A stretch of DNA of 64,000 nucleotides from Gemmatimonas sp. (lineage in GTDB: Bacteria > Gemmatimonadota > Gemmatimonadetes > Gemmatimonadales > Gemmatimonadaceae): positions 32,174-96,173 of the forward strand of contig NZ_JBIJCN010000002.1 of the NCBI RefSeq assembly GCF_044344655.1, written 5' to 3'. The notes under the pieces are model-generated. The model was not told the DNA's origin and ran no database searches. It saw only the letters and a program-made list of their open reading frames with translations. Of the stretch, positions 1 through 64,000 are shown one piece after another. Position 1 is the stretch's first letter. Each line of letters opens with the position of its first letter. Made by a program: the position numbers and the translations under genes.

Positions 1-249
1 AATGGCGAGGGTTTTTCCGGTGCCGGTGCCGGCGACGATGCCGAAGCCGTCGCCACTCGCGGCCAGCCGCCGCAGATCGACACCGCGGGTGCGCTCGAGA
101 AAGGTGTCGAGGTGCAAGCCGACGGCGAGTTCGATGGTCTCGCACGCGGCGCGTGTGGGTGCGATGACGATGACGCGGCCGGTACTCGGCTTGGCCGCGA
201 GGTAGGTCTCGCGGTCGGGCGGCAGAAAACGATCGGTGGTTTCTCTCAC
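1..249 (-). CDS. SF2 (DEAD/DEAH-like) helicase, N-terminal part; runs off the window edge
   Basis: Not in the ORF track. Manual translation from GTG 249: VRETTDRFLPPDRETYLAAKPSTGRVIVIAPTRAACETIELAV...GFGIVAGTGTGKTLAI, with Walker A GTGTGKT. Confidence 0.75.
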   Translation of the reverse strand, partial: MRETTDRFLPPDRETYLAAKPSTGRVIVIAPTRAACETIELAVGLHLDTFLERTRGVDLRRLAASGDGFGIVAGTGTGKTLAI

Positions 250-275
250 GCGCTCAATCTACCCCGGGACGCTCT

Positions 276-311
276 GGGTCTGGGGCGGGGTCTGGGGCGG
301 GGTCTGGGGCG
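276..311 (+). repeat. 3 x 12-bp tandem repeat (GGGTCTGGGGCG)3, intergenic
   Basis: Three exact copies read directly. Confidence 0.9.
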
Positions 312-320
312 CCCCGGCCC

Positions 321-1322
321 CTACCGCTGGATCAGCTTGACCCGCTGTCCGCCGCGGAACACCTCGACTCGGTCCGCCCGACCATCGCGGTTCACGTCCG
401 TCCACACCTGCAGCAGCTCCCCCGCCCCATCGAGAAAGATGGCCCGCCACGGCACCCCGCCCCGCCCCTGATCCGGGATGCGTACGGCGAATTCGTTGGT
501 GCCGAGCCACTGCATGACCTCGCTGCTGGGACGCCCCTCGATCACCTCGAGCGCGCTGCGCATCGGCGGGAGTACCTGCGGATAGGCGCGCGAGGCGAAC
601 TCCGGGAGATCATCGCAACGGCCGTCCGTGTCGCGGTCCGTGCACACCGGCGGCCCGTAGCGCAGGTCGTCGCACCAGCCATCACCATCACGGTCGAGAC
701 ACACCGATGAGCCCGTCCCGGGCGGGTTGCGGCCTGGCACGAAGTAGCGCGGATCGTTCACCACCCCCGGTACCACCACCCCCCCGGGCGTCACATACCC
801 CGCGCCGGGCCCGGCGTGTGACCCGATGGGCCCAGCCTGTGACGATGCCGTGCCCGGATACGACGAAGCCGGCGAGGTCATCGCCGGCCGGTCGCCGTAC
901 AACTGTTCATCGGTGATCTTCTTGGCGTCCCACGCCGCCCGCCCCCGCGGATCGACCAACGATAGATCGGGTGGAACGAGCGGCGGCCCCTTCTTCGGCT
1001 CCGTCCCGCGCAGCGTCCTGACCGGGAGGTCGTCGATCTTCTTCCCCTTCGCCTTGTCGGGGCCGTAGATCACCCGCGCATTGGCCGGCCGGTTGCGCAC
1101 CGCGGCGGCGCAGTCGGTGGGTGCGGGCTGCTGCTGCGGCGGGACCCCGTCGATCCAGACGCGGCACATCCCCGCCGGCGGCTCGAACTCCTTGGGGACG
1201 CCACTCTTGTCGTCGCGATTCGTGTCCTTCGACTGCGCCATGGCGCTGCCGGCCGTCACGGAGAGACTCAGGACGATCGCTGCCGCCATCAGGCGCTTGG
1301 GCATTGTCGTGTGAAACTGCAT
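321..1322 (-). CDS. Secreted hypothetical protein with a Pro/Cys domain and acidic DxDxDG-type repeats
   Basis: Signal peptide (MPKRLMAAAIVLSLSVTAGSAMAQ); PPAGMCRVWIDGVPPQQQPAPTDC; CLDRDGDGWCDD and CTDRDTDGRCDD; DVNRDGRAD. Start is ambiguous (1337/1322/1304). Confidence 0.75.
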   Translation of the reverse strand: MQFHTTMPKRLMAAAIVLSLSVTAGSAMAQSKDTNRDDKSGVPKEFEPPAGMCRVWIDGVPPQQQPAPTDCAAAVRNRPANARVIYGPDKAKGKKIDDLPVRTLRGTEPKKGPPLVPPDLSLVDPRGRAAWDAKKITDEQLYGDRPAMTSPASSYPGTASSQAGPIGSHAGPGAGYVTPGGVVVPGVVNDPRYFVPGRNPPGTGSSVCLDRDGDGWCDDLRYGPPVCTDRDTDGRCDDLPEFASRAYPQVLPPMRSALEVIEGRPSSEVMQWLGTNEFAVRIPDQGRGGVPWRAIFLDGAGELLQVWTDVNRDGRADRVEVFRGGQRVKLIQR

Positions 1323-1498
1323 CCGCACGTCCTCCAACAGGGACCTCGTTCGCGTCCGCCGTGAACGCCCCCTGGATCACCCGCAGATCACCGGGGCAGA
1401 GGGGGTGTCATACCCGGCCGGAGCGGCCAGCTGACCGGAAGTATCGGCACGACACTACCCTACGAACAGGGGGAGGATCCGCGTCGCACGCACCGCCC

Positions 1499-2578
1499 TC
1501 AATCCCCAAAGCTGATCCCGATCATCCGGGCCGTCTGGACGATGTCGTGCTTCGGGTCCACGCGCTTCGTCTCGCGCAGGACCTCGTCGATCGGAATCGT
1601 CACCAGATGCGGCGACTGCAGCGCCACCATATGTCCCCACTTCTTGTCGGCCACGGCCTGGACCGCCGCCGCACCGAAGCGCGTGGCCAGCAGACGGTCG
1701 TAGCCGGTGGGCGAACCGCCGCGCTGCAGGTGCCCCAGCACCATCGCGCGTGTCTCCTTTCCCGTGACGCGCTGGATGTCGAACCCCAGACGCTCGGCGA
1801 TGCCGCCGAGCCGGCGATCTTGCCCGGGGAGCGACGCCCCGATGATCGATTCATGGCCTCCCTTGGGCTTCGCCCCCTCGGCCACCACCACGATGCTGAA
1901 GCGCTTTCCGCTCGCATCACGCGTCATGATCTTGTCGCAGACCTTTGCCAGCTCCCACTCGATCTCGGGAATCAGGATCACGTCGGCCGTACCGGCCACG
2001 CCGGCGTGCAGGGCAATGAAGCCGGCCTCGCGCCCCATCACCTCGAGCACCATGACGCGATCGTGCGACTCAGCGGTCGTGTGCAGCTTGTCGATCGCTT
2101 CCATCGCCGTGTTCACGGCCGTGTCAAAGCCGAAGGTCGTGACGGTCCCCGCCACGTCGTTGTCGATCGTCTTGGGGACACTCACCACCCGCACGCCCTT
2201 GGCCGATAGCTGCTGTGCGATCTTGAGCGACCCGTCGCCACCGATCGAGATGATCGCCTCAATGCCAAGGTTGCGGGCGTTCTCTACGAGCTCGTCCGAC
2301 CGGTCGATGTGCGTCCAGCTCCCATCCGGCTGCTGGAGGGGATAGGCGAACGGGCTGCCGCGGTTGGTGGTCTTGATAATGGTGCCGCCCTGGCCGGCGA
2401 TGCCGCGCACGCTGTCGACCGTGAGTGGCACAATCTCGTCCTCCCCCAGCAGCCCGGCGAAGCCACGCTTGATACCGAGGACGTCCCAGCCGCGGGTACG
2501 CGCCGAAAGGACGGCCGCCCGAATGACCGCATTGAGACCAGGGGCGTCACCGCCGCCAGTGGAGATGGCAATTCGCAT
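1499..2578 (-). CDS. pfkA: 6-phosphofructokinase (PfkA family)
   Basis: MRIAISTGGGDAPGLNA, IGGDGS, VPKTIDND, FGFDTA, LEVMGR, LGHLQRGG; start moved to ATG 2578. Confidence 0.95.
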   Translation of the reverse strand: MRIAISTGGGDAPGLNAVIRAAVLSARTRGWDVLGIKRGFAGLLGEDEIVPLTVDSVRGIAGQGGTIIKTTNRGSPFAYPLQQPDGSWTHIDRSDELVENARNLGIEAIISIGGDGSLKIAQQLSAKGVRVVSVPKTIDNDVAGTVTTFGFDTAVNTAMEAIDKLHTTAESHDRVMVLEVMGREAGFIALHAGVAGTADVILIPEIEWELAKVCDKIMTRDASGKRFSIVVVAEGAKPKGGHESIIGASLPGQDRRLGGIAERLGFDIQRVTGKETRAMVLGHLQRGGSPTGYDRLLATRFGAAAVQAVADKKWGHMVALQSPHLVTIPIDEVLRETKRVDPKHDIVQTARMIGISFGD

Positions 2579-2744
2579 GTTTCTGTAAATGACGTGACAG
2601 AGGGCGAAAGCCGTAATGTACCCTCGCGACCCGAATGGAGGGAAAGGGGCCGGGGACACCACAAGGCCCCCCTCGGCAACGTTTCGGTGACAGCAAAACC
2701 GGGCCAGTGTGCTACGGTAGCAGGCCGTTCACCCGGAGCGTCCT

Positions 2745-3218
2745 GTGTTGCGTCCTCGTTTCCCGCGGCCCTCGAGCCCCCGGCGCCCACCCCGTGGGAG
2801 CAGGCGTGGCACCACCGTGATTGAACAGCTGCTCATCATGGCCATCCTGGCCGTGGTGTCGACCCTTATGGTCGCCAGCGGCCTGCCCCTCCTCCAAGCG
2901 GCAGCGGTGGAAACCGCCACGCGGGAAACCGCCGACCTGCTGGCCTACGCCCGCGACCACGCGGTGGCGGCCAGCACGCGGACGGCGGTGCGCTTCGATG
3001 CGCCGCGGGGGGATGTGCTCGTGCACGTTGGGCCCGACACGATCGCTCGCGGCAGCTTCGCGCGGACGGGGGTGCAAATCTCCGCCTCCCGCGACTCCAT
3101 GGCCTACGCGCCCTCTGGGTTGGGTGTGGGCGCGGCCAACCTGCGCATTATCCTGTCACTGGGGGCGCGCGCTGACACCATTACGGTGTCGAGGCTGGGG
3201 CGAGTGAGCGTGCAATGA
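2745..3218 (+). CDS. Type IV pilin-like protein (FimT/GspH-like pseudopilin)
   Basis: Class III signal RRG|TTVIEQLLIMAILAVV with Glu at +5; ARDHAVAASTRTAV; C-terminal ITVSRLGRV. Confidence 0.75.
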   Translation: MLRPRFPRPSSPRRPPRGSRRGTTVIEQLLIMAILAVVSTLMVASGLPLLQAAAVETATRETADLLAYARDHAVAASTRTAVRFDAPRGDVLVHVGPDTIARGSFARTGVQISASRDSMAYAPSGLGVGAANLRIILSLGARADTITVSRLGRVSVQ

Positions 3219-3245
3219 CGGCCAGCCGAGGCGCGCGCGCCGGCC

Positions 3246-4406
3246 TCACGTGCCGAAATCGAACCCCGGCACCGAGACGCGTGGAATCTCCTGCCCGATC
3301 ACCCGCTCGATCGTGCGCACCATGCCGATCTCCTCACCCGACATGAACGTGTACGCATCGCCGGTGCTGGCGGCACGGCCGGTGCGGCCGATGCGGTGCA
3401 CATAGTCTTCCGGCTGCTGCGGCACGTCGAAGTTGATCACGTGCGTGATGCCACTGATGTCGAGGCCACGCTGCGCGATGTCGGTGGCCACCAGCACACG
3501 CAACTTGCCGCTCTTGAAATCCTCGAGCGCCTGCATGCGCTCCCGTTGCGACTTGTCGGCGTGCATCGCACCCGCCTCGATACCGGCGCGGGCGAGGTCG
3601 CGCACCACGCGATCGGCACCGCTCTTGGTGCGCGTGAACACCAGCACCGTCTCGTGATCGTTGTCCTTGAGCAGGTGCACCAGCAGGTCGTTCTTGCGCG
3701 TGCGCGGCACGGGGTAGACCGCATGCTTGACCGTGGTGGCGGCCGACGAACGACGCCCCACCTGCACCACGATCGGCTTGCGCAGGTACTTACGACCGAG
3801 CGCCTCCACTTCGGGAGGCATCGTGGCCGAAAAGAGCAGCGTCTGCCGGTAGCGCGGGATCTGCTCCACGATGCGGTTGATCTGCGGCGCGAACCCCATG
3901 TCGAGCATGCGGTCCGCCTCGTCGAGCACCAGCGTCTCGAGGTAGCTGAAATCCACGTTGCGCTTCTCGAGGTGATCGAGCAGCCGGCCCGGCGTGGCCA
4001 CCACCACATCGACACCACGGCGCAGCGCCTTCTCCTGCGGTTCGTACCCCACACCGCCGTAGACCGGGATGCAGTCCACCGGAGCGTGCTTGGAGTACTT
4101 CTGGACGCTCTCCTCCACCTGCAGGCAGAGTTCACGCGTGGGGGTGAGCACGAGCACGCGGGTGCGGCGCGGCCCCCCCAGCAGGCGGTGCACCACGGGC
4201 AACGTGAAGCTGGCCGTCTTGCCCGTGCCCGTCTGGGCGAGGCCGATCAGGTCGCGACCCTTGAGGGCGAGCGGAATGGCTTCGCGTTGAATGGGGGTGG
4301 GGCGTTCGTACCCGGCATCGTGCAGGGCGTCCAACAGGGGCTGCGCCAGCCCAAGGTCGGCGAAGGTCACATCGCCGACGAGCGTATCAGGATCGATGAC
4401 TGTCAT
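3246..4406 (-). CDS. DEAD-box RNA helicase (core only)
   Basis: Q motif (PTPIQ), AQTGTGKT, PTREL, DEAD, SAT, HRIGRTGR. Confidence 0.95.
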   Translation of the reverse strand: MTVIDPDTLVGDVTFADLGLAQPLLDALHDAGYERPTPIQREAIPLALKGRDLIGLAQTGTGKTASFTLPVVHRLLGGPRRTRVLVLTPTRELCLQVEESVQKYSKHAPVDCIPVYGGVGYEPQEKALRRGVDVVVATPGRLLDHLEKRNVDFSYLETLVLDEADRMLDMGFAPQINRIVEQIPRYRQTLLFSATMPPEVEALGRKYLRKPIVVQVGRRSSAATTVKHAVYPVPRTRKNDLLVHLLKDNDHETVLVFTRTKSGADRVVRDLARAGIEAGAMHADKSQRERMQALEDFKSGKLRVLVATDIAQRGLDISGITHVINFDVPQQPEDYVHRIGRTGRAASTGDAYTFMSGEEIGMVRTIERVIGQEIPRVSVPGFDFGT

Positions 4407-4485
4407 GTGTAGTCGGGAAAGCTAATCGCCGGACCGCCCGCCCGGGCAAATCCGTCCGATCGGCTTTCCGGACCCTCGGCCGCGC

Positions 4486-5682
4486 TCAGCTCCCGTAGAG
4501 CAATTCCAGCTCGCGCCCGGCCAACTTGGCCACCAAGGCCAACCGGAAAGTCACATCGGCCGACAGCCCCACCGCCGGCGTGCCGGCCGCCTCCCCATCG
4601 TGGAGCGGCAGCACTGGCCACGACCAGGCCGGGACCTGCGCCGGCATCACCACCGAACGCGGTGGGGTCCACATCCCCTTTCGGTCGCGGTCATCGAGGG
4701 TGCGGTCGAGCAGCTTGACCCACCCCTCGTGGCGGGTGAGCAGGCCCAAACGCGCCATCGTCTCCAGCCAGGCCAGCGCACTGGGCATGTCACTGTCGAG
4801 TGCACTGCGCGTGGCGAGGAAATCGCCCATCACCAGCTGTGGCTGCTCGACGATTTGTTCCCCGACCTGCTGCACGATCGCCTGCCGCGGCCACGACTGC
4901 GTGAGCCAATCGTACAGGCGATCCATGAACGGGGCATGCTCGCTACGGAACTGGGGCATGTGGGCGAGCATCACCAGCAAATGGAACGACGGCGGGGTAC
5001 TCTCCGAGGGGAGCACATGCTGGTTCCCCACGCGTACCCACGGCTTGAGCGCCGCCGACGAGCGAAGGAACGCGTCTACGCGCACGACCAGCCGGCGCGC
5101 CGCCCCCCGCAGACGGGGATCCTGTTCGTGACCCGCCTGCGCGAGTGCCGCTGCTGCCGCCTCGCGCAGCATCAGCCGGCCACGCAACACCCGCTCCTCG
5201 TCGTCACCGGCGGGGCGCAGCTCCCCCATGAGGATGGGATCGCTGTCCTCCGCCAGTAGGCGGAACAACAAACGCCGAGTGGCCTGCATGCCGGGCGTCT
5301 CCGGATCCCACCCCAGCTCGAGCAGGCGGCGATACGCGGGAATGGTCCCCACCCCGTCGAGCGACGTGCCCTTGGGGGTCGTCAGCCAGCCGCCAGGCCA
5401 CATCCCCTCGCAGTCCTGCAGCCCCAACAGGTGCCACCCCAGACGGCTGCCGTACGGCACCATCGCCCACCCCGATGACGGAACCGCCTGGCCCAGCACG
5501 TCGCGGAGCAGCCGATAACGGACGGCCGCTCCCCCCTGCGCGAGGAGCCGGCCGACCGGGACCGGCACGGGCGGCGGCGGCGGCGGGGCGGGGACAAACA
5601 CCGGGCGAGGGACGGTCAGTTCGCCGGGAACAGTGAGTTCCGACGACTCCGGCACGGGGCGCGTTTCGGGAGGAAGGGTCAC
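4486..5682 (-). CDS. Hypothetical protein, probable prenyltransferase/squalene-cyclase-like alpha/alpha barrel
   Basis: LLGLQDCEGMWPGG (QW-like), LLELGWDP, DRDRKGMW; GTG 5682 lies 9 nt after a TACAAT -10 box. Fold call is inference. Confidence 0.6.
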   Translation of the reverse strand: MTLPPETRPVPESSELTVPGELTVPRPVFVPAPPPPPPVPVPVGRLLAQGGAAVRYRLLRDVLGQAVPSSGWAMVPYGSRLGWHLLGLQDCEGMWPGGWLTTPKGTSLDGVGTIPAYRRLLELGWDPETPGMQATRRLLFRLLAEDSDPILMGELRPAGDDEERVLRGRLMLREAAAAALAQAGHEQDPRLRGAARRLVVRVDAFLRSSAALKPWVRVGNQHVLPSESTPPSFHLLVMLAHMPQFRSEHAPFMDRLYDWLTQSWPRQAIVQQVGEQIVEQPQLVMGDFLATRSALDSDMPSALAWLETMARLGLLTRHEGWVKLLDRTLDDRDRKGMWTPPRSVVMPAQVPAWSWPVLPLHDGEAAGTPAVGLSADVTFRLALVAKLAGRELELLYGS

Positions 5683-5815
5683 AATTCCGCTATTGTACGC
5701 GCAATTGGCAGGTTCGCCAGAGGGGGACCAGCCTCTCGTCCCACGAATCCGCGCCCGGGTGGTACCAGTACGCCGACCGCGGGAACGGCCAAAACACCGC
5801 AAGTGGTGGCGAATT

Positions 5816-5842
5816 AACGGTTTGGCTCCGTGGTGCGTCTAA
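5816..5842 (+). promoter_or_regulatory. Candidate ECF sigma-factor promoter (AAC-N17-CGTCTAA)
   Basis: AAC at 5816-5818, 17-nt spacer, CGTCTAA at 5836-5842, upstream of a small secreted protein. Confidence 0.5.
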
Positions 5843-5916
5843 TGGGTATCGGGCGCGCGCCGACGCAAGCGCGTAGACGCCATGCGCCCATGCGCTCCCC
5901 ACAACTCTCCGACGCC

Positions 5917-6291
5917 ATGAAGCACTCCCTTCGCATCCTCGCGGCCGCGGCCGCCCTCGCCGTGGCCACGCCCGCCTTCGCTCAGGGCGGCGGCGGTGGC
6001 GGTGGCGGCATGGGCCAGATGTCTCCCGAACAGATGATCGCGCGTCAGAAGGAGCGCATGTTCGCCGGCATCACGCTCACCGCCGAGCAGTCCGCCAAGG
6101 CCGACACGGTCATCATGAACGGCATGAAGCAGATGATGGAAATGCGCCAGTCCGGCGGGATGAACCGCGAGGCCATGCAGGAGATGAACACCAAGCGCAA
6201 CGAGGCCCTCAAGGCCCTCCTCACTGATGAACAGAAGAAGAAGTTTGAGGAGAACCTTGCCGCCATGCCGCAGCGGCGCGGCGGTCAGTAA
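5917..6291 (+). CDS. Small secreted Met/Gln-rich helical protein (Spy/CpxP-like)
   Basis: Signal peptide MKHSLRILAAAAALAVATPAFAQ; ITLTAEQ and LLTDEQKKKF (LTxxQ repeats). Confidence 0.7.
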   Translation: MKHSLRILAAAAALAVATPAFAQGGGGGGGGMGQMSPEQMIARQKERMFAGITLTAEQSAKADTVIMNGMKQMMEMRQSGGMNREAMQEMNTKRNEALKALLTDEQKKKFEENLAAMPQRRGGQ

Positions 6292-6434
6292 GCCACAGAG
6301 CGCCGGCGTCGGCCGGCAGTCACGGTAGACGAGGGCATCGGTTCCGCTGGGGACCGGTGCCCTCGCCCCGTTTGAGGCATTAGGCTTCGCAGCGCATGCC
6401 GAGTCCGGCACTCCCCTCTCTCGACCGCTCCTGA

Positions 6435-7301
6435 ATGCGCGGCGAATTCGTGGACCTCGACGGGGTCCGGTTGTATTGCTACGCCTTCGGGCATCGCGGC
6501 GCCGGCCATCCAATCGTGCTCGTGCATGGATCTTTCACCTCCTCGCACCTGTGGCAGCACGTGTTGCCGCGGCTGCCCAAGGGCCACCGCGTCCTCGTGT
6601 TGGACCTGCTGGGGCATGGCCGCAGCGATCCACCGCGAGCCCGCGACGGTGCGGCCGGCATGACGGTCGCTGCCCACGCCACCAGACTCGAGCAGCTCCT
6701 CGATGTGCTTGGTGTGCAGGAAGCGATGCTCGTGGGCCACGGCATGGGAGCCGCCGTGGCTGCGCGGGTGGCGCACGAGCAGCCAAGCCGCATCGCCCAC
6801 CTCATGCTGGTGAATCCGACCGTGCTGGACGCCCGCGCCGACGAGGCGCTGCTCAGCCGCCCGGTGCGCCGGGTGGCGGCGTTGGTTCCGCTCTGGCGGC
6901 GACTCGCTCCCGCATGGCTGGCGTCGGCACTCCACTATGCCCTGCTCCCTGGCTTTGCCCACCGCGATATGGGCGCGCGCGCGCTCGACGTGTACCTCAA
7001 GCCATTCCGGCTACGCGAGGGGCGCGATGCCGCCTGTGCCCAGCTCACGGCGCTGGACTGCTCGCGCGGCGACACCGAGGAGGTCCTGCGGCCCGGTGCC
7101 ATTCAGTGCCCCACGGCCGTGGTTCTCGGTACCGCTGATCCGTTTCTCGACCGTGCGCGTGCGGCGCGCCTCGAAGCGTCGTTGCGTACGGCCACGAACC
7201 ATCCGCTGTCGATCCACCGGCTCCCGGGCGTGGCCCACATGGCCCCGGAAGAAGCCCCCGACCGCCTAGGCACCCTCGTGGGGGACCTGCTGACGCAGTG
7301 A
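6435..7301 (+). CDS. Alpha/beta hydrolase
   Basis: VLVHGSFTSSHLW, DLLGHGRS, GHGMGA at the nucleophile elbow (Gly in place of Ser), C-terminal HMAPEE. Confidence 0.85.
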   Translation: MRGEFVDLDGVRLYCYAFGHRGAGHPIVLVHGSFTSSHLWQHVLPRLPKGHRVLVLDLLGHGRSDPPRARDGAAGMTVAAHATRLEQLLDVLGVQEAMLVGHGMGAAVAARVAHEQPSRIAHLMLVNPTVLDARADEALLSRPVRRVAALVPLWRRLAPAWLASALHYALLPGFAHRDMGARALDVYLKPFRLREGRDAACAQLTALDCSRGDTEEVLRPGAIQCPTAVVLGTADPFLDRARAARLEASLRTATNHPLSIHRLPGVAHMAPEEAPDRLGTLVGDLLTQ

Positions 7302-7341
7302 GCCCCTGCATCCCATTCCGACACTCCACGTCTCCCGCGAT

Positions 7342-7644
7342 ATGACGAACCGACTCGACAGCATGCGTGCCATGGCGGCCCGGCAGCCCAACAACCCCCT
7401 CGTGCGCTTCGGGCTCGCCAACGAACTCCTCAAGGGCAACCTGCTCGAAGACGCCGTGGTCGAGCTCTCGGCCTACCTCGCGTCGTACGACGACGAGGGG
7501 AACGGCTGGCTGCGCTATGCCGATGCGCTTGCGGCGCTGGGCCGGCACGATGAGGCGCGCGCGGCGTGCCACAAGGGCATGGACGCGGCCGCGCGTTACG
7601 GGCACGGCTCGATGGTGCAAGAGTTCGAGGAGCGTCTGCGCTGA
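7342..7644 (+). CDS. Small TPR-like protein
   Basis: PNNPLVRFGLANEL...YLASYDDEGNGWLRYADALAALGRHDEAR helical repeat pattern. Confidence 0.75.
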   Translation: MTNRLDSMRAMAARQPNNPLVRFGLANELLKGNLLEDAVVELSAYLASYDDEGNGWLRYADALAALGRHDEARAACHKGMDAAARYGHGSMVQEFEERLR

Positions 7645-7663
7645 GCGGGCGATCCGCCGTCGC

Positions 7664-9655
7664 TTAGAGTCGCCGCGATTCCTCGGCGGCGTCCAGCACG
7701 TAGCCCAGTTCGCGCGACACGGCGCGCGCCTCCTCGGTGGCACTCGTCATGTCGCCGGCCGCGTCCACGCCGATCGTACGCAGCTTCACGATGTCGAAGC
7801 GCAACGAACGGAGCGCCACGCTCGCGCTGTCGAGCTGCCGCTGCATCGTGTCGCGGCGTGAGTACAGGTCGTCGAGCGAGGCCCGCTGGCGCATGAGGAG
7901 CGACAAGCGGCGCTCACGATCGGGGCTCGACTCCGGCTCCGCCTCGATGGCCGCAATGCGGCGCGCGAGGTCGGCCAGTGCACCATCCGGGAGATCGCGT
8001 TCCAACCGTTCGAGCCCGCTCGCGATGGCCCCGATGCGCTCCAGCAGCGCGTCGGCGGTCGGCTCCACATCGGGCACGAGCGCGCGATCCTGCGGCGTGA
8101 ACCGGGCAATGCTCTCCTGAATCACGAGGCGGTCGTCGGCGGCGTTGCGCACCACCTCGGTGTAGCGTGAGGTACCCGCGGTGGGGCCGCCGACGCTCTC
8201 CACGAGCTCCGCCAGTCGCTCCCGACGCGAACGGTTGTCGCGCGCGGCGGGCAACGTGCGCCATCTTTCACCCCACGCGGCACGAGGCGAGATGCCCCAG
8301 CGTCGCAGGGCGAGGGCGTGCCGCCCAGCGACCGCGAGACTGCCCAATCCCGTCACGAGGCCGCCGAGCATCGGCGCGATGAAGACCTCTTCGCTCAGCG
8401 ACACGCCAACAATGAGACTGCCAATACCGACAGCCGCCGAAGCGACGAGCCACTTCAGGCTACGGCGGAAGCCCATCACGCGATCGGCCACCTGTGCCGG
8501 TGAGGCAAGGGGCCCACTGCCCGTCACGCCGGCAACACGAGGCACGTCGATCGCCGCCGCGTAAGCTGCAGTGGCCTGTTGCCGCTCCAGCGGGCGAGGC
8601 GCGGGCGACGGCGCGCTCACCCGTCGGGGCGCCCAGTCCTCGGCGCGATGGCCGAACTTGTCGTTGAGGCGCTCGCCACGCGCGTACGCGGCCGACGGCG
8701 GTGGTGCCAACGAGCCATCGCGTTGAATGTGGCGCAAGGTATCGCGGAGCTGCAGCGCCGAGTCCCAACGATCCTGCGGCTTCTTGGCGAGGCAGCGCTC
8801 CAGGATCTCCACCAGCACGCGCGGTGCATCGGGGCGGAAGCCGGGCAGTGGTGGTGGCGTTTCGCTCACGTGCTTCATGAGCATTGCCGGCGTGCTGGCG
8901 GCATCGAACGGCAAGCGCCCCGCCAGCATGAGATACCCGATCACCCCGACGGCATAGATGTCGCTGCGCCCGTCCACCTCCTTCTCGCCCATGGCCTGCT
9001 CGGGGCTCATGAATGCGGGCGTCCCCACGGCAATCCCCGTCTGCGTGAGCCGTGCGCCGCTTTCAGCGGCGCGGGCAATCCCGAAATCGGTGACCATCGC
9101 GCGCCCCGACGCCTGATCGATCAGCACGTTGTCGGGCTTCATGTCACGATGCACCACACCGTACGCGTGCGCGTAGGCGAGAGCATCCGCCATCTGCTCC
9201 AGCATACTGGCCACGAAGGCGAACGACGGTCGCGGTTCGCGGAGAATGCGAGCCGCAAGACTCTCCCCTTCCACGAGCGACATCGCGAAGCAGACCATGC
9301 CCTGCGCCTCGTGCACGGCGTAAATCGGCACGATGTGCGGGTGGTTGAGTCGCGCCGCCGTTTGCGCCTCCCGTACGAACCGCTCGCGGACGTCGGGGCG
9401 GAAGGCAAGGTCGGGCGGCAGCACCTTAAGCGCCACCTTACGCTGCAGACGCACGTCTTCGGCGGCATACACGACCGCCATGCCGCCGCGCCCGACCTCA
9501 TGGCCGATCAGGTAGAGATCCCCGATCGCGGCGGTCACCCGGTCACGCAGCATCGTGGCATCGATGGCATGGGCTCGCGCCGTGCCCGCGGCCGCTGGCT
9601 GCTCCGGGAACCGTTCCGGCAGCGGGTCCGCGGCCCCGTCGGGGGTGTCGAACAT
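7664..9655 (-). CDS. Hanks-type Ser/Thr kinase with a TM hairpin and C-terminal coiled coil (paralog 1)
   Basis: GRGGMAVVY, VALK, HRDMKPDN, DFG, GTPAFMSPEQ; two hydrophobic helices; long heptad tail. Confidence 0.95.
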   Translation of the reverse strand: MFDTPDGAADPLPERFPEQPAAAGTARAHAIDATMLRDRVTAAIGDLYLIGHEVGRGGMAVVYAAEDVRLQRKVALKVLPPDLAFRPDVRERFVREAQTAARLNHPHIVPIYAVHEAQGMVCFAMSLVEGESLAARILREPRPSFAFVASMLEQMADALAYAHAYGVVHRDMKPDNVLIDQASGRAMVTDFGIARAAESGARLTQTGIAVGTPAFMSPEQAMGEKEVDGRSDIYAVGVIGYLMLAGRLPFDAASTPAMLMKHVSETPPPLPGFRPDAPRVLVEILERCLAKKPQDRWDSALQLRDTLRHIQRDGSLAPPPSAAYARGERLNDKFGHRAEDWAPRRVSAPSPAPRPLERQQATAAYAAAIDVPRVAGVTGSGPLASPAQVADRVMGFRRSLKWLVASAAVGIGSLIVGVSLSEEVFIAPMLGGLVTGLGSLAVAGRHALALRRWGISPRAAWGERWRTLPAARDNRSRRERLAELVESVGGPTAGTSRYTEVVRNAADDRLVIQESIARFTPQDRALVPDVEPTADALLERIGAIASGLERLERDLPDGALADLARRIAAIEAEPESSPDRERRLSLLMRQRASLDDLYSRRDTMQRQLDSASVALRSLRFDIVKLRTIGVDAAGDMTSATEEARAVSRELGYVLDAAEESRRL

Positions 9656-9669
9656 GCCGACGCCCGCGC

Positions 9670-11787
9670 TCAGGCGGCGCCGGCGCCCGAACGCGCCGAC
9701 GTGAGGTCGCGCACCTCGTTTGCGGCCTGGACCGCGATGTCCACGTCACGCGCGAGCTGCATGGCCTGCTCTGCCACGAGGGTGACGCTTTGCACCGAAC
9801 TGCTGCCGGTGCGGAGTCGTACCAGATCGAGCCGCACGTTCTCGAGCGCAAGGCGGCAGCTCTCGAGCTGGCCGCGCCGCGATTCCAGCTTTCCCTGCCC
9901 CTCCACGAGCGCACGCCGCTCACGGCGGAGCTGCGCGAGCCGACGCACGCGCGCCTCACTGCGGGTGGTGTCGAGCGGATTAGCCTCCCCCTCGAGGGTG
10001 GTGATCTCCTGCTCCACGCGCCCGAGCAGGTCAGGCGACGTCGACGCTTCCAGCCGCACGAGATCCCTCGCGATGGTCTCGAGCGTGTTGACGAGATCCA
10101 CCGCCGTGGCGGTCACGTTGGGAATGCGCTTGCGCTCGTCCGCCGGCAGTGTGTCGATGAGACGCCCGATCTCCTCACGGTCGGCACGCGCGGCACGCAC
10201 GAGCGGCACGTAGCTCCCAAGCTCCTCGTCGCGCGCTGGCGTCAGCGGCGCGACCGCTCCGCGCCGGCCGGACGCACCGGCCGTCACGTTCGCATGGCCC
10301 GTGCCAATGGTGAGCGCCCCCGACAGCCGGTTCCGCAGCTTCCCCTGCGCACGCAGCTCCTCGCGCTTCTTGGTGCTGAACGTGGCAATCACGCTGTTGG
10401 TGAGGTCCTCGATCACCTCGCCGAACAGCCGATGCTTGGGCTGCCGCAGCACGTCCTTCCAGTCGAAGCCATCGGACCAGAGCTTCGCATACTGCCACGC
10501 CATGAACACCGTCCAGATGGTGGTCACACCGGAGAAGCCGGCATCGCCGACGACCGACAGCACCACGAACGCGGCGTTCACGTACAGATACGGCACCAGC
10601 TGCTTGCGGAACTTCCGCACTGGCGGCGCTTCCCAGCGCGCGAGATCGGCGGCCGTGGGGACATACGCGTCGTCGGTGCGGTCGTTCTCGCCGGCATATC
10701 CGCCGCCGTACGCTCCACCCGTGTACGATGGCACCACCGGACCGCCCGCCGGCGCGGTGCTCATGGTGCGCGGCGAATAGGCCGGGGGCTGGTAGGCGGG
10801 CGCACCGGCCGACGGAATGACCATGCCGCCGATGGGCGCCCCGTTGAAGGTCACGGGCGCGCTCGACAACGGTGGCGTCGATGCGGTGGTCCCCGCCGGC
10901 GCCGGTGGCACCATGCCGGTCTTGAGCGCCTGCGTGAGCTCCGTGGCGGCCTGGAAGCGATGATCGGGGTTCTTCTCCAGCAGCCGCATCACGATCGCCG
11001 CGAGGTCCGGTGGAACGTCCGCGCGTCGCTGCGTGATCGGCACCGGCGCTTCGGCCAGATGCTTCACGAGCAGCGCCGGCGTGGTGGTGCCGAGGAACGG
11101 CGGCTCACCGCACAGCATCTGGTACGCGACGATGCCGAGCGAATAGAGATCGCTCCGTGCATCGAGGTCGCGATCACCTGATGCCTGCTCGGGACTCATG
11201 TACGCGGGTGTGCCGATCGCCGTGCCGGTGGCCGTCAGGCGCGACATGTCCCCACTGTCGGTGGCCGCGCGCGCAATGCCGAAGTCGGTCACCAGGGCGC
11301 GGCCATCGATGCCATCGAGCAGGATGTTGTCGGGCTTGATGTCGCGATGGACCACGCCGCGCGCGTGCGCGTAGGAAAGCGCGTCACTCACTTCCGCGAG
11401 CCAGCGACGCACCTGCTCGATAGGGAGCGGCCCGCGCAGCTGCAGCAGCTTGGCGAGGTTGTCGCCATCGATGCACGCCATCACGAAGAACACCAGATTC
11501 CCCACCTCGTCGACCGAGTAAATGGGCACGATGTTCGGGTGACTCAACTGCGCGGCGGTTTCGGCTTCCCGCAGGAACCGCGAGCGCACGTCGCGGCGGA
11601 ACGAGAGCTCCGGTGGCAGCAGCTTGATCGCCACGTGCCGCTTGAGGCGGCGGTCGCGGGCACGGTAGACGATGCCCATGCCGCCGCGGCCGATCTCCTG
11701 GTCGAGCTCGTAGGCGGCGCTGAGCGCCTGCTCGACGTGAGCGCGGAGTTCGGCGTCTTCGGCGTGATGGGCGGCGTTGTCGGACAC
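9670..11787 (-). CDS. Hanks-type Ser/Thr kinase with a TM hairpin and C-terminal coiled coil (paralog 2)
   Basis: GRGGMGIVY, VAIK, HRDIKPDN, DFG, GTPAYMSPEQ; 2TM-like segment; tail homologous to paralog 1. GTG start. Confidence 0.95.
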   Translation of the reverse strand: MSDNAAHHAEDAELRAHVEQALSAAYELDQEIGRGGMGIVYRARDRRLKRHVAIKLLPPELSFRRDVRSRFLREAETAAQLSHPNIVPIYSVDEVGNLVFFVMACIDGDNLAKLLQLRGPLPIEQVRRWLAEVSDALSYAHARGVVHRDIKPDNILLDGIDGRALVTDFGIARAATDSGDMSRLTATGTAIGTPAYMSPEQASGDRDLDARSDLYSLGIVAYQMLCGEPPFLGTTTPALLVKHLAEAPVPITQRRADVPPDLAAIVMRLLEKNPDHRFQAATELTQALKTGMVPPAPAGTTASTPPLSSAPVTFNGAPIGGMVIPSAGAPAYQPPAYSPRTMSTAPAGGPVVPSYTGGAYGGGYAGENDRTDDAYVPTAADLARWEAPPVRKFRKQLVPYLYVNAAFVVLSVVGDAGFSGVTTIWTVFMAWQYAKLWSDGFDWKDVLRQPKHRLFGEVIEDLTNSVIATFSTKKREELRAQGKLRNRLSGALTIGTGHANVTAGASGRRGAVAPLTPARDEELGSYVPLVRAARADREEIGRLIDTLPADERKRIPNVTATAVDLVNTLETIARDLVRLEASTSPDLLGRVEQEITTLEGEANPLDTTRSEARVRRLAQLRRERRALVEGQGKLESRRGQLESCRLALENVRLDLVRLRTGSSSVQSVTLVAEQAMQLARDVDIAVQAANEVRDLTSARSGAGAA

Positions 11788-11898
11788 GCGTAGGGGACTT
11801 GGGGAGGTGAACCGGCCTGTCCTAGTGTAGCACCGGAGGGAAACCGGGTACAGCTTCCCGCCGGGACGGTGCGTGCCATTCCGCGCGGTACGTCCCGT

Positions 11899-11952
11899 GC
11901 GTCCTGCGCGTCCTGCGGGTCCTGCGCGTCCTGCGCGTCCTGCGCGTCCTGC
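11899..11952 (+). repeat. 6 x 9-bp tandem repeat (GCGTCCTGC) in the kinase/lon divergent region
   Basis: Five exact copies plus one GGGTCCTGC variant. Confidence 0.9.
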
Positions 11953-12210
11953 GAGCCCCGGGGAACATGAGACCTACGGGTCCAGCCCGGCCAAAAGTTG
12001 CAAAATGACTCACCGTGGGGAACACCGATGTGCGGCGACGGCCGTGGCCGCCCAGCGCCCCCGTCCCCGTTGCTGCTAGACTGGCTGGCCGTCCGACGAT
12101 TCGGCTCGTCACCGGCCGTGTCTGGTTGCAAAACCTGCCGCAATGGCGTAATCCCGACGGTGCGGATCGTGCCTCCCTTGAGGCGCCATTCCTCTCTTTC
12201 AGGATTCGAC

Positions 12211-14757
12211 ATGGGCCAGCGCCAGACACTTCCCGTTCTGCCTCTTCGCGGTACGGTCATGTTCCCCGGGATCACCGCGCCGATTGCGGCGGGGCGACCG
12301 GGGACCCTGCGGGCGATTGAGACGGCGCTCAAGGGCGACCGCCTCGTTTTCGCCGTCGCGCAGCGGGACAACACCGAGGAGCCGACCCCCGACATTCTGT
12401 TCAACACGGGGGTGATCGCCCGCATTGGCCAGGTGCAGCGCGGCCTCGGCGGCGTGCAGCTGCTCCTGCAGGGAGAGCAGCGCGCCACGGCACTGCAATT
12501 CAGCGAGCAGGATGGTCATCTCACGGCGGTCATCGTACCCGCCGAGGAGATGATGCCGCTCGACGTGAAAGACCCGGCATTCACCGCGCTGCACAAGGAA
12601 GCCCGCGAGCGCGCCGCCGAACTGGGTGAGAAGCGCGGCCTCCCGGAAGAAGTCGTGCACCAGGTGCTCGACTCCGTCGAGGACGCCGGCCGTTTCGCCG
12701 ACCTCGTGGCGGGCTACATCGAACTCACTGTACCCGAGAAGCAGGGGCTCCTCGAGACGCTCAGCGTGGAGGAGCGCCTCCGTCGCGTCCTGGTGCATGT
12801 CCAGCGGCAAATCGGCCTCCTCGAAGCCCAGGAGGATATCAAGACGCAGGTGCAGGAGGAGCTCGGCGAGCGTCAACGCGAAATGTTCCTGCGCGAGCAG
12901 CTCAAGGCGATCCAGAAGGAACTCGGCGACGACGACTCCTCGAAGGAGATCACCGAGCTGCGTGAGAAGCTCCGCAAACTCGACCTCCCCAAGGAGGCGG
13001 GCGCCGAAGTCGAGCGCGAGCTGGGGCGCCTCGAGCGTGCCGGCCGTGAGAGCATGGAGGCACAGGTCATTCGCACCTACCTCGAATGGATCGCCGAACT
13101 GCCCTGGACCACGCGCAGCGACGATCAGCTGGAGTTGGCGCGCGCGGGTGAGATCCTCGACGAGGATCACTACGGGCTGAAGGACGTGAAGGATCGCGTG
13201 CTGGAGTTCCTCGCCGTCAGGCAGCTCCGCGCGCAGCACGTGGCGGCGGCTGTGGCCACAGCTGGCGAGTTCCCGGTGTCGAAGCTCAAGGGCGAGGCGA
13301 GCGACGCAACGCCCTCCCTCGGTGGCAACGGGGAGGACCGGCAGATCACTGATACCAAGGAAGCCAAGGCCCGCGCGATGGCGCGAGGGCCGATCCTGCT
13401 CTTCAACGGCCCGCCGGGGGTGGGCAAGACGAGCATTGCGAAGTCGATCGCGCGCGCGCTTGGCCGCGAGTACGTGCGCGTGGCGCTCGGTGGCGCGCGC
13501 GACGAGGCCGACATCCGTGGGCATCGCCGCACCTATGTGGGGGCCATGCCCGGACGCATCATTCAGGGGATGAAGCAGGCCGCCAGCAAGAACCCCGTGT
13601 TCTTGCTCGATGAGGTGGACAAGTTGGGGCAGTCGTATCAGGGCGATCCGTCGAGCGCGCTGCTGGAAGTGCTCGACCCGGCGCAGAACGATTCGTTTAC
13701 CGATCACTATCTCGGCGTGCAGTTCGACCTGAGCGAAGTGCTCTTCATCGCCACATCGAACTTCATTCAGAACATCCCCGGGCCGCTGCTGGACCGCATG
13801 GAGGTGGTGACGTTCAGCGGCTATACCGAGCGCGAGAAGGCGGAGATCGCCAAGACGTATCTCGTGCCGCGGCAGCTCGAGGAATCAGGGCTGGCCGGAC
13901 GCCATCTCACCTTCACCGACGACGCGGTGATGAAGGTGATCAGCGAGTACACCCGCGAGAGCGGCGTGCGTCAGCTGGAGCGTCAGCTCGGCGCCGTGGC
14001 GCGCAAGGTGGCACGCCGCGTGGCCATGGGGGACGCGGCCACGATCGACGACAAGGTGATCAGCGCCGAGGAAGTGCGCGAACTCCTGGGGCGCCCCAAG
14101 GTGCACCCTGAGCGTGCCGCCGAGCACGACGAGGTGGGCATCTCCACAGGGATGTACTACACGCCCATGGGCGGCGACATCATGTTCGTGGAAGCGAGCA
14201 TCCGTCGCGGCGCCACGCGCACGCGTCCGACCGAGGATGAGGAAGCGGTACGCGTGGGGCCGATCTCGCTGATCCTCACCGGCCAGCTCGGCGACGTGAT
14301 GAAAGAAAGTGCGCGGGCCGCGCTCACCTACGCCACGAACAACGCCGAGTCGCTGGGCATCCCCGCCGACCGGGTGGCGAGTGCGAGCGAAGCGCACATC
14401 CACGTGCCGGCCGGCGCGATCCCCAAGGACGGCCCGAGCGCCGGCATCGCCATCGCCACGGCGCTCGTCAGCGAGATGTCGAACCGCAAGGTGCGCCGCG
14501 ACGTGGCGATGACGGGCGAGATCACGCTGCGCGGTCGGGTACTCCCCATCGGTGGCGTGAAAGAGAAGGTGCTGGGCGCGCACCGTGCCGGCATCACAAC
14601 GGTCATCATCCCGAAGGCCAACGAGGCGGACCTGGAGGATGTGCCGGAAGAAGTGCGCAAGCAACTCACGTTCCACTGCGTGGAGACCCTGCGCGACGTG
14701 CTGAAGATCGCTGTGGTGGAAAGCCCGGTCGAGGCGGAGCCGGTGGTGGGGGGGTGA
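12211..14757 (+). CDS. lon: Lon protease (LonA)
   Basis: N-domain LPVLPLRG, Walker A GPPGVGKT, LLDEVDK, PKDGPSAG (catalytic Ser), IGGVKEK; start moved to ATG 12211. Confidence 0.97.
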   Translation: MGQRQTLPVLPLRGTVMFPGITAPIAAGRPGTLRAIETALKGDRLVFAVAQRDNTEEPTPDILFNTGVIARIGQVQRGLGGVQLLLQGEQRATALQFSEQDGHLTAVIVPAEEMMPLDVKDPAFTALHKEARERAAELGEKRGLPEEVVHQVLDSVEDAGRFADLVAGYIELTVPEKQGLLETLSVEERLRRVLVHVQRQIGLLEAQEDIKTQVQEELGERQREMFLREQLKAIQKELGDDDSSKEITELREKLRKLDLPKEAGAEVERELGRLERAGRESMEAQVIRTYLEWIAELPWTTRSDDQLELARAGEILDEDHYGLKDVKDRVLEFLAVRQLRAQHVAAAVATAGEFPVSKLKGEASDATPSLGGNGEDRQITDTKEAKARAMARGPILLFNGPPGVGKTSIAKSIARALGREYVRVALGGARDEADIRGHRRTYVGAMPGRIIQGMKQAASKNPVFLLDEVDKLGQSYQGDPSSALLEVLDPAQNDSFTDHYLGVQFDLSEVLFIATSNFIQNIPGPLLDRMEVVTFSGYTEREKAEIAKTYLVPRQLEESGLAGRHLTFTDDAVMKVISEYTRESGVRQLERQLGAVARKVARRVAMGDAATIDDKVISAEEVRELLGRPKVHPERAAEHDEVGISTGMYYTPMGGDIMFVEASIRRGATRTRPTEDEEAVRVGPISLILTGQLGDVMKESARAALTYATNNAESLGIPADRVASASEAHIHVPAGAIPKDGPSAGIAIATALVSEMSNRKVRRDVAMTGEITLRGRVLPIGGVKEKVLGAHRAGITTVIIPKANEADLEDVPEEVRKQLTFHCVETLRDVLKIAVVESPVEAEPVVGG

Positions 14758-14912
14758 CCGGCAGCAGCGACTCGTACGTGGCCACCCGAAACGCGGGACG
14801 CAATCCGAACGTGCCACCGCCGGCGCGGCCGATCAGTGGGCCGACGCCTGGCGGATGGGCAGGAAGCAGGTCAACAGGAGTGCCGCGGCGCTGATGCGCG
14901 CGCGACGGATGC

Positions 14913-15824
14913 TCACGGGTTACGGACCGGCGCGTTGGGGGAAACCGGCGGGCGCACGATGCGGCGAGAGGCCGACGCACCGGCGTCACCCGACGTGCCA
15001 CCCGTCGAGGCCGGACGCACCTCGGCGTTCACTTCGTTGGTCAGCAGCATCGGCGCCTTGCCGTCGGTCACGATGACCTTGGCATTGGGGCTGCGCGCCA
15101 GCTCGCGGAACGCCTCGATCGACTGATAGCTGATGATGGCGGGCGAGAGCCCCTGCGCAATGATGGCCCACGAGTCGCGGATACCCTGCGCCTCGATCGT
15201 GCGGCGTTCGGCTTCCTGACGCTCACGATCGAGCACGAATTTCATCTGCTCCGAGCGCTGCTCCGCCTCGAGCTTTTCCTCGATGGCGCGCGCCAGGTCG
15301 GCCGGGAGGCGAATGCTCTTGAGGAGCACATTCTCCACGACGAAGCCACGCGGCGACAGCACTTCCATCATTTGCGTCTTGATGGCCTGCTCGATGCCCG
15401 TACGCGTTCCCGAGTGCATGTCCTTGGCCATGTAGCGCGCGGACACGTCGGCCGCCGCCGAACGGAAGACGGGGATGATCACGTCCTCCTCGTAGCTCAC
15501 ACCGCTGCTCTCGAGGATCTGCCGGATGTTCTCCGTCTTGGCGCGGTACAGAATCGAGACTTCGGCCGCCACGTTGAGCCCTTCCTTCGAGGGCATCTCG
15601 AGGCGCACTTCGCGGTTCACGACACGTGCAGGCACACGCAGCACGGAGTTGACGCCGGGGATGATGAACTGGGCGCCGGGCTGTAGCGGTCCGCTGGCGA
15701 TTCGCCCGAACGACGTCTTCACGCCGATTTCGTCCTGGCGGATGGTGGCGCACCCGGTAAGGACGGGGAGCGCGAGGAGCGCGCCGATCGCGGGGCGCGA
15801 CAGGGAGACAGACGAGATTCGCAT
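14913..15824 (-). CDS. SPFH/prohibitin (band-7) family lipoprotein
   Basis: Lipobox LTG|C; EIGVKTSFG, MPSKEGLNV, prohibitin-like AIEEKLEAEQ...AERRTIEAQG, NAKVIV. Confidence 0.9.
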   Translation of the reverse strand: MRISSVSLSRPAIGALLALPVLTGCATIRQDEIGVKTSFGRIASGPLQPGAQFIIPGVNSVLRVPARVVNREVRLEMPSKEGLNVAAEVSILYRAKTENIRQILESSGVSYEEDVIIPVFRSAAADVSARYMAKDMHSGTRTGIEQAIKTQMMEVLSPRGFVVENVLLKSIRLPADLARAIEEKLEAEQRSEQMKFVLDRERQEAERRTIEAQGIRDSWAIIAQGLSPAIISYQSIEAFRELARSPNAKVIVTDGKAPMLLTNEVNAEVRPASTGGTSGDAGASASRRIVRPPVSPNAPVRNP

Positions 15825-15919
15825 GGCTGCATCGGGATGTGCGAAGTGCGAGCGCTCCGCGTATTCCGCGATATCCTCAGGCTATACAGCCCGTGCGGTA
15901 CAGCCGACATCACGGTCGC

Positions 15920-16040
15920 GAAGGTCTCGCGCATCGCTCAGCGAGCGACCTGCCGGCCCGTGCGCCCTCGCACGCGCAGTGTTGACGAACCGGCAGCATC
16001 CGGCGGGCGCTCACCCGCCGGACGAGGCTACTCCCCTTCA
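15920..16040 (-). ncRNA. yybP-ykoY (Mn2+-sensing) riboswitch
   Basis: Minus strand: GAAGGGGAGUAGC; P2 UCCGGCGGG/CCCGCCGGA; P3 GCCGGU/GCCGGC with the UCGUCAACAC loop; P4 UCGCUC/GAGCGA; GCGAGACCUUC closing P1. A TATATT -10 (16047-16052) lies 6 nt upstream. Confidence 0.88.
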
Positions 16041-16220
16041 AGTGGCAATATAGGTCACCGCGACGACTTCGAGAAATTGATTGTCGCTATGGCATGCTTC
16101 GAGGAATTCGATGGAGTTCCGCGAAACCATTCAGTCCCGGAAAATATGCAGATCGTCCCTGCGAGGCCGACACCGAAGTGGCGACGCAACGCGACGGAGA
16201 GCCGCGCCGAGCGTCGTTCA

Positions 16221-18293
16221 TTAATGCCCGATCGGCCCCAGACGAAAAAGACTGAGGGCCCAGCCGACCGCTCCAGGCTCGGTGCCGGTGAGAAACCACT
16301 CGGTGTAGCGCCGATCCGCGGGGGTACGTCCGTCGGCGGGTGCGCCGGTCGTGCGATCCAGCTCGACGGCAACCACACCTGGGGGGGGCGTCCAGAGACC
16401 GGCGGTGCGCCCCTCGTAGGCTGACGCCAGGACGCGACCAGCAATCGGCGCGGCGAGGGTACCACCGGCGGCGCCGGGGGCGATCATCGCGGGCCTGTCG
16501 AACCCCAGCCACACGCCGGCCACGAGCTCGGGCGTCATCCCCACGAACCACACGTCGGTGTTGTCGTTGGTGGTGCCCGTCTTGCCGGCCACCGGCACAC
16601 GCGCGGGCACGAGGCCACGCAGTGCCGTCGCGGTGCCGCGCTCCACCACATCCTTCATGATGTCACGCATGATGAACGCCACGCGCGGGTCCATCGCAGA
16701 CCGCATGGGGGCGCCCTGGGGGACGAAGACCGTGCGCCCCGTCCGATCCTCCACACGTGTGATGAAGCGGGGATCGACCGAGACGCCGCCGTTGTCGAAG
16801 GCGGCATAGGCCGCCACGAAATCGAGCGGCTGCACGACGCTCGCCCCGAGCGCGCTCGAGGGATATGGCGCGATCGGCGCGCGCAGACCGGCGCGCCGCG
16901 CGAGGGCGATCACGCTGTCCATCCCCACTGACATCGCCAGCTGCACCGCCACCGGATTGCGCGAGCGCGTGAGCGCCTCGCGGAGGGTGAGCAGGCCCTG
17001 AAATTCGTGGTCGGCGTTGTCGGGCGCGTATATCTGGCCGTTGTCGAGCCGCACGCGTAGCGCCGTGTCGGCCACGAGTGCATTGGCGGTCACCCCCTGA
17101 CTCATCGCCTGCGCGTACACGAAGGCCTTGAAGCTCGACCCCGGTTGCCGGTTGCCGTCCACGGCGCGATTGAACGACGAGCGCGCGTAGTCCCGCCCAC
17201 CCACCAGCGCGCGCACCTCGCCGGTGGTCGGATCGAGCACCACGACGGTGCCTTCGAGGCAGGCGTTGGTTCGGGGCGTGCGCGCGGCGGCGGCCGATAA
17301 CGGTGGCGGAACGCGCGTCGCGCACCGGAGCCCACGGAAGCCCGGCCGCTGTTCGATCTCGTCGATCCCCTCCGAGAGGGCGCGTTGCGCACTGCGCTGG
17401 AGCGCCGGATCAATGGTGGTGGTGATGCGGTACCCGCCCGTGGTCACCGTCACGCCTGCACGCTCGGCCTGCACGCGCACCACATCGGTCACCCAGGGCG
17501 CGAGCTTGTCGAGCCGGTTTACCGTCTTGAGCGGTGCACGCTGCGCCACGGCCGCTTGCGCCGGCGTGAGGTACCCCTGCTCCGCCATCAAGGCGAGCAC
17601 CGTGTTGCGCCGTTCGCGATTGCGATCGGGGTTACGCGACGGATCGTAGATGGTGGGACTCTTGGGCATCGACGCGAGACTCGCCGCCTCGGCCAGTGAC
17701 AGGTCGGCGGCCGCCTTGCCGAAATACTGCCGCGCCGCCATCTCGATGCCGAACGCCCCACGCCCGAAGTCGAGCTGGTTGAGGAACGCCTCGAGGATCT
17801 GCTCCTTGCTGTAGCGCTTCTCCATTTCGCGCGCCGCCTGCTGCTCGCGGAGCTTGCGCGTTGGCGAGCGGTCGCGCCGGTCGATCACGTCGGGGTGCAT
17901 GTTCCCCACCAGCAGCTGCGTGATCGTACTCGCTCCGCGGATGTTGCCTCTGGTGACGGCGTCCTTGAGCGCGCCCGCCACGCCCACGAGGTCCACGCCG
18001 TCGTGCTGGTAGAAGCGCTTGTCTTCGACGGCGATGAACGCCTGCCCCACGTATTTCGGGAGCGTGCGCAGCGGCACACTGAGGCGGCGTTCGCGGCCGA
18101 TCTCGCCGATCACCGAGCCGTCGCGCCCCAGCACGAGGGTGACCTGGGGCGGGGTGATGATACGCCAGGGTTCACCAGTCGGCGCCGGCGTGGACTGCGC
18201 CCCGGCGGCCAGCCACGGGGCGGCGGCCAGCAGCAGGGCGGCAGACGGCACGAACCACAGGATGGCAGGGGGCAACGACCGCGCGGTAGGCAT
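16221..18293 (-). CDS. Class A penicillin-binding protein (PBP1A, transglycosylase-transpeptidase)
   Basis: EDKRFYQH, GASTITQLL, RKLRE, QPGSSFK (SxxK), SRN, KTGT; ATG 18293 lies 7 nt after TAGAAT. Confidence 0.95.
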   Translation of the reverse strand: MPTARSLPPAILWFVPSAALLLAAAPWLAAGAQSTPAPTGEPWRIITPPQVTLVLGRDGSVIGEIGRERRLSVPLRTLPKYVGQAFIAVEDKRFYQHDGVDLVGVAGALKDAVTRGNIRGASTITQLLVGNMHPDVIDRRDRSPTRKLREQQAAREMEKRYSKEQILEAFLNQLDFGRGAFGIEMAARQYFGKAAADLSLAEAASLASMPKSPTIYDPSRNPDRNRERRNTVLALMAEQGYLTPAQAAVAQRAPLKTVNRLDKLAPWVTDVVRVQAERAGVTVTTGGYRITTTIDPALQRSAQRALSEGIDEIEQRPGFRGLRCATRVPPPLSAAAARTPRTNACLEGTVVVLDPTTGEVRALVGGRDYARSSFNRAVDGNRQPGSSFKAFVYAQAMSQGVTANALVADTALRVRLDNGQIYAPDNADHEFQGLLTLREALTRSRNPVAVQLAMSVGMDSVIALARRAGLRAPIAPYPSSALGASVVQPLDFVAAYAAFDNGGVSVDPRFITRVEDRTGRTVFVPQGAPMRSAMDPRVAFIMRDIMKDVVERGTATALRGLVPARVPVAGKTGTTNDNTDVWFVGMTPELVAGVWLGFDRPAMIAPGAAGGTLAAPIAGRVLASAYEGRTAGLWTPPPGVVAVELDRTTGAPADGRTPADRRYTEWFLTGTEPGAVGWALSLFRLGPIGH

Positions 18294-18382
18294 AGTGGGA
18301 ATTCTACACGGGACGACTCCGTCGGTTCGTGACGAGCCCTGGGCCCCGCCGGTCTGGCCCGGTGTTCCGTTATCTTTCCGCC

Positions 18383-20308
18383 ATGCCCGGTGACCCGATT
18401 CGTCCCCTGACCATCGCGCTGTGCCAGTTCGCCCCCCGCAAGGGCGACACGGCCGGCAACCTTGCTCGCATCGGCCGCCTGTGCGCGCAGGCCGCCACGC
18501 TGGAGCCGCGCCCACAGATCGTCCAATTCCCGGAGACCGCCCTGTCGGGCTACTTCGTGGAAGGGGGCGTGCGCGAAGTCGCCTGCACCGCGGGGGCCCT
18601 CGCCTACGACCTCGATGATGCGTACCGCACGGCGTGCGCCTCGGCGGGGATCGAGCCAGTTCCGCTCGACGTCGTGGTGGGCTTCTACGAGCGGTGGCGC
18701 GAGACGCTGCACAACAGCGCCGCGTACCTCACGATCGGTCTCGATGATGGCCCGCCCAATGTGCGCCATGTGCACCGCAAGAACTTTCTCCCCACCTACG
18801 GGCTCTTCGACGAAGAGCGCTTCGTGGAGCGCGGCACCGACATTCGTGCGTTCGAAACACCGTGGGGCCGTGCCGCCATCCTTGTCTGCGAGGATGCCTG
18901 GCATTCGATCAGTGGCACGCTGGCCGCCCTCGACGGCGCGCAGCTCGTCTTTATCTCGTCCGCGGCGCCGGCCCGTGGGCCGTGGCCGCGCAACGACGGG
19001 ATTCCCGGACCCTACAGCGCGGCGCGATGGGAGCGGCTCATTCGCGACATCGCCGAAGAGCATGGGGTGTACGCGAGTTTCGTGAACCTCGTGGGCAGCG
19101 AAGGGGGCAAGCGGTTCTTCGGCACGTCGCACCTCGTCGGTCCCGGCGGCGACGTGCGCGGTCGCGCACCCGTGTGGGACGAGAGCTTCGTCTCGCTCAC
19201 CATCGACCTCGATGATCTCGTGCGCGCACGCGCGGATAGCCCGCTGCTCAGTGACCTGCGCGTGGCGCTGCCGCACGTGCTCGACAACGTGAAGCGGGTG
19301 ACCGAAGGGTGGCCGGTGGCCCTGTCGTACGACGGCCCGGAACCCGCAGCCGCCGACTTGCTGCGCGGCGCACGTGGCTTCACGACCGGCGAGTTCGCGA
19401 TCCCCACCGACCTGCTGGAGAAGGCCAACACCGTCGTGCGCGCCCTGCCGGAGCAATTGCCGGTGGTGCGCCACGGGATGCGCGATCACGGCGGCCCGCC
19501 GCCACTGGGTCTCGATCCGGAACTCACCGAAGACTGGCTGATTGGCTTCCTGCGCGAGGAGATGGCACGCCGCGGCTATGGCAAGGCCGTCATCGGCATC
19601 TCCGGCGGCGTGGACTCCGCCGTCACCGCCTATCTCGCGGTGGAAGCCCTCGGCCGCGACAATGTGATCGGAGTGCGCATGCCGTACCGCACGTCGAGTC
19701 TGGAGTCGCTCGAACATGCACAGCTGGTGATCGATGCGCTCGGTATCGAGTCGCGCACGGTGGATATCAGCGCAGCGGTCGACGGTTATCTCGCCCACGA
19801 GCCCGACGCCGATGGCGGCCGACGCGGCAACGTGATGGCGCGCCTGCGCATGATCACGCTCTTCGACTTGTCGGCGCGCTATCGGGCGCTCCCCCTTGGC
19901 ACCGGCAACAAGACGGAGCGGCTCCTCGGCTACTTCACCTGGCATGCCGACGACTCGCCGCCGGTCAATCCGATCGGCGACTTGTACAAGACGCAGGTGT
20001 GGCAGCTCGCGCGGCATCTGGGCGTGCCCGACGTGATCGTGGACAAGGCCCCCACGGCCGACCTGATCGTGGGACAGACCGATGAGGGTGACCTCGGGAT
20101 CAGCTACCCGCGCGCCGACGAGATCCTGAACGGCATGCTGCACGGTTTCTCGCACGAAGCGATGCGTGCCCGCGGCTTCGGGGAGGACGAACTCGTCACG
20201 GTGTCACGTCGCCTCAACGGAACACACTGGAAGCGTCGGCCACCCGCCACGGCGCTGGTGAGCCACAGCGGCATCGGCGAGTCGTATCTGCGGCCGGTGG
20301 ATTTCTAG
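18383..20308 (+). CDS. nadE: Glutamine-dependent NAD+ synthetase (nitrilase plus synthetase domains)
   Basis: Nitrilase triad FPE, HRK, VCED; GISGGVDSA, GNVMARLRM, GTGNKTE, PIGDLYKTQV, PTADL. Confidence 0.93.
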   Translation: MPGDPIRPLTIALCQFAPRKGDTAGNLARIGRLCAQAATLEPRPQIVQFPETALSGYFVEGGVREVACTAGALAYDLDDAYRTACASAGIEPVPLDVVVGFYERWRETLHNSAAYLTIGLDDGPPNVRHVHRKNFLPTYGLFDEERFVERGTDIRAFETPWGRAAILVCEDAWHSISGTLAALDGAQLVFISSAAPARGPWPRNDGIPGPYSAARWERLIRDIAEEHGVYASFVNLVGSEGGKRFFGTSHLVGPGGDVRGRAPVWDESFVSLTIDLDDLVRARADSPLLSDLRVALPHVLDNVKRVTEGWPVALSYDGPEPAAADLLRGARGFTTGEFAIPTDLLEKANTVVRALPEQLPVVRHGMRDHGGPPPLGLDPELTEDWLIGFLREEMARRGYGKAVIGISGGVDSAVTAYLAVEALGRDNVIGVRMPYRTSSLESLEHAQLVIDALGIESRTVDISAAVDGYLAHEPDADGGRRGNVMARLRMITLFDLSARYRALPLGTGNKTERLLGYFTWHADDSPPVNPIGDLYKTQVWQLARHLGVPDVIVDKAPTADLIVGQTDEGDLGISYPRADEILNGMLHGFSHEAMRARGFGEDELVTVSRRLNGTHWKRRPPATALVSHSGIGESYLRPVDF

Positions 20309-20341
20309 CCCATCCTCGTCGTCGGCGCACCGTCCCCAACC

Positions 20342-21112
20342 TCAGGCCGGCGGCGCCCAGAGCCGCCGAGGATCGGCGACCGCCAGTTCGCAGCAGAACG
20401 CCGCGATGCGTTCGACGGCCGCCGTCATGAACTGCTCGCCCTTCTCCGCCGTCGCCGCGCGCGGATCCCCCACCCCGGTGTCGACGGTGGCCTGTGTCCA
20501 GCGGCGCGGCATCCACGCCACGCCGCTCCGCACGCCCTCGAGCGTGCTGGGATGGCTGCGTCCCTCGCCCCACGCTGCGCGATTGGCCGCCACCAGGTGC
20601 GGCGCCACGTGCATGACCGCCGCGGTCTCGAGCTCGCCGGCGTGATCACCCGGCACGTCGAACGTGGCGGGGTCTGCGGCCTGCCACCAGTTCACGATCG
20701 CCAGCATGAGCGACGTGGAGGGCTGTAGCTCACGGACCAGCGCGCGCAGTTCGTTCCCGCCGTGCGCGTTGAGCAGCACCAGCGCTCGCACGCCGTGCGG
20801 CTCGAGGCTCCGGATCACATCGCGCAGCAGCGCGAGCTGCGTGCTGGGCATGACGTTGATCGTGAGCGGCAAGTCGAGCTGCGTGGTGTTCACCCCAAAC
20901 GGTATGGCGGGCAGCGCGATCACGTTGGTGCCGCGCCCGATGCACGCCGCCGCCACCCGCGCCGCGACTTCGCTCCCCAGCAGGGTGTCGGTGCCGTAGG
21001 GCAGATGGGTGTTGTGCGGCTCGGTCGCACCGAACGGCAGCAAGGCGACGGGCCAGGAACGGCTTGCGATGTGAGGCCAGGAAGCTTCGGCGAGTAGGCC
21101 GGGACGGGACAT
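20342..21112 (-). CDS. Creatininase family protein
   Basis: LPFGATEPHNTHLPYGTD, LNAHGGN, GDHAGELET, GVGDPRAATAEKG. Confidence 0.9.
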   Translation of the reverse strand: MSRPGLLAEASWPHIASRSWPVALLPFGATEPHNTHLPYGTDTLLGSEVAARVAAACIGRGTNVIALPAIPFGVNTTQLDLPLTINVMPSTQLALLRDVIRSLEPHGVRALVLLNAHGGNELRALVRELQPSTSLMLAIVNWWQAADPATFDVPGDHAGELETAAVMHVAPHLVAANRAAWGEGRSHPSTLEGVRSGVAWMPRRWTQATVDTGVGDPRAATAEKGEQFMTAAVERIAAFCCELAVADPRRLWAPPA

Positions 21113-21129
21113 GACGTCGGATCGTGGTT

Positions 21130-21188
21130 GGGGTCGTGGTCTGGGTCGAAGTCTACCTGCCACGGCGGTCGACCCAGACCACGACCCC
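21130..21188. repeat. Perfect 20-bp inverted repeat with 19-nt loop, arms built from degenerate hexamers
   Basis: GGGGTCGTGGTCTGGGTCGA / TCGACCCAGACCACGACCCC. Confidence 0.9.
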
Positions 21189-21289
21189 GACCCCCTGCGA
21201 TAGCTAGATCACGAGTAGCCCCACCGTCGCCGCTACCACGACCAGCACCATCGGCACCAATCCCAAGGGCCGCCCCGTCGCGCGCGTCC

Positions 21290-21823
21290 TCACGCCGCCA
21301 ACTCCTCGTCGAGCCGGGCAAATGCGAGACTCACCGCGCGCCGCGCGCCCCGCTTGAGCGCGCGTGTCACATTGCGCGCGTAGCGCACGAAGTTGGCTCC
21401 GGCCCAGGGATGCCGCGCGAAGAACTCGAACGGCAGCCGATCGCCCTTGAGTCGATTGCACGGGCCGCAGGCCGTCACCAGGTTCCCGGGATCGTGGGCC
21501 CCGCCGTGGGCGAGCGGCACCACATGGTCGAGCGTGGCGGTGCGCTGATCGAGCGACGTGGCGCAATACACGCACTTCTGACTGCAGTCGCGCAGCGCGC
21601 CCCGTCGCAACGCGCGCTTCATCGCCACGTGCACGATCACGGGCCGCGGCGTGTTGCCCCGCCGACTACCGGGGCGACTGCCACCGGCACGGACCGGTTC
21701 CTGTGTTCGACGGCTCCCCCGGGTGCGGACCGCCTCACTTCTGGAAGGACGGGTGCCGCGGGCATTGCTGTTGCGATCGCGGGCCGAACCGCGGCTCAGT
21801 TTGAGGGCTGGGCGCTTGGCCAT
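21290..21823 (-). CDS. HNH endonuclease with Arg-rich N-terminal extension
   Basis: CVYC...TLDHVVPLAHGGAHDPGNLVTACGPCNRLKG; AGGAGG SD before the ATG. Confidence 0.9.
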   Translation of the reverse strand: MAKRPALKLSRGSARDRNSNARGTRPSRSEAVRTRGSRRTQEPVRAGGSRPGSRRGNTPRPVIVHVAMKRALRRGALRDCSQKCVYCATSLDQRTATLDHVVPLAHGGAHDPGNLVTACGPCNRLKGDRLPFEFFARHPWAGANFVRYARNVTRALKRGARRAVSLAFARLDEELAA

Positions 21824-22095
21824 GCGTCACCCTCCTCGCAAAGAAGACGCCCCGACGCGGGCAGTGAGCCTCGCGGCGGGGCGGATCGCGCCGGCGGGAA
21901 AGACAGCGGGGCGCGGCCGGAACACCAGCGGCCGGCAGGGCACGGCCGCGGGGCCGCGCATCGGGGAGCTACCGCGAGTGGAGCGCATCATCCTCCTGGA
22001 ACACCAAGTGGACACGCCAACCGTCGAAGAACCCGGGCGTGGCTCGGTGCGCAGCAGGACCAGCATTTGCTCGCACACCCGACCCACGATGCGCG

Positions 22096-22125
22096 ACTAT
22101 ACGATCACGTTCCTGCTCCCGTCAA
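22096..22125 (-). promoter_or_regulatory. Sigma70-type promoter TTGACG-N18-TATAGT, ~265 nt upstream of the HNH gene
   Basis: Near-consensus hexamers in an otherwise GC-rich gap. Confidence 0.6.
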
Positions 22126-22159
22126 TAGCGCCGCACGCCAAAACGGGACCAGCTGCGTA

Positions 22160-22648
22160 TCAGTCCTGCTTCATGCCGCCGTTGCGGAGCGGATCACGGA
22201 GCATGCTCCCGATCCGCGCCGCCATCGCGTCAAGCTGCTGGCGGTTGGGCATCACCGAGCTCGGGAACGGCAGCGGCACGTCGAACCCGTCCCCGTCGCG
22301 ACGCGGGATCAGGTGAATGTGATAGTGCATCACGTTCTGCCCCGCCGCCGCGCCCGAATTGACGACGATATTCATGTCTGTCGCCCCCGACGCCGACTGC
22401 ACCACCGGGATCAATTTGGCGGCCACCTGGTACAGGTGCGCCCCCAACGCTTTCGGGACGTCTTGCAGCACCTCGTAGTGATCTCGAGGGACGACCAGTA
22501 CGTGCCCCGGGTTGACCGGTTGGATATCGAGGAAGGCAATCGCCATGGCGTCCTCGTAACAGATCGACACCTCGGCCGCACCGCGGATGAGGTCGCAGAA
22601 GATGCAGTGGCCGGTGGACGGCTTCATGGGCGAAATGGGGGCTTGCAT
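22160..22648 (-). CDS. HIT family hydrolase
   Basis: CIFCDLI, AFLDIQPVNPGHVLVVP, GQNVMHYHIHLIPR (HxHxH). Confidence 0.95.
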   Translation of the reverse strand: MQAPISPMKPSTGHCIFCDLIRGAAEVSICYEDAMAIAFLDIQPVNPGHVLVVPRDHYEVLQDVPKALGAHLYQVAAKLIPVVQSASGATDMNIVVNSGAAAGQNVMHYHIHLIPRRDGDGFDVPLPFPSSVMPNRQQLDAMAARIGSMLRDPLRNGGMKQD

Positions 22649-22823
22649 GACGGATGACTGGTGAGTCCAGACTCGAATCCCAACCTGTTGCCCGGACCAA
22701 CGCGAGGCAAGCGCGAGGTGGTTCCGCGCCCGGGTTGTCGCAACGGTCGCGGTGGCACATCCGGCGCGTCCACCGACTAATTTGCGTGGGTTGCCCGCGA
22801 TCAGTTTTCCCTCGAGTCCTCAG

Positions 22824-24965
22824 ATGGCCACATCGACCCGTCCGAGCCGCGCCCGCAAGGGCGAGGCCAGCGAGCCCGCCAGCGCATCGGCGCTGACCCG
22901 CGACCAGCTCATCAGCGCCTATCGCGTGATGTACACGTCGCGAAAGCTCGACGATAAAGAAATCCAGCTGAAGCGTCAGAACCGGATCTACTTCCAGATC
23001 TCCGGCGCCGGTCATGAGGCGATCGGCGTGGCGGCGGCCATGGCGCTGCGTCCCGCGTACGACTGGTTCTATCTCTACTACCGCGACCGCGCGCTCTGCC
23101 TGCAGCTGGGCATGACGCCGGCCGAGATGCTGTATAGCAGTGTGGGCGCCGCCATCGACCCCAATTCGGGCGGGCGCCAGATGCCCAGCCACTGGGGGCA
23201 CAAGGCGCTCAACATCACCACGGTGTCGTCGCCCACGGGCACCCAGTTCCTGCAGGCCGTCGGCAGCGCCGAAGCCACGCTGCGCGCCCGCCAGCTCGAA
23301 CTCACCGACGACCGCTTCAAGGGTGACGATGTTACGCTCGTCACCACCGGCGACGGCACGACCAGCGAAGGCGAATTCTGGGAGTCGCTCAATACCGCGA
23401 CCAACCTGCAGCTCCCCATCGTCTACCTCGTCGAGGACAACGGCTACGCCATCTCGGTCCCCGTCGAGGTCAACACCGCCGGCGGCTCGATCTCCAAGCT
23501 GGTGTCGTCGTTCCCCGGCCTCTACATCCAGGAAGTGGATGGCTGCGACTTCCTCGCCTCGTACGAGGTGATGCAGCGCGCCGTGCAGCACGCCCGCGAG
23601 CGGAAGGGACCGGCGTTCGTGCACGCCAAGGTCATTCGCCCGTACTCGCACTCGCTGTCGGACGACGAAGTGTTCTACCGGCCGCCCGAGGAGCGCGACG
23701 CCGACGCCGCACGCGACCCGCTCACCACCTTCCCGGCCTGGCTGATCGCCCAGGGGCATGCCACCGCCGACGACCTGCAGGCGCTGCGGGACAGCGTCGA
23801 CGCCGACGTGCTCGCCGCCACCGACGACGCCCTCGAGCAGCCCATGCCCGGCGGGGAGACGGTGCCGTTTGCCGTGTACTCCCCCGACGTGGACCCCACG
23901 TCGGAGCGCTTCGACACCGAAGACGATCCCCAGTTCGAGGGCGGCGCCACCACGATGGTGGACCTCCTCAACGCCTGCATGCGCGACGAGATGGCGCGCG
24001 ACGAACGCATCCTCGTCTTCGGCGAAGACGTGGCCGATGTGTCGCGCGACCAATACCTCGGCAAGGTCAAGGGCAAGGGTGGCGTGTTCAAGGTCACGCA
24101 CGGCCTGCAGACCAAGTACGGCAGCGCGCGCGTGTACAACTCGCCGCTCGCCGAGGCCAACATCGTCGGCCGCGCGATCGGGCTCGCGCATCGCGGATTC
24201 AAGCCCGTGGTCGAAATCCAGTTCTTCGACTACATCTGGCCGGCGTTCATGCAGATCCGCGATGAACTGGCCACGATGCGCTGGCGCTCCAACAACGCGT
24301 TCAGTTCCCCTGTGGTCATTCGAACCACCTACGGCGGCTACATCCGCGGCGCCATCTATCACTCTCAGACCGGGGCGTCGCTGTTCACGCACAACCCCGG
24401 CCTGCGCGTGGTGTGTCCCAGCAACGCGCTCGATGCCAGCGGCTTGCTGCGCACCGCCATCCGCTGCGATGACCCGGTGATCTTCCTGGAGCACAAGCAC
24501 CTGTATCGCCAGACGTACAACAAGGCGCAGTATCCCGGCCCGAACTTCATGATCCCGTTCGGCAAGGCCAGCATCCTCAAGCCGGGTACCGACGTGACGC
24601 TCGTGACCTACGGCGCCACCGTGCAGCGCGCCCTCGTGGCCGCGAAGCAGATCGAGGAAGAGGGCGGCCCGAGCGTGGAGGTGATCGACCTCCGCACGCT
24701 CTCGCCGTGGGACAAGGAAACGGTGTATGCGAGCGTGAAGAAGACCGGCCGCGTGATCATGGCCACCGAAGACTCCCTGTCGTGGGGCTACGGCGCCGAA
24801 ATCGCCGCGAGCATCGCCGACGAATGCTTCGCGTGGCTCGATGCGCCGGTCAAGCGCATCGCCAGCCCGGACGTGTTCGTTGGCTACGCCCCGTCGCTCG
24901 AGGATGCCACGCTCCCGCAGGTGGAGACCTTCCGCAACGCCTATCTCGACATCGTGAAGTTCTAG
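22824..24965 (+). CDS. Fused 2-oxoacid dehydrogenase E1 alpha/beta (branched-chain-like)
   Basis: [16 protein letters not shown] motif [17 protein letters not shown], beta half [27 protein letters not shown]. Confidence 0.93.
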
Positions 24966-24997
24966 GGCGAACCCCGACGACGCCGCGTTGACCCGAC

Positions 24998-25041
24998 ACG
25001 CCGAACACTCCCTGCCATCCGCAGGGGGTGTTCGGCGTTTT
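24998..25041 (+). terminator. Rho-independent terminator after E1
   Basis: ACGCCGAACACTCCCTGC / GCAGGGGGTGTTCGGCGT stem followed by TTT. Confidence 0.75.
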
Positions 25042-25127
25042 GGCATCCGCGCGGGCACCGGTACCATCCGAGCCGACGGCCGCGGCTGTCATCGCGTATC
25101 TTCGGTGGTCCCTCACCCGGAGCTCCG

Positions 25128-28064
25128 ATGCACCTACCCCGCCCGCACAGCGCAGCCCTCACGCTCGGGCTGACGCTCACCGCAATCGCCGTGGTGCCCG
25201 TCGCCCTCGAGGCGCAAAGCGCCACGCAAAGCGCCACGCAAAGCGCCACGCCGAGTGCCGCGCGCCGCGCCATGACCCCCGCCGACATCTCGGCGTGGAA
25301 GTCCATTCGCGGTGCCACACTGTCGTCCGATGGGGCGTGGTTCGCCCACCTGCTCGCCCCCAACGAGGGCGACGCCGAAGTCGTGGTCCGCCAGACGACC
25401 GCCGGCGGCAAGGTGCTGCGCTTCCCGATCGGGGAGCCGCCCGCCAACGGTGGCGCGCCGGTAATGGCCGCGGACGGGCGCTGGGTGGCCATGCTGGTCT
25501 ACCCCAAAGCGGCCGAACAGAAAAAGCTGCGTCAGCAGCGCCGCCCCATCGTCAGCCGGGCACTCGTGGTGAACCTCGCCACGGGAGAACAGCGCGAGTT
25601 CGACCGCATCCGCCGGATCGCCTTCGGTGGCGAGGCGCCGAAATACATCGCTATGCAGGCCTTCGGCCCCGATGCACCGGCGGGCGGCGGCGGCCCGGCG
25701 GGCGGCCCGGCGCCGGGCGCCCCCGGCATGGGCGGCAACCTGATGGGCGGCGGCCCGCGCGTGGACGGCACCGACCTGCTGCTGCACGAGCTGGGCACGA
25801 GCGCGGTGTTCAACATCGGCAACGTGAGCGACTTTGCCTTCGACGAGGCGGGACACCAGCTCGCCTACGCGATCGAGGCCCGCGAACAGGTGGGGAACGG
25901 GGTGCAGCTGCGCGAACTCACCACGGGTGTGGTGAAGAGTCTCGACGCCGGCAAGGCGTTCTATCGCCGCCTCGCCTGGAGCGATACGCTCAACGCCCTC
26001 GCCTTCCTCAAGGGGGTGGCCGACAGTGCCAACACCGACACCACGTGGACCGCCATCGGGGTGTCGCGTATCGGCACGCCCGCGCCGCAACGTGTGGTCG
26101 TCGGCGCCGGCGGCACCGTCGCGCTCCCGAACGGCATGGAGATCAGCCCTGACCGTACGCCGCGCTGGATGGACGCACTCGACGGCCTCGTGATTGGCCT
26201 GCGCGTGGCCGCGCCGCCGGTCCCCAAGAGCGAACAGCTCGACGACGACGACCGCCCCACGCTCATCCTGTGGCACCACAAGGATCCGCGCCTCCAGAGC
26301 ATGCAGCTGGTGCAGGAGCAGGCCGACCGTGGCTTCTCGTTCGTGGCCACCTACCTGCCCGCCTCGCAGAAGGTGGTGCAGCTCACCGACGACGTGGTGC
26401 GCACCGGCAGCCTCGGTGGTCGGGACGCGTGGCTGCTGGGCACCGACAGCAGCCCCTACGAGCGGCAGAGCAGCGTGGACGGCATCCAGCGCCGCGACAT
26501 CTATGTGGTGAACGCGCGCACGGGCGAGAAGACGCTGGTGAAGCAGGACGCGCGCAGCATGCCGCAGCTGTCGCCCGACGGCCGCACGGTCACGTACTGG
26601 GACGACGGCCACTGGCAGGCGTTCGACATCGCGACGAAGGGCACGACGAACCTCACCAAGGGCGCGCCGGTCTCGTTCATCGACACCGAGGATGATCACA
26701 ACGTGGATCGCCCCGCCACGCAGTTCCTCGGCTTCAGCAAGGACGGCAAGTTCGTGCTGTTGCAGGACAATTACGACGTGTGGCGCGTATCGCTCACCGG
26801 CACGCAATTCACCAACCTCACGGTGGACGGCAAGGCGAAGCGCATCCGCTACGCCCGGCGCATCGTGACCGACGCACGCGAGCGCGGCATCGACCTCACC
26901 AAGCCGCTCTACATGGCGGCGCTGCAGGCGCGCACCAAGAAGGAAGCGATCGTCCGTATTGATCCGGCGAGGGCCGGTGCGGTGGCACTCACCGGCTGGC
27001 GCGAGGCGCGGCATCTGCCCATGAAGGCAAAGAGCGCCGACGTGTGGGTGGCAAGCATCCAGACCGCGTCGCGCTTCCCTGACTACTGGCGCATCAGCTA
27101 CGGCGCCGGTGCGCTGGCCGACTCGGTGCGTCTCACCGATGCCAACCCCGGCATGAACGGCGTCGCGTGGTCGTCCGGCTCGCGCCTGGTGGACTACGTG
27201 ACCGAGAAGGGCGATTCACTGCAGGGCGTGCTGGTGCTCCCCGCCAACTATGAACCGGGCAAGTCGTACCCCACGCTCACGTTCATCTACGAGCTCCAGT
27301 CCGATAACCTGCACACCTTCTGGGCCCCGAACTTCTCGAGCTCCCCCAACGCGCTGATCGGCGTGCACGCGTCGCGCGGCTACGCGGTGTTCCTGCCGGA
27401 CATCGTGTACAAGATCAACGACCCCGGGATGAGCGCGGTATGGAGCGTGGTGCCGGCCGTGAAGGCGGCGATCCGCACGGGCGTGGTGGACAGCACCAAT
27501 GTGGGACTGCACGGCCACTCGTGGGGCGGCTACCAGACCAGCTTCCTGGTCACGCAGACCAACATCTTCAAGAGCGCGGTGGCCGGGGCGCCGCTCACCG
27601 ACATGATCAGCATGTACAGCTCGGTGTACTGGAACACCGGCAGTGCCAACCAGGGGATCTTCCAGAGCTCGCAGGGGCGCTTCAAGGGCAACTTCCTCGA
27701 CCACCGCGAGGCCTACGAGCGCAACTCCCCCAACCGCTTCGCCGACAAGGTGAAGACGCCGCTGATCATCCTGCACGACGACAAGGACGGCGCGGTGGAC
27801 TTCAACCAGGGCATCACGTACTACAACACGCTCCGCCAGCTCGGGAAGGACGTGATCCTGCTCGAGTACGTGGGGGAGAATCACGGCCTGGCGCAGCTGA
27901 AGAACCGGCGTGACTACTCACTGCGCCTCATGGAGTACTGGGACAGCTACCTCAAGGGGCAGCCGGCGCCCGAGTGGCTCAGGAACGGCATCCCGCGCCT
28001 CAAGATGGAAGAGCACCTGCGGGAGATGAAGAAGAAGGCCGAAGGGAAGAAAATCGCGATGTGA
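25128..28064 (+). CDS. Secreted S9 family (prolyl oligopeptidase-like) peptidase
   Basis: Signal peptide, (QSAT)3 repeat, propeller region, GHSWGG nucleophile, D(KDGAV), ENHG. Confidence 0.92.
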   Translation: MHLPRPHSAALTLGLTLTAIAVVPVALEAQSATQSATQSATPSAARRAMTPADISAWKSIRGATLSSDGAWFAHLLAPNEGDAEVVVRQTTAGGKVLRFPIGEPPANGGAPVMAADGRWVAMLVYPKAAEQKKLRQQRRPIVSRALVVNLATGEQREFDRIRRIAFGGEAPKYIAMQAFGPDAPAGGGGPAGGPAPGAPGMGGNLMGGGPRVDGTDLLLHELGTSAVFNIGNVSDFAFDEAGHQLAYAIEAREQVGNGVQLRELTTGVVKSLDAGKAFYRRLAWSDTLNALAFLKGVADSANTDTTWTAIGVSRIGTPAPQRVVVGAGGTVALPNGMEISPDRTPRWMDALDGLVIGLRVAAPPVPKSEQLDDDDRPTLILWHHKDPRLQSMQLVQEQADRGFSFVATYLPASQKVVQLTDDVVRTGSLGGRDAWLLGTDSSPYERQSSVDGIQRRDIYVVNARTGEKTLVKQDARSMPQLSPDGRTVTYWDDGHWQAFDIATKGTTNLTKGAPVSFIDTEDDHNVDRPATQFLGFSKDGKFVLLQDNYDVWRVSLTGTQFTNLTVDGKAKRIRYARRIVTDARERGIDLTKPLYMAALQARTKKEAIVRIDPARAGAVALTGWREARHLPMKAKSADVWVASIQTASRFPDYWRISYGAGALADSVRLTDANPGMNGVAWSSGSRLVDYVTEKGDSLQGVLVLPANYEPGKSYPTLTFIYELQSDNLHTFWAPNFSSSPNALIGVHASRGYAVFLPDIVYKINDPGMSAVWSVVPAVKAAIRTGVVDSTNVGLHGHSWGGYQTSFLVTQTNIFKSAVAGAPLTDMISMYSSVYWNTGSANQGIFQSSQGRFKGNFLDHREAYERNSPNRFADKVKTPLIILHDDKDGAVDFNQGITYYNTLRQLGKDVILLEYVGENHGLAQLKNRRDYSLRLMEYWDSYLKGQPAPEWLRNGIPRLKMEEHLREMKKKAEGKKIAM

Positions 28065-28256
28065 ACGACCGGGGGCGCCCGGCGACCCCCGGAATCCGGG
28101 CGCCCAAAACCGGACTGTTACTTACCCGAGTCATTATCCGGTCCCAGTGGTCAAACTGTCTCTTGACTCCGTGGCCAGAAAGCCGGAAGTTGTTCTTCCC
28201 TTGCTCGCCCGCACGTGTGCGGCCGGGCAAGGGGAGATCGCCTGCTTTACGACATA

Positions 28257-28434
28257 GACACTGGTCACCGGCTTCTGCACCCAGAGGTCGGCGCTAAGAG
28301 GGAACTCCGGTGAGAACCCGGGGCGGCCCCGCCGCTGTAAGGGATGACGAGGAAGCTTCCCGCCACTGCGCCATGTCTGGCGCGGGAAGGCCGCTTCCGA
28401 GGACGAATCCCGAGCCAGAAGACCTGCCAGTGTC
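28257..28434 (+). ncRNA. Cobalamin (AdoCbl-type, full-length) riboswitch
   Basis: P1 GACACTGG/CCAGTGTC; AAGAGGGAA-CCGGTGAGAACCCGG-GCGGCCCCGCCGCTGTAA; GCCACTG...GGGAAGG; B12 box GAGCCAGAAGACCTGCC. Confidence 0.95.
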
Positions 28435-28643
28435 CGAGTCCGCGCGCCCCCTCGAGGGAGGGTTCGCCGGGGATTGCTGCGCCGCACCGTTTTCATGAGA
28501 TGCGCGCGGCCCCGTCTGGGCTCCCTGCGTTGTCTGCCGGGGGCCTTCGTGCTGCTCACGATCACGTGGGGGGCACGAGCGACGGGTGAACGTCCTCGGG
28601 TGGGTGTGCACACGCAGCTTTTATCCCCCTCTGGAGACACCGA

Positions 28644-31070
28644 ATGACCACGTCCGTCGTCCCGCGCGCCGAGGTTCGCCCGCAGTTTGGGAGCTACGAC
28701 TCGACCGGAGTGCGCACCATCACCGAAGTTATCAAGCGCGACGGCCGTCGAGCCTCCTGGGACCCGGAGCGCATCACGCGCGCCATCGCCCTGGCCTTCT
28801 GGGCTGCGCGCCACGACGACGCGATCAACCCGCACGCCAGCGACGCCGGGCACCGCTTCGGCCTCGGGTTCACCGAGTTCGCCGACGTCTGCGAAATCAC
28901 GCAGCTCGTGGTCAACACCGTGGAGCGCAAAGCGCAGGAGCGCACGCCCACCGTCGAGGAAATCCAGGACGTCGTCGAAATGATGATCGCCGCGCGCGGT
29001 CATTGGGACGTGGCCAAGCGCTACGTGATCTATCGCGCCCAGCGCGCCCAGGTCCGGCTCCACGCCCACGAAGAAGACGGCCTGCAGGACTACATCTTCC
29101 TGTCGCGCTACTCGCGCTACCGGGAAGACCTCGGCCGCCGCGAAACGCCGTCGGAGGCGTTCACGCGCGTGATGGACATGCACCGCGCTCACTTCGCCGA
29201 CAAGCTTGACCTCCCGGTCGCCGGCTTCGGCGGGCGTACGCTGCGCGCGCTGATGGACGAGACCGAGCAGGCGCTGCAGCGCAAGGCGATCCTCCCGTCC
29301 ATGCGCTCGCTCCAGTTCGGCGGCCAGGCCATCGAGGCCAACAACGCCCGCATGTTCAACTGCGCCTTCACGCACATCAACCGCGTGGACGCGTTCAAGG
29401 AGGCGTTCTTCCTCCTTATGTCGGGCACGGGCGTGGGCTTCTCGGTACAGAAGCATCACGTGGCGCAGCTGCCGGCCTTCCCGGTGCGCGGCGCCGAAAA
29501 CGATCTCGAGGTCATCCACTACACAGTGGGAGACACGCTTGAGGGCTGGGCGGACGCACTCGGCGCGCTCATCCAGAGCTATCTCGACAACAAGAAGATC
29601 GAGTTCAACTACTCGGGCATCCGCCGTCGCGGCGCCCCCCTCCGCACCTCGGGCGGCCGCGCCCCCGGGCACATCCCGCTCAAGAAGGCGCTGAGCGCCG
29701 TCGAGCGCATGCTCGAGCAGGTATCGGGTCGTTCGCTCCGCCCGATCGAGGTGTACGACATCCTCATGCACGTCGCCGTCGCCGTGCTCTCGGGCGGCAT
29801 CCGTCGCTCGGCCACGATCTGCCTCTTCTCGGCGGACGACGACGAAATGGCGGCCGCGAAGACCGGCAACTGGTTCGAAACCAACCCGCAGCGCGGCAAG
29901 TCCAACAACTCCGCCGTGCTCGTGCGCGACAAGCACACCGAAGGCGACTTCCAGAAGCTCTTCGAGCTGCAGAAGGAATTCGGCGAGCCGGGCTTCTACT
30001 TCGTGGACGATGTGGAGTACGGCGCCAACCCGTGCGTGGAGATCGGCCTCGCGCCGTTCGCCGTGGTGGACGACGCGGCGCAGGCCAAGCTCGCCGAATA
30101 CGGCATGCCCGGCGTAGACGTGGGCAGCACCGTGAGTGGCTGGCAGATGTGCAACCTCACCACGATCAACGCCAACGCCTGCGACGACGAGGCCGGGTTC
30201 CTCGCCTGCTGCCGCGCGGCGTCGCTGCTCGGAACGCTGCAGGCGGCGTACACGACCATCCCCTACCTCGGTGCCGCCACGCGGTACATCAACGAGCGTG
30301 AGTCGCTGCTAGGCGTGAGCATCTGCGGTATCCTCGATCGCCCGTCGCTCCTGCTCAACCCGCAGGTGCTGGAGCGCGGTGCGCAGGAGTGCCTCGACAC
30401 CAACGCGGCGGTCGCCAGCCATCTCGGTATCCCGGCCGCGGCGCGCATCACCTGCGTGAAGCCCGAAGGCACCGCCAGCCTCGTGCTGGGCGCGGGCTCG
30501 GGGATCCACCCGCACCACGCGCGCCACTACTTCCGTCGCGTGCAAGCTGCGCGCACGGAGCCGGTGTACCAGTGGTTCAAGATGAACAACCCGCACATGA
30601 CCGAAGCGTCGGCGTGGGATCCCGATACGACCGACGTGATCACCTTCCCGGTGACGGCGCCGGCCGATGCGATCCTCCGCAAGGACGTGGGCGCGGTGCA
30701 GTTCCTCGAGTACGTGCGCCTCGTGCAGCAGCACTGGGTGGTCGCCGGCCGTCGTCACGAGACGTACAACCCCGGCCTGCACCACAACGTGTCCAACACG
30801 GTCACCGTGCGCGACGAGGAGTGGGACGCCGTGCAGCAGTTCATCTTCGAGAACCGCGGCTACTTCACCGGCATTTCGCTGCTCCGCGAAACAGGCGACA
30901 AGGTCTACGCCCAGGCGCCGCGTGAAGAGGTGACCACCGAAACCGACATGGCCAAGTGGAACGCCCTCGTGTACCGCACGGTCGACTACACGGCGCTGTG
31001 GGAAGGCACCGATATGACCACGCTCGCCGATACCGTGGCGTGCGCCGGTGGTGCCTGCGAGATCATCTGA
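28644..31070 (+). CDS. nrdJ: Class II ribonucleotide reductase, monomeric NrdJm/RTPR type, with N-terminal ATP cone
   Basis: ATP cone VIKRDGR; ILPSMRSLQFGG; FNCA; finger loop ANPCVEI; CNLTTIN; TCVKPEGT; VYAQAPREE; C-terminal CAGGAC; no class I YY pair; no nrdB or nrdG adjacent. Confidence 0.85.
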   Translation: MTTSVVPRAEVRPQFGSYDSTGVRTITEVIKRDGRRASWDPERITRAIALAFWAARHDDAINPHASDAGHRFGLGFTEFADVCEITQLVVNTVERKAQERTPTVEEIQDVVEMMIAARGHWDVAKRYVIYRAQRAQVRLHAHEEDGLQDYIFLSRYSRYREDLGRRETPSEAFTRVMDMHRAHFADKLDLPVAGFGGRTLRALMDETEQALQRKAILPSMRSLQFGGQAIEANNARMFNCAFTHINRVDAFKEAFFLLMSGTGVGFSVQKHHVAQLPAFPVRGAENDLEVIHYTVGDTLEGWADALGALIQSYLDNKKIEFNYSGIRRRGAPLRTSGGRAPGHIPLKKALSAVERMLEQVSGRSLRPIEVYDILMHVAVAVLSGGIRRSATICLFSADDDEMAAAKTGNWFETNPQRGKSNNSAVLVRDKHTEGDFQKLFELQKEFGEPGFYFVDDVEYGANPCVEIGLAPFAVVDDAAQAKLAEYGMPGVDVGSTVSGWQMCNLTTINANACDDEAGFLACCRAASLLGTLQAAYTTIPYLGAATRYINERESLLGVSICGILDRPSLLLNPQVLERGAQECLDTNAAVASHLGIPAAARITCVKPEGTASLVLGAGSGIHPHHARHYFRRVQAARTEPVYQWFKMNNPHMTEASAWDPDTTDVITFPVTAPADAILRKDVGAVQFLEYVRLVQQHWVVAGRRHETYNPGLHHNVSNTVTVRDEEWDAVQQFIFENRGYFTGISLLRETGDKVYAQAPREEVTTETDMAKWNALVYRTVDYTALWEGTDMTTLADTVACAGGACEII

Positions 31071-31088
31071 TCCGCGGACGATGTGTGA

Positions 31089-31130
31089 ACGCAAAAGGGG
31101 AGCGACCGACCGGTCGCTCCCCTTTTGCGT
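31089..31130. terminator. Bidirectional Rho-independent terminator (perfect 20-bp stem)
   Basis: ACGCAAAAGGGGAGCGACCG / CGGTCGCTCCCCTTTTGCGT between convergent genes. Confidence 0.9.
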
Positions 31131-31140
31131 GGGCACGTCG

Positions 31141-31638
31141 TCAATGCTTCATGCCCGTGTTGCACCCTTCCTCGAGTACCTCGAAGGCATCGTGCAGCCC
31201 CTTCATCGCCGCCTTGAGCGCCGCGTCATCGGCCTTGGCCGCCACCATCGCCTGCACCTTCTCCGTCCCTGCGGTGAGCCCCGCCTGCGCCTTGGCCAGT
31301 TCGGGCTTCTGACAGGCCGTGGGCGCCGTGGAGGCCGCCACGGCCTTCGCGGCAGTCACCATCTCGCCGATCTTTGCGCGCGTGGGCGCCAGGTCACCCT
31401 TGTCCTTGGCAGGGTGCCACGTGGCCATCATCAGCATGTGGTAGGCGTCGAGCTCCTTCCAGGCCGCAGGCTTGGCAGCGCCCATCTGCTTCATATGCTC
31501 GGCGTGCATGGCGGCGTGGTCCATGCCGGCATGCCCCTTGTCGGCGGTACCGGCTTTGGGCGGGGTCTGCTGGGCAGCGGCGACCGAGGCGGAAAGGCTC
31601 AGCGCCGAGGCCAGCGCGAAGGAAAGGCGAAAGCGCAT
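31141..31638 (-). CDS. Secreted His/Met-rich helical protein of unknown function
   Basis: Signal peptide; GHAGMDHAAMHAEHMKQM; WKELDAYHMLMMATWHP; LHDAFE; two Cys. Confidence 0.75.
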   Translation of the reverse strand: MRFRLSFALASALSLSASVAAAQQTPPKAGTADKGHAGMDHAAMHAEHMKQMGAAKPAAWKELDAYHMLMMATWHPAKDKGDLAPTRAKIGEMVTAAKAVAASTAPTACQKPELAKAQAGLTAGTEKVQAMVAAKADDAALKAAMKGLHDAFEVLEEGCNTGMKH

Positions 31639-31833
31639 GGGATGGTGTGGTAAGGAATGTGAGACGAGGGGGAGCAAGGCTCCCGTGGATCTTACCCAAC
31701 GCGGGCCGCGCCCGCATCGTAGTCCTTCTGGTACCCCCGTGCTCCCGCTAGGTCCCGGAACCCTGTTCCGGAAGCCGCCTCAGGGAGGTCCGGTAGCCAC
31801 CCGGCTGACCCTGCACTCTCCACCCGTCCCCAG

Positions 31834-34644
31834 ATGCCCCAGATGCCCGCCCCGCATCGTCTGCGTAGCGTGACCCGATGGTCCACGGCCCTGTTGCTGG
31901 CCGCGGTCCCGTTCACCGCCGAGGCGCAGCAGCGCACCACGCCGGAGCAGTTCTTCGGCCACAAGATCGGTGCCGACTACGAGCTCCCCAATTACACGAA
32001 GCTGCATCAGTGGTTCGCCACCGTGGCCAGAGAGAGCGACCGGGTTTCGCTCGACACGATTGGCCGCACGGAAGAAGGGCGCCCGCAGATCATGGCGATC
32101 GTCACGAGCCCCGAGAATCACACGAAGCTCGCGCGGTACAAGGAGATCGCCACGAAGCTCGCCAAAGCCGATGGGGTAGACTCCGCCGCCGCGGCCGCGA
32201 TGGCCAAGGAAGGCAAGGTGATCTTCTGGATCGACGGCGGCCTGCATGCCACCGAAGTCCTCGGTGCGCAGCAGCTGATGGAAACGCTCTGGCAGCTCTC
32301 CAGCCGCACCGATGACGAAACACAGCGGATCCTGAACGACGTGGTCATCCTCATGACGCACGCCAATCCGGACGGCATGGAGCTCGTTACGAACTGGTAC
32401 ATGAAGGAGAGCGATAAGCTCAAGCGCACCACGGCCACCATCCCGCGCCTGTATGAGAAGTACGCCGGTCACGACAACAACCGCGACTCGTACATGAACG
32501 CGCTGGCCGAAACGCGCAACATGTCGCAGCAGCTGTTCGTCGAGTGGCATCCGCAGATCATGTACAACCATCACCAGACGGGCCCCACGGGCACGGTGAT
32601 GGCGGCGCCGCCGTACCGGGACCCGGCCAACTACTGGTTCCACCCGGCAATGATCACGGGCCTCGACCTCGTGGGTGCGGCGCTCAATCACCGTTTCGTG
32701 CTCGAACACAAGCCCGGCCTCACCTTCCGCGCGGGCTCCAACTACAGCACCTGGTGGAACGGCGGCCTACGCACCACGGGCTACTACCACAACCAGATCG
32801 GCATCCTCACCGAAACGATCGGCAATCCCACGCCCATGCGCATTGCGCTGGTGCCGGAGCGCCAGGTGCGGTCGGCCGGTTTGCCGCTCCCCATCGAGCC
32901 GCAGGAATGGAAGTTCCGCCAGTCGATCGATTACTCGGTCTCGGCCAACTACGCCTTCCTCGACATGGCGTCGCGCTACCGGGAGACGTTCCTGTTCAAT
33001 CGCTGGGTGATGGGCCAGGACCAGATCAAGGCAGGACAGAAGGACAACTGGACGATCTCGCCCAAGCGCGTGGCAGCGATGGCCGAGCAGATCCAGAAGG
33101 ATCGTGCCGGGGCCTCGGCCGAAAATCGCGCCGGCGGCCCACGCGGCAGCGGCCTGGCGGCCAACGCGATGAACACCGTCGCGAACGATCGCTACATGGC
33201 GCTGCTCAAGAAGCCGGAGAACCGTGACCCGCGCGCGTACGTGCTCAGCGCCGGGCAGAAGGACTTCCCCACGGCCACGAAGTTCATCCGCGCCTTGCAG
33301 TACTCGGGGATCGACGTGCACAAGGCCACGGCGGCGTTCAGTGCGAACGGCAAGCAGTTCCCCGCTGGCTCATGGGTGATCAAGACCGATCAGGCGTTCC
33401 GCTCGCACGTGCTCGACATGTTCGAGCCGCAGGATCATCCGAACGACTTCCGCTATCCGGGTGGCCCGCCGATCCCGCCGTACGACAACGCCGGCTGGAC
33501 GCTCGCCTTCCAGATGGGCATCGAGTTCGAGCGTGTGCTCGATGGCGGCCTCACGGGTTCCTTCGAGAAGGTCAACGGCATCACGCCGATGCCCGCGGGC
33601 ACCGTGGCGAAGGGCAAGGCCGGCTACTTCATCCACGCCGGTGTGAACGACGGCAGCACGGTGGCCAACCGTCTCGCCAAGGCGAAGGTGAAGGCGCAGC
33701 GCATCCCCACGGAGTTCAAGGACGGCGGCACCACGTGGCCGGCCGGTTCGTGGTTCATTCCCGCGGGTGGTGCGGCTGACAAGGTCGTGGCCGATGCCGC
33801 GAAGGATCTCGGCGTGAACTTCGCCGCCGCCAACACGAAGCCGAGCGGTGCACAGCCCGTGCAGCCGCTCCGCATCGGCCTCGTGGACCGCTACGGCGGC
33901 AACATGCCCACGGGCTGGACGCGTCTGATTCTCGAGAAGTTCGAATTCGGCTACACCACGGTGTATCCGCAGGAGATCGACGCGGGCAACCTGAAGGCCA
34001 AGTACGACGTGCTGGTGTTCACCGACGGCATGTTCAGCGAGGCGGGGGCCGGCCGTGGCTTCGGCGGATCGCCAGACACCACGCTCATCCCGGCCGAGTA
34101 CCGCAAGGAGCTCGGGCGCGTGTCCGACCGCTCGGTGCCGTCGCTCAAGGCGTTCGTGGAAGCGGGTGGCCGCATCGTGGCGATCGGCTCGTCGATCGGC
34201 CTTGGCAAGGCGATGGGGCTGCCCATCGAGAACCATCTGGCCGATGCCAACGGCCGCGCGTATCCCGGCGAGAAGTACTACATCCCCGGCTCGGTGCTCG
34301 AGGTGAAGCTCGACACCAGCGCCACCATTGCGACTGGTATGGCGGCGCGTCCCGCAGTGATGTTCGACAACAGCCCGGTGATGAAGCTCGGCCCCGACGC
34401 GGCGGCGAAGGGCGTGAAGGTGCTGGGTACGTTCGACAACACCGCGCCGCTACTCTCGGGGTGGGCCTGGGGTCAGGAACTGCTGAAGGACGGCGTGGCG
34501 ATGGCCGAGGCGACCATGGGCAAGGGTACGGTGTGGCTGTTCGGCCCGGAGATCCTGTTCCGTTCGCAGGCGCACGGCACGTACAAGCTGTTCCTGAACG
34601 CGCTCGACGGCGGGTTCAAGCGGCCGGCGAAGGCAGTGCAATAA
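31834..34644 (+). CDS. Secreted M14 zinc carboxypeptidase with C-terminal class I glutamine amidotransferase-like domain
   Basis: GLHATE, NPDG, DNNRD, NHHQ; C-terminal GWTRLILEKF, YDVLVF, FVEAGG. Confidence 0.88.
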   Translation: MPQMPAPHRLRSVTRWSTALLLAAVPFTAEAQQRTTPEQFFGHKIGADYELPNYTKLHQWFATVARESDRVSLDTIGRTEEGRPQIMAIVTSPENHTKLARYKEIATKLAKADGVDSAAAAAMAKEGKVIFWIDGGLHATEVLGAQQLMETLWQLSSRTDDETQRILNDVVILMTHANPDGMELVTNWYMKESDKLKRTTATIPRLYEKYAGHDNNRDSYMNALAETRNMSQQLFVEWHPQIMYNHHQTGPTGTVMAAPPYRDPANYWFHPAMITGLDLVGAALNHRFVLEHKPGLTFRAGSNYSTWWNGGLRTTGYYHNQIGILTETIGNPTPMRIALVPERQVRSAGLPLPIEPQEWKFRQSIDYSVSANYAFLDMASRYRETFLFNRWVMGQDQIKAGQKDNWTISPKRVAAMAEQIQKDRAGASAENRAGGPRGSGLAANAMNTVANDRYMALLKKPENRDPRAYVLSAGQKDFPTATKFIRALQYSGIDVHKATAAFSANGKQFPAGSWVIKTDQAFRSHVLDMFEPQDHPNDFRYPGGPPIPPYDNAGWTLAFQMGIEFERVLDGGLTGSFEKVNGITPMPAGTVAKGKAGYFIHAGVNDGSTVANRLAKAKVKAQRIPTEFKDGGTTWPAGSWFIPAGGAADKVVADAAKDLGVNFAAANTKPSGAQPVQPLRIGLVDRYGGNMPTGWTRLILEKFEFGYTTVYPQEIDAGNLKAKYDVLVFTDGMFSEAGAGRGFGGSPDTTLIPAEYRKELGRVSDRSVPSLKAFVEAGGRIVAIGSSIGLGKAMGLPIENHLADANGRAYPGEKYYIPGSVLEVKLDTSATIATGMAARPAVMFDNSPVMKLGPDAAAKGVKVLGTFDNTAPLLSGWAWGQELLKDGVAMAEATMGKGTVWLFGPEILFRSQAHGTYKLFLNALDGGFKRPAKAVQ

Positions 34645-34703
34645 TGCAGGCGCTCATGTGATGCGCTGGTTGGGCTGAACAGCACAACACGGAGCCAGGG
34701 AGA

Positions 34704-34743
34704 GCATGAGGCCACGGAGAAGAGATTCTCCGTGGCCTCATGC
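34704..34743. repeat. Perfect 18-bp inverted repeat, intergenic
   Basis: GCATGAGGCCACGGAGAA-GAGA-TTCTCCGTGGCCTCATGC, flanked by CACGGAG/CTCCGTG copies. Confidence 0.85.
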
Positions 34744-34837
34744 GTGTGAGTCGTGCTCCGTGCCCTTACCAGCCTCCGTGCGCTTAGCACTCGGCGCTCA
34801 CGCGGTTCACGGCTTCCGTCGCCGCTATATTGAGGGG

Positions 34838-35587
34838 ATGGGACTCACACTGCGCGAGGTCGGCTCACGGGCCACGAAGCTGGCAGGCATGTTGGTGCCG
34901 ATCGGGCTTGGCCTTGGCGCCAGCAAACTGGCCGCCCCCTACATGCCAGCGTTCACGGAGTGGGTCAATTCGCTGGGGCCGTGGGCGCCTGCGGCGTTCG
35001 TAGCCGGATACATCGTGGCCACCATCTGCATGATGCCGGCCTTCCTGCTCACCATTGCCGGCGGCGCGGTATTCGGACTGGCCAAGGGGTCGGCGCTGGT
35101 GTTCGTGGGCTCCACCATCGGCGCCGTGATCGCGTTCACACTCGGGCGCACGGTGTTGCGTGGCTGGGTACAGGCGCAGATCGCAAAGAACCAGACGCTG
35201 CAGATCGTGGACCGGGTGGTGGGGCAGGAAGGGCTCAAGCTCATGGTGCTGCTGCGCCTGTCGGGGATCGCGCCCTTCGTGCTCACCAACTATGCGATGG
35301 GCGTCACGAGTGTCACGTTGGGGCAGTTTCTGCTGGCGATGCTGGGGATGATTCCCACGATCGCCACGTACGCCGCTCTGGGGCAGGCCGGAGCGGAGAC
35401 GCCCGGTGCCGGCACCATTCCGGCGTGGATGCTGTGGATGGGGGTGAGCGCCGCGATCGCGCTGGCGGTCACGGTCACGCGCATCGTGCAGAAGGCACTG
35501 CGCGAGGCGCAGATGCGGCATGATGTGGAGCAGCTGGCGCACAGCGCGGATAGCACCGAGGGGAAAAACGCAGATGCCCAGCGCTGA
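34838..35587 (+). CDS. TVP38/TMEM64 (DedA superfamily) membrane protein
   Basis: PAFLLTIAGGAVFG, GSTIGAVIAFTLGR, LLRLSGIAPF, NYAMG; ATG lies 6 nt after TATATT. Confidence 0.88.
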   Translation: MGLTLREVGSRATKLAGMLVPIGLGLGASKLAAPYMPAFTEWVNSLGPWAPAAFVAGYIVATICMMPAFLLTIAGGAVFGLAKGSALVFVGSTIGAVIAFTLGRTVLRGWVQAQIAKNQTLQIVDRVVGQEGLKLMVLLRLSGIAPFVLTNYAMGVTSVTLGQFLLAMLGMIPTIATYAALGQAGAETPGAGTIPAWMLWMGVSAAIALAVTVTRIVQKALREAQMRHDVEQLAHSADSTEGKNADAQR

Positions 35588-35695
35588 CCCGCGCAGATTT
35601 AGCGCTCACTGCTGGGCTGATGACCTCTCAGATCTCACCGTTCATCGCTCAGGCTCTCCCGCGCGTATGTTTGGCGTCTCCTCTTCCCCGCCGCC

Positions 35696-37135
35696 ATGCG
35701 CCTTGCCCTCCTTCCCGCCGCCTGCGCCTTCGCGCTCGTAGCCGCCTGCCATCAGCGCGCCGCCGTTTCGGTGCAGGGCGCGGCCAGCCCTGTGCGCGTG
35801 GGCCCCGAGCGCGGCTCCGTGCTCGTGGTGGGTGGGGGCCAGCAGGGGCCCGAGGTCTTCGCGAAGTTCATCGAACTCGCGGGCGGCCCGGAGGCACTCA
35901 TCGTGGAGGTGCCCACGGCCGGCGCGGACTCGGTGGATCTCTCCACCGTGGGGCGCGGGCTGCGGGCGGCGGGGGCCCGCAACGTGGTGGTGTACCACAC
36001 CACCGATCGCACCGTGGCCAACGCGGACAGCTTCGTGGCGAAGATCGCCAATGCACGCGGCGTGTGGTTCGGCGGCGGCCGGCACTATCGCCTGGTGAAC
36101 TCGTACATGGGCACGAAAAGCCAGCGCGCCTTCGAGGCGGTGTTGGCGCGTGGTGGGGTGGTGGGTGGATCATCAGCGGGGGCGAGCATCCTTGGCGATT
36201 ATCTCGTGCGCGGTGCGCCATCCAACGACAACCGGATCGTGAACCACCCGCAGTACCTCAAGGGCTTTGCGTATCTGCGCAACACGGCGATTGACCAGCA
36301 CGTGGTGGCGCGCGAGCGGCTCCCCGACCTGTACGATTCGCTCACGGCGAAACGCCGCGACCTGCTCGCGATCAGCGAAGACGAGGGCACAGCCTGGGTG
36401 GTGCGCGGTGACACGGCCGAGGTGATCGGTCGCAACAAGGGGTTCGTGTACAATGCGCGCGAGCTCACCGATCCGGGGCGGCCGTTCCTGACGTTACTGC
36501 CCGGCGATCGCTTCGACCTCAATGCACGGCGGGTGATTTCGCGGGCGGCATCGGCATCGCGTCTCGACGGCGCATTTCTCGATGAACTGTTCGGCCCGTA
36601 CCAGAACGGCGTGCGTGGTGGCGCGGCGGTACTCGTGGCGCGCGAGGGCAAGGTCCTGCTCAATCGGGCCTACGGCATTCCGGTGCAGCCACGCTTCACG
36701 CCGGAAACGGCCGTACCGGCGTTCGACCTTGGCAATCTCTCCGGCGTGCTGAACGCCTCAATCACCCCCGACAGCAGCGGTCGCATGAGCGCCGCGAGCG
36801 TTCGCCGTGTGCAGGGGATTGGCGGCATGCAGCGTGCGCGCTTCGACAGCACGTCGCGCGCATGGCGCGCCAACGTGGACGACCTGTATCGCTTCGAACT
36901 CGGGCGGTTCGTGGTGCGCCCGGGCGCACGCGACACCAACACCCCGCCAAAACCGTTCGAACTGGAACAGGTGCGCGGGCGCACCCGGTATGCCACCTAC
37001 GGCACACAGGACGGCATGCGCCACGCGTGGGTGCGCTACCCGGCCGAGCGTACCGTGATTCTGCTGCTCACGAACGACAGCACGGCGGATGCGCGGGCCA
37101 TGGCGGACCGCATCGCCGACCGGGTACTGCGCTGA
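35696..37135 (+). CDS. Lipoprotein cyanophycinase-like peptidase (S51) fused to a degenerate beta-lactamase-like domain
   Basis: Lipobox VAA|C; VVGGG, WFGGGRH, GGSSAGAS, IDQH; C-terminal GAAVLVAREGKVLLNRAYG...FDLGNLSG lacking SxxK. Confidence 0.85.
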   Translation: MRLALLPAACAFALVAACHQRAAVSVQGAASPVRVGPERGSVLVVGGGQQGPEVFAKFIELAGGPEALIVEVPTAGADSVDLSTVGRGLRAAGARNVVVYHTTDRTVANADSFVAKIANARGVWFGGGRHYRLVNSYMGTKSQRAFEAVLARGGVVGGSSAGASILGDYLVRGAPSNDNRIVNHPQYLKGFAYLRNTAIDQHVVARERLPDLYDSLTAKRRDLLAISEDEGTAWVVRGDTAEVIGRNKGFVYNARELTDPGRPFLTLLPGDRFDLNARRVISRAASASRLDGAFLDELFGPYQNGVRGGAAVLVAREGKVLLNRAYGIPVQPRFTPETAVPAFDLGNLSGVLNASITPDSSGRMSAASVRRVQGIGGMQRARFDSTSRAWRANVDDLYRFELGRFVVRPGARDTNTPPKPFELEQVRGRTRYATYGTQDGMRHAWVRYPAERTVILLLTNDSTADARAMADRIADRVLR

Positions 37136-37160
37136 CCGGCACGCCACAGTGAACACCTCC

Positions 37161-38150
37161 ATGCCTCGCCTCACGGTCGCGATTGCCGCGTGCACCGTTG
37201 CCATTCCGTTTGTGCTTCCGGCGCAGCGGGAACCATTCGCCGTTCCCGCGTGGGCGTTCCCCTTCGCGGCGCCGCTGTCCCCCGCGCCGCGCCCCGACAG
37301 CGTGCTGCTGCACAGTGTGCCTGGATCATCGGTCCGGTTCACGATGAAGCAAGTGCAGAACGGCTTCGACATTCCCGACTGGTTTCCACGGCAGCATGCG
37401 CCCATGCCGCCATCGGTGCAGTACGGGGTGCGCCCCGATGGCCGCGCCTGCGGCTATTGCCACCTCCCCGATGGACAGGGGCGCCCGGAGAACGGCACGC
37501 TGGCGGGGCTGCCGGTGGAGTACGCGGTGCGGCAGGTGCGCGCTTTCCGCGACGGCACGCGCGTGAGCGCCAGCCCGGTGGCCGCCACTGGCCCCATGCA
37601 TACGGTGGCCAAGGGCGTGACCGATGAGCAGGTGCGTGAAGCGGCCGTCTACTACGCGCGCATCCGCCCCACGCGCCGCAACGTGATTCGCGAGGTGCGC
37701 CAGGTGCCCACCACCCGTATCGCCGGGCTCCTGTACGCCTACGACGGCAACGACACCGAGCCCATTGCCGGTCGGCTCATCGAGGTGCCGGAAACGCTCG
37801 AGCGGCACGATCTGCGCGACCCGTGGGTCCCGTACATCACGTATGTGCCGGAGGGGAGCATCCCGCGCGGCAAGCGCCTCGCCGTGCGCGGTCCGACCGG
37901 TGCGGCCACGGCTTGCACCACCTGTCACGGCCCGAGGCTGCTCGGCGTAGGTGATGTTCCACCAATCGCTGGCCGCTCCCCCAGCAACATGCTGCGGCAG
38001 CTCATCAACTTCCGCACACGGGCGCGCCGGGACAGCACCGCGCTCCCCATGTACGCGGTGAGCGACGCGATGAGCATCGACGACATGGTAGCGGTCTCCG
38101 CGTACGTGGGATCGCTTGTTCCTGCTGCCCGCCGATCGCCCACGCGGTAG
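37161..38150 (+). CDS. Diheme c-type cytochrome (c4-like)
   Basis: Signal peptide; CGYCH and CTTCH; LAGLPVEY..Q; PPIAGRSPSNMLRQL; axial Met candidates (GPMH, PMYAV). Confidence 0.9.
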   Translation: MPRLTVAIAACTVAIPFVLPAQREPFAVPAWAFPFAAPLSPAPRPDSVLLHSVPGSSVRFTMKQVQNGFDIPDWFPRQHAPMPPSVQYGVRPDGRACGYCHLPDGQGRPENGTLAGLPVEYAVRQVRAFRDGTRVSASPVAATGPMHTVAKGVTDEQVREAAVYYARIRPTRRNVIREVRQVPTTRIAGLLYAYDGNDTEPIAGRLIEVPETLERHDLRDPWVPYITYVPEGSIPRGKRLAVRGPTGAATACTTCHGPRLLGVGDVPPIAGRSPSNMLRQLINFRTRARRDSTALPMYAVSDAMSIDDMVAVSAYVGSLVPAARRSPTR

Positions 38151-38159
38151 CTTGCGGCC

Positions 38160-39050
38160 ATGCGTCCCAGCACTCTGCCCATCCGCGAAGCACTGATCGG
38201 CGCGATCACCCTGCTCGCGCTCCTCTTTGTGACCGTCGCCATTCGCGGCTGGCGATCGCAGCGGAGCAGCGGCGGTTCGTCGCGCCCCACGTTTGGGCAG
38301 CTGCTGATCGGCGTGGTCGTGAACTTCTTCGACACCCTCGGGATCGGCTCGCTCGCCACCACCACGACGGCGTTCCGCACGCTGCATATGGTGCCCGATG
38401 AGCAGCTCCCGGCCACGATGATCGTGGGGCTCACGCTCCCCGTCGTGACGCAGGCGCTGATCTTCATCACCACGGTCCAGATCGATCCGGTGATGCTGCT
38501 GCTCATGATCGTTGCCGCGTTCGTTGGCGGATGGGCCGGGGCTGCCGTGGTCTCCCGTCTGCCGCGGCGCCCCATTCAGCAGGCCATGGGCACAGCGCTA
38601 CTGGTCGCGGCGCTGTTCATGGCGCTCGGTCAGTTGGGGCTCATGCCGACCGGTGGCGGTGCGCTGTCCCTCCCGCCGGGTCGCCTCGCGCTCGCGCTCT
38701 CGATCAACGTGCTCTTCGGCGCCCTCGTGATGGTGGGGATCGGCAACTACGGCCCCACCTTCGTGCTGCTCAGCGCCCTCGGTATGGACCCGCGCGCGGC
38801 CTTCCCCATCATGATGGGCAGCGGGGCGTTCGCCGCGCTCGTCGGGAGCATGCGATTCGTGCGCTCCGGTCGTGTGGTGTGGCAGCCGGCCATCGGCCTC
38901 ACGCTCGGCGGCGTCCCGGCGGTGCTCGTCGCAGCGTTGGTGGTAAAGTCACTCCCGCTCGACGTGATGCGCTGGATCGTGCTGGCCGTGGTGATCTACG
39001 CGGCGATCACGATGCTCAGGTCACCGACGCCATCCGGCAATCAGGCATAG
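38160..39050 (+). CDS. TauE/SafE (TSUP) family exporter
   Basis: FFDTLGIGSLA, two internal repeats, GIGNYGP, DPRAAFPIMMGS; ATG lies 6 nt after TAGCTT. Confidence 0.85.
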   Translation: MRPSTLPIREALIGAITLLALLFVTVAIRGWRSQRSSGGSSRPTFGQLLIGVVVNFFDTLGIGSLATTTTAFRTLHMVPDEQLPATMIVGLTLPVVTQALIFITTVQIDPVMLLLMIVAAFVGGWAGAAVVSRLPRRPIQQAMGTALLVAALFMALGQLGLMPTGGGALSLPPGRLALALSINVLFGALVMVGIGNYGPTFVLLSALGMDPRAAFPIMMGSGAFAALVGSMRFVRSGRVVWQPAIGLTLGGVPAVLVAALVVKSLPLDVMRWIVLAVVIYAAITMLRSPTPSGNQA

Positions 39051-39138
39051 CAGCAGAGCGCCAATCGCAGCGCGCGGAAACCAGCCGGGCCCGCCCCCAG
39101 ACCATCACCGCCGGAAGCGCGCCGGCCCTTAAAGGGCC

Positions 39139-39813
39139 TCAGCCCGTCATCAGCGACTGCAGCGTCCGACGCTGTTGCCCCGCGTCATCGAAATTGGCCG
39201 GGTCGAGCCACGCGTCGTACGCCGCACGCAGCCGCGGCCAGTCCGCATCGGTCATCGCGAACCACGCCGTGTCGCGGTTGCGCCCCTTGATCACCAGGTG
39301 CTGGCGGAACACGCCTTCGGCAGTAAAGCCGAAGCGCAACGCCGCACGCTTCGAGGGCACATTGTCGTTGTCGCACTTCCACTCGAAGCGGCGATAGCCG
39401 AGGGTGTCGAACACGTAGCGCGCCGACAGAAACAGCGCGTCGGTCGTGACGCGTGTGCGTGCGATCGCCGGCCCCCAGTGGATATGGCCGATCTCGATGC
39501 AGCCATGCTCGGGCACGATGCGCATGAGTGACTGCCGGCCCTCGGCGCGGCCGGTGGCGCGATCGATCACCGCGAAGAACAGTGGGTCGTCGCTGGTCTC
39601 GGCGCGCGCGAGCCAGCCATCGAACTCCGCCCGCGAGGCGGGCGGCACGTCCCACAGATACCGGAACCGCTCGTCGGCGCCCTCGGCGATCGCCGCCTCG
39701 TACAGTGCGTCGCCATGGGCGACGGCGCTCAGTGGTTCGAGGCGGGTATAGTGCCCCTGCAGGGGCTCGGCCGCGGGTCGTTCACGCGGAGTCCACGAGG
39801 CGAGCGACGGCAC
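39139..39813 (-). CDS. GNAT acetyltransferase (RimL/YdaF-like)
   Basis: IEIGHIHWG, LGYRRFEWKCDNDNVPSKRAALRFGFTAEG, GRNRDTAWF. Confidence 0.92.
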   Translation of the reverse strand: MPSLASWTPRERPAAEPLQGHYTRLEPLSAVAHGDALYEAAIAEGADERFRYLWDVPPASRAEFDGWLARAETSDDPLFFAVIDRATGRAEGRQSLMRIVPEHGCIEIGHIHWGPAIARTRVTTDALFLSARYVFDTLGYRRFEWKCDNDNVPSKRAALRFGFTAEGVFRQHLVIKGRNRDTAWFAMTDADWPRLRAAYDAWLDPANFDDAGQQRRTLQSLMTG

Positions 39814-39825
39814 GGGCCGTTCCGG

Positions 39826-40005
39826 TTACCGCTTTTCCATCGCGTCGCGCACGTCGAGCAGGATCTCGAAATAGAGCTGCTCGCGACGGTAGGAAAAGTC
39901 GAGCGCCGCCATCTGGGCCGGATCGCCGGTTTCCTTGGCGCGGTCGAAGGCTTCGCGGTACATCTCTTCCAGGTTGTTCAGAATCCGTTCACGGGAACGC
40001 GACAT
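39826..40005 (-). CDS. Small helical hypothetical protein
   Basis: MSRSRERILNNLEEMYREAFDRAKE...LYFEILLDVRDAMEKR; typical codon use; may extend to GTG 40137. Confidence 0.6.
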   Translation of the reverse strand: MSRSRERILNNLEEMYREAFDRAKETGDPAQMAALDFSYRREQLYFEILLDVRDAMEKR

Positions 40006-40161
40006 ACGAAACGCCTCGAGGGCTTTGAAGGTCAGGCGGGGCGGGAGATCATCCACCGTCTCGACACTCTCTTCCGTATCGAAGAACTTGGTCAGTCGCT
40101 CCAGCACGAGGCGACGGCCGCGATCGGGAAGGTTCACAGGAGACGGGGAAAGGGCCACACG

Positions 40162-40581
40162 GTGAAGCGAACGGATGTCTTTGCCCGCGACGGATACCGC
40201 TGCGTGTACTGCGGTCTGGAACACGAGGCCGACAACCTGAGCGTGGACCATGTCCAGCCGCGGATGCGCGGCGGAGACGGGTCCGCGGGGAACCTAGTAA
40301 CGGCCTGCAGGGGCTGCAACACGAAGAAGGGCGGGCGGTCCCTGGCCGCGTTCCTCTTCGACGACCCGGAGGCCCGACGGAACTTCTTCCATCACGCGCG
40401 GTATGTCTGGCCACGACATCTCAAAGCGGTGGCCGAGGAGCTTGCGCGCCGGGGCGTAGTGGAGGCCTCAACGGAGCTCGTGGAGGGGATCCGGGGGCTG
40501 CGCAGCTCCGAGGCCATCGCTAAGTTGTTGCTGGAGAAGCACCTGCCCCACAACGGGGAGGATCACCCGGAAGGGGCGTAG
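40162..40581 (+). CDS. HNH endonuclease (second copy)
   Basis: GTG start; VFARDGYRCVYCG...SVDHVQPRMRGG..AGNLVTACRGCNTKKG. Confidence 0.88.
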   Translation: MKRTDVFARDGYRCVYCGLEHEADNLSVDHVQPRMRGGDGSAGNLVTACRGCNTKKGGRSLAAFLFDDPEARRNFFHHARYVWPRHLKAVAEELARRGVVEASTELVEGIRGLRSSEAIAKLLLEKHLPHNGEDHPEGA

Positions 40582-40601
40582 ACAGGCCCGCTCGATTGGA
40601 T

Positions 40602-41447
40602 ATGAACAACGTCAAGGTTTTCGTGCTCATGGCCGGCCTCACCGGCCTGGTCGTCGCCATCGGTCAGGCCATCGGTGGCGGCAGCGGCGCCATCATGGCG
40701 CTCATCCTGTCAGCGGGCATGAACCTCTTCATGTACTGGGGTTCGTCCAGCATGGTGCTGCGCTCGTACAACGCGCAGGTGGTCACGGCGGCACAGGCCC
40801 CGCAGCTGTACGGCATGGTGGACCGCCTGCGGCAGCGGGCGGGGCTCCCCATGCCCACCGTGGCCATCGCGCCCCACGACCAGCCCAACGCCTTCGCGAC
40901 CGGACGCAACCCGGAGAACTCGGTCGTGTGCGTGACCGAGGGGCTCCTGCGCATCATGTCGCAGGATGAGCTGGAGGGGGTGATTGCCCACGAACTCGCG
41001 CACATCAAGAATCGCGACATGCTGCTGCAGACGATGGCGGCCACCATGGCCGGTGCCATCAGCAACCTCGCGCAGATGGCGTTCTTCTTCGGCGGCCGCG
41101 GCGACGACGACGAAGGCGCCAATCCGGTGGTGATGATCGCGATGCTCATCATCGGCCCCATCGTGGCGATGGTACTGCAGTTCGCGATCAGCCGTCAGCG
41201 CGAGTTCAAGGCCGACGCGGTGGGGGCGGAGATCTGCGGCCGTCCGCTGTCGCTGGCCAACGCCCTGGTGCGACTCGAGAACACCGCGCGTCGCATCCCC
41301 ATGACGGTCTCGGCCAACGCCGCGCCGCTGGCGATCGTGAATCCGCTCGCCGCGTTCAGCATGCGCGGGATGAGCAAGTGGTTCTCCACGCACCCGCCCA
41401 CCGAGGAGCGCGTGGCGGCGCTCCAGGCCATCGCGGTCCGCGGGTAA
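40602..41447 (+). CDS. htpX: Zinc metalloprotease HtpX
   Basis: QPNAFATGRNPE, GVIAHELAHIKNRD (HExxH), ISRQREFKAD, FSTHPPTEER. Confidence 0.95.
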   Translation: MNNVKVFVLMAGLTGLVVAIGQAIGGGSGAIMALILSAGMNLFMYWGSSSMVLRSYNAQVVTAAQAPQLYGMVDRLRQRAGLPMPTVAIAPHDQPNAFATGRNPENSVVCVTEGLLRIMSQDELEGVIAHELAHIKNRDMLLQTMAATMAGAISNLAQMAFFFGGRGDDDEGANPVVMIAMLIIGPIVAMVLQFAISRQREFKADAVGAEICGRPLSLANALVRLENTARRIPMTVSANAAPLAIVNPLAAFSMRGMSKWFSTHPPTEERVAALQAIAVRG

Positions 41448-41481
41448 GCCCGCAGGAGCACCGCGTCGCCACGGTAACCGG

Positions 41482-41808
41482 TCAGGGCGTGGCGTTCCCC
41501 TCACCCAAGCGGTGAAAGACATGGTCGTCGAGCACCTTGCCGTTCTTGAGGTGCTCGACGACGATGCGCTCCATGAGCTCGGGGGTGACCCCGGCGTACC
41601 ACACCCCTTCGGGGTACACCACCACGATCGGACCACCAGCGCACACGCCGAGGCACGGCGCCTCGCTGCGCTTTACCCGCGTGGCCCCGAAGAGCAGACC
41701 ATGACGCTGCAGCAGTGACGCGAGCTTCGCGTACACCGCCCGTCCGGCGCGATGCTCGGTGCAGTACCCGCCCGTGCACACCACCACGTGGCGCGAGTAT
41801 GACTCCAT
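41482..41808 (-). CDS. Thioredoxin-like [2Fe-2S] ferredoxin
   Basis: HVVVCTGGYC...PCLGVCAGGPIVVVYPEGVWY. Confidence 0.92.
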   Translation of the reverse strand: MESYSRHVVVCTGGYCTEHRAGRAVYAKLASLLQRHGLLFGATRVKRSEAPCLGVCAGGPIVVVYPEGVWYAGVTPELMERIVVEHLKNGKVLDDHVFHRLGEGNATP

Positions 41809-41986
41809 GTGCGGAAGACCAGCCACGGCCTGCATCTCTCCGGTAACGTGGTGTGTGCGTCATGGGCAAACGCGAATGCGTACGTGGGATCAGCCCGCAG
41901 GACACCACCTCGGCCGATCGGACTTCTGGCGCAAATCTACACCGTGCGCCCAGACACCGAACGCTCGGCACACCGGGACGGGATCG

Positions 41987-43090
41987 TTACTTGACCAGCC
42001 CGACCACCAGCTCCACCACGATCAAGGCCACGATGGCGATTTCCAGCGTCTCATTGCGCGCGGCCTGCGCCTCGCCGTTCAGCATGGCGTAGGTGTCCCG
42101 GAGAATGGCCAGCTTCCGGTCGATCCCCGCCCGCCACGCACGTCCGCGGAAGAGTTCCAGCGCCGCCGAGTACACGCGGGCCAGATACACGTCGTCGGTC
42201 ACTTTGAGCGCATTCTCCACGCGCTCAACCAGTTCGGTGGAATCGGCCACCTGCGCCTGCAGCCGTGAAAGCAAGGCGGCAAAACGTCGCCCCGGGAACA
42301 CCGCATGCCGTCGGCGCGCCGCCTCGATATCGTCGTAGAGCCGCGGCAGCTCCGCATCCAGCAGCGCGTCGAAGTGGCGCAACTCGAGGAGCTGCGCATT
42401 GGCGAACTCGAGGATGTATTGCAGATCGGTATCCTGCTGACCGGGCTCCACGATCAGCGCGTTCTCCCAAGTGAGGATCGCGAGATCGTCGCCGTAGTAG
42501 CTGAAGCGGTGCGGCAAGAGCTCACGGCGCGCGTCGGCACTGAGGGGGCGCGACTCGTTAAGGAGCAATGGCACCACGTCGAGCGCGGCGAGTGCCTCAG
42601 CACCCAAGGGAGCACCGTCGTCACCCATGACACGCCAGACACGAAAGACCATGTAATCCTCGTGTACGTCGGCAATCACGGTTCGCTCCACCGCCGGCGC
42701 GAGCCGCTCGGTGAGGAGGCGCAGGTGATGCTCCACGATGGCGACAATCCCCGGATGATGTTCGAGGCGGCGGCCGAAGTCGGTAAAGTCTTGCCAAGAA
42801 CAGGAGACCGGTGCCGGCACGCGCACACGCAACGACACCACCCCGAAGTCGAAGATGCGCGCGGAGACTTCCACCTCGTGCGACACGTCTGATACCACCA
42901 GCGACTCGCTCCCGAGGATCACCGTAATGGGCGGGTTCTTGATCTGCAGGGCCTGCGCCTCACCACGCACCGGACGCACCCGTTCCGGACCGCTGGTGGC
43001 CAGCAGGTCGAGCGCCTGATCGAGGTTGATGGCGTAGCCCACGTCGAAGAGACGGTACGCCATGGCGGAGCCAGTGACGACGAGTTCCAT
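41987..43090 (-). CDS. RMD1/DUF155-like membrane protein
   Basis: YRLFDVGYAINL, IFDFGVVS, EFANAQLLEL, C-terminal ETLEIAIVALIVVEL TM helix; family call is inference. Confidence 0.7.
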   Translation of the reverse strand: MELVVTGSAMAYRLFDVGYAINLDQALDLLATSGPERVRPVRGEAQALQIKNPPITVILGSESLVVSDVSHEVEVSARIFDFGVVSLRVRVPAPVSCSWQDFTDFGRRLEHHPGIVAIVEHHLRLLTERLAPAVERTVIADVHEDYMVFRVWRVMGDDGAPLGAEALAALDVVPLLLNESRPLSADARRELLPHRFSYYGDDLAILTWENALIVEPGQQDTDLQYILEFANAQLLELRHFDALLDAELPRLYDDIEAARRRHAVFPGRRFAALLSRLQAQVADSTELVERVENALKVTDDVYLARVYSAALELFRGRAWRAGIDRKLAILRDTYAMLNGEAQAARNETLEIAIVALIVVELVVGLVK

Positions 43091-43144
43091 GCATGGAAGC
43101 TATCCCCCGTTTGCATTCCGGGCTGCCGGCCTTAGCGTTGATCT

Positions 43145-44050
<906 letters not shown>

Positions 44051-44060
44051 GGAACGCAGC

Positions 44061-44522
44061 ATGAGCAGCGAATCACTGAAGGACACGACCGCCACCCCCG
44101 TCGTGGGCAAGCCGCCCAGCACCGTCACGGTCACGTGGGCCGGTGATCACCGATTCGATGGCCAGCGCAAGAGCGGCGGCCCCGCCATCCGCATGGATGC
44201 GAGCGGACAGACCGGCCCCTCGCCGGTCGACGCCCTGCTCTGCGCCCTCGCCGGCTGCACCGGCGTGGACGTGGTGGACATCCTCGCCAAGCGCCGCACC
44301 CCGGTGCAGGCCCTGTCGATTGATGTGGAAGGGGAACGCTTCAGCGGCGTGCCGGGACGCGTGACGCAGATCCACCTCGTGTATCGCATCATTGGCGCGG
44401 ACGTGGAGCGCCAGCACGCCGAGCGCGCGATCGAACTCGCCGTCACGAAATACTGCTCGGTACGGGACTCGCTGGATCCGAACATGCCCATCACCTGGAC
44501 GCTCAAACTCAATGAGAGTTGA
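44061..44522 (+). CDS. OsmC/YhfA family protein
   Basis: GPSPVDALLCALAGCTGVDVVDILAK, AVTKYCSV. Confidence 0.9.
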   Translation: MSSESLKDTTATPVVGKPPSTVTVTWAGDHRFDGQRKSGGPAIRMDASGQTGPSPVDALLCALAGCTGVDVVDILAKRRTPVQALSIDVEGERFSGVPGRVTQIHLVYRIIGADVERQHAERAIELAVTKYCSVRDSLDPNMPITWTLKLNES

Positions 44523-44616
44523 GGACTCAGCGCTGAGGCCTCGCGCTGAGATCTGAATCGTCTCAGCGCTCAGCCCCACGCAACGCGGCATCTCACCGTC
44601 CGGGATCACCCATCGG

Positions 44617-45942
44617 TCACTTGATGAGCCAGATCCGCTGGTTCACCGGGTACAGCCACTCCACGCCCCGTTCCGTCACCATCGCATCGTCTTCCAGCGG
44701 AATGCGCACCTTCGCGCCGCCCCACTCCGGGTTGGGGGTCCACGCGAAGAGTTCGATGCTGAAGGGATTGAACGGCTTGATGTTGAACGTCATCTGGCGC
44801 GGGTTGAACCACGCGATGCTGGGGCCGCTGCCGTGTCCGCGATCACCCACGCTGTGGCAGCCGATGTTCACCTCGATGGCGCTGTCGGTCCCCACCTCGT
44901 TGAAGGCGCCCTGCATGCGGAAGCCGCCCTTGGTGATCTCCGCCTTGAGCTGCTCCACCATCGCACCGGCGGTCGGGCCGGGCTTGATGGTGCGGTGGAT
45001 GATCTCGCGCACCTTGAGGGCATTGTCGAACGCCGTCTGAATGCCCTTGGGCGCTGCCGTTTCGCCCGGCTTGAGCACATAGGCCATGCGCTTCACATCG
45101 GTCCACGTGTTGAGATAACCCACGCCCCAGTCGATGATTACCAGGTCACCGCGCTGGATGATGCGCCCGTTGCTGGTGGCTTCGATCCCCTTGGGGCCGG
45201 TGATGTACACACTCGGCATGTCGAAGCTCGAGCCCAGCGCGCGCTGCTGCAACTGATCCATCATCCACCACGCCACATCTTCGAGCGTGGTCACCCCTGG
45301 CGTGATGACTTCGTTGCTGAGCGCGCGCTCGGCGATACGCCGTGAGAGTTCGCCCGCTTCACCAAGCGCCACCACCTGCGAGATGGGGAAGCCGCTGCGG
45401 AAATCGCTCACCACCTTTTCGCTGCTCACCAGCTTCGCCGCCCATTCCGGGCCGATCTCCTTCACGAGCCGGTCGTAACTCGTCTTGGAGAGCCCGTCGG
45501 CCGCGCCCACCTCTTCGGACATGTTGATCGCGATGCGCTTGGGATTGCGCTCGGCGATGAACGCCTTGAGGTTGGCCAGCGCGAGGACGCGATCGTACAC
45601 CTTGCACCCTTCGAGCATACCGCCGCTGGCCCCGATGGCCACGCGTTCGATGCGGTCACCGCCACGGTCGGTGAAGATGTAGTAGCCCACGCTCCCCACG
45701 TAGCCGCGACCGAAGTCTTCGTACATGGGATCGAACTGGTTTTCCTTCTGCATCGTGATCCACATGTCCACGCCGTTGTCGCGCAGGGCAGCGGGGAGGA
45801 TCTTGTCGAACTTGTCGCGACGGATCTGACAGAGACGTTCCCAGCGGACCTTGGCAGGTTCGGCCGGAGCCTGGGCGCGGGCACGCACGGGCACGACCGC
45901 CGACGCCGCGAGGAGGGATGCCAACAGGAGAGAGTGGCGCAT
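44617..45942 (-). CDS. Secreted M24 family metallopeptidase (Xaa-Pro aminopeptidase-like)
   Basis: Signal peptide; IDWG..TDVKR, CHSVG..GHG, SIE, PLEDD metal ligands. Confidence 0.88.
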   Translation of the reverse strand: MRHSLLLASLLAASAVVPVRARAQAPAEPAKVRWERLCQIRRDKFDKILPAALRDNGVDMWITMQKENQFDPMYEDFGRGYVGSVGYYIFTDRGGDRIERVAIGASGGMLEGCKVYDRVLALANLKAFIAERNPKRIAINMSEEVGAADGLSKTSYDRLVKEIGPEWAAKLVSSEKVVSDFRSGFPISQVVALGEAGELSRRIAERALSNEVITPGVTTLEDVAWWMMDQLQQRALGSSFDMPSVYITGPKGIEATSNGRIIQRGDLVIIDWGVGYLNTWTDVKRMAYVLKPGETAAPKGIQTAFDNALKVREIIHRTIKPGPTAGAMVEQLKAEITKGGFRMQGAFNEVGTDSAIEVNIGCHSVGDRGHGSGPSIAWFNPRQMTFNIKPFNPFSIELFAWTPNPEWGGAKVRIPLEDDAMVTERGVEWLYPVNQRIWLIK

Positions 45943-46047
45943 ACCGAGGGGTTGAGGACCCCCGAAGATGCGGTGCGTGCCTTCACGGCGCGAGCGGTTG
46001 CGGCGCCCGGATTACCGCTGCCGGACCCTCAGCTGTTGCTTGGTGCC

Positions 46048-46767
46048 TTACGGGCGGTACTCCATCCGTTCGGTAGCCCGTTCGGCGTGCGGTACAGGAA
46101 TGGGTTGTGCCACCCCCGCACCGAGCTGGCGACCATTGGGGTCGCTCATGACCCGAGTGAGGAAGCGCTGCCCTTCGCCAATGCGCTCGATCTCGATCGC
46201 CATGCTCTCGACCGCCTGCCCCATCTGATCCAGCCGCTCAGTCACCTCCTTCGGCACCGGCGCAATGACCGCCGCGCCGCGCTTCCAGAGCCGCCGCGCA
46301 TACGCGATGGCAATGGGACAGAGGACGAAGATGGTGAAGACGATCGGAATCGCGATCACTTCCTCGGGCGGCCCGGTGCGCGGCGGCGGTGGCGGCTCGG
46401 GAACAACGGCGCCAGGCACGGCGGCAGCCTTCGACACCGCCAGGTCAGCCTGAGCGATCTGCTGCTCCAGCGACAGGATGCGCGCGTCGGTCTCCTTGAG
46501 ACGCGTAGCCAACCCTTCTCGGTCGGGTGCCGTGATGTCCTCCGCCTTGAGCGATCCGGCGATGTCGTTGCGCTGGTCCTGCACCCGCTCCAGCTGATCG
46601 CGCAGCTCGGAGCGCTGATTGCGCAACGCCTCGTAGATCGCCTGCGGACGGGCGCCGTCGGGGGTCGCGATGGTGATCGGGATCTGGTCCGGCCCCACAG
46701 CGGGCGGCGGTGACGGCGTGGGTTGCATGCGGCTCGGAAGCGACGGGTGATTCGACGGTGCGCGCAT
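46048..46767 (-). CDS. Hypothetical single-TM coiled-coil protein
   Basis: N-terminal heptads, Pro linker, TM IAIPIVFTIFVLCPIAIAYA, then RLDQMGQAVESMAIEIERIGEGQRFLT; start ambiguous (46776/46767/46728). Confidence 0.75.
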   Translation of the reverse strand: MRAPSNHPSLPSRMQPTPSPPPAVGPDQIPITIATPDGARPQAIYEALRNQRSELRDQLERVQDQRNDIAGSLKAEDITAPDREGLATRLKETDARILSLEQQIAQADLAVSKAAAVPGAVVPEPPPPPRTGPPEEVIAIPIVFTIFVLCPIAIAYARRLWKRGAAVIAPVPKEVTERLDQMGQAVESMAIEIERIGEGQRFLTRVMSDPNGRQLGAGVAQPIPVPHAERATERMEYRP

Positions 46768-46784
46768 CGTGCACACGTACCACG

Positions 46785-46809
46785 TACGCTCAGGATCCTA
46801 CGTGGTTTC
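46785..46809 (-). promoter_or_regulatory. Candidate ECF promoter GAAAC-N16-CGTA
   Basis: Read on the minus strand just upstream of the coiled-coil gene. Confidence 0.45.
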
Positions 46810-46858
46810 GGCAACGGTGCCCGTCACCTTTCGACACAATCGCGCCTGGCGACGCGGG

Positions 46859-47260
46859 TCAAGCCGCCAGCAGCCGGGCGTTCCGCCAGTGGGCGCGCAC
46901 GACCATGGTGGCCCCCGCGCTTACGGCCAGCACTTCACCCAGCGGGGAGGACGCCAGCGGGCGCACCAGCAGCAACAGCAGCATCCCCGCGAAAAACCAC
47001 GCCATCGGCGCGTAGGACCGATGGCGGAGGAGCGCATGGCCAAGGCTCAAGACCCCCAGCAGCACGGCGGCCGCCAGAAACGCCCCTTCCACCCACGCGG
47101 CGCCGACCCCGGCGGCCCCAACTGCCGACAATGCGCCCATGAACAGGGCGGTCACGGCGCAGTGAATCGCGCAGATCGTGCTCGTGGCCATCCCCAGCCG
47201 GTCGAGCCAGGGGGACGAGCCAACGGCGCTGCGCGCTTCCGGAATGGCGGGGCTGCACAT
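46859..47260 (-). CDS. MerC-domain membrane protein
   Basis: WLDRLGMATSTICAIHC, four TM helices, RAHWRN. Confidence 0.85.
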   Translation of the reverse strand: MCSPAIPEARSAVGSSPWLDRLGMATSTICAIHCAVTALFMGALSAVGAAGVGAAWVEGAFLAAAVLLGVLSLGHALLRHRSYAPMAWFFAGMLLLLLVRPLASSPLGEVLAVSAGATMVVRAHWRNARLLAA

Positions 47261-47265
47261 GTACT

Positions 47266-47287
47266 TTATGATATTGATTTATCATAA
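47266..47287. promoter_or_regulatory. AT-rich operator palindrome TTATGATA-N6-TATCATAA (candidate Fur/Zur-family box) over the merC-like promoter
   Basis: Perfect 8-bp arms. On the minus strand TTGAAG-N16-TATCAT-N7-ATG, so the box covers the spacer and -10. Confidence 0.75.
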
Positions 47288-47507
47288 CACTTCAAGTCCC
47301 TGACCAAAATGGCAGGGGACGCCTTGAACAGCGGGCCCCACGCTGCCAGCTTTTGAGGCTGGGTACCGGACTCACCGCCTTGGCGGCCCGATGCACCCAT
47401 TCGCCGCAGTCGGGCGACCCGCGCCGCGCCCCATGCGCCGTATCGGGTAATTCCATTCAAGAACGCGCACACCGCCGGCAATGGTGGCGCATGCTGGAGC
47501 TACGCAG

Positions 47508-47753
47508 ATGGCTAAGGAAGGCATTCATCCGCCGTACCACCCGGTGGTCTTCAAGGACGCGTCGACTGGCGCGCTGGTGCTCACGCGTTCCACGATGACG
47601 AGCGAGCAGAAGATCAAGCTGGACGACGGCAACGAGTACCCGCTGGTCCTGCTCGAAATCACGAGCGACTCGCACCCGTTCTACACGGGCACGCAGCGCC
47701 TCATCGACACGCAGGGTCGCGTCGACAAGTTCAAGAAGCGCTACGGCCGCTAA
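47508..47753 (+). CDS. rpmE2: 50S ribosomal protein L31 type B (Zn-free paralog)
   Basis: [15 protein letters not shown]...[26 protein letters not shown]; no Cys. Confidence 0.95.
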
Positions 47754-47773
47754 GCGCCGGCGCTGTACGATCG

Positions 47774-47815
47774 AGGGGTCAGCATCGTCGATTACGATCG
47801 ACGACGCTGACCCCT
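47774..47815. terminator. Terminator-like hairpin between convergent rpmE2 and copD
   Basis: AGGGGTCAGC-ATCGTCGAT-TACG-ATCGACGA-CGCTGACCCCT. Confidence 0.7.
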
Positions 47816-47834
47816 TGATCCGTTTGCTCGCACC

Positions 47835-48671
47835 CTACTCCCCGGGCGGCTCCATGCCGGTGAACAGCGCCGTCACCAGCAGCACGCTCAGCGCCATGCC
47901 CAGCTCCACCTGCACGCTGCGCACCGCCGGCAGATCGCCCCGCGCGATCCGCGTGCGCTGACGGGCCCCGATCGCGAGGACGGTCACCACCAGCGCGGTC
48001 TTGAGCAGCAGCAACTGGCCGTAGTCGCTCGATACCGCCGCCCCCAGCGAGGCATGGCGCAGCACGCGCGCCGCGCCCAGCACACCCGTCGCGATCGACA
48101 GCGGCGCCATGACCGTGGCCACACGACTGAAGCGGCGCCAGGCCTCGTTGGCCGTGGCGAAGCCGCGAACGCGCGTTACGCTCCACGTCATCAGCAGCCC
48201 ACCGATCCACGCGCCGGTCGTCAGGATATGCGTCGCGTCGAGCACACGCGCGCCAAGGGGCCACTGCTCGTCGGCCGCGGCATGTCCGAGGCCGCTCATG
48301 GCGAAGGCTACCGCAAGCGTCCCGAAGACGAGCATCAGCGACGTGCTGCCGCCCACCGGCAACACCAGCGCGATCGACGCGAGCACGCAGGCGGTCATGA
48401 GTTGCGACCAGCCCTGCCCCCATCCTGTTTCGCCGAGCAGGGTAGGCAGGTCGGCGCGCGTCATGTCGAGGGCGCCGAGCTGCAGCTGCACCATGAGCAG
48501 CGGGGCCAGCACAAGCAGCAGCGCCGCGCCTCGCGCCAACCACTGCGGCACCGCCGCACTGTGCACCGACTGCTCACCGGCACGCCAGTCGCTTCCGGTG
48601 AGTGTCAGAAGCCCACGCCCGATCGCGATCAGCGCGCCCACGTACAACAGCAGACGCGCGACCGATGCCAT
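47835..48671 (-). CDS. copD: CopD-family copper resistance/uptake membrane protein
   Basis: GHAAA, DATHILTTGAWIGGL, RRFSRVA, YGQLLLLKT; start abuts the copC stop. Confidence 0.85.
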   Translation of the reverse strand: MASVARLLLYVGALIAIGRGLLTLTGSDWRAGEQSVHSAAVPQWLARGAALLLVLAPLLMVQLQLGALDMTRADLPTLLGETGWGQGWSQLMTACVLASIALVLPVGGSTSLMLVFGTLAVAFAMSGLGHAAADEQWPLGARVLDATHILTTGAWIGGLLMTWSVTRVRGFATANEAWRRFSRVATVMAPLSIATGVLGAARVLRHASLGAAVSSDYGQLLLLKTALVVTVLAIGARQRTRIARGDLPAVRSVQVELGMALSVLLVTALFTGMEPPGE

Positions 48672-49075
48672 TACTTGCCCTTGACCTCGAAGCCGAACGT
48701 GCCGTTCACCACGTGTCCGTCCTTCGACATCGTCTTCCACGTGACCAGGTAGCGGCCGGCGGCCAGCGGCTGCGTCACCTTCGCCTCGATGGGGGCATCG
48801 GCACCGGCAGCACGCGTGGGCTTGTCCACCGTCACCGCCGCACCGCTCGCGGTCGCCAGGGTGATGCGGGTGGCCGGAAGGTCGGCCTTCTCGGTCAGCC
48901 ACAGTCGGATCGCGTCGGGCGACGTAGTCAACACCGTGTCCTTCGCCGGGAATGACCGCTTGAGCTTGAGGTGCGGCAGGCGAACCACCGACAGCGCAGG
49001 CGACCGAGAGGGCGCGGTTGCAACGGTGACGGCGATGGCCACGGCGGCCATGATTGGGCGAACGAGGCGTGTCAT
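48671..49075 (-). CDS. copC: CopC periplasmic copper-binding protein
   Basis: Signal peptide; HLKLKRSFPA, SPDAIRLWLTE, WKTMSKDGHVVNG. Confidence 0.9.
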   Translation of the reverse strand: MTRLVRPIMAAVAIAVTVATAPSRSPALSVVRLPHLKLKRSFPAKDTVLTTSPDAIRLWLTEKADLPATRITLATASGAAVTVDKPTRAAGADAPIEAKVTQPLAAGRYLVTWKTMSKDGHVVNGTFGFEVKGK

Positions 49076-49185
49076 GAGCAGCTCACGTAAGCGAAACGTC
49101 GAAACGGGAGGGGCGAACGGTTCAGACTAGTAAACCAAAGCTAATGACGGCGGTCCCGGAGGTCAGCGTCGCCCGATAGCTGCGA

Positions 49186-50127
49186 TCAGCCGGTCAGCTG
49201 CGCGATCTGCTCACGCAGCTGCGACACCGGCATCTCCACCCCGATGAACAGCGCCGTGGGTAAGGCGTCGGCATGCGGCCACGACCGGTCGAGGCTCACC
49301 CCCTGCTTCCCCGGCACACGGTGCCACACGTACATGGGGCCGGGTTCGTCGGCAAAACGCACGAGCCCCTTGGCGCGCACCACCGCCTCCGGCAACGCCT
49401 CCACGAAGCGTTCGAACGCGGCCCGATCCACGACGGCCGGCAGCGGCAGCGACACGCTGCCGAACGGGTGCCGGTGTTCACGCTTTTCGCCGGTACGGGT
49501 GGCCCACACGACACCGGACCGGCCACCGCGGGCGCTATCCTCACGCACGGCCATCGCGAGGTCGTGCAGGTACGCCGCATAGTGCTCGACCGTCACGTGT
49601 GCCGCGCGCGCGTTCACGTCGCGCAGCGCCGACTCCACGGTGCGCAGGCGGGCCGCCTCGAGCTTGTGCGTCCAGTTGAGATGCAGCTGCGTGGCGGTAC
49701 TCACCTGCGCGCGTTCGAGCCCGTTGTGCCACCATCGCTTCTGCCACCGCGCGGCGTCGACCACCGTGAGCTGCAGCGGCAGCGTGAAGTGCGCGAGGCG
49801 TGGATCGGTGGTGAGGTGCCCCAGCAATTCGTCCGTTTCGGTGGCGCCGTTGGCTTCGATCAGCATCACGCTGCCGGGATCGGGCGGCACCTCGTAGAGC
49901 GTCTGCAGCAGTTCGCGCAGCGAGCCGCAACACACGCACTCGCCGTTGAGCGGAGTGACCAGGGCATCGAGCGCCCCCAGTCGCGCCGCGTCGATGCGCG
50001 CGTTCTGGAAGTCGTTGAGGATGATGCGCACGCGCGTGCCACGGGCAGTGAGCTGCGGAATGAGCTCCGTCAGCAGCCGCGTCTTGCCGCTGCCGAGGAA
50101 CCCCGCCATGAGCACGAGCGGGATCAT
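49186..50127 (-). CDS. COG0523/CobW-family GTPase (short, divergent)
   Basis: MIPLVLMAGFLGSGKT, NDFQN, GECVCC, EANG, VVDA, LNWTH at the G4 position, CobW_C RAKG; ATGA overlap with the upstream permease. Confidence 0.85.
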   Translation of the reverse strand: MIPLVLMAGFLGSGKTRLLTELIPQLTARGTRVRIILNDFQNARIDAARLGALDALVTPLNGECVCCGSLRELLQTLYEVPPDPGSVMLIEANGATETDELLGHLTTDPRLAHFTLPLQLTVVDAARWQKRWWHNGLERAQVSTATQLHLNWTHKLEAARLRTVESALRDVNARAAHVTVEHYAAYLHDLAMAVREDSARGGRSGVVWATRTGEKREHRHPFGSVSLPLPAVVDRAAFERFVEALPEAVVRAKGLVRFADEPGPMYVWHRVPGKQGVSLDRSWPHADALPTALFIGVEMPVSQLREQIAQLTG

Positions 50128-51965
50128 GACGTGGCCGACGACAGCTGCAGCTCCGACAGGAAGCCGCGCACACCGAGGCGCAGCACCGATGCGGCATACA
50201 GGAGCGTCACCACGATTACACTGACGACCTGCCACCAGCTCCCCTGCTCTTCCCGTGCCAGCGCGGGCTGCGTCGCCGGTAACCCGGGCCAGAGCAGATT
50301 CACGGTGAGCCCGAGGATCACGGCGGCAGCGATCATGGACACGCTGAACAGCCAGGCGAACCGCTTGCCATGCATGCGCGTGAGAATCCCGATCGTGGCC
50401 ACGTTGGTGGCGGGACCGGTGAGCAGCAGCGCCAATCCGGCTCCCGGCGAGACACCGGCCGCCACCAGCACCGCCACCAGCGGCGTGGAGGCCGACGCGC
50501 AGATGTAGAGCGGCAAGCCGACGGCGGCGAAGACCAGCACGTCGACGCCTGACGGCAGCGCCGTGATCCACGAGCCCTGCAGCACCGGCGACGCGATCGC
50601 CGCCACGATCAGCCCCACGAGAATCCACGGGGCCGTGTGATCCACCATCTCGCCGAGCCCCGACTGCGCCGCCTTTCGGAGACGCTCCGGTGTGGTGCGC
50701 GGTGGGGCTGGCGTATCGCCGAACAGCGGCAGTCCACGGCGCACCGGCTTGACGAGCCCGCCCATCACGAAGGCCACGGCCAGCGCGGCGAGGGCGGCCG
50801 CGGTCACGCGGACCGCGGCGAACTCGGTTCCCAGGAGCGGTATCGACAATAGGATCGCATCGATCCCCAGCTCCGGTGTGGCAATCAGAAACGCGACCGC
50901 GGCCGTCGTCGACGCGCCCTGCTGCACCAGCTGCTGATAGAGCGGCACCACGCCGCAGGAGCAGATGGGGAGCGGCAACCCCACCGCAACGCCGGCGAGC
51001 CCCTGCCGCAAGCGGGATCCACGACTCATCCACGCCAGTGAGCCGGTAGGCAGCCACGCGTACGCCACCCCCGCCGCCACGTAGGCCAACAGCACCGCCG
51101 GGGCGCTGTCGAGACACAACGACCAGAAGGTGTCCCAGGTGGTCTGCAACGGCAACGCGCCAGCAGCATGGCGCCGGCTCAGGTGCAGCACCGCCAGCAG
51201 GGCGGCGCCAAGCAGCGCGCCCGCCCCGTTGCTCCAGGGTTGCAACGATGCTGCCCCCGTGCTCGGCTGAGGGTGCGCATGGTCGTGATCGTGCGCGTGA
51301 TCGTGCGCGTGATCGTGCGCGTGCCCGGCGATGTGCGGATGCCCGGGTTCGTGCTCGTGCGCCGGGTCGTGGTCGTGCGCGGGATGCGCGATCACATGCA
51401 GCAACGAGCCCCCCACGAGCGCCTCGAACAGGGCGGCCGCGCGTGTGGGCAACGCCGCGAAGACCGTGGGTTCGCTCACGTAGCCCACCAGCGTCGTCAG
51501 GGCCATCAGTGCCAGGACGCCCCACGGCACCCGACGATCGCGATCGCTGAGCACCCACCACACCATCAGGCTCACGGGCAGCTGATGCAACACCACGCCC
51601 ACGCCAAGCAGACGGCCGTTCGTCACCGACGCCTGCGCCAGCGCACTGCCGTCGAGCAAGGCATGCGCTGCCACGCCCAGCATCGCCAGCACCATGACCA
51701 CGAAGTGTGTCTGGCGCACCCCGTAGTGCAGCAGCCGCTCGGCCATGGAGGGGAGCATGAAGCCGGCGACCATGAAGCCCAGCGCCAGCAGATCGGCGCG
51801 CTCGAGCGCGTGCGGCACCACGTCCAGCAGCACAAGCCCGCCGACGCTCACCAGCACGAACCCGTCGATGAACGTGAGCATCGCCGGGCGCGCGCGCGAC
51901 CAGCGGGCGATGAGCGGCCCCGATCCGAGCAGCAGCAGGCTCGCGACGAGCAGCAGATGGTTCAT
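50124..51965 (-). CDS. Metal permease: ZIP-like N-domain, His-rich linker, DUF318/ArsP (SO_0444-like) domain
   Basis: LHQLPVS, GSLLHVIAH; HDHDPAHEHEPGHPHIAGHAHDHAHDHAHDHDHAH; LPICSCGVVP, ATPELG, PLYICASASTP, GPATN. Confidence 0.85.
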   Translation of the reverse strand: MNHLLLVASLLLLGSGPLIARWSRARPAMLTFIDGFVLVSVGGLVLLDVVPHALERADLLALGFMVAGFMLPSMAERLLHYGVRQTHFVVMVLAMLGVAAHALLDGSALAQASVTNGRLLGVGVVLHQLPVSLMVWWVLSDRDRRVPWGVLALMALTTLVGYVSEPTVFAALPTRAAALFEALVGGSLLHVIAHPAHDHDPAHEHEPGHPHIAGHAHDHAHDHAHDHDHAHPQPSTGAASLQPWSNGAGALLGAALLAVLHLSRRHAAGALPLQTTWDTFWSLCLDSAPAVLLAYVAAGVAYAWLPTGSLAWMSRGSRLRQGLAGVAVGLPLPICSCGVVPLYQQLVQQGASTTAAVAFLIATPELGIDAILLSIPLLGTEFAAVRVTAAALAALAVAFVMGGLVKPVRRGLPLFGDTPAPPRTTPERLRKAAQSGLGEMVDHTAPWILVGLIVAAIASPVLQGSWITALPSGVDVLVFAAVGLPLYICASASTPLVAVLVAAGVSPGAGLALLLTGPATNVATIGILTRMHGKRFAWLFSVSMIAAAVILGLTVNLLWPGLPATQPALAREEQGSWWQVVSVIVVTLLYAASVLRLGVRGFLSELQLSSATS

Positions 51966-52068
51966 GGGACAGCGGGGAGCGGCATCATCGAAAGATCACG
52001 GAGCCGCTCCCGCAGTGCCACCCGTCCACGCCACAGCCTGCTGCCGCCGCGGCCGTACGGGACAGCCT

Positions 52069-53313
52069 TCAGGCGTCGCTCCCTTCCTCGAACTCCACTT
52101 CCGCCCACTCCGGAAACGGGTCGCCGAACGTCTGCCAGAGCGCCGGGCCGGCGTGCATCTCCTCGAGGGTCACGAGACAGGCGTCCAGCATGGAAGTCAG
52201 GGCCTCCTGCCGGAGCCCCTGCCCGATGATCGCGATCTCCTGACGGCGGTCGCCCACATCAGGGTGCCAGAGCGCCTCGATCGCCTCGCGCTGCTCGTCA
52301 TCGATGTCCCAGGTCTCCGGATCGGAGGCCGCGTACCAGTACCCACCGGGATTCACTTCCAATAGCTGCCCCGCCTGCGACCAGATGCCGACCATGTCCG
52401 GACGCGTGGCCACCCAGAAGAACCCCTTGGCGCGGAGCACCCCCGGAAGCCCCGCGTCGACTGCGCGCCAGAGTCGCTCCGGGTGAAACGGGCGGCGTGC
52501 GCGGTACACGAAGCTGCTCACACCGTACTCTTCCGTCTCCGGCACATGCTCGCCGTTGAGCTCCTTCTGCCACCCCGGTGCCGCCTCGGCCTTCTCGAAG
52601 TCGAAGCGACCCGTGTCGAGAATCCGCGAGGGCTCCACGACTCCGCGCACGGTCACGAGCTGCTCCGCATCGGGATTGAGGTGGTGAAGCAGCGCCTTGA
52701 GCTCACCAAGCGCCTCGGGGGTGAGCAGATCCGACTTGTTGATGATGATCACGTCGGCGAATTCCACCTGATCGATGAGCAGATCGGGGATGGTGCGTTC
52801 GTCGTCGTCGCCGAGCGCGAGCTGCCGTGCATTGAGATCGTCGAGCGAACCGAGGTCGGCGAGAAAGCGGTACGCGTCGACGACGGTGACCATCGTGTCG
52901 AGCCGAGCCACCTGCGCGAGCGATACCCCCTCGTCGGTTTCGAACGTGAAGGTGGCAGCGACCGGCAACGGTTCACCAATCCCGGTGCTTTCGATGAGCA
53001 GGTAGTCGAAGCGCCCTTCGGCGGCGAGGCGCGCGACCTCCTGCAGCAGGTCGTCGCGCAGCGTGCAGCAGATGCACCCGTTGGTCATTTCCACCAGCGT
53101 TTCCTGCGTGCGCGAGAGCGCCGCGTCGCCGCCGCGCACGAGCTGCGCGTCGATGTTCACCTCGCTCATGTCGTTCACGATCACGGCCACGCGCAGTCCA
53201 TCGCGATTGGCGAGCACGTGATTGAGCAGCGTGGTCTTGCCGGCGCCCAGGAACCCCGAGAGGACCGTGACCGGCAACCGGCGGTCGCTCGCCGGCACGG
53301 CGGGCGCGGTCAC
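52069..53313 (-). CDS. COG0523 zinc metallochaperone GTPase (ZigA/YciC-like)
   Basis: [61 protein letters not shown]. Confidence 0.95.
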
Positions 53314-53468
53314 TTGGACTCCCGGTAGAGCACGTGCTTCTTCACGAACGGATCGTACTTGCGCTGCTCCAGCCGCTGCGGTGTGGTGCGCGGGTTCTTG
53401 GTGGTGACATACAGGTGATGGCTCTCGGTGGAGCGCAGCTTCACGTTCACGCGGCCGCTCTTGGGCAT
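53310..53468 (-). CDS. rpmG: 50S ribosomal protein L33 (Zn-free paralog)
   Basis: [52 protein letters not shown]; no Cys; GTGA overlap with the GTPase. Confidence 0.95.
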
Positions 53469-53485
53469 GGGATCCCCGGTTGGCG

Positions 53486-53519
53486 TTGACTTATGGTAAT
53501 GCGAACGTACTATCAATAA
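53486..53519. promoter_or_regulatory. Divergent promoter with imperfect inverted repeat (TGGTAATGCG-AA-CGTACTATCA, 53494-53515)
   Basis: Plus strand TTGACT-N16-TACTAT-N6-ATG(53520); AT-rich patch; arms match 7/10. Confidence 0.65.
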
Positions 53520-54101
53520 ATGTCAACGCAACCCCTCCCCGCCGTCCGTCTGGCCACACTGCTCGATCAGCAGCTGTGGTTCATCGGGCATGACATCCGG
53601 CACGCCGATGGCAATGCGTTGGTGCGCTATGGCTTCGAGCGTATCCGGAGCGACGCGGGCGGGACGACCTGTTATCGCCTCGCCGGCGCGGCTGCGGGGC
53701 GGGATCTGGTATGCTGGGGCTTCGGAGTGTTCGTGGGGCCCGGCACTGCCGCTTCAGGCACTGGCCGCCATGGTGTGCTGATGCAGCGACATGCCGCATC
53801 CCCCCGGCTGCTGGCGGCCCCGTTGCCGCTCCCGCTCCACAAACCGAGCGAACTGCCTCGCATGCGATCGCCGGTCACCGAGAGGGAGCGGGATGAGGTG
53901 AATGCCGCCCGTTCGCTCGTCGCGTCGGTCCTCGGCGATTACGAGCAGTGGGCCCGCATTGCCCTCGGGCCGTCGCACCGCGCTCGCGTGCTCACGACGC
54001 TCCCGCGCCACAAGCGGCGGCGGTTCTGGGTCGCGACCGATCTGGCCCCTCTCTGGCAGCCGCTTCGGCAGGCACGCGCCGAACAGCCAACGTGCTCCTG
54101 A
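53520..54101 (+). CDS. Hypothetical protein, divergent from rpmG
   Basis: LDQQLWFIGHDIRHADGNALVRYGFERIR...VCWGFGVF; promoter directly at the ATG. Confidence 0.7.
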   Translation: MSTQPLPAVRLATLLDQQLWFIGHDIRHADGNALVRYGFERIRSDAGGTTCYRLAGAAAGRDLVCWGFGVFVGPGTAASGTGRHGVLMQRHAASPRLLAAPLPLPLHKPSELPRMRSPVTERERDEVNAARSLVASVLGDYEQWARIALGPSHRARVLTTLPRHKRRRFWVATDLAPLWQPLRQARAEQPTCS

Positions 54102-54111
54102 CGGTTTGGCC

Positions 54112-54789
54112 CTACCGCGCACTCCGCGGAGCTGGCTGCTCTCCCGCGGCCGCAAGCCGTCGGTGAAGCAGCGCCACCACCACCCACCCCACACAGGCGG
54201 CGGTAACGACGTCACTCAAGTAGTGCGCGGTGGCCATGACGCGGGTCAGGCCGCACCCGGCGGCCAGCAGGTAGAACACCCAGCGGGCCCGCGGGAACAG
54301 GCGGGCCAGCGCAAACGCCGCGGCGAAGGCGACCAGCGCATGCGAGCTCGGAAGCCCCATGCCCCGGTTGGAGAGCGGCCCGTCGCTGAACGCCCGGAAC
54401 GCGTAGCCGAACTGCTCGGCATCGGGGCGGAGGCGCCGGAACGTCAACTTGAGCAGCTCGGCGGCCGCGCCACCGAGGGCCGGCCCCCACACCAGCAGCA
54501 TCGTCCCGGCCCGACGCATCGGCTCGTCCCGCTGGTGGAGCCAGTACGCCAACGCCAGCGCCAGCCAGGTGGGAAGAAAGCCCATGGAGCGCAGCAGGCG
54601 GCCCCAGTCCTTTTCGTACACCGACGGCACACGCACGAGACGCCACGCCAGCTCATCGAGCAGGTGCGCCGCACCGATCGCGACTACGCTCACCACCAGC
54701 CACCGTGCCCAGGGGATCGTCGTGGGCGATGGGGGCGATGCGGGGGCCGCAACACGTTCGGTGGCGGATTCGGCGGTACGGAGGGCCAT
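54112..54789 (-). CDS. PAP2 family membrane phosphatase
   Basis: KLTFRRLRP, PSSHA, RVMATAHYLSDV. Confidence 0.92.
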   Translation of the reverse strand: MALRTAESATERVAAPASPPSPTTIPWARWLVVSVVAIGAAHLLDELAWRLVRVPSVYEKDWGRLLRSMGFLPTWLALALAYWLHQRDEPMRRAGTMLLVWGPALGGAAAELLKLTFRRLRPDAEQFGYAFRAFSDGPLSNRGMGLPSSHALVAFAAAFALARLFPRARWVFYLLAAGCGLTRVMATAHYLSDVVTAACVGWVVVALLHRRLAAAGEQPAPRSAR

Positions 54790-54884
54790 GCCGGCAAATC
54801 AATCAGGGCATCCGGGAGACTGCCACCCCGCGTGCCGCACCAGACGGTCTGCACCGACCGACCGTACCGTGACATATTTGAGGC

Positions 54885-55256
54885 ATGGAACGCAATACCC
54901 GTCAGCGCGACGCCATTCGTCAGGTGTTCGAAGAAGTCCCGCGCCCGCTTGGCCCCACCGAAGTGCTCGAGTACGGCCGGAGTCACGTGGCCAAGCTCGG
55001 CATTGCCACGGTGTATCGCACCATCAACTCCCTCGTGGAGACCGGGTGGCTCGTGCCGGTCGAGTTGCCCGGGGAGGCGCCGCGGTACGAGCGCTCCGGA
55101 TCGGCACATCACCACCATTTCCGCTGCCGCGCGTGCAGTCGCGTGTTCGAGATCCACGGCTGCCCGGGTGACCTGCGCGATCTCGCACCCGCCGGCTTCC
55201 GACTGGAGTCGCACGAGGTGGTGCTGTACGGGCTGTGCAGCAAATGCGCCGCGTAG
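54885..55256 (+). CDS. Fur-family transcriptional regulator (Zur-like by context)
   Basis: TRQRDAI, GIATVYRT, HHHHFRCRACS, CSKC; ATG lies 6 nt after CATATT. Confidence 0.92.
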   Translation: MERNTRQRDAIRQVFEEVPRPLGPTEVLEYGRSHVAKLGIATVYRTINSLVETGWLVPVELPGEAPRYERSGSAHHHHFRCRACSRVFEIHGCPGDLRDLAPAGFRLESHEVVLYGLCSKCAA

Positions 55257-55300
55257 CAGCTGGTGTCCGCGCGGCGCTGACGCGGGCACGATCGCTGATC

Positions 55301-55861
55301 ATGGCAGGGCTGGTGACGGGCGCGCTGGCGAGCGCCGCCTGTGATCGCGCCCCCCGATTCGACGGGGTGGCCGTGGACCCGCCGCGTCCCATGCCCGCAT
55401 TCGCATTTCGTCTTGCCGATGGGTCGGAGTTCTCCACGGCCCCGCGGGCCGGCCGACCGCTCGTGCTGTTCTTCGGCTATACGCATTGCCCGGATGTCTG
55501 TCCGACCACGCTGGCGGATTGGAAGCGTGTACGACAGAAGCTCGGCCCCCGCGCCGATTCCGTGCGCTTCGTCTTCGTGACGGTCGATCCCGACCGTGAC
55601 ACGCCGGTGGTCGCGCAGCGATACGCGCAGCAGTACGACCGCACCTTCGTGGGGGTGTCGGGCGATGCCCCCGTGACCGCGCGCATCATGGAAGCGTTCG
55701 GCGTGGCCGCTGCGAAGGAGGAGGGGAGCGCAGCCAGCGGCTATCTGGTCAGTCACTCGTCGCAGGCGTTCCTCATGGACGATGCGGGCCGGCTCGTGGC
55801 GCTCTACCCGTTCGGCACGCGATGGGAGGCCCTCGCCGCCGACCTGGATCGGTTACTGTGA
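55301..55861 (+). CDS. Sco/SenC copper chaperone lipoprotein
   Basis: SAA|C lipobox; FFGYTHCPDVCPTTL, TVDPDRDT, YLVSHS; start may lie slightly upstream. Confidence 0.92.
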   Translation: MAGLVTGALASAACDRAPRFDGVAVDPPRPMPAFAFRLADGSEFSTAPRAGRPLVLFFGYTHCPDVCPTTLADWKRVRQKLGPRADSVRFVFVTVDPDRDTPVVAQRYAQQYDRTFVGVSGDAPVTARIMEAFGVAAAKEEGSAASGYLVSHSSQAFLMDDAGRLVALYPFGTRWEALAADLDRLL

Positions 55862-56301
55862 CGGCGCGCCCCGCGAGGGTCACCACCGTGGCAGTCATCA
55901 CGGGGCTGCTCGCCGCGTGTGCGACGTCCGAGCCACCGCAGACGGGACGACTCGTCACGACGTCGTTCGCCCGCCCCGCGGACTCAGCGGCCACCGGCGG
56001 CGCCTACCTGACCGTCGTGAACGCCGACTCGATGGCGGTGGCACTCACCGGCGCCACGAGCCCTTGGGCCACCGCGGTGGAAGTTCACGAAACGATGAAT
56101 CACGACGGCATGGCACACATGATGGCCCGCACGTCAGTGCCGATCGCCCCGCGCGACTCGCTGGTGATGAAGCCGGGCGGGGTGCACATGATGCTGATCG
56201 GGCTCACGCGAGCGCTGCGCGAGGGGGACAGCGTGCCGGTCACGCTGCGCTTCTCCACTTGTGACTCGCTGGCGCTGCGCATTCCCGTGCGCCCCAACTG
56301 A
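55858..56301 (+). CDS. PCu(A)C copper chaperone
   Basis: LAA|C lipobox; GGAYLTVVN, VEVHETMNHDGMAHM, KPGGVHMML; GTGA overlap with sco. Confidence 0.92.
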   Translation: MTARPARVTTVAVITGLLAACATSEPPQTGRLVTTSFARPADSAATGGAYLTVVNADSMAVALTGATSPWATAVEVHETMNHDGMAHMMARTSVPIAPRDSLVMKPGGVHMMLIGLTRALREGDSVPVTLRFSTCDSLALRIPVRPN

Positions 56302-56304
56302 ACG

Positions 56305-56685
56305 ATGGCCGACGCGTCGCTGTCTCCTCCGGCCACGTTGCGGCCACGCCCGCTCGCGATCGTTGCGCTGCTGCTGGCCACCGCCGCCGCTGTCTGGTTC
56401 ACGTGGCCGCGCCCCGACACGCTGATTCGTGTGCGGCGCGGCGGCGTGGCCGTCGTGACGGATGCGTTCGGCCGGGACCGCCCGTTGCCCGACACCGTCT
56501 TCGTGGGCGGCAGCGGCGCGAAGCGGAAGATCCGCGTGGTCAACGAAGACACCCTGCAGCACCGCCTCGCGATGTTCACCATCGCGCCGGGACAGCAAAC
56601 GGATTACACCGTGCCGCCCGGTACCTTCGGCGGCGCCTGCTCGGCGCACCCCAGCAACAAGCAGCTCACCTTCGTGGTTCGCTGA
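56305..56685 (+). CDS. Small membrane-anchored cupredoxin-like protein
   Basis: N-terminal TM helix; IRVVNEDTLQH, IAPGQ, GACSAHPSNKQL. Confidence 0.7.
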   Translation: MADASLSPPATLRPRPLAIVALLLATAAAVWFTWPRPDTLIRVRRGGVAVVTDAFGRDRPLPDTVFVGGSGAKRKIRVVNEDTLQHRLAMFTIAPGQQTDYTVPPGTFGGACSAHPSNKQLTFVVR

Positions 56686-56716
56686 GCCGGGGGTGAGTCC
56701 ACTGCCTCCCTCCACG

Positions 56717-57883
56717 ATGAATGCCGCGCTCGACGAGGAGCTGCGGGCACTCGACATGGCTGGCCTCAAGCGCTCGTTACGTCAGGTGCATCAACGGCGC
56801 GCGGGCACGGTGCGACTGAACGACGAACGCGTGGCCGACTTCGCGTCAAACGACTATCTCGGCCTCGCCGCTGATCCCCGCGTGGCGGACGCCGCGCGGG
56901 CGGTATTGCAGACCGAGGGTACCGGCGCAGCGGCGGCACGTCTCATCTCCGGTAATCATCCACTCCACGAGAGCCTCGAGTACGCACTCGCGCGGCTGAA
57001 GGGGTGCGACCGTACGCTGCTCTTCCCGTCGGGCTACATGGTCAACGTGGGCGCGATCCCGGCGCTGGCCGATCGCGGCGACGTGATCTACTCCGACGCA
57101 CTCAATCACGCATCGCTGATCGACGGCTGCCGGCTCTCGCACGCGACCGTGCGGGTGTTCCCGCATAACGATCTCGCGGCCCTTGAGCAGATGCTGGAGC
57201 GCGAGCGGCATCAGTACCGTCGCGCCCTCATCGTGGTCGAGGGGGTGTTTTCGATGGACGGCGATTGCTGTCCGCTCGATCAGCTCGTGCCGATCGCCCG
57301 CCGTCATCAGGCCTGGACCTACGTGGACGATGCGCACGGCACGGGGGTCCTTGGTGCGACCGGTGCCGGAAGCCTCGAGCACTTCGGCGTGAGCGGACAG
57401 ATCGACGTGGTGGTGGGCACCCTCGGCAAAGCACTGGGCACCGCGGGGGCCTATGTGGGCGGATCGCGGGAGCTCGTGGAGTTTCTCGTGACCCGCGCCC
57501 GGTCGTTCATTTTCACCACCGGGTCGCCGCCGGCGATGGCCGCCGCAACGCTCGAAGCGCTGCGCATCGCCCAGTCGGAAGGGTGGCGCCGCGAGGCCGT
57601 GCGAGAACGGGCGCGGCACGTGCGGACACGCTTGCGCGAGGCGGGCTTCACGCCGACCGGCGATGACGATGGCCATATCGTTCCCCTCGTGGTGGGCGAT
57701 CCGGCCCGCACGATGGCGATGGTAACCGACCTGCACCACCGCGGGTTTCTCGTCGGCGGTGTGCGCCCGCCGACCGTACCCGCGGGTACCTCGCGACTAC
57801 GATTGTCGATGTCGGCGGTCCATCCTCTGGAGCTCGTGGACGCCCTCGCGACCACCCTGATCGAAAGACTTCATGGCTCCTGA
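56717..57883 (+). CDS. bioF: 8-amino-7-oxononanoate synthase
   Basis: FASNDYLGL, SDALNHASLIDG, DDAHGTG, GTLGKALG, RPPTVP. Confidence 0.95.
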   Translation: MNAALDEELRALDMAGLKRSLRQVHQRRAGTVRLNDERVADFASNDYLGLAADPRVADAARAVLQTEGTGAAAARLISGNHPLHESLEYALARLKGCDRTLLFPSGYMVNVGAIPALADRGDVIYSDALNHASLIDGCRLSHATVRVFPHNDLAALEQMLERERHQYRRALIVVEGVFSMDGDCCPLDQLVPIARRHQAWTYVDDAHGTGVLGATGAGSLEHFGVSGQIDVVVGTLGKALGTAGAYVGGSRELVEFLVTRARSFIFTTGSPPAMAAATLEALRIAQSEGWRREAVRERARHVRTRLREAGFTPTGDDDGHIVPLVVGDPARTMAMVTDLHHRGFLVGGVRPPTVPAGTSRLRLSMSAVHPLELVDALATTLIERLHGS

Positions 57884-57891
57884 CGTTCGAC

Positions 57892-59196
57892 ATGAGTGAC
57901 TCCATTCTGCGGGATGATGCGCGCTTTGTGTGGCATCCCTACACGCAGCATCATCGGGCCCCGCAGCCCGTGCCGATCGCACGGGCGCGCGGCAGCTGGC
58001 TCTACGACACCGATGGGCGTGGTATCCTCGATGCCATTGCCTCGTGGTGGGTAACCACGCATGGCCATGCGCATCCCGCCATCACCGAGGCGATCGCCGA
58101 GCAGGCGCGCACGCTCGACCAGGTGATCTTCGCAGGCTTCACGCATGAGCCGGCGGCACGTCTTGCTGCCGAGCTGGTGTCACGCCTCCCCACGGGCCTC
58201 TCGCGGGTGTTCTACTCCGACGACGGCTCCACCGCCGTCGAAGTGGCGATCAAGCTGTCGCTGCAGTCGTTCTCCAATCGCGGTGAGCCACGGCGGCTCG
58301 TCGCGGCCCTCGAGAACGCCTATCACGGCGACACCTTCGGCGCGATGGCCGCTGGCGCGCGCGGCGTGTTCACGCACATGTACGAGCCGCTGCTCTTCGA
58401 GGTGGCGCGGCTCCCCGATCCGTCGGAAGGCGATACGCTCGCGGCGCTGGACCGGTTGCTCAACACGCGTGGTCACGAGTTGGCGGCGGTGATCGTGGAG
58501 CCGCTGGTGTTGGGTGCCAGCGGCATGCGAGTGTGGAGCGCCGAGGTGCTGCGCGGTATGCGCGAGCGGACCGCCGCGGCTGGTGTGCACCTCATCGCCG
58601 ACGAAGTGATGACCGGGTTCGGGCGCACCGGTCCCATGTTTGCCTGTGAGCTGGCCGGTGTGCAACCGGACCTCATCTGCCTCTCCAAGGGCATCACCGG
58701 CGGCGTGCTGCCGCTCGGCGCCACGGTGGCGACCGAGGCAATCTTCGACGCCTTCCGCAGCGATGATCGGCGCAAGACGTTCTTTCACGGGCATTCCTAC
58801 ACCGCCAATCCCATTGCCTGCGCGGCCGCACTTGCCTCGTTGCAGCTGTTCGATGCGAGTTGTGACGCGGCACGCGAACGTATCGCCACGTTTCATGCCA
58901 CGCAGCTGGCCGCGTTGCACGGTACACGCGGCGTGAAGCAGGTGCGGCACATCGGCACCGTCGCGGCGATCGAACTTGATGCGCCGGCCGGCTATCTCAG
59001 TGACATCGGGCGTGAACTCGCCGCCTACGCGTTGCACGAGGGGGTCCTGCTCCGCCCACTCGGCAACGTGGCCTACTGTCTGCCGCCGTACTGCACCACC
59101 AACGAGGAGCTCGGTCTCGTGTACGACGTCGTGCACCGCTTCCTTGACGGCGCGCGCGTGGCTCCCATCACCAGTGGAGGGCCCGTGGATGACTGA
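57892..59196 (+). CDS. bioA: Adenosylmethionine-8-amino-7-oxononanoate aminotransferase
   Basis: VWHPYTQH, ASWWV, DDGSTAVEVAIK, YHGDT, IADEVMTGFGRTG, LSKGITGG, HGHSYTANP. Confidence 0.96.
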   Translation: MSDSILRDDARFVWHPYTQHHRAPQPVPIARARGSWLYDTDGRGILDAIASWWVTTHGHAHPAITEAIAEQARTLDQVIFAGFTHEPAARLAAELVSRLPTGLSRVFYSDDGSTAVEVAIKLSLQSFSNRGEPRRLVAALENAYHGDTFGAMAAGARGVFTHMYEPLLFEVARLPDPSEGDTLAALDRLLNTRGHELAAVIVEPLVLGASGMRVWSAEVLRGMRERTAAAGVHLIADEVMTGFGRTGPMFACELAGVQPDLICLSKGITGGVLPLGATVATEAIFDAFRSDDRRKTFFHGHSYTANPIACAAALASLQLFDASCDAARERIATFHATQLAALHGTRGVKQVRHIGTVAAIELDAPAGYLSDIGRELAAYALHEGVLLRPLGNVAYCLPPYCTTNEELGLVYDVVHRFLDGARVAPITSGGPVDD

Positions 59197-59908
59197 CACC
59201 ACCGCCTCGATTCGTCGCCTCGGGGTGACCGGCACCGACACGGGGATTGGCAAGACCGTCGTCACGTGCGCCCTCGCGGCGCGGGCGCGGCAGCTGGGAC
59301 GCCGCGTGGCGGCGATGAAGCCGCTGGAGAGCGGCATCGAGGAGCGCCCGGTGTCCGACCGCGGTCTGGCCTCGGATGCCGAGCGCCTGCGGGCCGCGTG
59401 CGGCAACGTGCACGATCTGTCGCTCGTTCGTCCCTACGTGCTGGTGGAACCGCTGGCCCCCATGGTGGCCGCGCAGCGCGCCGGCATCGAGCTCTCGTTT
59501 TCCAGGCTCGAGCAGACGCGCACGCAGCTGGAATCCGGGCACGATCTGCTGCTGGTCGAAGGCGCGGGCGGGCTGCTCGTCCCCATCACGAGGGACGTGT
59601 CGTATGCCACGTTCTTTTCCCGCTGGTCGTGCGAGTTGCTCATCGTGGCGGGCAACCGGCTGGGCGTGCTCAATCACGTGCTGCTCACGGTGCAGGTGGC
59701 CGAGCAGGCGGGACTCACCGTCAGAGGCGTGGTGCTGTCGACGATCAGTGACCGTGAGCCGAGCGTGGCCGAGGCGACCAATTTCGACGTGTTGCAACAG
59801 CTGTTGCCCGGGCAGGCCCTGTATCGCTTTCCGTGGGTGGAGCGGGCGGACGACCCCGACGCGCTGGCGGCGGCAGCAGCAGCGAGTGGCATGGACGCAT
59901 TGCTGTAA
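59189..59908 (+). CDS. bioD: Dethiobiotin synthase
   Basis: VTGTDTGIGKT, MKPLESG, EPLAP, VEGAGG, LGVLNH. Confidence 0.95.
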   Translation: MTDTTASIRRLGVTGTDTGIGKTVVTCALAARARQLGRRVAAMKPLESGIEERPVSDRGLASDAERLRAACGNVHDLSLVRPYVLVEPLAPMVAAQRAGIELSFSRLEQTRTQLESGHDLLLVEGAGGLLVPITRDVSYATFFSRWSCELLIVAGNRLGVLNHVLLTVQVAEQAGLTVRGVVLSTISDREPSVAEATNFDVLQQLLPGQALYRFPWVERADDPDALAAAAAASGMDALL

Positions 59909-60007
59909 CGGTCGTTCACATCGGCCGCGTGCCATGGCGTTCCCTTCGACGCGTCACGCTGCCTTATTTGTCACGTTGGCTATTCCGTACCCTAGGCATT
60001 CCGTACC

Positions 60008-61072
60008 ATGACGATGCAGAGCAACTGGCAGTCTCTCGCCGACAAGTCCCTCGCCGGCGAGGTGCTTTCCCGCGACGAAGCGCATGCCGTGCTGACGGCT
60101 CCCGATGACCAGCTGCTCGATCAGCTGGCCGCTGCGTACCGCGTGCGTCGCGCGGCGTGGGGGAACCGCGTACGGCTGCACTTCCTGCTGAATGCGCAAA
60201 GTGGGCTCTGCCCGGAGGATTGCGGCTACTGCTCGCAGTCCAAGATTTCCGCCGCCGAGATCGAGAAGTATCCGATGATGGCGCAGGAGCGGATCATGGA
60301 GGCGGCCGACCGTGCGGCGCAGCTGAAGGCGGGCACGCTGTGCATGGTGATCTCCGGCCGCAGCCCGGGGGAAACCGTGTTCGGCAAGGTCCTTGATGCG
60401 GTGAAGGCGGTGCGCGCCAAGCATGATCTCAAGATCTGCGCCTGTCTCGGCCTGCTCAACGAGGAGCAGGTGCTGCGCCTCAAGGAGGCCGGCGTGGAGA
60501 CGGTCAACCACAATCTCAATACGTCGGCCAATTACACGCCGGAGATCGTCAGCACGCACACGTTCGAAGATCGCGTGAATACGGTCGAAGCGGTGAAGGC
60601 GGCCGGCATGAAGACGTGCAGCGGCGGCATTCTCGGCATGGGCGAGAGCGACGACGACGTGATCGACTTGGCGTTATCGCTGCGTGAGCTCGACGTGAAG
60701 AGCGTACCGGTGAACTTCCTCATCCCGGTGCCGGGCACCGAGTTTGCCGGCCATAATCAGCTTGATCCGCGCCGTTGCCTCCGGATTCTCACGCTCTACC
60801 GGCTGCTGCTCCCCACGCAGGAGATCCGCATCAGCGGTGGGCGTGAAGTGCACCTGCGCAGCATGCAGGTCATGGGGCTCTATCCCGCCAACTCGATCTT
60901 CGTGGGCGACTATCTCACCACGCAGGGGCAGACGGCGCGCGACGATCTGCGGATGATCGAAGATGCGGGGTTCGTGCTGGAAACGCCCGACGGTGAGCCG
61001 TTCACTGGGGACCCGTTCGAAGGCGTACCAGAGAGCTATCCGCGGGCGCCGTTGCCGTTGATCGAGGTGTAA
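60008..61072 (+). CDS. bioB: Biotin synthase
   Basis: [11 protein letters not shown] radical-SAM motif, [36 protein letters not shown]. Confidence 0.96.
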
Positions 61073-61244
61073 GGGCGGGCCACCCCTCCTCCGTGGCCAC
61101 CCGCTCGAGCGCCTCGATCGGCGTAGAGTTCGAGGGCAACGGTGCGCATTATGTTGCTCGTGGATCGTAGGGGATGGCGTATACGTTCAATCTGGCGGAG
61201 CAGCCATCCGCTCCCGGTCTCCTGTTTCCTGCCTCCTGTTTCCC

Positions 61245-61880
61245 ATGTCCATCGCCGACATCCGAAAGGATTACCGTCTCCACGCGCTGTCCGAAGCCGA
61301 CGTGGCGGACGATCCGATCGTGCAGTTCACCGCGTGGTTCAACGAGGCCGTGAAGGCGGAGGTGGTCGAACCCAACGCCATGTGCCTCGCCACCGCCACG
61401 CCCGATGCCTATCCGTCGGCGCGCATTGTGCTGCTGAAGGGCGTGGACGCCCGCGGTTTCGTGTTCTACACCGACTATCGTAGCCGCAAGGGCTCGGAGC
61501 TCGCGGACAATCCGTGTGCCTCGCTGTGCTTCTTCTGGGCGGAGCTCGAACGTCAGGTCCGTATCAATGGTGCCGTGCAGCGAGTCAGCCGCACCGAGTC
61601 GGACGAATACTTCCAGTCGCGCCCGCTCCCCAGCCGGATCGGGGCGTGGACCTCCTCGCAGAGCAGCGTGCTGTCGTCGCGTGAGGTGCTCGAGGCCCAG
61701 CTGGCCGAGAATGCACAGCGCTTTGCGGGTGGCCCAGTGCCGCTCCCTGCCCACTGGGGCGGTTTCCGTGTGGTGCCCGACGAGATCGAGTTCTGGCAGG
61801 GACGCGCCAGCCGGCTGCATGACCGTATCCAGTTCCGGAGGGAAGCGGGGCAGTGGGTGAAGCGGCGTCTCTCACCGTGA
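61245..61880 (+). CDS. pdxH: Pyridoxamine 5'-phosphate oxidase
   Basis: EPNAMCLAT, PSARIVLLK, FYTDYRSRKG, RQVRING, EFWQGRASRLHDR. Confidence 0.96.
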   Translation: MSIADIRKDYRLHALSEADVADDPIVQFTAWFNEAVKAEVVEPNAMCLATATPDAYPSARIVLLKGVDARGFVFYTDYRSRKGSELADNPCASLCFFWAELERQVRINGAVQRVSRTESDEYFQSRPLPSRIGAWTSSQSSVLSSREVLEAQLAENAQRFAGGPVPLPAHWGGFRVVPDEIEFWQGRASRLHDRIQFRREAGQWVKRRLSP

Positions 61881-61926
61881 TCGGCACGCGAGGGAACCCC
61901 CTCGCGGGATAATGAGTTCCGCGTGC

Positions 61927-62664
61927 ATGTCCCAGACATCGCACGCGGTTCTCATTTTTGGCGCCACCGGTGGCATCGGTGCGGCCCTCGCACGCCGGCT
62001 CACCGCCGCCGGCACCCCGGTGTTTCTCTGCGCGCGCCGCGAGGAACCCCTGGCCGCACTTGGCGCCGAACTGGGCGCCCAGTGGCTCACCGCCGATGCC
62101 ACGGACTGGGGCGAGATTGATCGCGCAACCGATGCCGCCGTGGCGGCACACGGTGGCCTTGGCGGCATCGCCAACTGCGTGGGCTCGCTGCTCCTCAAGC
62201 CGGCACACCTCACGAAGTTCGAGGAGTTCCAGCAGACGATCGCGCAGAACCTCACCAGTGCGTTCGGCGCGGTGCGTGCCGCCGCGCGTGTAATGCCCAC
62301 CGGCGGGAGCGTGGCGCTGTGCACCACCGCCGCCGCCCGCATCGGCCTGGCGAACCACGAGGCGATCGCCGCGGCCAAGGGCGGCGTGCAGGGTCTGGTG
62401 TTGTCGGCCGCTGCGACCTACGCCTCGCGCGGCCTCCGCGTAAACGCCGTGGCGCCGGGGCTGGTGGACACACCACTCACGTCGCGCATCACCGCCTCGC
62501 CCGCGGCACTCCAGGCCTCGCAGTCCATGCACGCCCTCGGCCGCGTAGGCACCCCCAACGATGTCGCTGGCGTGATGGCGTTCCTGCTTGGCACTGACGC
62601 GGCGTGGGTGACGGGGCAGGTCTATGGGGTGGATGGCGGACTGGGGACGGTCAGAAGCAAATGA
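61927..62664 (+). CDS. Short-chain dehydrogenase/reductase
   Basis: GATGGIG; HEAIAAAK (Ile in place of the YxxxK Tyr); RVNAVAPGLVDTP; start 61912 or 61927. Confidence 0.9.
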   Translation: MSQTSHAVLIFGATGGIGAALARRLTAAGTPVFLCARREEPLAALGAELGAQWLTADATDWGEIDRATDAAVAAHGGLGGIANCVGSLLLKPAHLTKFEEFQQTIAQNLTSAFGAVRAAARVMPTGGSVALCTTAAARIGLANHEAIAAAKGGVQGLVLSAAATYASRGLRVNAVAPGLVDTPLTSRITASPAALQASQSMHALGRVGTPNDVAGVMAFLLGTDAAWVTGQVYGVDGGLGTVRSK

Positions 62665-62670
62665 GCACCG

Positions 62671-62711
62671 GCGACACGCGCGTCAGCGACACGCGCGTCA
62701 GCGACACGCGC
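62671..62711 (+). repeat. About 2.7 x 15-bp tandem repeat (GCGACACGCGCGTCA) between convergent genes
   Basis: Two full copies plus one partial copy, read directly. Confidence 0.85.
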
Positions 62712-62725
62712 ATCGCCGTCGCGGC

Positions 62726-63697
62726 TCATCGCTGGCCTGCCAGCTCCTCACGGAGTTTGACGTAGCTGTCGAAGCGTCCCTGCATGATGGTGCCAGCCGT
62801 CACGGCCTCCCGAATGGCGCACCCGGGTTCGACGGTGTGAATGCAGTCGGCGAAGCGGCACTCGCCAAGGAACGGCCGAAACTCCGGAAAGCAGTGCGCC
62901 ACATCAGCGGGATCAATGCCCCACAGGCCCACTTCCCGAAGTCCCGGGGTATCCGCAAGGAATCCGCCGCCGGGGAGTGGATGCAAGACCGCCCCGACCG
63001 TGGTGTGCCGCCCCTTGTTGACGCTTTCGCTGATGGCGGCCGTCCGGAGATTGAGCCCGGGGAAGAGCGTATTCATCAACGAAGACTTCCCGACGCCCGA
63101 CGGCCCCGAGAGCGCCGAGCTGCGCCCGCCTACCTCAGCGCGCAGCTCGTCGAGCCCCTCGCCGGTCCTCACGCTCGTGTAATGCACGGGATACCCGGCA
63201 GCCGCATGCTCGGCGAACAGCGCCCGAGAGCGCTCCGCCGACACCAGGTCACACTTGTTCACCACGATGCGGGCGTCGAGGCCGTTGGCTTCCGCAATCA
63301 CCAGGAAGCGGTCGGCCATGCGCGGATGCGGCTCGGGGTTCGCCGCCGCAAACACCACCAGGACCTGATCGAGATTGGCCACGACCACCCGCTCACCGCG
63401 GGCGCCACCGGGGGCGCGACGCGCCAGCTTGCTGCGCCGCTCGTGGATGGTTGTGATGAACCAGGCGCCGGGATCGCGGTTATCCCACTGGATGGTCACG
63501 CGATCACCGACCGCCAGCTTGATGGCGGTGCGCTCGTCCTGCTTGAGGCGCCCCCGCAACGACGCCTGCGCCACGGCACCACTCTCGAGGCGCACATCCC
63601 ACACCCCACCCGTACCCTGCACCACCACCCCGTCCACCGACAGGTCGGGGGGCACCGGACCGTGCTGCACCTTCAGCACGCCATCCGAGTCATGCAT
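62726..63697 (-). CDS. rsgA: Ribosome small subunit-dependent GTPase RsgA
   Basis: LAVGDRV, VANLDQV, NKCDL, GPSGVGKSSL, GRHTT, DTPG, CRFADCIHTVEPGC. Confidence 0.96.
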   Translation of the reverse strand: MHDSDGVLKVQHGPVPPDLSVDGVVVQGTGGVWDVRLESGAVAQASLRGRLKQDERTAIKLAVGDRVTIQWDNRDPGAWFITTIHERRSKLARRAPGGARGERVVVANLDQVLVVFAAANPEPHPRMADRFLVIAEANGLDARIVVNKCDLVSAERSRALFAEHAAAGYPVHYTSVRTGEGLDELRAEVGGRSSALSGPSGVGKSSLMNTLFPGLNLRTAAISESVNKGRHTTVGAVLHPLPGGGFLADTPGLREVGLWGIDPADVAHCFPEFRPFLGECRFADCIHTVEPGCAIREAVTAGTIMQGRFDSYVKLREELAGQR

Positions 63698-64000
63698 CGC
63701 GCACGCCCCGAATGAGCCCATCGAGGGTGGCTTTCACCGTCGCCAGCGGCATCGCTCCCAGCTGATGTCGCACCACGGCCTCACTCGCACCGGTCACGAG
63801 AAAAGCCGTTTCGAGATGGCCCTGCACTTCGGGTTCACCCTGCCCCCACTTCACGAAGAAGAGGTAGGCACCCCAGTGAGCCGCACGGTCACCGGTCGTG
63901 TCGGTGAGGATGTCGGCAGAGTACGAACGCCCGTCCACGCCTTCGAAGGCCGCGGGTCGCTTGTGCACCGCCATGTAGCCGCCGAGCGTGCGCTCATCAC
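63690..64000 (-). CDS. Hypothetical protein, 5' end beyond the window
   Basis: Frame stays open to the edge (..DERTLGGYMAVHKRPAAFEGVDGRSYSADI..). Confidence 0.7.
   Translation of the reverse strand, partial: DERTLGGYMAVHKRPAAFEGVDGRSYSADILTDTTGDRAAHWGAYLFFVKWGQGEPEVQGHLETAFLVTGASEAVVRHQLGAMPLATVKATLDGLIRGVRDA

Follow-up and report, generated by a model that had tools for sequence, protein, structure and literature searches.

It is quite likely that the leader of an SPFH lipoprotein gene in Gemmatimonas sp. is a functional member of the yybP-ykoY (Mn2+) riboswitch class, one that would work as a Mn-ON attenuation switch and place the protein in a manganese-responsive envelope-proteostasis response. 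For this leader, we infer the ligand, the ON polarity and the transcription-attenuation output. The RNA class is already known; its target here, an SPFH gene, is unusual, conserved and lineage-specific. Both the leader and the gene are located in the window, i.e., the whole stretch of 64,000 nucleotides of Gemmatimonas DNA that was analyzed. On the minus strand, a gap of 396 nt extends from the end of a PBP1A-like gene (16221) to the SPFH ATG (15824). The following features were assigned to this gap and to the gene behind it:

16047-16052 (-): -10-like box TATATT, 7 nt 5' of P1, read directly from the sequence
15917-16042 (-): yybP-ykoY (Mn2+-type) riboswitch aptamer, a four-way junction (covariance model R1, covariation and reciprocal matches of model R2, see below)
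16035-16039 (-): P1 5' strand GAAGG, whose partner is CCUUC at 15920-15924 (covariation)
16027-16034 (-): 5' side of L1 and P1.2, GGAGUAGC, with the hallmark GGGGAGUAGC (conservation)
15997-16025 (-): P2 hairpin, with two-sided changes across homologs in 5/5 modelled pairs
15950-15996 (-): P3 (P3.1, L3 and P3.2), with the internal loop UUCGUCAACA / CGGG (covariation)
15980-15989 (-): 5' side of L3, UUCGUCAACA, including the A equivalent to the Mn-contacting A41
15931-15949 (-): P4 hairpin, GUCGCUC-GCU-GAGCGAUGC (individual folding of homologs)
15920-15930 (-): GCGAGACCUUC, which provides the P1.2 3' strand, the 3' side of L1, the P1 3' strand and the 5' arm of the alternative hairpin
15848-15930 (-): predicted terminator-like anti-P1 hairpin, which excludes P1, with the 3' arm CGCGGAGCGCUCGC at 15848-15861 (constrained folds)
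15841-15846 (-): CUUCGC, the weak counterpart of a U-tract, located 3' of the hairpin and also able to pair with GCGGAG in its 3' arm
14913-15824 (-): coding sequence of the SPFH/Band_7 prohibitin-like lipoprotein, 303 aa (Pfam Band_7 match)
15750-15761 (-): lipobox L22-T23-G24-C25 (LTGC, codons 22-25), matching the pattern [LVI][ASTG][GA]C

An earlier note on this DNA had described a complete four-way-junction aptamer on the minus strand of the gap, and all the segments listed there were found at their place, including the -10 box just before P1 (TATATT at 16052-16047). The spacing given in that note, 95 nt from the end of P1 to the SPFH ATG, was likewise confirmed, and no conserved ORF was detected between the aptamer and the SPFH start, where the note had seen no other credible ORF. 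The aptamer RNA has a GC content of 72% and long P2 and P3 helices.

Membership in the yybP-ykoY class

Related leaders were found in relatives with BLASTN, and six of them were used for a covariance model, R1. This model matched the window site with 103.5 bits (E 4.6e-25); across 201 genomes of Gemmatimonadales, it detected about 55 sites, which fell in 50 of these genomes. A second R1 match in the same genome as the window (L011, 21 bits) was discarded, as it was without the hallmark motifs (GGGAGUAG...GAGAC). With its six sequences, R1 did not match the E. coli mntP and alx leaders; it was too narrow and was replaced by R2, a covariance model made from the 43 Gemmatimonadales aptamers only, with no E. 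coli sequence, and run with filters off. R2 recognized both E. coli leaders, mntP with 37.2 bits (E 8e-8) and alx with 28.3 bits (E 1.2e-5), and these matches were the only significant ones in their loci and had the correct place and strand.

Among the 43 aligned sites, 92.4% of the cells in P1-P3 formed standard pairs, compared with 31-41% when the partners were slid, these counts being biased towards structure by an alignment that was fitted to the model. Two-sided changes were observed in 21 of 29 pairs across the 43 aptamers, and for every measure the observed value lay beyond all 500 shuffles. Such changes involved 5 of the 6 modelled pairs of P1 (e.g., GAAAG/CUUUC in L019, L026, L036 and L040), 8 of the 12 pairs of P3.1/L3 and 3 of the 4 pairs of P3.2. 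The compensatory change from GAAGG/CCUUC to GAAAG/CUUUC is visible in the raw sequences. P4 was left out of the covariance model because its length varies; when each sequence was folded alone, a hairpin of at least 4 bp was present at the P4 position in 40 of the 43 homologs. One aptamer upstream of htpX-terC (L050, G035:C1) has almost no P4, with ~8 nt between P3 and GCGAGACC, and appears to be a three-helix variant.

The loops that form the metal site, L1 (GGGGAGUAG ... GAGACC) and L3 (GUCAA), were near-invariant or better in the 43 aptamers and identical to those of E. coli mntP. GGGAGUAG was present in all 43, and the next nucleotide was C in 41 of them, as in E. coli mntP. The equivalent of A41, an A immediately 3' of GUC (of GCC in L016), was also found in 43/43. 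The UCGUCA flank, the 3' GCACGG and GCGAGAC were near-invariant, with exceptions in L016, L034, L006, L045 and L046. According to PMC11672702, A41, an adenosine of L3, is the single base with an inner-sphere contact to Mn2+. The hallmark segments and the paired P1-P4 claimed from the sequence of the window were thus recovered in the family, with loops near-invariant in 43 sequences, covariation in P1-P3 and P4 in 40 of 43. Because of the invariant loops, the covariation of P1, P2 and P3, the recognition of mntP and alx by R2 and the presence of TerC downstream in relatives, the assignment of the window RNA to the yybP-ykoY class is supported at the level of sequence.

A search with the Rfam 15 model of this class, RF00080 ("Manganese"; 177 positions, gathering score 45), had been proposed in the earlier note and came out negative. 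No match was found in the whole window at the gathering score or across the whole genome, nor in a 601-nt region even at E<=10. The model itself is insensitive. As a control, the validated E. coli mntP leader (L001 3462-3558) received 41.6 bits; since the same model places E. coli mntP below its own cut-off, the miss is weak evidence, and after this control we rejected the RF00080 null result as proof that the aptamer is absent. RF00080 was above the cut-off in only 2 of 14 control genomes, and its printed consensus contains neither the P1 closing helix nor the 3' GAGACC segment. Sub-threshold RF00080 matches were located at the exact position and strand of the aptamer in 4 of the 20 homologous loci scanned (32.3, 26.6, 26.2 and 22.8 bits; best E 4.5e-5). 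The Rfam 15 model under-detects high-GC yybP-ykoY members. The only Rfam match at gathering level in the window was a cobalamin riboswitch at 28245-28445 (+) (RF00174, 120 bits, E 1.6e-29).

Expression platform and proposed mechanism

A consensus promoter scan detected no sigma-70 site before the aptamer, because the -35 element is poor. A TAnnnT box precedes P1 by 8-15 nt in nearly all homologous leaders, and with this spacing the transcript probably starts at P1. SPFH-type leaders (L051-L080) also have a motif in common, AAnAATCAAT, which lies some 40-50 nt before P1, at about 16076-16110 (-) in the window. It is a clear inverted repeat in some genomes, e.g., CATCGAAATATTCGATG in L072, and may be a candidate operator for a protein and hence a second layer of control.

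In the minimum free energy fold of the window leader, the segment at 15920-15930 pairs with 15848-15861, and constrained folds gave -58 kcal/mol for the anti-P1 state. Fifteen SPFH-type leaders were folded, and in 13 of them the P1 3' strand, GCGAGACCUUCGC, has its complement further downstream, GCGRAG-nnn-CUCGC; folding of these 13 without the P1 5' strand yielded one long hairpin of -42 to -63 kcal/mol. In these models, P1 and the predicted anti-P1 hairpin were shown to be mutually exclusive. When the aptamer is closed, the released 3' arm and the conserved CUUCGC are predicted to fold as a small hairpin. The homologous long hairpin of htpX-terC leaders and most htpX leaders is followed by CUUUU(U), which makes it a canonical intrinsic terminator in competition with P1. 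In the SPFH leaders, the position after the hairpin reads (G/A)CUUCGC, and intrinsic termination is doubtful there because this sequence stands in place of a proper U-tract. CUUCGC is kept in almost all complete SPFH-type leaders aligned, and the same position is CUUUUUCG or CUUUCG in htpX-type leaders. Accessibility of the start codon (unpaired probability from -15 to +6) was about equal with the aptamer open or closed in a simple model, and simple translational masking was therefore dropped as unsupported.

We propose that transcription starts just after the TAnnnT -10 box, so that P1 would be the first helix made. In the absence of the metal, the P1 3' strand would pair with the downstream CGCGGAG..CUCGC to form the long terminator-like hairpin, and most transcripts would stop short of the SPFH gene. 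Mn2+ bound between L1 and L3 would hold P1 closed and block the hairpin, and SPFH would be expressed; as binding of Mn2+ would permit expression, the device would be an ON switch. The protein would then belong to an envelope-proteostasis response to manganese, along with TerC and the HtpX protease, which share the same aptamer in relatives. Candidates for the step at which the output is set are an intrinsic terminator of low efficiency, Rho and translation.

It is conceivable, although on balance unlikely, that the aptamer is genuine and that its output is not intrinsic antitermination but Rho-dependent termination, RNA stability or translation. The route would then be a C-rich stretch, conserved 3' of the hairpin (CUCGC-R-CUUCGCACAUCC), together with the alternative GCGRAG/CUUCGC hairpin. 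The hairpin of SPFH-type leaders lacks a U-tract, and yet CUUCGC is strongly conserved and pairs with the released 3' arm, which would fit such a route; however, CUUCGC may be a mere degenerate U-tract, since it is aligned with the CUUUCG or CUUUUUCG tract of sister leaders, and in these leaders the homologous hairpin is a canonical terminator. Dambach in 2015 reportedly found that the E. coli mntP and alx riboswitches act after transcription initiation and not by a simple terminator. These non-terminator routes would speak for the alternative, whereas the unchanged accessibility of the start codon in the simple model speaks against it.

Genes behind the aptamer and the physiological signal

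Genes downstream of the aptamer were tabulated for the 43 homologous aptamers of Gemmatimonadales. They were htpX-terC in about 18 of the 43 (the sister family), htpX alone in about 13 (from further Gemmatimonadaceae, or as a second copy within the genus of the window), the SPFH lipoprotein gene in 8 (8 genomes, all within this genus) and terC alone in 2; one aptamer was followed by a gene for a tandem Usp protein (L017) and one by the end of the contig. In L017 (G177:C3), the aptamer (1501-1609) precedes an ORF at 1638-2658 whose product has the universal stress domain in tandem (Pfam Usp x2, E 1.3e-32), a target that is not a transporter. As regards neighbors linked to Mn homeostasis, the window locus has SPFH instead, and aptamers of the same order precede htpX-terC (~18) and terC (2).

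The genome of the window also has an htpX gene, which is located in the window itself (40602-41438 (+), NCBIfam HtpX, 350 bits) and directly follows the preceding ORF. No Mn aptamer was detected before this gene or before terC (contig C51) of the same genome; in the congeners G008, G012, G110 and G175, the aptamer precedes htpX. In the assembly, which is 90% complete, the SPFH leader is the only copy of the aptamer, and no homolog of MntP was found.

These data bear on the nature of the signal. A physiological signal other than Mn2+, e.g., Ca2+ or alkaline pH, with SPFH in a different stress response, seems rather improbable. It would be in line with the S. pneumoniae mgtA member of the class, which responds to Ca2+ too (PMC11672702), and with the reported influence of pH on E. 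coli alx and mntP (PMC9603457). In addition, the genome offers no Mn-exporter context, because its TerC gene is without the aptamer and no MntP homolog was found. However, the metal-site nucleotides of L1 and L3, including the A41 equivalent, are invariant, and in relatives the same aptamer precedes TerC, a Mn-linked family.

Conservation and history of the SPFH link

Close SPFH orthologs, with 70-97% identity, numbered about 30, and the aptamer was located upstream in 18 of them; at least 19 distinct Gemmatimonas-type SPFH loci carry it, down to ~70% protein identity. None was detected by R2 near about 47 distant SPFH homologs from Bacteroidota, Myxococcota and others. The SPFH-linked aptamers form one clade. 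In the SPFH protein tree, the aptamer occurs in both main clades as well as in the branch that splits off first, and the 12 aptamer-less loci fall into four nested groups. For these reasons, the link between the aptamer and SPFH looks ancestral to the Gemmatimonas-type orthogroup, with at least four losses. The link can be dispensed with, since the aptamer has been lost or exchanged in four SPFH sub-lineages.

The earlier note had held against its own proposal the case that the association is unique to this genome, with transporters in the same position in relatives. The link proved conserved and not unique, as it extends to 8 genomes of the genus and to the 18 close orthologs; in sister lineages, the aptamer precedes htpX-terC, htpX or terC.

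Leaders of the aptamer-less SPFH orthologs contained no Rfam match and no R2 aptamer. Other conserved leader sequences were observed in L069, L074-L077 (about 1250-1500) and L059-L061. One conserved element of aptamer-less leaders is CATAGAGAGRATC...GCTTCT...CCTAG, followed by a hairpin before the RBS, and another is GAACCCGAGTAGAAGACTCGGCAAGGGAAC. Two further SPFH orthologs, L054 and L057, have apparently decayed aptamers. It is very hard to believe that the window aptamer is an evolutionary relic, copied with the promoter region and no longer regulating SPFH: the four sub-lineages without it and the copies in L054 and L057 would agree with such a history, but aptamer and platform are kept with compensatory changes in the distinct SPFH loci counted above, and invariant metal-site loops are not expected of a relic.

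The SPFH lipoprotein

The SPFH/prohibitin lipoprotein that the earlier note had placed downstream of the aptamer was readily recognized. It matched Pfam Band_7 (PF01145) with 98 bits (cut-off 23.6, E 8.9e-28) over residues 27-204. Its best relatives in PDB were prohibitins (E 4.9e-13), and the match to PHB1 covers residues 46-245, i.e., most of the protein and beyond the Pfam Band_7 stretch. We also considered HflK (TIGR01933 equivalog), and this identity was rejected, as the protein reached only 31.2 bits versus a cut-off of 159.4 and prohibitins were closer in PDB. The signal peptide, MRISSVSLSRPAIGALLALPV-LTGC, ends in the lipobox with Cys25 (pattern match). Among orthologs with a clear start, most signal peptides end in [LVAI][ASTG][GA]C, then ATIRQDE; a few have ATVRQDE or ATIQQDE instead after the Cys.

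Because of the lipobox, the SPFH domain would be located outside the cytoplasm, as in HflK/C, and we predict for the product a prohibitin-like scaffold that faces the periplasm and has a lipid anchor. As the gene converges on lon, it is monocistronic, and no protease gene adjoining it was found at the locus. In some Gemmatimonas genomes, a small signal-peptide protein is encoded 4 nt 3' of the SPFH gene (L013 2625-3129, L006 2849-3038). It had no Pfam match and may be a candidate co-transcribed partner of SPFH; it is missing in the window, where lon converges.

Relation to known systems and implications

The B. subtilis yybP and ykoY (meeY) Mn2+ riboswitches, which are transcriptional ON switches, share with the window RNA the four-helix aptamer and the GGGGAGUAG, GUCAA and GAGACC loops, and in both systems the 3' strand of P1 also serves as the 5' arm of a hairpin located downstream. 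The Gemmatimonadales relatives have a B. subtilis-like design with a U-tract before htpX-terC. The window leader differs in its target, an SPFH lipoprotein and not a TerC/YybP membrane protein, and in a hairpin without a proper U-tract. The E. coli mntP and alx leaders are both recognized by the Gemmatimonadales model R2, and the mntP loops align directly; they control, however, Mn exporters, are AT-richer than the window RNA and have other expression platforms. A41, known from crystal structures of L. lactis yoaB and of E. coli yybP-ykoY (Price et al. 2015, as cited in PMC11672702), has an invariant equivalent here.

HflK/C pairs with FtsH and prohibitins pair with m-AAA, both being cage-forming SPFH scaffolds. 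The window protein has the Band_7 domain in common with them and, like HflK/C, is predicted to face the periplasm. In contrast to these scaffolds, it is anchored by a lipobox cysteine and not by a transmembrane helix. The B. subtilis TerC proteins (MeeF/MeeY), one of which is riboswitch-controlled, co-purify with HtpX, FtsH, FloA and FloT, and FtsH becomes essential in their absence (PMC10550928). This interactome (HtpX, TerC, FloA/FloT) parallels the genes behind the Gemmatimonadales aptamer (HtpX, TerC, SPFH), which suggests a manganese-responsive envelope-proteostasis response. However, the flotillins FloA and FloT face the cytoplasm and are not orthologous to the window lipoprotein, so that the link is one of analogy. 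A role of SPFH in manganese-responsive envelope proteostasis in Gemmatimonas is, by this analogy, plausible. The idea that the lipoprotein organizes metal exporters or proteases is a speculation, to which the htpX-terC operons and the co-purification with TerC lend some support by analogy.

Reviews name exporters and TerC as targets of Mn riboswitches (including PMC11672702), and a literature search, with the gene tables of the primary 2015 papers outside its range, retrieved no paper that links yybP-ykoY with SPFH. Both agree with the statement in the earlier note that SPFH is not among the known targets of the class.

A broader reading, which we put forward tentatively and with more doubt than belief, is that the Mn riboswitch of Gemmatimonadales has been re-targeted from exporters to envelope quality control, i.e., to HtpX, TerC, the SPFH lipoprotein and, in one genome, Usp. 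If this is true, excess Mn2+ would do its main damage by mis-metalating or jamming membrane proteins and secreted proteins, the SPFH lipoprotein would assemble into a cage in the periplasm and act with a protease or TerC, and the SPFH gene would be the only riboswitch-controlled member of the set in its own genome. The link to SPFH, together with HtpX in sister lineages, points to quality control of membrane proteins in manganese stress, which agrees with the TerC secretosome model. In addition, the expression of a bacterial SPFH protein, from a family of mostly unknown functions, would have a defined ligand as its cue.

Follow-up and report, generated by a model that had tools for sequence, protein, structure and literature searches.

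The window analysed here is a stretch of 64,000 nt from a Gemmatimonas MAG that is ~90% complete. On its + strand it has a class II RNR gene of the nrdJm type, preceded by a cobalamin riboswitch and an expression platform. The features of the locus, by window position, are:

28163–28191, + strand: promoter-like site, with a -35 element TTGACT (28163–28168), a 17-nt spacer and a -10-like element GAAGTT (28186–28191)
28198–28234, + strand: 5' leader hairpin with loop CACGUGUG, -27.6 kcal/mol
28245–28445, + strand: cobalamin riboswitch aptamer, long form with a P6 peripheral extension (RF00174, 120.0 bits)
28323–28335, + strand: P5 hairpin with loop L5 = CCCCG, predicted kissing-loop donor, invariant in all orthologs
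28413–28428, + strand: B12 box AGCCAGAAGACCTGCC
28449–28462, + strand: motif 1, the P13 hairpin CCCUC-GAGG-GAGGG, which folds alone at -7.9 kcal/mol
28466–28474, + strand: GCCGGGGAU, nearly invariant in the clade; the CGGGG within it is a perfect complement of L5 (CCCCG)
28476–28510, + strand: variable hairpin H1, whose stem covaries between lineages
28518–28557, + strand: intrinsic terminator, with a hairpin at 28518–28545 (GGGCUCCCUGC...GCCGGGGGCC) and a degenerate U-tail at 28546–28557
28548–28577, + strand: variable hairpin H2
28592–28609, + strand: motif 2, GUCCUCGGGUGGGUGUGC, candidate anti-SD, complementary to motif 1
28625–28638, + strand: SD region CCCCCUCUGGAGAC, with SD GGAGAC at 28633–28638; it mimics motif 1
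28644–31070, + strand: nrdJm-type class II RNR gene, 808 aa, ATP-cone and RTPR-like core; residues PSMR 218–221, C240, NPCVE 462–466, C503, QAPRE 757 and CAGGAC 800–805
28725–29048, + strand: ATP-cone domain, residues 28–135 (PF03477, 64 bits)
31090–31129, no strand assigned: gene-end terminator, a perfect hairpin of 18 bp with A and T runs on its flanks, -37.3 kcal/mol

The last of these is the gene's own terminator, as a preliminary description of this DNA had claimed, and is probably bidirectional. The neighbors of the NrdJm gene encode an S9 peptidase, an M14 carboxypeptidase and, on the opposite strand, a small ORF without a Pfam match; a radical-generating operon partner for NrdJm was considered and rejected on the basis of these neighbors.

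Aptamer and expression platform

A search of the window with RF00174 gives 120.0 bits (E 1.6e-29) at positions 28245–28445 of the + strand, against a gathering score of 31.5 bits, and the match covers the full model (1–189 of 189). The preliminary description had placed a cobalamin riboswitch upstream of the RNR gene with a start at 28257. The riboswitch stands, but its start does not, as the match begins 12 nt upstream of that position. A comparison of eight orthologous aptamers shows compensatory changes in 11 of the 50 predicted pairs, and the columns of the aptamer core (GGGAA, GCCACUG) are invariant. Judged by its sequence, the element in front of the NrdJm gene is confirmed as a genuine cobalamin riboswitch, for which AdoCbl is the predicted ligand. 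The sequence TTGAC(A/T)-N17-(GAAGTT/CATACT/GATGTT) is kept at an equal distance 5' of the aptamer in ~20 orthologous loci, and the TTGACT/GAAGTT site is a putative promoter for riboswitch and gene. In the orthologs the stem of the leader hairpin (28198–28234 in the window) covaries and the loop is of the CACGUGUG/UUCGUG type; the hairpin is probably at the 5' end of the mRNA.

The expression platform measures 198 nt (28446–28643), not 209 nt as first given. Motif 1 is nearly invariant across the clade leaders, with a single variant (L016). It has two pairing options, its purines with the 5' arm of the terminator and the entire motif with motif 2, and P13 is thus a candidate for the switching element of the platform. 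The P13 loop GAGG of the NrdJm-type leaders matches L5 imperfectly, the perfect complement CGGGG is 5 nt downstream, and both partners are invariant; the CGGGG of GCCGGGGAU is a candidate alternative kissing or antiterminator strand. The L4-region loop (GUGAGAAC) was rejected as the kissing partner of the platform since its complement is inconsistent across orthologs, and a larger P13 with CGGGG in the loop (GGGCACGC/GCGUGCCC in L010) was rejected because it is not conserved across lineages.

Another 26 cobalamin riboswitches of this family, which sit ahead of BtuF-like and TonB-receptor genes, also have the CCCUC-loop-GAGGG hairpin 3' of the aptamer, and in them L5 covaries with L13. Where L5 of these is CCCC, L13 is of the GGGG, GCGG or GAGG type (21/21), and where L5 is UCCC, L13 starts with GGA (5/5). 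For cobalamin riboswitches of such uptake genes, OFF logic is the established rule.

No obvious U-tailed terminator had been seen in the platform at first. The terminator-less platform was rejected after alignment of the orthologous leaders, which reveals a conserved intrinsic terminator: a contiguous stem of 8–14 bp that contains CUCCUU and is followed by a U-rich tail is found in 31 of 40 distinct orthologous leaders scored, and the stem shows compensatory changes. The hairpin at 28518–28545 has a delta G of -15.8 kcal/mol in the window, and its counterparts in the orthologs, which have UUUU(U) tails, fall between about -12 and -24 kcal/mol. In the Gemmatimonas MAG the U-tail is degenerate (UUCGUGCUG), and it is weak in the closest relatives too, but other orthologs have a clear one. 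The duplex of motif 1 with the terminator 5' arm is -11.2 kcal/mol in the window and mostly about -8 kcal/mol (-5 to -8) in the orthologs. MFE folds of the leader always contain the terminator, and the argument for an antiterminator is therefore a kinetic one. When the RNA is folded up to the terminator 5' arm, pairing of motif 1 with that arm is the MFE structure in 8 of 21 leaders; in most of the other leaders GCCGGGGA occupies the place of motif 1 in the pairing.

The duplex between motif 1 and motif 2 is -27.3 kcal/mol in the window (21-nt segments), and the mean over 35 leaders is -26.2 kcal/mol versus -12.3 ± 3.7 with motif 2 shuffled. Motif 2 and the SD form a duplex of -14.1 kcal/mol in the window, and this pairing is not above controls (native -19.4, versus -17.3 with shuffled and -19.7 with swapped sequences). 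The SD region mirrors motif 1 lineage by lineage, and for this lineage-specific mimicry alone motif 2 is kept as a plausible candidate anti-SD. The platform appears to join a terminator with a three-part SD, anti-SD and anti-anti-SD module.

The NrdJm protein and the RNRs of the genome

The monomeric class II hallmarks listed in the preliminary description are all present in NrdJm: QAPRE at 757, CAGGAC at 800–805, and absence of the YY radical relay from the sequence. PDB 1L1L is the best match both by sequence and by fold (predicted structure with pLDDT 87; Foldseek E 3.5e-30, TM 0.71), and the C-terminus aligns to the C-terminus of RTPR. The class II insertion domain PF21995 is detected with 28.5 bits (cut-off 27). 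The top NCBIfam model is TIGR02505, RTPR, at 244.5 bits, which is below the equivalog cut-off of 340.05. The NPCVE finger loop, the active-site cysteines C240 and C503, and the redox cysteine pair of CAGGAC are invariant in 49 homologs, and P218-S-M-R221 is invariant or nearly so. The apical-loop motif class P-[ASG]-[GM]-R, which includes P-S-M-R, is assigned to NTP reduction (PMC8365446). Because its score is below the TIGR02505 cut-off and it belongs to a distinct ATP-cone plus PSMR subfamily, NrdJm is filed as RTPR-like; sequence and modeled fold point to a monomeric RTPR-like class II RNR of a distinct subfamily, not an RTPR equivalog. Since it is below this cut-off and its closest tested relative is 33% identical, dependence on B12 is presumed: NrdJm presumably needs AdoCbl as radical generator, without a beta subunit or an activase.

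The opposing case named in the preliminary description, a class I alpha subunit that uses an unlinked beta, is rejected. Class I RNR models match the ATP-cone of NrdJm and nothing else, there is no YY relay and no PF00268 match in the genome, and the sequence falls with RTPR/NrdJm. Out of 261 columns that hardly vary among the non-riboswitch homologs, the riboswitch clade has 246 unaltered, and the fixed differences between the two groups number five, all conservative; to challenge B12 dependence, relaxed or altered invariant residues were sought across the 261 columns and not found.

Profile searches of the ~90% complete MAG give no match to the class I beta subunit (PF00268) or to class III NrdD/PF13597, consistent with the earlier remark that a beta or activase gene is missing. 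The second RNR of the MAG is a canonical dimeric NrdJ (NrdJd; PRK08665 1143 bits, PNSP motif, diphosphate type), and no riboswitch was found at its gene. Neither MetE nor CbiC was found in the MAG at this completeness. Three proteins have B12-binding domains. The sole other B12 riboswitch of the genome (C33:45415–45593) is ahead of a Btu-type uptake (btuF) operon consisting of Peripla_BP_2/FecCD/ABC/TonB-plug. Gemmatimonadota in culture require B12 and lack de novo synthesis (PMC10581226). The Gemmatimonas host is a B12 auxotroph in which both detected RNRs are of the B12-dependent class.

Distribution of the riboswitch

The pairing of riboswitch and NrdJm is found in at least 31 species-level genomes, which form one monophyletic clade. 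Rfam detects the riboswitch in 7 of 7 clade loci scanned, and a B12-box scan finds it in 39 of 41, the exceptions being L017 (decayed) and L039 (truncated). The element is present in the cultured G. phototrophica (locus L013). None of 32 more distant NrdJm homologs scanned, all outside the Gemmatimonas clade, has the riboswitch nearby, and a riboswitch as a trait of the whole NrdJm family is rejected on that account. The riboswitch-bearing genes are a single clade on the protein tree with support of 100, which implies that the element was gained once and lost once.

Of the 21 riboswitch genomes, 19 have a second RNR, compared with 3 of the 10 Gemmatimonadota that lack the riboswitch (Fisher p = 0.0013, a value that ignores kinship among the genomes). 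A riboswitch-controlled enzyme that can be turned off would be expected to give this pattern. Among the 23 genomes of non-riboswitch homologs that were checked, 11 have no detectable RNR besides the NrdJm homolog. In 10 of these 11 a cobalamin riboswitch scores above the Rfam gathering threshold, and the eleventh has a sub-threshold match; a sole-RNR genome without any B12 riboswitch match was sought among the 11 and none was found. These organisms therefore sense, and presumably use, B12.

Proposed switching and comparison with known systems

The leader is rather likely a canonical AdoCbl OFF switch on a second, monomeric B12-dependent RNR, which would serve as an isozyme for B12 scarcity; the ligand, the polarity of the switch, the B12 dependence of NrdJm and the physiological reason are what we infer here. 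With AdoCbl bound, L5 (CCCCG) would kiss the G-rich P13 region just 3' of the aptamer and lock the hairpin CCCUC-GAGG-GAGGG. The terminator at 28518–28545 could then form, motif 2 (28592–28609) would be free for Shine-Dalgarno pairing in transcripts that read through, and NrdJm production would be off. Once P13 is locked, neither its antiterminator strand nor its anti-anti-SD strand is available, and for this reason an OFF switch is predicted. With AdoCbl scarce, P13 would open and its purine run could pair with the terminator 5' arm (CUCCCU) as an antiterminator; the entire motif 1 could then form a long-range helix of ~15 bp with motif 2, which would free the SD and turn NrdJm production on. 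The gene would be monocistronic, and its product NTP-reducing and regulated through the ATP-cone. Low B12 would derepress NrdJm together with the Btu uptake operon behind the other riboswitch of the genome, and NrdJm would provide extra cofactor-capturing RNR capacity or a more B12-efficient isozyme of the NTP type. With ample B12, the load would fall to NrdJd, the unregulated enzyme of the NDP type.

Among the four explanations offered in the preliminary description, an OFF switch at high AdoCbl is thus favored, and an ON switch or an AdoCbl-free enzyme is less likely. An ON switch, where AdoCbl binding activates so that the B12-requiring enzyme is made only with its cofactor available, has the most intuitive biological logic for a B12-dependent enzyme. 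L5 could, for example, capture the CGGGGG of motif 2 (anti-SD), which has a G-run complementary to L5, or the terminator could be disfavored in some other way. CGGGG is found in the terminator 3' arm of the Gemmatimonas MAG as well (GCCGGGGGCC), and MFE-level support for the antiterminator is weak. However, the 3' arm in most orthologs is GCAAGGAGCC, without an L5 complement, and terminator and aptamer do not overlap, unlike in known ON designs. The aptamer-proximal P13 kissing hairpin is the same as in the Btu-uptake riboswitches of the family, and the riboswitch is nearly confined to genomes with a second RNR, whereas an ON switch could equally well serve a B12-dependent RNR that is the only one of its genome. 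To our knowledge, the cis-acting cobalamin riboswitches characterized to date are all OFF switches. ON polarity appears unlikely.

It is quite improbable that the usual logic holds, with NrdJm being B12-independent or using another cobamide (e.g. pseudocobalamin) and repressed by cobalamin. The protein has the full class II fold and catalytic set, neither the genome nor the locus has a partner protein that would generate the radical, and the PSMR relative is experimentally B12-dependent. In addition, 246 of 261 family-invariant positions are kept with conservative changes only, and 11 genomes have no detectable RNR besides a homolog, 10 of them with an above-threshold cobalamin riboswitch. Such an isozyme would nonetheless fit the established categories of the cobalamin regulon (PMC3766115), and NrdJm is below the RTPR equivalog cut-off and 22–33% identical to the enzymes tested. 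There is an equally small chance that the cofactor of NrdJm differs from the riboswitch ligand, being another lake-abundant corrinoid or, for a class II-derived RNR without need of AdoCbl, none, so that NrdJd and NrdJm make up a cobamide-type or cofactor-type switch for DNA synthesis; cyanobacterial pseudocobalamin and incomplete corrinoids are the corrinoids named for this case. Least probable of all is a relic, i.e., a leader that in this MAG is decayed or a constitutive attenuator without meaningful B12 control. The U-tract is weak in the MAG and its closest relatives (UUCGUGCUG), most of the aptamer is clearly gone from L017, a member of the clade, and L008 has no terminator. Yet the aptamer reaches 120 bits and retains every core motif, P13, GCCGGGGAU, motif 2 and the SD mimic are conserved within the lineage of the MAG, CCCCC co-varies with a G-rich motif 2 in a lineage-specific manner, the element is conserved over more than 30 species, and a U-tail is dispensable for translational control.

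Cobalamin riboswitches, as taught and annotated, belong to B12 synthesis, B12/cobalt uptake and B12-independent substitute enzymes. At the NrdJm locus, an intact, clade-conserved riboswitch is on a cofactor-using enzyme, in a host without B12 synthesis or a detected B12-independent RNR. The cobalamin regulon has four established functional categories (PMC3766115), and NrdJm is outside the canonical ones (biosynthesis, B12/cobalt transport, B12-independent isozyme). Because a cobalamin riboswitch is combined with a class II-type RNR that has no beta or activase, the evidence supports the initial suggestion of a regulation outside the usual logic whereby B12 represses B12-independent isozymes. 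Full-text literature searches found no published report of a riboswitch upstream of nrdJ. If the OFF polarity is true, B12 starvation would induce a B12-dependent isozyme and the uptake system together, a type of response to scarce cofactor that has not been described for RNRs. More than one NrdJ is kept by 1108 organisms, 69% of them with an NDP-type plus an NTP-type enzyme, and the advantage "remains elusive" (PMC8365446). The riboswitch logic of NrdJm may explain the two B12-dependent reductases of many bacteria; the answer proposed here to the multi-NrdJ puzzle (Schell et al. 2021) has the cell use each of the two enzymes at a different level of cofactor. This is relevant to the ecology of B12 limitation in lakes and soils, and cultured Gemmatimonas species, e.g. 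G. phototrophica, offer experimental access.

The nearest tested relative of NrdJm is the NrdJ of Parvibaculum sp. (33% identity, E 7e-101, residues 154–808, the whole core), which is experimentally B12-dependent and NTP-specific (Schell et al. 2021, PMC8365446); its P-S-M-R motif class represents 2.1% of NrdJs (PMC8365446). The two share a monomeric RTPR-like core, the P-S-M-R apical loop and a C-terminal CxxxxC, but the Parvibaculum enzyme has no N-terminal ATP-cone, has no reported riboswitch and, at 33% identity, is of another subfamily. [quoted passage not shown] It differs in that structural-alignment identity is 22%, the N-terminus of NrdJm is replaced or extended by the ATP-cone, and the NrdJm motif is PSMR instead of PSGR/PAGR.

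The NrdJm leader shares its aptamer family and an aptamer-proximal P13 (ACCCUCGAGGG...) with the Btu-type riboswitches (E. coli btuB, env8 and the genome's own C33:45415–45593), where likewise purine-rich P13 strands pair with pyrimidine-rich terminator or SD partners. Unlike these, it controls a cofactor-using enzyme, not uptake or biosynthesis, and does so through a 198-nt platform. The nrdABS genes of Streptomyces coelicolor are reportedly under a B12 riboswitch (Borovok et al. 2006). There too an AdoCbl riboswitch is on one of two RNR systems and B12 decides which reductase is made, while the second system, a canonical NrdJ, has no riboswitch. The repressed enzyme in S. coelicolor, however, is a B12-independent class Ia NrdAB, whereas the Gemmatimonas MAG shows no B12-independent RNR and its riboswitch-controlled enzyme is presumably a B12-dependent class II RNR.

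The riboswitch, the reductase and the genome

The cobalamin riboswitch (RF00174) proposed in the preliminary description lies at positions 28245–28445 on the forward strand. Its score is 120 bits (gathering score 31.5) over the full model, and no other match is above threshold when the whole window is scanned with Rfam. The ribonucleotide reductase (RNR) ORF at 28644–31070 encodes 808 aa and starts 198 nt downstream of the aptamer. By Pfam, its product, here termed NrdJm, has an ATP-cone (residues 28–135) and the class II insertion domain PF21995, together with a weak match to the RNR barrel. Among NCBIfam models TIGR02505 (adenosylcobalamin-dependent ribonucleoside-triphosphate reductase) scores best, with 244.5 bits, which is under the 340-bit equivalog cut-off; class I and class III RNR models match at the ATP-cone only. 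Among solved structures the best match is L. leichmannii RTPR (1L1L, E 5.5e-28), and the alignment includes the C-terminal Cys pair. The same structure is the top match of the AlphaFold model (pLDDT 87.2, pTM 0.82) with E 3.5e-30 and TM 0.71, and the next match is far behind. The class II monomeric hallmarks claimed previously (QAP.E, a C-terminal CxxxxC, no YY) are borne out, i.e., QAPRE, CAGGAC and NPCVE are present and YY is absent.

The gene is monocistronic, and the genes that flank it encode unrelated peptidases. Its own terminator, also described before, is an 18-bp hairpin at 31090–31129. Convergent with the RNR gene is an ORF of 178 aa (31141–31677, reverse strand) with no match in a Pfam search. 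Its product may be a periplasmic metal-binding protein, since its N-terminus is signal-like and it contains a stretch rich in His and Met (HMLMMATWHP, HAEHMKQM).

Close homologs of NrdJm come from Gemmatimonas. The genome is a MAG of 3.2 Mb in 93 contigs, about 90% complete, and within it a class I beta subunit and NrdD were sought and not found, in keeping with the earlier statement that there is no beta or activase gene. One further RNR large subunit is encoded, here NrdJd (PRK08665, 1143 bits). It is a canonical vitamin-B12-dependent NrdJ that carries the NDP-type PNSP motif and has a zinc finger at its C-terminus; no riboswitch is found within the 4.4-kb locus around this gene. Also not found in the MAG were MetE and CbiC, the latter marking de novo corrin synthesis. 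Three proteins have B12-binding domains, one of them a 1283-aa MetH-like frame. There are only two cobalamin riboswitches. The second (74 bits, positions 45415–45593 of contig C33, reverse strand) precedes a periplasmic-binding-protein (Peripla_BP_2), FecCD permease, ABC ATPase and TonB-plug operon, which represents a Btu-type B12 uptake operon. Translation of the first gene in this operon probably begins at a TTG, far 3' of the earliest in-frame start, and the product then carries a lipoprotein signal (MVRRVRWCLLPWFGSALVAC). Gemmatimonadota in culture depend on B12 in the medium, and MAGs of the phylum lack the de novo pathway yet have btuB/tonB (PMC10581226). Because the MAG repertoire agrees with this, the bacterium is considered a B12 auxotroph that is committed to B12 for DNA precursors and methionine.

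Architecture of the leader

About 40 distinct orthologous leaders were aligned. The elements are as follows, from 5' to 3' in the window.

28163–28191: promoter-like site, TTGAC(A/T)-N17-GAAGTT-like, conserved among orthologs
28198–28234: stable hairpin (-27.6 kcal/mol), loop CACGUGUG
28245–28445, forward strand: cobalamin riboswitch aptamer
28449–28462: motif 1, CCCUCGAGGGAGGG, adjoining the aptamer on its 3' side; nearly invariant, one variant (ortholog L016)
28466–28474: GCCGGGGAU, nearly invariant across leaders
H1: variable hairpin between GCCGGGGAU and the terminator
Intrinsic terminator: hairpin GGGCUCCUUGC-loop-GCAAGGAGCC, then UUUU(U)
H2: variable hairpin between the terminator and motif 2
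28592–28609: motif 2, GUCCUCGGG(G/U)GGGUGUGC
SD region: 3' of motif 2, resembling motif 1 lineage by lineage

Orthologous leaders also form a hairpin at this place between the promoter-like site and the aptamer, where the stem covaries and the loop is of the CACGUGUG/UUCGUG type; the hairpin may stabilise the 5' end or serve as a protein site.

The preliminary description saw no obvious U-tailed terminator in the expression platform, and this must be corrected. Of the 40 distinct leaders that were scored, 31 carry a contiguous CUCCUU-type stem of 8–14 bp that shows compensatory changes and is followed by a U-rich tail; leaders of the L010 and L018 types have a strong U-tail. One mismatch interrupts the stem (-15.8 kcal/mol) in the window and its closest relatives, in which the tail is also degenerate. 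The SD region mimics motif 1, with CCCCCUCUGGAG resembling CCCCCUCGAGGGAG in the window and CACCCGAAGGAGG resembling CACCCUCGAGGGAGG in ortholog L010.

A family-wide survey of all cobalamin riboswitches in 31 genera identifies motif 1. Nearly every genus has such riboswitches, usually before BtuF-like or TonB-receptor genes, and all of them carry a CCCUC-loop-GAGGG hairpin 3' of the aptamer. With CCCC in aptamer loop L5, the hairpin has a GGGG loop in 15 cases, a GCGG loop in one and a GAGG-type loop in five; with UCCC in L5, the loop begins GGA (5/5). This covariation is that of the L5-L13 kissing loop known from cobalamin riboswitches, and motif 1 is accordingly assigned to P13. The Btu riboswitch of this genome also has the ACCCUCGAGGG P13 element. 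Two styles of P13 are seen in the family (loci L095, L108, L109, L111). Type A has a GGGG loop within an outer GCGCCAC...GUGGCG stem, and in type B a CCCCUC-GAGG-GAGGGG hairpin has GCGGGG on its 3' side. The RNR riboswitch belongs to type B, with a GAGG loop and a perfect L5 complement, CGGGG, just 3' of it. L5 thus has two candidate kissing partners, and in type B it may in fact pair with the G-run 3' of the hairpin.

Phyletic distribution

A homolog scan of species-representative genomes gave 354 loci encoding relatives, of which 80 were retrieved. Rfam finds the riboswitch upstream of the RNR gene in 7/7 clade loci (at least 74% protein identity), in 0/13 distant loci and, in a second scan, in 0/19 additional distant loci. 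By a B12-box scan it is present at 39 of the 41 clade loci; the exceptions are a truncated locus (L039) and one with an aptamer remnant (L017). Riboswitch-bearing genes form one clade with a support of 100 (31 rows plus L017), and the distribution on the protein tree requires one gain and one loss. The sister lineages without the riboswitch are other Gemmatimonadaceae, Chloracidobacterium/Blastocatellia and Opitutales.

In L017 (positions 1750–2003; Gemmatimonadales MAG JBBSCJ010000015.1) the riboswitch is decayed. The aptamer is reduced to its P4-P5 part, and the B12 box, P13, H1 and terminator are lost, with motif 2 and the SD mimic kept; the protein is on a longer branch (0.11). Under the model proposed below, translation of this copy would be permanently shut down, or the copy would be drifting. 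In L008 (positions 1842–2003; Gemmatimonadota MAG JBDKIJ010000302.1) a short platform keeps P13, motif 2 and SD, and the terminator hairpin is absent, which suggests that the translational module alone can be enough. The second RNR large-subunit gene of a Verrucomicrobiae MAG (genome of L076; C1:1602858–1604481) appears only as seven overlapping fragments with in-frame TGA codons and may represent a pseudogene, frameshift errors or recoding.

Polarity, cofactor need and relation to known regulons

P13 by itself is weak (-7.9 kcal/mol). Its purine run can pair with the terminator 5' arm at -11.2 kcal/mol in the window and mostly about -8 in orthologs; the arm differs among leaders by C/U changes only, which keep the pairing with the invariant purines. 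The motif 1:motif 2 duplex is -27.3 kcal/mol in the window, with a mean of -26.2 in 35 leaders vs -12.3 +/- 3.7 for shuffled motif 2, and it shows a lineage-specific change of CACCC:GGGUG vs CCCCC:GGGGG. Because motif 1 is complementary to both elements, free motif 1 would block the terminator and occupy motif 2. Unoccupied motif 2 could pair with the motif-1-like SD region (-14.1 kcal/mol in the window); by count over the computed duplexes, its best site overlaps the SD in about two thirds of leaders. Ligand-stabilised kissing would lock P13, leading to termination and SD sequestration, hence OFF. The neighbouring Btu-type uptake riboswitches have the same design principle.

OFF is the probable polarity, and an ON switch appears unlikely. 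Several observations weaken this argument. The terminator is always present in MFE folds, and in RNA folded up to the terminator 5' arm the motif 1:5'-arm pairing is the MFE in only 8/21 leaders, with GCCGGGGA pairing there in most others. The motif 2:SD pairing is no better than in shuffled or swapped controls, and L5 has two candidate kissing partners. An independent hint of OFF comes from the phyletic pattern. A second RNR is present in 19/21 genomes with the riboswitch vs 3/10 Gemmatimonadota without it (Fisher p = 0.0013, with no phylogenetic correction). The riboswitch is thus nearly confined to genomes with a second RNR, as expected if the enzyme can be shut off.

NrdJm probably needs B12; another explanation, that the enzyme uses a cofactor other than what the riboswitch senses, is improbable. 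At the apical phosphate loop the family conserves P-S-M-R almost without variation. This motif is found in 2.1% of NrdJs (Schell et al. 2021, PMC8365446), and a natural P-S-M-R NrdJ was found to be B12-dependent and NTP-specific (PMC8365446). That paper does not assign motifs to organisms consistently in its main text; the supplement sequence labelled Parvibaculum has IMPSMRAMM, and NrdJm aligns with it over the entire catalytic core (33% identity, E 7e-101). A cofactor change would predict drift of family-invariant residues. However, 246 of 261 columns that are near-invariant in non-riboswitch homologs are unchanged in the riboswitch clade, and the five fixed differences are all conservative; the absence of drift counts for B12 dependence. 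A B12-independent family would also allow sole-RNR genomes without B12 sensing. A NrdJm homolog is the sole detectable RNR in 11 genomes (no other PF02867 match, no NrdD); in ten of these a cobalamin riboswitch passes the gathering score, and in the remaining one there is a sub-threshold match. None of the 11 is of the predicted kind, which again counts for B12 dependence. Since both attempts at falsification failed, we infer with good support that NrdJm is B12-dependent. That the leader is a decaying relic is the least probable explanation and very doubtful.

Most likely, the arrangement is a two-unit regulon for B12 starvation, in which one unit is Btu uptake and the other the NTP-type, ATP-cone-regulated NrdJm; the NDP-type NrdJd is outside riboswitch control. 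Induction of a B12-requiring enzyme when B12 is scarce may provide more apo-RNR to compete for scarce AdoCbl; alternatively, NrdJm may be a more cofactor-efficient isozyme. The observation in the preliminary description is confirmed and its reading, apart from the terminator, is supported. More than one NrdJ is found in 1108 organisms, 69% of which pair NDP with NTP types, with an advantage called 'elusive' (PMC8365446). The pairing reported here is conserved, can be tested in culturable species, and bears on this open question of two NrdJs. The literature searches turned up no riboswitch described in front of nrdJ. Established members of cobalamin regulons fall into four categories: biosynthesis, B12 transport, cobalt transport and isozymes taking the place of B12-dependent enzymes (PMC3766115). 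The riboswitch-NrdJm pairing is outside these categories, in agreement with the earlier view that its logic is unusual. The parts, an RF00174 aptamer, a P13/terminator platform and an NrdJm enzyme, are of kinds already known; their wiring is a novel variation.
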